A stretch of 12,448 nt of DNA from an uncultured Aquificales bacterium (lineage in GTDB: Bacteria; Thermosulfidibacterota; Thermosulfidibacteria; Thermosulfidibacterales; Thermosulfidibacteraceae). Location: assembly GCA_964453345.1 (NCBI GenBank), contig CAYVOC010000041.1, positions 1 to 12,448 of the forward strand. Reading direction: 5' to 3'. A program made the translations under genes and the position numbers. Positions 1 to 12,448 of the stretch are shown here, piece after piece. The notes beneath the pieces are model-generated. The model was not told the origin of the DNA. It saw only the letters and a list, made by a program, of their open reading frames with translations, and searched no databases. Numbering within the stretch: the stretch's first letter is position 1; every line of letters begins with the position of its first letter.

Positions 1-302
1 ACCTCAAGCTCACAGGATGCTCCATTGTCAACCTTCAACGCCCCTTTCAAAGCCTCTTCAACCAGGCATGCCGGCTCGCAGAACCAGATGGATCTCTCAT
101 AGTAAAAGTATCTTCCGCCCTGCCTGTATAACATCCTGTTTGTGTCAAGAACACCCACGGACTTCACCCTCAATGCCACAGAAGCAGCTCCTACACAGGG
201 CTTAACCGCAACAGGAGGCCTGTATATCTCAACGGGCTTCCTGCTAAATCCCACACAACCCGAAAGCAAAAGCGCAAACGCAATAACAGTGCATCCTCTC
301 AT
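1..302 (-). CDS. ABC-type transport auxiliary lipoprotein (PqiC-like), 5' part only; runs off window start
   Basis: Not in the ORF track; translated by hand from ATG at 302: MRGCTVIAFALLLSGCVGFSRKPVEIYRPPVAVKPCVGAASVALRVKSVGVLDTNRMLYRQGGRYFYYERSIWFCEPACLVEEAL..., open to position 1. It has a lipobox LSG-C after a hydrophobic stretch and a 'DT.RMLYR...YY....W...P..LV...L' pattern typical of PqiC-type lipoproteins. Its ATG overlaps the mlaD stop (ATGA at 299-302). Confidence 0.8.
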   Translation of the reverse strand, partial: MRGCTVIAFALLLSGCVGFSRKPVEIYRPPVAVKPCVGAASVALRVKSVGVLDTNRMLYRQGGRYFYYERSIWFCEPACLVEEALKGALKVDNGASCELE

Positions 303-1141
303 CTTCCCTCCCCCGGTCCCCTCTTTCCGGGAACCCCGTATAGAATAAGGGATGGATCACTCTTTAACCTTCTCGTAAGGGCTTCAAGCTGACCAAGCAC
401 CCTCCTCGATTCCGCAAGGGTTCTTTCAATCTCCACAAGGGTGCCGTTATCAAAGTCCACAGCGGTTGAGTTGAGGGTTCTTATCAGTGAGTTAAGCCTG
501 CCGATCACAGGTTCCACCTTATCGCCCAAGGTTTTATACCTTTCCGCAAGCTGAGAGATTTTCTTTTCGAGCTTCTTCAATTCAAATGTGGCGATCTTCA
601 GATTCTCGGATATGGCGGAAAAATTCTCTATGTTTCTATCGTTGAACATCCTGTTCATGCGATCAAGAAGCTCGTTGGCCCTTGCAAGAAGCTCCGGCAG
701 GGATCTTGAGACCTTTTGTATTTCGGAAAGCTCAAGCTTCACCAAGGGATAGGATTTTCCCCTTATCTTCACCATGTAAGGTGCACCTTCTTTGCCCCCG
801 CTCAGGCTTATGTAGGAAAGCCCCGTTATGCCCACAGGCTGAATCTGGGCGACCGTGTCCCTGTGGATGGGAACCCCTTTCTTTATCTTCATAAATATCA
901 CTATGATGTTCGGGTCCTCCGGATGTATCTCTATCCCGACGACCTTACCCACATCCACCCCCTTGTAGCGAACGGGAGACCCTACCCTTATTCCGGAAAC
1001 GGACTCCTCCGTGAGTATCACATAGGTCTCATACTCTCCCCTGCCCCTGTATCCATACATCCAGAGAACAAAGGCGACCGACACGGCGATAAAAAGAAGC
1101 AAAAAGGCTCCCACCACCACATATTTGGGTTTAGGATCCAC
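299..1141 (-). CDS. mlaD: MlaD/MCE-domain substrate-binding protein with long C-terminal helical region
   Basis: N-terminal TM anchor (YVVVGAFLLLFIAVSVAFVLWM), MCE motifs 'SVSGIRVGSPVRYKGVDVGKV' and 'GITGLSYISLSGG', amphipathic helical tail ending 'LKSDPSLILYG'. GTG start overlaps the mlaF stop by 11 nt. Confidence 0.9.
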   Translation of the reverse strand: MDPKPKYVVVGAFLLLFIAVSVAFVLWMYGYRGRGEYETYVILTEESVSGIRVGSPVRYKGVDVGKVVGIEIHPEDPNIIVIFMKIKKGVPIHRDTVAQIQPVGITGLSYISLSGGKEGAPYMVKIRGKSYPLVKLELSEIQKVSRSLPELLARANELLDRMNRMFNDRNIENFSAISENLKIATFELKKLEKKISQLAERYKTLGDKVEPVIGRLNSLIRTLNSTAVDFDNGTLVEIERTLAESRRVLGQLEALTRRLKSDPSLILYGVPGKRGPGEGR

Positions 1142-1886
1142 TCAGCAACCTCCTGCCCCTTTCACCGGTTATGAGCTGTTTTACCCAGGGATCGTCCACT
1201 TCAAAAAGCCCCTCCACAGCCCCGGAGTATATCACCCTGCCCGAGGACAGAACAGCAACCCTGTGGGAAATCCTCAGGCTTGCAAGATCGTGGGTTATCA
1301 TCACCACCGTTGTTCCCAAAAGCCTGTTTATGTCCGAAAGGGTTCGGTCAAACTCATCGGCGCTTATGGGGTCAAGACCGCTCGTGGGCTCATCAAGAAA
1401 GAGGATATCCGGATCAAGGGCAAGGGCTCTGGCAAGGGCCGCCTTTTTTTTCATGCCCCCCGAAAGCTGATCGGGAAACATGTTGAAGACATCTTCGGTA
1501 AGGTTGGCAAGCTTAAGCTTTAAAAGCGCCATTTCGCAGGCCACATCCTCGGGAACCTTGTGCTTTTTCCTTATCACATAGACTATGTTCTCCCCCACTG
1601 TTATGGAGGAGAAAAGGGCGTTTGCCTGAAAAAGAACCCCCATGCGGCGTCTCAAGGCATCCCTTTCGGCGTCGGAAACCCTAAAGGCGTCCACCCCGTA
1701 GATGTAGACTTTTCCGGACACAGGCCTTTTCAAAAGAAGCATCACTTTAAGAAGCGTGCTCTTTCCGGCACCGCTTCCTCCAAGAATGGAGAGTATCTCG
1801 CCCCTTCTAACCTCAAGGTTAAGTCCTTTATGTATAACCCTCTCCCCGTAGGCGGTGGTGAGGTTTTCTATCCTAAGCAGATCCAT
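1131..1886 (-). CDS. mlaF: MlaF/Mkl-family ABC transporter ATP-binding protein
   Basis: Walker A GGSGAGKS, Q-loop LFQ, signature LSGGMKKK, Walker B/D-loop ILFLDEPTSGLDP, H-loop ITHD. ATG at 1886 (MDLLRIENL) is preferred over the track's TTG at 1913. Confidence 0.92.
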   Translation of the reverse strand: MDLLRIENLTTAYGERVIHKGLNLEVRRGEILSILGGSGAGKSTLLKVMLLLKRPVSGKVYIYGVDAFRVSDAERDALRRRMGVLFQANALFSSITVGENIVYVIRKKHKVPEDVACEMALLKLKLANLTEDVFNMFPDQLSGGMKKKAALARALALDPDILFLDEPTSGLDPISADEFDRTLSDINRLLGTTVVMITHDLASLRISHRVAVLSSGRVIYSGAVEGLFEVDDPWVKQLITGERGRRLLSGS

Positions 1887-2391
1887 CCGAGATCCTGTAT
1901 CCCCTCTTTTCAAGGTATGCCCCCAGAAGAGCCGAGCTGATCAGAACCAAGGGCAATGAAACCAGCATCCTGACCGCGGTGAACTTCACCCCCAAGAAAC
2001 TCGCCTCAAAAACGGTCATGGGGATACGGCACACAGCGGAAGCCCCCACATAGGCGAAAATCACACCAAGCCTTGCTCCCTTGTTGTAGAGGGCGTAGGC
2101 AACCGGAAAGGCCACATAAAGGCCCCCCACCGTGGTTCCTGCAAGAAGCACAGCCCAGAGATACCCTCTTATCCCCGAGGTCCTCCCCATGTGGCGCTCA
2201 ACCGTCTCCCTGCTCACCCACACCTCAAACAGACCTATGAGCACGAACACCGGGGGAAGTATCTTCAGCATATAGAGGCCAAAGGTAGCAAAATTTTTCC
2301 CGATCTCCCTTCCAGGAGCAAAGCCAAAGATATAGCTGAACAACAGAAAAGCAGCGTAGCCCGAAAACAGAATCCACTTTCTAAACGTCAT
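1873..2391 (-). CDS. Half-size permease, DUF318/ArsP-like family (second of pair)
   Basis: 172-aa hydrophobic protein with about 4-5 TM segments and the motifs 'LPPVFVLIGLFEVWV', 'GGLYVAFPVAYALYNKGA' and 'RIPMTVFEASFLGVKF', which resemble paired DUF318-type permeases. ATGA overlap with the upstream gene at 2388-2391. Confidence 0.75.
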   Translation of the reverse strand: MTFRKWILFSGYAAFLLFSYIFGFAPGREIGKNFATFGLYMLKILPPVFVLIGLFEVWVSRETVERHMGRTSGIRGYLWAVLLAGTTVGGLYVAFPVAYALYNKGARLGVIFAYVGASAVCRIPMTVFEASFLGVKFTAVRMLVSLPLVLISSALLGAYLEKRGYRISDGSA

Positions 2392-2870
2392 AGCGACACC
2401 TCACCGAAGAAGATGCCCGTTGCAATGGCCACGATCATTGCGATGAGAAAGCTGATCAGGTTCCTGACGATCGCCACCCTGACACCGAAGTAGCTCTTCT
2501 CCACGGGAAAGGTCAGAACTCCGACCATCATAAGGGTTGTGGTAAAGGCCGAAAGGACCATGTAGGGAACCCCTTTCTTGAGCAATATACCGCACAGGGG
2601 AAAGACTATGAATCCCGGCATGAAGGTTATGCTGCCTATGAGAGAAGCAACAAGCGTTGCGGTAAATATCTTCTTCGAAGAGAGATACTCGGCAATGAAC
2701 CTGTCGGGAACAAGGTAGAGAACCAGAGAAACAAGAATGAGCATTTCGATAAAGGCAGGCAGAATCTTGAGAAATCTTTTCGCGGCTATCTTCACCGCCT
2801 TGTATGTTCTTTCCCTGTCCATGAACCAGGAAAAAAGGAGCAAAAGAAAGACCCCGGGATACAGCCACAT
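2388..2870 (-). CDS. Half-size permease, DUF318/ArsP-like family (first of pair)
   Basis: 160-aa hydrophobic protein with the motifs 'GSITFMPGFIVFPLCGILLKKGV' and 'MVGVLTFPVEKSYFGVRVAIVRN', visibly parallel to those of its neighbour. Starts 1 nt after the mlaE stop. Confidence 0.75.
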   Translation of the reverse strand: MWLYPGVFLLLLFSWFMDRERTYKAVKIAAKRFLKILPAFIEMLILVSLVLYLVPDRFIAEYLSSKKIFTATLVASLIGSITFMPGFIVFPLCGILLKKGVPYMVLSAFTTTLMMVGVLTFPVEKSYFGVRVAIVRNLISFLIAMIVAIATGIFFGEVSL

Positions 2871-2871
2871 G

Positions 2872-3954
2872 CTACACCCCCAGCACCCTGAAGATCACAG
2901 AAAAAATCGCATCTATCACCAGAACCCCGAATACGCTCACCACAACGCTCTCTATAACCCTCGCTCCAACGCTCTCGGCCCTCTTTTCAACGGTAAACCC
3001 CTTCCAGGTCCCCACAAGAGCAACAAAAATTCCAAAAACCGGAGCCTTAACAACGCCGGCCCAGAAGTGATGCGGGGCAAGCACCGCCTCCATACGCTTC
3101 ACAAACTGCACGAAGTCCACATCGAGAATGGCTTTTGAAACCAGCATCCCTCCAAAAATCCCCACAAGATCGGAAAAGACCACCATGAGAGGGGTCACCA
3201 CCACAAGGGAAAGTATCCTCGGTAGAACCACCACGACAAAGGGGGAAACGCCCATCACCTCGAGGGCGTCCACCTCCTCGTTCACCCTCATGGTTCCTAT
3301 GGTTGCGGTGTAACTGCTGGCGCTTCTACCCGACATGAGAACCGCAACTATCAGGGGAGAAAGCTCCCTGACCACCGAAAGCACAACCAGATCCACAATG
3401 AATATGTTTGCGCCGAATCTGGCAAGCTGGGCAGCGCTCTGGTAGGCTATAACAACGCCGATCAAAAAGCTTAAAACCCCTATTATGGGAACGGCCCTCA
3501 GGCCCATCTCCTGCACATCCCTGAAGAAGGATCTAAGCTCAAAGTCCCGGTAATTCCTCACGGTTTCAAGAAAAAGACGGCCCACAAAATCCAGAAAAGA
3601 CAGAATGGAGAGCAGTCTTATCCAGCACCAGTCAAGAAAGTCCTCAACGAGGGATCTACCCTTGGCTGAGGGACAGGCTCCCCTCTTTTCCAGAACAAGA
3701 CGGATAAGATCAAGTATCTCCTTTTTATCACATACAAGGGAATCAAAAGAGAGCCCTTCCTTCTCCATAAGCCTGACAATCAGAAGGGCACCGAAGGTAT
3801 CCAGCTCCTCAAGTCCGGAAAGATCAATAGAAGAAAAACCGGAAAGCCTCTCCACCTCAGAAAAGCACCCCTCAAGGCCTTTCAGCGTCCATTTTCCCTT
3901 GAGGAATAAAACCTTACCTTCGAAGCTATAGAGGTTGCAGCACAAAGAGGACAT
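2872..3954 (-). CDS. mlaE: MlaE-family ABC permease with N-terminal STAS (MlaB-like) domain
   Basis: C-terminal MlaE motifs 'VRELSPLIVAVLMSGRSASSYTATIGTMRVNEEVDALEVMGVSP...VLPR'; N-terminal 'LKGKWT...IDLSGLEELDTFGALLI' is STAS-like. Start is uncertain: ATG 3954 abuts GGGAGG directly, while TTG 3945 has a 9-nt spacing. Confidence 0.9.
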   Translation of the reverse strand: MSSLCCNLYSFEGKVLFLKGKWTLKGLEGCFSEVERLSGFSSIDLSGLEELDTFGALLIVRLMEKEGLSFDSLVCDKKEILDLIRLVLEKRGACPSAKGRSLVEDFLDWCWIRLLSILSFLDFVGRLFLETVRNYRDFELRSFFRDVQEMGLRAVPIIGVLSFLIGVVIAYQSAAQLARFGANIFIVDLVVLSVVRELSPLIVAVLMSGRSASSYTATIGTMRVNEEVDALEVMGVSPFVVVVLPRILSLVVVTPLMVVFSDLVGIFGGMLVSKAILDVDFVQFVKRMEAVLAPHHFWAGVVKAPVFGIFVALVGTWKGFTVEKRAESVGARVIESVVVSVFGVLVIDAIFSVIFRVLGV

Positions 3955-5005
3955 CCTCCCCGAGTCTGCGAAGAGAAACGGGCTTCAGCCTTACGGACTC
4001 ATCAATCCTGCCGATACCCGAAAGGGATACAGCCCCTATCCCTCTTCCCACTATTTTTGGAGAGATGATCACCTGAACCTCATCAAAAAGCCCCCTCCTG
4101 ATGAAGGAAGCATGTATCTTTGATCCACCCTCAACCAGAAGATTCGTGACTCCCCTTTCCCCCAGCAACCTCAGCACCTCATCCAGATCAACCCCGCCAT
4201 CCGCCTCCGGCACAAAAACAACCTCAACACCCCTTCTCTCAAGCTCCCTCACCTTTCCATCATCACCCCTTACCGAGAAGACAAGGGTGGCAGGGGGCAC
4301 AGAAAAGATCCTTCTATCAAGGGGGAGGGAAAGATCACCGTCAAGGACCACCCTCAAGGGGTTCCTTCCTCTGACAAGCCTCACGGTCAACAGGGGATCG
4401 TCCACCATAACCGTCCCGGACCCCACAAGAACAGCATCGGCAAAGGCTCTAAGCCTATGCGCATGTCGCAACGCCACCGGACAGCTTATCCACTTGGAAT
4501 CGCCACTTTCTGTGGCGATCCTGCCGTCGATGCTCTGCGCCCACTTGAGAATAACATAGGGACGCTTTGTCCTCACCCACTTGAAAAAGCCCCTGTTCAA
4601 CCTGTGGCAAAGATCCTCACAGACGCCCACCCTGACCTCTATTCCATGCTCCTCAAGAATCCTCACGCCTTTACCGGAAACCGCCGGATTGGGATCAAGG
4701 ACTCCCACAACAACCCTTTTTACCCCGGATCTGATTATGGCCTCCGTGCAGGGAGGGGTCTTACCGTAATGACAACAGGGCTCAAGGTTCACATAGAGGG
4801 TGCAACCCTCAGCCCTGTAGTCTATCTTCTCAAGCGCCCGCCTTTCAGCGTGAAGATCCCCGTAGCGGGGATGGTAATCCTCTGAAAGGATCCTTCCATC
4901 GGGAGAAACCACCACAGCCCCAACCATGGGATTGGGGCTGACGAACCCCTGCCCCCTGCGGGCAAGGGCAAGGGCCCGCTTCATGTAATACTCATCAGAC
5001 CTCAT
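3926..5005 (-). CDS. ribD: Bifunctional riboflavin biosynthesis deaminase/reductase RibD
   Basis: '[11 protein letters not shown]', Zn-deaminase motifs HAE and '[14 protein letters not shown]', reductase motifs '[11 protein letters not shown]...SKWIS', 'DDPLLTVR', 'LLVEGG'. ATG at 5005 is preferred over TTG 5014. Confidence 0.97.
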
Positions 5006-5393
5006 AAACCTCAAAGGGCCTTTCCGCCCTCTTCACCTCCACGATTCTGTTGTTCTCATCAACGAACACGAGGGTGGGAGACCACCTCACGGCCTCCTCA
5101 TGGGGCATGTTCACATAGCAGGCAATGATCACCTTGTCCCCAACAGCGACTTTTCTGGCAGCAGCACCGTTCAAACAGATAACCCCGCTTCCAGGCTCCC
5201 CCTCTATAACGTAGGTGTTAAAGCGCTCACCGTTGGTTATGTTCCAGATTTCCACCACCTCGTAGGGCAGAATCCCGGATGCCTCAAGCAACTCCTTATC
5301 AATGGTTATGCTGCCCACATAGTAAAGATTTGCTTCAGTAACCGTTGCCCCGTGAATTTTGGCAAAAAGCATTCTCCTGGCAAGCCCCCTCAT
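4995..5393 (-). CDS. panD: Aspartate 1-decarboxylase proenzyme
   Basis: '[21 protein letters not shown]' pyruvoyl self-cleavage site, '[10 protein letters not shown]', 'ICLNGAAAR'. ATGA overlap with panC. Confidence 0.97.
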
Positions 5394-6241
5394 AGCTCAT
5401 CCACCCCCAGCTGAACATTGTCTATAAGCCTTGCAGGTCCCACAAAAACGGCAAGGGCCACAAGTGTCCCCTTTTCAACCCTCTCAACCGGCTCAAAGGT
5501 TTCAGGATCGACCACCTCAACATAGTCTATTCTTGCCAAGGGTTCCGCCTCTATAATCCTGACAACCTCCTCCCTTATCTTAGAGGCATCCCTCTCGCCG
5601 GACTCGAACAGCTCGACGGCCCTTTTCAGCGATCTGTATAGACAGGTGGCCGCCTGCCTCTCCTCAGGGGAAAGGTAGGTGTTTCTGGAACTCATGGCCA
5701 GGCCATCCGGCTCCCTGACTATGGGCATGGGAACTATCTCAATGTCCATATTGAGATCCCTGACCATATTTTTGATCACCACATACTGCTGAAAGTCCTT
5801 TTTGCCAAAGTAGGCCCTGTGGGGCATAACGATATTGAAAAGCTTGGTGCAAACGGTGCACACACCCCTGAAGTGACCCGGACGGGAAGCACCGCACAGC
5901 TTGTCGGTTATGCCCACAACCTCCACATAGGTCCTGTATCCCTCAGGATACATCTCCTCCACAGAGGGATAGAAGACCGCATCAACCCCTATAGGCTCCA
6001 GAAGCTTCATGTCCCTATCCAGATCCCTGGGATAGCGGTTGTAGTCTTCGTTGGGGCCGAACTGGGTGGGGTTGACGAATATGCTGACCACAACCCTGTC
6101 GTTCTCCTCCCTTGCACGCCTTACGAGGCTAAGGTGCCCCTCATGCAGGTATCCCATGGTGGGAACAAAACCTATGGTCTTGCCCTCATCCCTCCACCTG
6201 CGGGATAGCGCCTTCATCTCCTCAACGGTTCTCACCAGCAT
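5390..6241 (-). CDS. panC: Pantoate--beta-alanine ligase
   Basis: '[13 protein letters not shown]', 'SIFVNPTQF', 'RPGHFRGV', 'FGKKDFQQ', 'DGLAMSSRN', 'RLIDN'. RBS-like AGGGGT in the 12-nt gap after panB. Confidence 0.98.
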
Positions 6242-6253
6242 GGCAACACCCCT

Positions 6254-7054
6254 TTACAGATAGCTGTGCTCTTCATCGGGGAACTTGCGCTCCCTGACCT
6301 CGCTCACATAGCTTCTCACAGCGTCAATTACCTGCTCCCTCAGGTTGGCATACCTTTTGACAAACTTGGGCTTGAATTCCTGGAAGATTCCCAGAACATC
6401 ATGGTAAACCAGCACCTGCCCATCACAATGGGGACCGGCACCTATGCCTATGGTGGGTATGCTCAACTCTTCGGTTATCTCCCTTGCAAGGCCAGCGGGA
6501 ACCGCCTCAAGCACTATGCTGAAGCACCCGACCTCCTCCAAAAGCTTCGCATCCTTCTTAAGCCTTGCGGCGCTCTCCTCATCCCTGCCCTGGACCCTGT
6601 ATCCCCCAATCCTGTGAATGGACTGGGGGGTCAATCCTATATGGCCCATAACGGGAATACCGGCGCTCGTTATCTTGGCTATGGCCTCCAGAACCTCCTC
6701 CCCTCCCTCAAGCTTAACCGCATGGGCACCGGCCTCCTTTATGAACCTTCCCGCATTATCCAGCGCCTGCTCAGGAGACAACTGATAACTCATGAAGGGC
6801 ATATCACCCACAACCATGGCCCTCTTCGATCCCCTCACAACAGCGGCCGTGTGCCTGAGCATATCTTCCATGGTTACAGGAAGCGTATTCTCATATCCCA
6901 GAACCACCATGCCCAGGGAATCTCCCACAAGGATTATATCAACCCCCGCCTCATCCACCATCTGTGCAGAGGGGTAATCGTAGGCGGTGATCATGACTAT
7001 GGGTTCACCTGCATCCTTTTTTCTTTTGAGATCCACCACCGTTACTCTACCCAC
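6254..7054 (-). CDS. panB: 3-methyl-2-oxobutanoate hydroxymethyltransferase
   Basis: 'MITAYDY', 'LVGDSLGMV', 'DMPFMSY', 'AVKLEGG', 'GHIGLTPQS', 'TIGIGAG..CDGQVLV'. GTG at 7054 follows AGGGGGT (7066-7060) by 5 nt and gives a normal 266-aa protein. The track's start at 7138 lies inside the structured leader. Confidence 0.97.
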
Positions 7055-7066
7055 ATCCCACCCCCT

Positions 7067-7106
7067 AAAAGAAAAGGCCCTTCCGGACCGAGCCGGAAGG
7101 GCCCTT
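7067..7106 (-). terminator. Rho-independent terminator (attenuator) immediately upstream of the panB RBS
   Basis: Minus strand GGCCCTTCCGG (7103-7093), loop CTCGGT, CCGGAAGGGCC (7086-7076): a perfect 11-bp GC-rich stem followed by TTTTCTTTT (7075-7067). Confidence 0.9.
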
Positions 7107-7120
7107 GCAATCCACCCTTT

Positions 7121-7154
7121 GCCGTCTCGGTCCCTCAACAGGGATCCAAGCGGC
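7121..7154 (-). ncRNA. pan RNA motif-like cis-regulatory hairpin
   Basis: Minus strand GCCG-CUUGG-A-UCCCU-[GUUG]-AGGGA-CCGAG-A-CGGC folds into a 14-bp stem with one bulged A on each side. It sits directly upstream of panBCD, matching my recollection of the pan motif (CCGCUUGGAUCC...GGACCGAGACGG). No covariance-model search was run. Confidence 0.8.
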
Positions 7155-7159
7155 CCTGA

Positions 7160-7192
7160 ATGTTACCTACTTCAAACTTTTTAAAATGTCAA
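7160..7192 (-). promoter_or_regulatory. Candidate sigma70 promoter for the pan leader
   Basis: Perfect TTGACA (7192-7187) overlapping the maeB TGA stop, then an AT-rich spacer. The -10 is imperfect: TAGGTA at 17 nt or TAACAT at 21 nt. Either would start transcription at about the 5' end of the pan hairpin. Confidence 0.45.
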
Positions 7193-9507
7193 GGAATCGG
7201 GGTGTCGCCGTCCTCCTGCTTCTTCCTCAGCTCCTCCTCAATATACTGGGCCTCAACCACTCCTATGGCCGCCAAGTGGGCGATTTCAGTTGGGGAGGAT
7301 CCCCTCTGCAGCACCTGAGCAGATTTGCTCAAGCCCTGAAGGATGGGGCCAACCACTATGGCACAGCCCATTTTATTGCATATCTTGTAAGCAATGTTTC
7401 CAGCGTTCAGATCGGGGAAGATCAAAACATTTGCAGGCTCATCAAGGCTGCTGAAGGGATAGGTGTTGTGCAGTATATCCGCATCCAAGGCGGTGTCCGC
7501 CTGCATCTCTCCATCTATAACGATGTCGGGTCTTCTCTCCTTCACTATCCTGACCGCCTCTGCAACCTTCTGGGCCTCCGGATGGTTCACGCTCCCGAAG
7601 TTGGAGAAGGAGAGCATGGCGACCCTCGGCTCAACACCGAAGCGCCTGGCCGTATCAGCCGTTGCAATGGCGATCTCCGCCAGATCTTCAGCAGAGGGAT
7701 TGATGTTCACAGTTGTATCAGCGAAGAAGTAAACCTTCTCCTTAACTATCACCATGTAAACACCGGAGACTATCCTCATGCCCTCAGCAGGCTTGATGAT
7801 CCTGAGAATGGGAGCAAGGGCATCGGAGTAGTGCCTGTTCTCACCCGTGATGATCACATCTGCATCGCCCTTGTAAAGCATAAGCGCCGCCAGGGTTTCG
7901 GGGTCATGGGTCACGAGCCTCAGAGCCTCGTTGTAGGTAACGCCCTTTCTGTTTCTTAACTTATACAGAAGCTCGGCATACTCCTGGGCCTTGTCAAAGT
8001 TGAGGGGATCGAGGATCTCAACATCCTTAAGCTCCAGCCCCACCTCAGCCATGGTCTTCTTCACAGCCTCAGGATTGCCGATGAGCACGATCTTCTTGGC
8101 AAAGCCCTCGTCCTTAACGATCTGGCAGGCCCTGATGATCTCCTTATCGTCGCCCTCACAGAAGACGATCCTCTTGGGAGACTTCTTGGCCCTGTCAATT
8201 ATGCGCCTCATAACCTCACCGGCCTTGCCCTTGAGGCGCTTCTCAAGCTGGATCCTGTATTCCTCAAAGTCCTCTATGGGCTTTCTGGCAACGCCGCTCT
8301 CCATGGCCGCCTTGGCGACTGCAGGGGCAACCCACAGGGGAACCCTGGGATCCACGGGCTTGGGAATGATGTAATCCCTGCCAAACTCAAGGTGATCGAG
8401 ATCGTAAGCCCTCAGAACCGATTCAGGCACCTCCTCCCTCGCAAGGGCAGCCAGGGCCTTGGCCGCAGCCAGCTTCATCTCCTCATTTATGGCGCGGGCC
8501 CTCACATCCAAGGCGCCCCTGAAAATGTGGGGGAATCCAAGCAGATTGTTAACCTGGTTGGGATAGTCGGAACGGCCGGTCGCCATTATGGCGTCGTCCC
8601 TTACTGCAAAGACCTCCTCAGGTGTGATCTCGGGATCGGGGTTGGCGCAGGCGAAGATTATGGGATTTTTGGCCATCTTCTTGATCATCTCCTGGGTGAA
8701 GGCCCCCTTAACGGAAAGTCCCAGAAGAACGTCCGCACCCTCAACCGCCTCCTCAAGGGTCCTGACGGGAAGATCGGTGGCGAACTGCTCCTTATAGGGG
8801 TTCATTCCCGCCTGACGCCCCTTGTATATGACGCCTCTGCTATCGCACATAATAATGTTTTCCTTTTTAACGCCTATAAGCATAAACATCTTGGCACAGG
8901 CGATACCAGCAGCCCCGGCGCCGTTTATCACCACCTTAACGTCCTCAGGCTTCTTGCCAGCCAGCTCCAAAGCGTTTATAAGCGCAGCAGTTGTGATAAT
9001 GGCCGTTCCGTGCTGATCGTCATGGAAAACGGGAATGTTCATAATCTCACGGAGCTTCTCCTCAATGTAGAAGCACTCAGGAGCCTTGATATCCTCAAGG
9101 TTTATTCCACCGAAGGTGGGTTCCAGATTCTTCACCACCGTGATGAACTCATCGGGGTCCTGGGTCTCCACCTCTATGTCTATGGCGTCAATGTCCGCAA
9201 ACTTCTTGAAAAGCACACACTTTCCTTCCATAACGGGCTTTCCGGCAAGGGCGCCTATATTCCCAAGCCCCAACACAGCCGTTCCGTTGGATATAACGGC
9301 CACAAAATTGCCCTTTATGGTGTAAAGATAGGCCTTCTCCGGATCCTTATGAATCTCCTCACAGGGCCAGGCAACTCCGGGGGTGTATGCTATCGAAAGA
9401 TCCCTTTGAGTAACGCAGGGCTTGCTGACAATTATCTCAAGCTTTCCGGGACGACCGGACATATGATATTCAAAAACCTCCTCCTTACGCACGGTTACTT
9501 TGTGCAT
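7189..9507 (-). CDS. maeB: NADP-dependent malic enzyme fused to phosphotransacetylase-like domain
   Basis: 772 aa. Malic enzyme motifs 'AYTPGVA', 'GKPVMEGK', '[11 protein letters not shown]', '[11 protein letters not shown]', 'NGAGAAG', '[13 protein letters not shown]'; C-terminal PTA-like motifs 'FFADTTVN', '[10 protein letters not shown]', 'DGEMQAD', '[14 protein letters not shown]', 'GPILQG'. RBS GGGGAGGG upstream. Confidence 0.97.
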
Positions 9508-9530
9508 CCTTTGCCCTCCCCTTTCAGTTT

Positions 9531-9567
9531 TTTTAAATCTTATAAATCAAACCGGAAGATAGCGCAA
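9531..9567 (-). promoter_or_regulatory. Candidate promoter for maeB within the 59-nt divergent maeB/folC gap
   Basis: Minus strand TTGCGC (9567-9562), 17 nt, TATAAG (9544-9539) in a locally AT-rich patch. Confidence 0.35.
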
Positions 9568-10805
9568 TGAAGAACATGCAACTGAACCAGATTGACACAA
9601 ATATAAAACTTGGTTTAGAAAGAGTCCTCAAAGGTCTAAGCCTGCTCAAGATAGACCCGGATGGGTTTGAAAGCATACTCATAGCCGGGACGAACGGCAA
9701 AGGAACCACCGCAAAATACATATCAAAGATCCTCAAAAAACACGGAAAAAAAACTGCGGTTTACACATCCCCCCATCTGGAAAGTCCAACCGAGAGGATA
9801 GAGCTGAATTCAGGGCCGGTTGACGAAAAAAGGCTTGAAGAAACCCTTAAGGTGGTGGAGAAACTCGATCGCAGATACAGGATTGACCTAACCCCATTTG
9901 AAATATTTACCCTGGCGGCCTTCCAGATATTCAAGGAAGAGGAACCCGAAATCCTCGTATGCGAAGTGGGAATGGGGGGAAGACTTGACGCCACCAACAT
10001 CCTTAAAAACAGATACTCCGTAATCACCACCATCTCCTTAGACCACACAGAATACTTAGGGAAAAGCGTAGAAAGCATAGCTAAGGAAAAGGCCGGGGTG
10101 ATCAAGGAAGGCTCTATCGTGGTTGCAGGAAAGATGCCACCTGCAGCCATGGCCGCTGTGGAAAAGAGAGCCCACCAAAAGAGGGCCAGACTTCTGGCAT
10201 GGAACAGGGAAATTAAGATCAAAACAGACTCCAAAAACTGGAAAACAGCCCTGGAAGTTACATCTCCGGTAAAGATGAAGGCCCTCATAAACAGCCCCCT
10301 GGACACCCTCGCCCACAATGCATCCCTCGCGATAACCCTCTGTGACAACATAGTGAAGCTAAGGGAGGATCTCACAAAAGAAGCCATAAAGAACCCGCCC
10401 CTTCCCGCAAGAGGAGAGGTTATCGAAGTTTACAATAAAAGGATTGTGGTGGATGTGGCCCACAACCCCCACGGACTGGCGGAGCTGCTGAAAAGCCTCC
10501 AGAAGCACACCCGAAACCTCACAATTCTGCTCGCCCCTTTGAGGGACAAGGAGTGGAAAAAGATGATCAAAATAGCCTCCGCTAAGGGCCACAGGCTTAT
10601 ACTTGTAAAAACGAAAAACCCCAGGGGTCTGAAACCAGAGGACTTCCAGCGGGCAAACTGGATTGATGAATCCGAAATATCGGGTATCTTAAGGGAGACA
10701 GAGGGAGATGTCCTCATTGCGGGATCCTTCTGGATAGCGAAAACTGCAAGGAGACTGCTGAAATGCCAACCTTTTCAAGATGCAAAAGATTTGCAAGGGT
10801 TTTGA
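9567..10805 (+). CDS. folC: Folylpolyglutamate synthase/dihydrofolate synthase
   Basis: 'IKLGLERV', P-loop 'IAGTNGKGTT', 'YTSPHL...ERI', 'EVGMGGRLDATN', 'ISLDHTEYLG...IAKEKAGVIK', 'DVAHNP'. Start is 9567 or 9576; an in-frame TAA at 9543 limits it. Confidence 0.95.
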   Translation: MKNMQLNQIDTNIKLGLERVLKGLSLLKIDPDGFESILIAGTNGKGTTAKYISKILKKHGKKTAVYTSPHLESPTERIELNSGPVDEKRLEETLKVVEKLDRRYRIDLTPFEIFTLAAFQIFKEEEPEILVCEVGMGGRLDATNILKNRYSVITTISLDHTEYLGKSVESIAKEKAGVIKEGSIVVAGKMPPAAMAAVEKRAHQKRARLLAWNREIKIKTDSKNWKTALEVTSPVKMKALINSPLDTLAHNASLAITLCDNIVKLREDLTKEAIKNPPLPARGEVIEVYNKRIVVDVAHNPHGLAELLKSLQKHTRNLTILLAPLRDKEWKKMIKIASAKGHRLILVKTKNPRGLKPEDFQRANWIDESEISGILRETEGDVLIAGSFWIAKTARRLLKCQPFQDAKDLQGF

Positions 10806-11347
10806 GAAAGCGGCAACCGGATCTTGTGGTGGTCCTCGAGAGGATAAAAAACCCCCATAACGCAAGCGCGATACTGAGAAGCTGCGACGCCTTCGGTGTT
10901 CAGGATGTTTACATAATAAAGGAAGGTAAAAGCCTCGGGGTTTCAAAAACCGTAAGTGCGGGAAGCTACCGCTGGCTCACCCTACACTTCTTTGAGGAAA
11001 CAACCGAATGCCTGTCGCACCTGAAAAACAAAGGGTTCAAGATACTGACAACCCATTTGGGAACGGATGCGAAGGATATAAGGGAGGTTGACCTTACCGA
11101 AAAGGTGGCCATTGTGGTGGGATCCGAGCTTGAGGGAGTGAGCGAGGAAGCCCTCTCCCTGTCGGACCAAAACATAGTCATACCCATGGTGGGATTCGTC
11201 CAGAGCTTCAATGTGTCCGTCGCCACAGCCCTGATACTGTATGAGGCCTTCAGACAAAGGGATCAGAAGGGATACTATGAAAAGCCGAGGATGCCAAAGG
11301 TAAAAAGAAGGGAGATCTTCAAAGAATGGGTCAAGAGGGAACTCTAA
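10763..11347 (+). CDS. trmH: tRNA (guanosine(18)-2'-O)-methyltransferase, SpoU/TrmH family
   Basis: '[30 protein letters not shown]', 'VGSELEGVS', '[15 protein letters not shown]...LYEAFRQR'. RBS GAGGAG upstream, inside the end of folC. Confidence 0.92.
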
Positions 11348-11583
11348 GGGAAGTCATCTACAGGGTCAAAGTGGACAGAAGCAACATAGGTCTCATCAAC
11401 GCCATATTCGAAGGATACGAGCATGTGGCCATTGTCAGGGTGGTGGACAAGAGGGAATCCATCATGGAAATCTACACCTCGTCAGACTTTTCGCCCGTTG
11501 TAGAAAAAATCATACATTCCCTTGTGAAGGAATACGGTATAAAAATAGAAGTAGAATCAGTCGAGCGGAGGGATGTGCCATGA
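11326..11583 (+). CDS. Small conserved hypothetical protein, DUF4911-like
   Basis: 85 aa with '[26 protein letters not shown]', resembling the DUF4911 signature (I.E.YE..A..R..D). Overlaps trmH by 22 nt and the next gene by ATGA. Confidence 0.75.
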
Positions 11584-12448
11584 GGCTGGAAGAATACAGC
11601 ATGGGCAAAAGGGCAAGGTTATACAGGATCTTTTACGAAAAGGGAGTTGCGGAAGGAAAGGCTCTGATACTTCCCATAGATCAGGGGTTGGAGCATGGTC
11701 CCAGCGACTTCTTTGACAACCCCGAATCCGCAAATCCCGAGTATCAGGTAAAAATAGCCCTTGAGGGCGGGTATTCGGCAATAGTGATGCACATAGGCCT
11801 TGCCAAAAGATTTATGAGGGAACATGTCGGAAAAATCCCCCTCATTCTCAAGATAAACGGCAAGACCAACATACCCCCTGATGACGAGGCGCTATCCCCG
11901 CTTGTGGCAAGGGTAGAGGATGCGGTCAGGCTCGGAGCGGATGCCGTGGGCTACACCCTCTATGTGGGAAGTCCCCGCCAGGACGAGGACTTCAAACAGT
12001 TCATGGAGGTGAGAAAAGAGGCAGAGAAACTGGGAATTCCTGTGATAGTCTGGGCATATCCGAGGGGCAGATACATAGAGATGAAGGGCGGCAAAAACAG
12101 CCTCTACGCCGTTGACTATGCAGCAAGGGTGGCGGTTGAGCTCGGAGCAGACGTAATAAAGCTCAACATACCCGTGCTCGATCCCATAAAAGCGGTTGAA
12201 ATGCCGGAACCCTACAGGAGCTTGGTAAAGGAGATGGACGAATTCTCAGCGATCAAGAAGGTCATAAATTCGGCCTGCGGGGTCCCGGTGATAATAGCCG
12301 GTGGCGAAAAGGAAGGCGAAGAGAAACTGCTGGAGAGGGCAAGGCTCTGTGTGCAGGCGGGAGCCTCGGGCTTTATCTTCGGCAGAAACATCTGGAAGCG
12401 CCCCTTCGAAGAAGCCCTTAAACTTACAGAAAAGCTAAAAGAGATCCT
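11580..12448 (+). CDS. fbaB: Class I fructose-bisphosphate aldolase (DhnA/FbaB family), 3' end just beyond the window
   Basis: Not in the ORF track. Hand translation from ATG 11580 gives [18 protein letters not shown]...[12 protein letters not shown]...LILKINGKT...[20 protein letters not shown]...VWAYPRG...[15 protein letters not shown] (Schiff-base Lys)...IIAGGEK...[11 protein letters not shown], with no stop before 12448. Confidence 0.9.

What the first reader, a model, noticed from the sequence alone, without database searches (positions are those of the whole stretch)
7067..7157. Complete three-helix attenuator switch built on a pan-motif hairpin
Seen (minus strand): (A) a pan-like hairpin at 7154-7121 with two bulged As; (B) a terminator at 7103-7067; (C) an alternative helix joining the 3' arm of A to the 5' arm and loop of B. 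In C, GGACCGAG (7133-7126) pairs with CUCGGUCC (7092-7085). After an A/G mismatch CGG (7124-7122) pairs with CCG (7096-7094), and after a CA bulge AAGGGU (7119-7114) pairs with GCCCUU (7102-7097), 16-17 bp in total. C is incompatible with both A and B, and the entire terminator loop is complementary to the hairpin core, which is unlikely by chance. Established: the pan motif is a bioinformatically defined leader of pantothenate genes, and to my knowledge its ligand or binding protein is unresolved. Inference: stabilising A (by a CoA/pantothenate-responsive protein or a metabolite) blocks C and lets B terminate (OFF); otherwise C gives read-through. This is a compact, testable OFF-switch model for an orphan RNA motif.
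Basis: partly seen in the sequence, partly recalled or inferred. Interest (0 to 1): 0.78.

Follow-up and report, generated by a model that had tools for sequence, protein, structure and literature searches.

The report
Pan-hairpin attenuator before vitamin B5 genes
The leader of this bacterium's vitamin B5 (pantothenate) genes carries one copy of the known but still unexplained "pan" RNA hairpin, wired to a terminator and a competing helix so that it can probably switch the genes off; it is a real, conserved but expected member of a known family.

Summary
On the minus strand lie a 13-bp hairpin with two bulged A (7154-7121), a strong intrinsic terminator (stem 7106-7073, U tract to 7067) and a 17-bp alternative helix C (7133-7114 with 7102-7085). 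C excludes both of the others.

The hairpin matches the second hairpin of Rfam pan (RF01749) at 28.8 bits, below the 36.2 cut-off. A conserved promoter places the transcript start about 3 nt before the hairpin, so there is no room for a first hairpin. panB-panC-panD follow 13 nt after the U tract.

Helix C is not chance:
- Of 88 predicted terminators in this genome, this one pairs best with the hairpin's 3' arm (-27.9 against -19.1 for the next).
- In 14 leaders of the phylum the terminator loop is the best-conserved segment, while the linker has drifted.
- The 8-bp core forms in 13 of 14 leaders.
- Three other lineages join the same hairpin arm to their terminators through different pairings.

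Most likely a factor that stabilises the hairpin blocks the antiterminator and terminates transcription. The effector is unknown. This scan had already noted pan attenuators on other genomes. It is a new member of a known kind.

The parts
7187..7192 (-). -35-like hexamer TTGACA; it contains the TGA stop (7191-7189) of the upstream malic-enzyme/PTA gene
   Evidence: Read. TTGAC-type hexamers lie 38-50 nt before the hairpin in all 14 phylum leaders printed. ORF end.
7164..7169 (-). -10-like hexamer TAGGTA, 17-nt spacer; predicted transcript start near A7157
   Evidence: my loose rule found a -10-like hexamer at 16-18 nt spacing in 11 of 14 leaders. The generic promoter scan did not list it (TAGGTA matches only 2 of 6 consensus positions), so the start is predicted, not shown.
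7121..7154 (-). Helix A: single pan-type hairpin, 4+5+4 bp, bulged A7145 and A7125, loop 7140-7135. Acts as the anti-antiterminator and is the presumed sensor
   Evidence: -21.2 kcal/mol. Rfam RF01749 28.8 bits, E 0.0037. The arms are 93-95% conserved in 14 leaders.
7085..7133 (-). Helix C, the antiterminator: 7133-7126 with 7092-7085, 7124-7122 with 7096-7094, 7119-7114 with 7102-7097 (17 bp). Incompatible with A and with B
   Evidence: -28.2 kcal/mol; 83.8% of cells paired, 8-bp core standard-paired in 13 of 14. Own-genome control.
7067..7106 (-). Helix B: intrinsic terminator, stem 7106-7073 with loop 7092-7087, U tract 7075-7067
   Evidence: 14 pairs, 9 G-C; -26.5 kcal/mol. Loop identity 0.94 over 14 leaders, 1.0 without G008.
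7059..7065 (-). Ribosome-binding site GGGGGUG of panB
   Evidence: Read. It lies 4 nt before the GTG at 7054.
6254..7054 (-). panB (ketopantoate hydroxymethyltransferase), GTG start chosen by alignment with relatives
   Evidence: Pfam PF02548, E 3.4e-126, residues 3-260. N-termini of relatives.
5390..6241 (-). panC (pantoate-beta-alanine ligase)
   Evidence: Pfam PF02569, E 3.2e-118.
4995..5393 (-). panD (aspartate 1-decarboxylase)
   Evidence: Pfam PF02261, E 2.7e-50.

Best explanation
The leader of panBCD is a transcription attenuator with three competing helices. Transcription starts about 3 nt before a single pan-motif hairpin (A). Downstream lies an intrinsic terminator (B), 13 nt before the panB start.

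The 3' arm of A, together with a purine-rich tail, can instead pair with the 5' arm, the loop and the first two bases of the 3' arm of B. This forms antiterminator C. When an effector holds A closed, C cannot form, B forms and transcription stops (OFF). The effector would be a protein or a metabolite reporting pantothenate or CoA sufficiency. When A is not held, C competes with it on nearly equal terms and lets polymerase read into panBCD.

Shown: the helices, their mutual exclusion, their conservation and the gene context. Inferred: the transcript start, that A is the sensor, the direction of the switch and the identity of the signal.
For: Anatomy and energies. Pan identity. Operon.

B must be read through for panB to be expressed. 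Only 13 nt lie between the U tract and the GTG, and a promoter is conserved upstream of A.

C is specific. It is the best of 88 terminators in the genome. For 10 of 14 phylum leaders the cognate terminator pairs better than all 87 background terminators, and for 13 of 14 at most 2 background terminators do as well.

Selection acts on the terminator loop. Its identity is 0.94, against 0.82-0.84 for the stem arms, 0.37 for the linker and 0.28 for the pan loop.

The principle recurs with different pairings. A contiguous helix of 7 bp or more that includes at least 3 nt of hairpin A is found in 9 of 14 leaders (own phylum), 6 of 7 (G027 phylum), 31 of 33 (G079 order), 4 of 21 (G080 class) and 2 of 5 (others). 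That is 52 of 80 leaders with a terminator.

The A and C states are balanced at the decision point. The median difference is +0.4 kcal/mol over 13 leaders at 37 C, range -5.4 to +5.4.

Direction: in G018 the panB ATG sits at the apex of pan hairpin 2. There too, closing the hairpin would mean OFF.
Against: There is no experimental or RNA-seq evidence; no RNA run was listed.

The Rfam score is below the gathering cut-off.

In this window's own leader the A state is computed as 5.4 kcal/mol more stable than the C state at 37 C, and 1.5 at 60 C. C is never the minimum-energy fold of the growing transcript. By these parameters termination might therefore be the default even without an effector.

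The 8-bp core of C shows no compensatory changes, because both strands are nearly invariant; only one-sided G-U changes occur.

One of the 14 leaders (G008) has a different terminator and no convincing C (-9.9 kcal/mol).

In the G080 class only 4 of 21 leaders reach the 7-bp criterion.

Related genomes are not independent samples.
Confidence: 0.7

Rival explanations
1. Same three helices, opposite default. A plus B is the ground state, so the leader terminates unless a factor melts A or stabilises C, giving an ON switch under shortage. Such a factor could be a protein that binds the single-stranded 3' arm, or an uncharged or unmodified cofactor-related molecule.
For: The minimum-energy fold of the full leader and of every growing transcript is A (+B). 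In this leader A is favoured over C by 5.4 kcal/mol at the decision point at 37 C.
Against: What is conserved across phyla is the closed hairpin with its bulged A residues, not the single strand. In 6 of 13 phylum leaders C is already the more stable state at 37 C, and in 11 of 13 at 70 C. The translation-type arrangement in G018 also points to hairpin closed = OFF.
Confidence: 0.12
2. Helix C is not used. B is a leaky constitutive terminator (also ending the upstream malic-enzyme gene), and the pan hairpin acts in another way, for example on RNA stability or as a protein landing site.
For: No terminator separates the upstream gene from the leader, so B could also end that transcript. The core of C shows no compensatory covariation.
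Against: The terminator loop is the best-conserved segment of the leader, although loops of terminators are normally free to vary. Complementarity to the pan arm is the strongest of 88 terminators. Leaders in relatives with other upstream sequence keep the arrangement. Other lineages reach the same overlap by other pairings.
Confidence: 0.1
3. The roughly 90-nt product from the promoter to the terminator is mainly a stand-alone small RNA acting in trans.
For: It has a promoter, a stable 5' hairpin and a strong terminator.
Against: It is always immediately upstream of pantothenate/CoA genes in the leaders examined. No downstream promoter can fit in the 13 nt before panB.
Confidence: 0.04
4. Ribosome-mediated (leader-peptide) attenuation.
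For: A 16-codon GTG frame (from 7114) runs through the terminator (read).
Against: It has no properly spaced ribosome-binding site. The linker where it starts is the least conserved part of the leader (identity 0.37), and its length varies among relatives.
Confidence: 0.02

Closest known systems
pan motif, Rfam RF01749 (Weinberg et al. 2010, PMC2864571; I read the 'pan motif' passage of the main text and the alignment in supplementary file 4, parts 27-28)
   Same: A stem interrupted by two conserved bulged A residues. Conserved letters on both arms (GGAUC ... GACCGRGAC). A purine-rich tail. A position upstream of panB-panC-panD.
   Different: One hairpin instead of the usual tandem, so the score is 28.8 bits against the 36.2 cut-off. 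The host is a small phylum: 18 genomes held, one order. I did not identify it by name, so I cannot say whether it is one of the three phyla the 2010 paper counts. The passage that I read suggests a dimeric protein-binding motif and names no terminator or antiterminator, and the published alignment stops about 5 nt after hairpin 2. I could not read Additional file 1 (.DOC), which may say more.
PyrR-type attenuation of the Bacillus pyr operon (recalled from general knowledge, not from a call)
   Same: Three-helix logic. A binding hairpin acts as an anti-antiterminator; when it is held closed the antiterminator cannot form, and a terminator upstream of biosynthetic genes fires.
   Different: The hairpin sequence and shape differ, and the best Rfam match here is pan, not the PyrR site. 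The binding factor here is unknown.
OFF-type transcriptional riboswitches, and the guanidine-II (mini-ykkC) precedent of very small hairpin aptamers (recalled)
   Same: A sensor fold overlaps an antiterminator that overlaps a terminator. The element is small and often tandem, and it was first guessed to bind a protein.
   Different: No ligand is known for pan. Reviews from 2022 state that no CoA riboswitch has been validated (passages read). A 34-nt hairpin with two single-base bulges offers little room for a pocket.

Membership tests
pan motif (RF01749) | Score at or above Rfam's gathering cut-off (36.2 bits) with the two-hairpin covariance model | tested here: not met
   28.8 bits, E 0.0037; nothing at the gathering threshold. 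Only model hairpin 2 aligns with high posterior. The 'first hairpin' falls on the upstream coding sequence and the promoter. In the phylum 3 of 18 genomes pass the cut-off and 13 of 18 match at E <= 0.1.
pan motif (RF01749) | [quoted passage not shown] | tested here: met
   A7145 and A7125 flank the 5-bp helix 7150-7146 / 7130-7126. The definition comes from the passage read.
pan motif (RF01749) | Conserved letters of hairpin 2 (GGAUC on the 5' arm, GACCGRGAC on the 3' arm, purine-rich tail) | tested here: met
   Alignment to the model consensus. The same letters appear in rows of the 2010 alignment.
pan motif (RF01749) | [quoted passage not shown] | tested here: met
   panB, panC and panD follow directly.
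pan motif (RF01749) | [quoted passage not shown] | tested here: not met
   The predicted start lies about 3 nt before the hairpin, so no second hairpin fits. The paper says 'most', not all, and its alignment holds single-hairpin rows. This does not exclude membership.
Intrinsic (factor-independent) terminator | A G+C-rich stem-loop directly followed by a U tract | tested here: met
   14 pairs, 9 of them G-C, then UUUUCUUUU.
Anti-antiterminator / antiterminator / terminator attenuator | Three helices, each excluding its neighbour, upstream of the regulated gene | tested here: met
   C shares 7133-7121 with A and 7102-7085 with B. It is conserved in 13 of 14 leaders.
Anti-antiterminator / antiterminator / terminator attenuator | An effector that shifts the balance between the helices | not testable with these tools
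   No effector is known. No RNA runs were listed.
Riboswitch | Direct, selective binding of a small molecule by the RNA | not testable with these tools
   This needs in-line probing or ITC. The reviews read list no CoA or pantothenate class.

The most novel reading that the evidence does not exclude
The single 34-nt pan hairpin is by itself a complete small-molecule aptamer for a late product of the pathway (CoA, 4'-phosphopantetheine or a relative), which would make this the long-missing CoA-pathway riboswitch. Two observations leave room for it. One hairpin suffices in this phylum. Pan hairpin plus terminator leaders also precede type III pantothenate kinase genes in another lineage (3 genes confirmed by Pfam), which points to a signal downstream of pantothenate rather than to pantothenate itself.
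Probability: 0.12. Interest if true: 0.85.

Novelty: new member of a known kind. Interest (0 to 1): 0.4.

Why it matters
The pan motif has been an orphan since 2010. In the library that I could search, only its discovery paper and annotation lists mention it.

This leader is compact: about 90 nt, with one hairpin, one antiterminator and one terminator. That makes it a convenient template for single-round transcription assays in which candidate metabolites or cell fractions can be screened.

Four lineages tie the same hairpin arm to their terminators by four different pairings, and a fifth genome buries the panB start codon in the hairpin. Together these give a consistent prediction: closing the hairpin turns the genes off.

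The gain is a sharper, testable model for a known element, not a new kind of element.

Tried and rejected
- Rfam at gathering thresholds over the whole window found nothing.
- No RNA holder was listed for window 6900-7400, so no read-laying was possible.
- My pattern scan of genome contigs was too loose. The other 105 were set aside as chance matches in G+C-rich genomes.
- Phylum-wide searches around G018 and G057 added little: 1 genome, and 2 of 7.
- A generic bulged-hairpin finder gave many false hits and was replaced by a signature filter.
  - Loci L002, L014, L021 and L147 lack that signature and were left out of the counts.
  - L151-L154 duplicate L044, L089, L094 and L081 and were dropped.
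- A leader-peptide reading was rejected because the linker is not conserved.
- I could not read Additional file 1 (.DOC) or the PDF figures of PMC2864571. They may describe expression platforms of pan RNAs.
- I did not attempt a search for the binding protein: no candidate emerged from the gene neighbourhood.

Full report
**What is there.** I read the region on the minus strand.
- The upstream 772-aa gene (malic enzyme plus phosphate acetyltransferase domains) ends with a TGA at 7191-7189.
- That stop lies inside a TTGACA hexamer (7192-7187). After a 17-nt spacer comes TAGGTA (7169-7164).
- Hairpin A follows at 7154-7121. It has a 4-bp base, bulged A7125 on the 3' strand, a 5-bp central helix, bulged A7145 on the 5' strand, a 4-bp top and a 6-nt loop.
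- After a 14-nt linker comes terminator B. Its stem is 7106-7073, with 14 pairs (9 G-C) and a loop at 7092-7087, followed by UUUUCUUUU to 7067.
- Thirteen bases later, after a GGGGGUG ribosome-binding site, panB starts at GTG 7054. panC and panD follow (Pfam E 3.4e-126, 3.2e-118 and 2.7e-50).

It is exactly as described: 8 + 3 + 6 bp joining 7133-7114 to 7102-7085. A script that checked every listed pair found no non-standard pair in A, B or C, with energies of -21.2, -26.5 and -28.2 kcal/mol at 37 C. The whole leader folds far better than shuffles (z -4.0).

**Is the hairpin a pan motif?** At Rfam's gathering thresholds nothing in the window matches. With permissive thresholds on 6950-7300 the best match is pan (RF01749), at 28.8 bits and E 0.0037 against a cut-off of 36.2.
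- The model has two hairpins. Only the second aligns with high posterior, letter for letter on the conserved positions.
- The "first hairpin" is laid over the end of the upstream gene and the promoter.
- Weinberg et al. [quoted passage not shown] - Their alignment contains single-hairpin rows and ends about five bases after hairpin 2, in a purine-rich tail (supplementary file 4, parts 27-28).
- I therefore file this as a single-hairpin member. The curated score is not reached, and the missing first hairpin explains why.

**Is helix C more than chance?** Three lines say yes.
1. *Control within the genome.* I predicted 88 intrinsic terminators in the window's own 1.5-Mb genome. I then computed the duplex of each 5' arm plus loop with the pan 3' arm and tail. 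The panB-leader terminator is the best at -27.9 kcal/mol; the next is -19.1, the mean -9.1 and the sd 4.1.
2. *Conservation within the phylum.*
   - The phylum holds only 18 genomes here, all in one order. Pan matches occur in 13 of 18 at E <= 0.1, and one more at E 0.105.
   - In an alignment of the 14 leaders the mean column identity differs sharply by segment:

     | Segment | Identity |
     |---|---|
     | Arms of A | 0.93-0.95 |
     | Loop of A | 0.28 |
     | Linker | 0.37 |
     | Arms of B | 0.82-0.84 |
     | Loop of B | 0.94 (1.0 without G008) |

     A terminator loop that is better conserved than its own stem calls for an explanation, and pairing with the invariant pan arm supplies one.
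   - On that alignment the 8-bp core of C forms a standard pair in 13 of 14 sequences. Overall 83.8% of cells are paired, against 27-59% when the partner is slid by 1-3 columns.
   - The core shows only one-sided G-U changes, because both strands are nearly invariant. This is conservation, not covariation. One leader (G008) has a different terminator and no convincing C (-9.9 kcal/mol).
3. *Other lineages.* I assembled 100 leaders with a signature pan hairpin. Chance pattern matches, duplicates and four loci without the signature had been dropped first. Of the 100, 80 have a terminator by my criteria. The longest contiguous helix between the pan 3' half and the terminator differs by lineage.

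   | Lineage | Commonest pairing (pan side with terminator side) | Leaders with a helix of 7 bp or more that includes at least 3 nt of hairpin A |
   |---|---|---|
   | Own phylum | GGACCGAG with the terminator loop | 9 of 14 |
   | G027 phylum | CGAGACGG with the apex CCGUUUCG | 6 of 7 |
   | G079 order | CGGAAGG(Y) with the 5' arm GCCUUUCG | 31 of 33 |
   | G080 class | CCGAGA with UCUCGG | 4 of 21 |
   | Others | various | 2 of 5 |
   | Total | | 52 of 80 |

   The signal is strong in three lineages and weaker in the fourth. The G079 order was reached from a Desulfuromonadales record and the G080 class from a Dehalococcoidia record. Against the 87 background terminators, the cognate terminator was beaten by at most two in 13 of 14, 5 of 7, 22 of 33 and 11 of 21 leaders of the four lineages. 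Kin are not independent, so these counts overstate the number of independent events. The four different pairings are independent solutions, however.

**How it most likely works.** B must be read through for panB to be made, since nothing but a ribosome-binding site fits between them. A TTGAC-type hexamer lies 38-50 nt upstream of the hairpin in all 14 leaders, and my loose rule found a -10-like hexamer at 16-18 nt spacing in 11 of 14. The generic promoter scan did not list the site in this window, so the start near 7157 is a prediction.
- A is transcribed first and folds.
- The tail (7119-7114) can pair with the emerging 5' arm of B without disturbing A. It then serves as a toehold from which the loop of B invades A.
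- At the decision point, when the transcript ends with the last base of C, the best A-containing and C-containing folds are close in energy. The median difference is +0.4 kcal/mol over 13 leaders at 37 C (range -5.4 to +5.4), and -0.9 at 70 C.
- Such a balance is what a switch needs. A few kcal/mol of binding energy on A would decide for termination.
- The element conserved across phyla is the closed hairpin with its bulged A residues, so A is the likely sensor. Binding to A can only favour B.
- In G018, a genome of another phylum with a tandem pan RNA (54.8 bits), the only possible panB start codon sits at the apex of hairpin 2, and the ribosome-binding site abuts its base. Closing the hairpin means OFF there as well.
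In this window's own leader A is computed as 5.4 kcal/mol more stable than C at 37 C (1.5 at 60 C), and C is never the minimum-energy fold of the growing transcript. The reverse default, termination unless something opens A, stays open as a rival.

**What is the signal?** It is unknown.
- The hairpin has a rough two-fold symmetry. Each strand reads C-N-N-R-G followed by the bulged A, which would suit a dimeric protein, as the 2010 paper suggested.
- A single hairpin suffices in this phylum, which weakens the argument from tandem repeats.
- In the Dehalococcoidia-like class, pan hairpins precede genes other than panB. These are DUF2520/Rossmann proteins, S58 peptidases and, in three leaders, type III pantothenate kinase (Pfam E about 1e-72).
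- A kinase that consumes pantothenate and shares the control element with the biosynthetic genes argues, by inference only, for a signal downstream of pantothenate, such as CoA.
- Reviews from 2022 state that no CoA riboswitch has been validated (passages read).

**What is known and what is new.**
- In the searchable library the bacterial pan motif appears only in its discovery paper and in annotation lists of two Bacillus transcriptome papers (searches; passages read). None of the passages that I read describes a terminator or antiterminator platform.
- I could not read the 2010 paper's Additional file 1 or its figures.
- Earlier agents of this scan had already described pan hairpins wired to terminators on five other genomes, including a single-hairpin form and a Dehalococcoidia-like one. 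I reached the same reading independently on this window and partly re-tested theirs on Dehalococcoidia-like leaders.
- The finding is therefore a real and cleanly built new member of a known family, with a lineage-specific antiterminator that reaches into the terminator loop. It is useful as a compact assay template for an orphan RNA, but it is not a new kind of system.

Noticed in passing
window 7187-7192 (minus strand): The stop codon TGA of the upstream malic-enzyme/PTA gene lies inside the -35 hexamer TTGACA of the panBCD promoter. The same CCTTGAC junction is seen in the genus relatives L016, L019 and L011, and in L010.
   Followed up: partly
L002 (G018) 1518 downward, minus strand: In a genome of another phylum with a tandem pan RNA (54.8 bits), the panB ATG is at the apex of pan hairpin 2. 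This is a translation-level platform instead of a terminator.
   Followed up: partly
L198, L202, L212; L185, L193, L191; L188, L206: In a Dehalococcoidia-like class, pan hairpins precede type III pantothenate kinase genes, DUF2520/Rossmann genes and S58 peptidase genes rather than panB. In the kinase leaders the terminator follows the hairpin after only 8 nt, and I saw no clear antiterminator.
   Followed up: partly
L003 (G008): This is the one leader of the phylum with the same pan hairpin but an unrelated terminator. Its loop lacks the conserved loop motif, and the best alternative helix is only -9.9 kcal/mol.
   Followed up: partly
window 1873-2870 (minus strand): Two adjacent short ORFs (160 and 172 aa) each match the same N-terminal half of the ArsP_1 permease profile (positions 4-134 and 14-137 of 294). 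They look like tandem half-size permease genes.
   Followed up: no
window 299-3954 (minus strand): An Mla-like set lies downstream of ribD: a MlaE permease with an N-terminal extension of about 140 aa, an ABC ATPase and a MlaD protein. The two half-size ArsP_1 permease ORFs (1873-2870) sit inside it, between the MlaE permease and the ABC ATPase.
   Followed up: no
L155-L184 (G079 order) against L004-L015 (own phylum): Terminator stems of two distant lineages share nearly the same sequence (GCCUUUCGGAC ... GUCCGAAAGGC). This is probably convergence forced by pairing with the conserved pan tail and arm.
   Followed up: no
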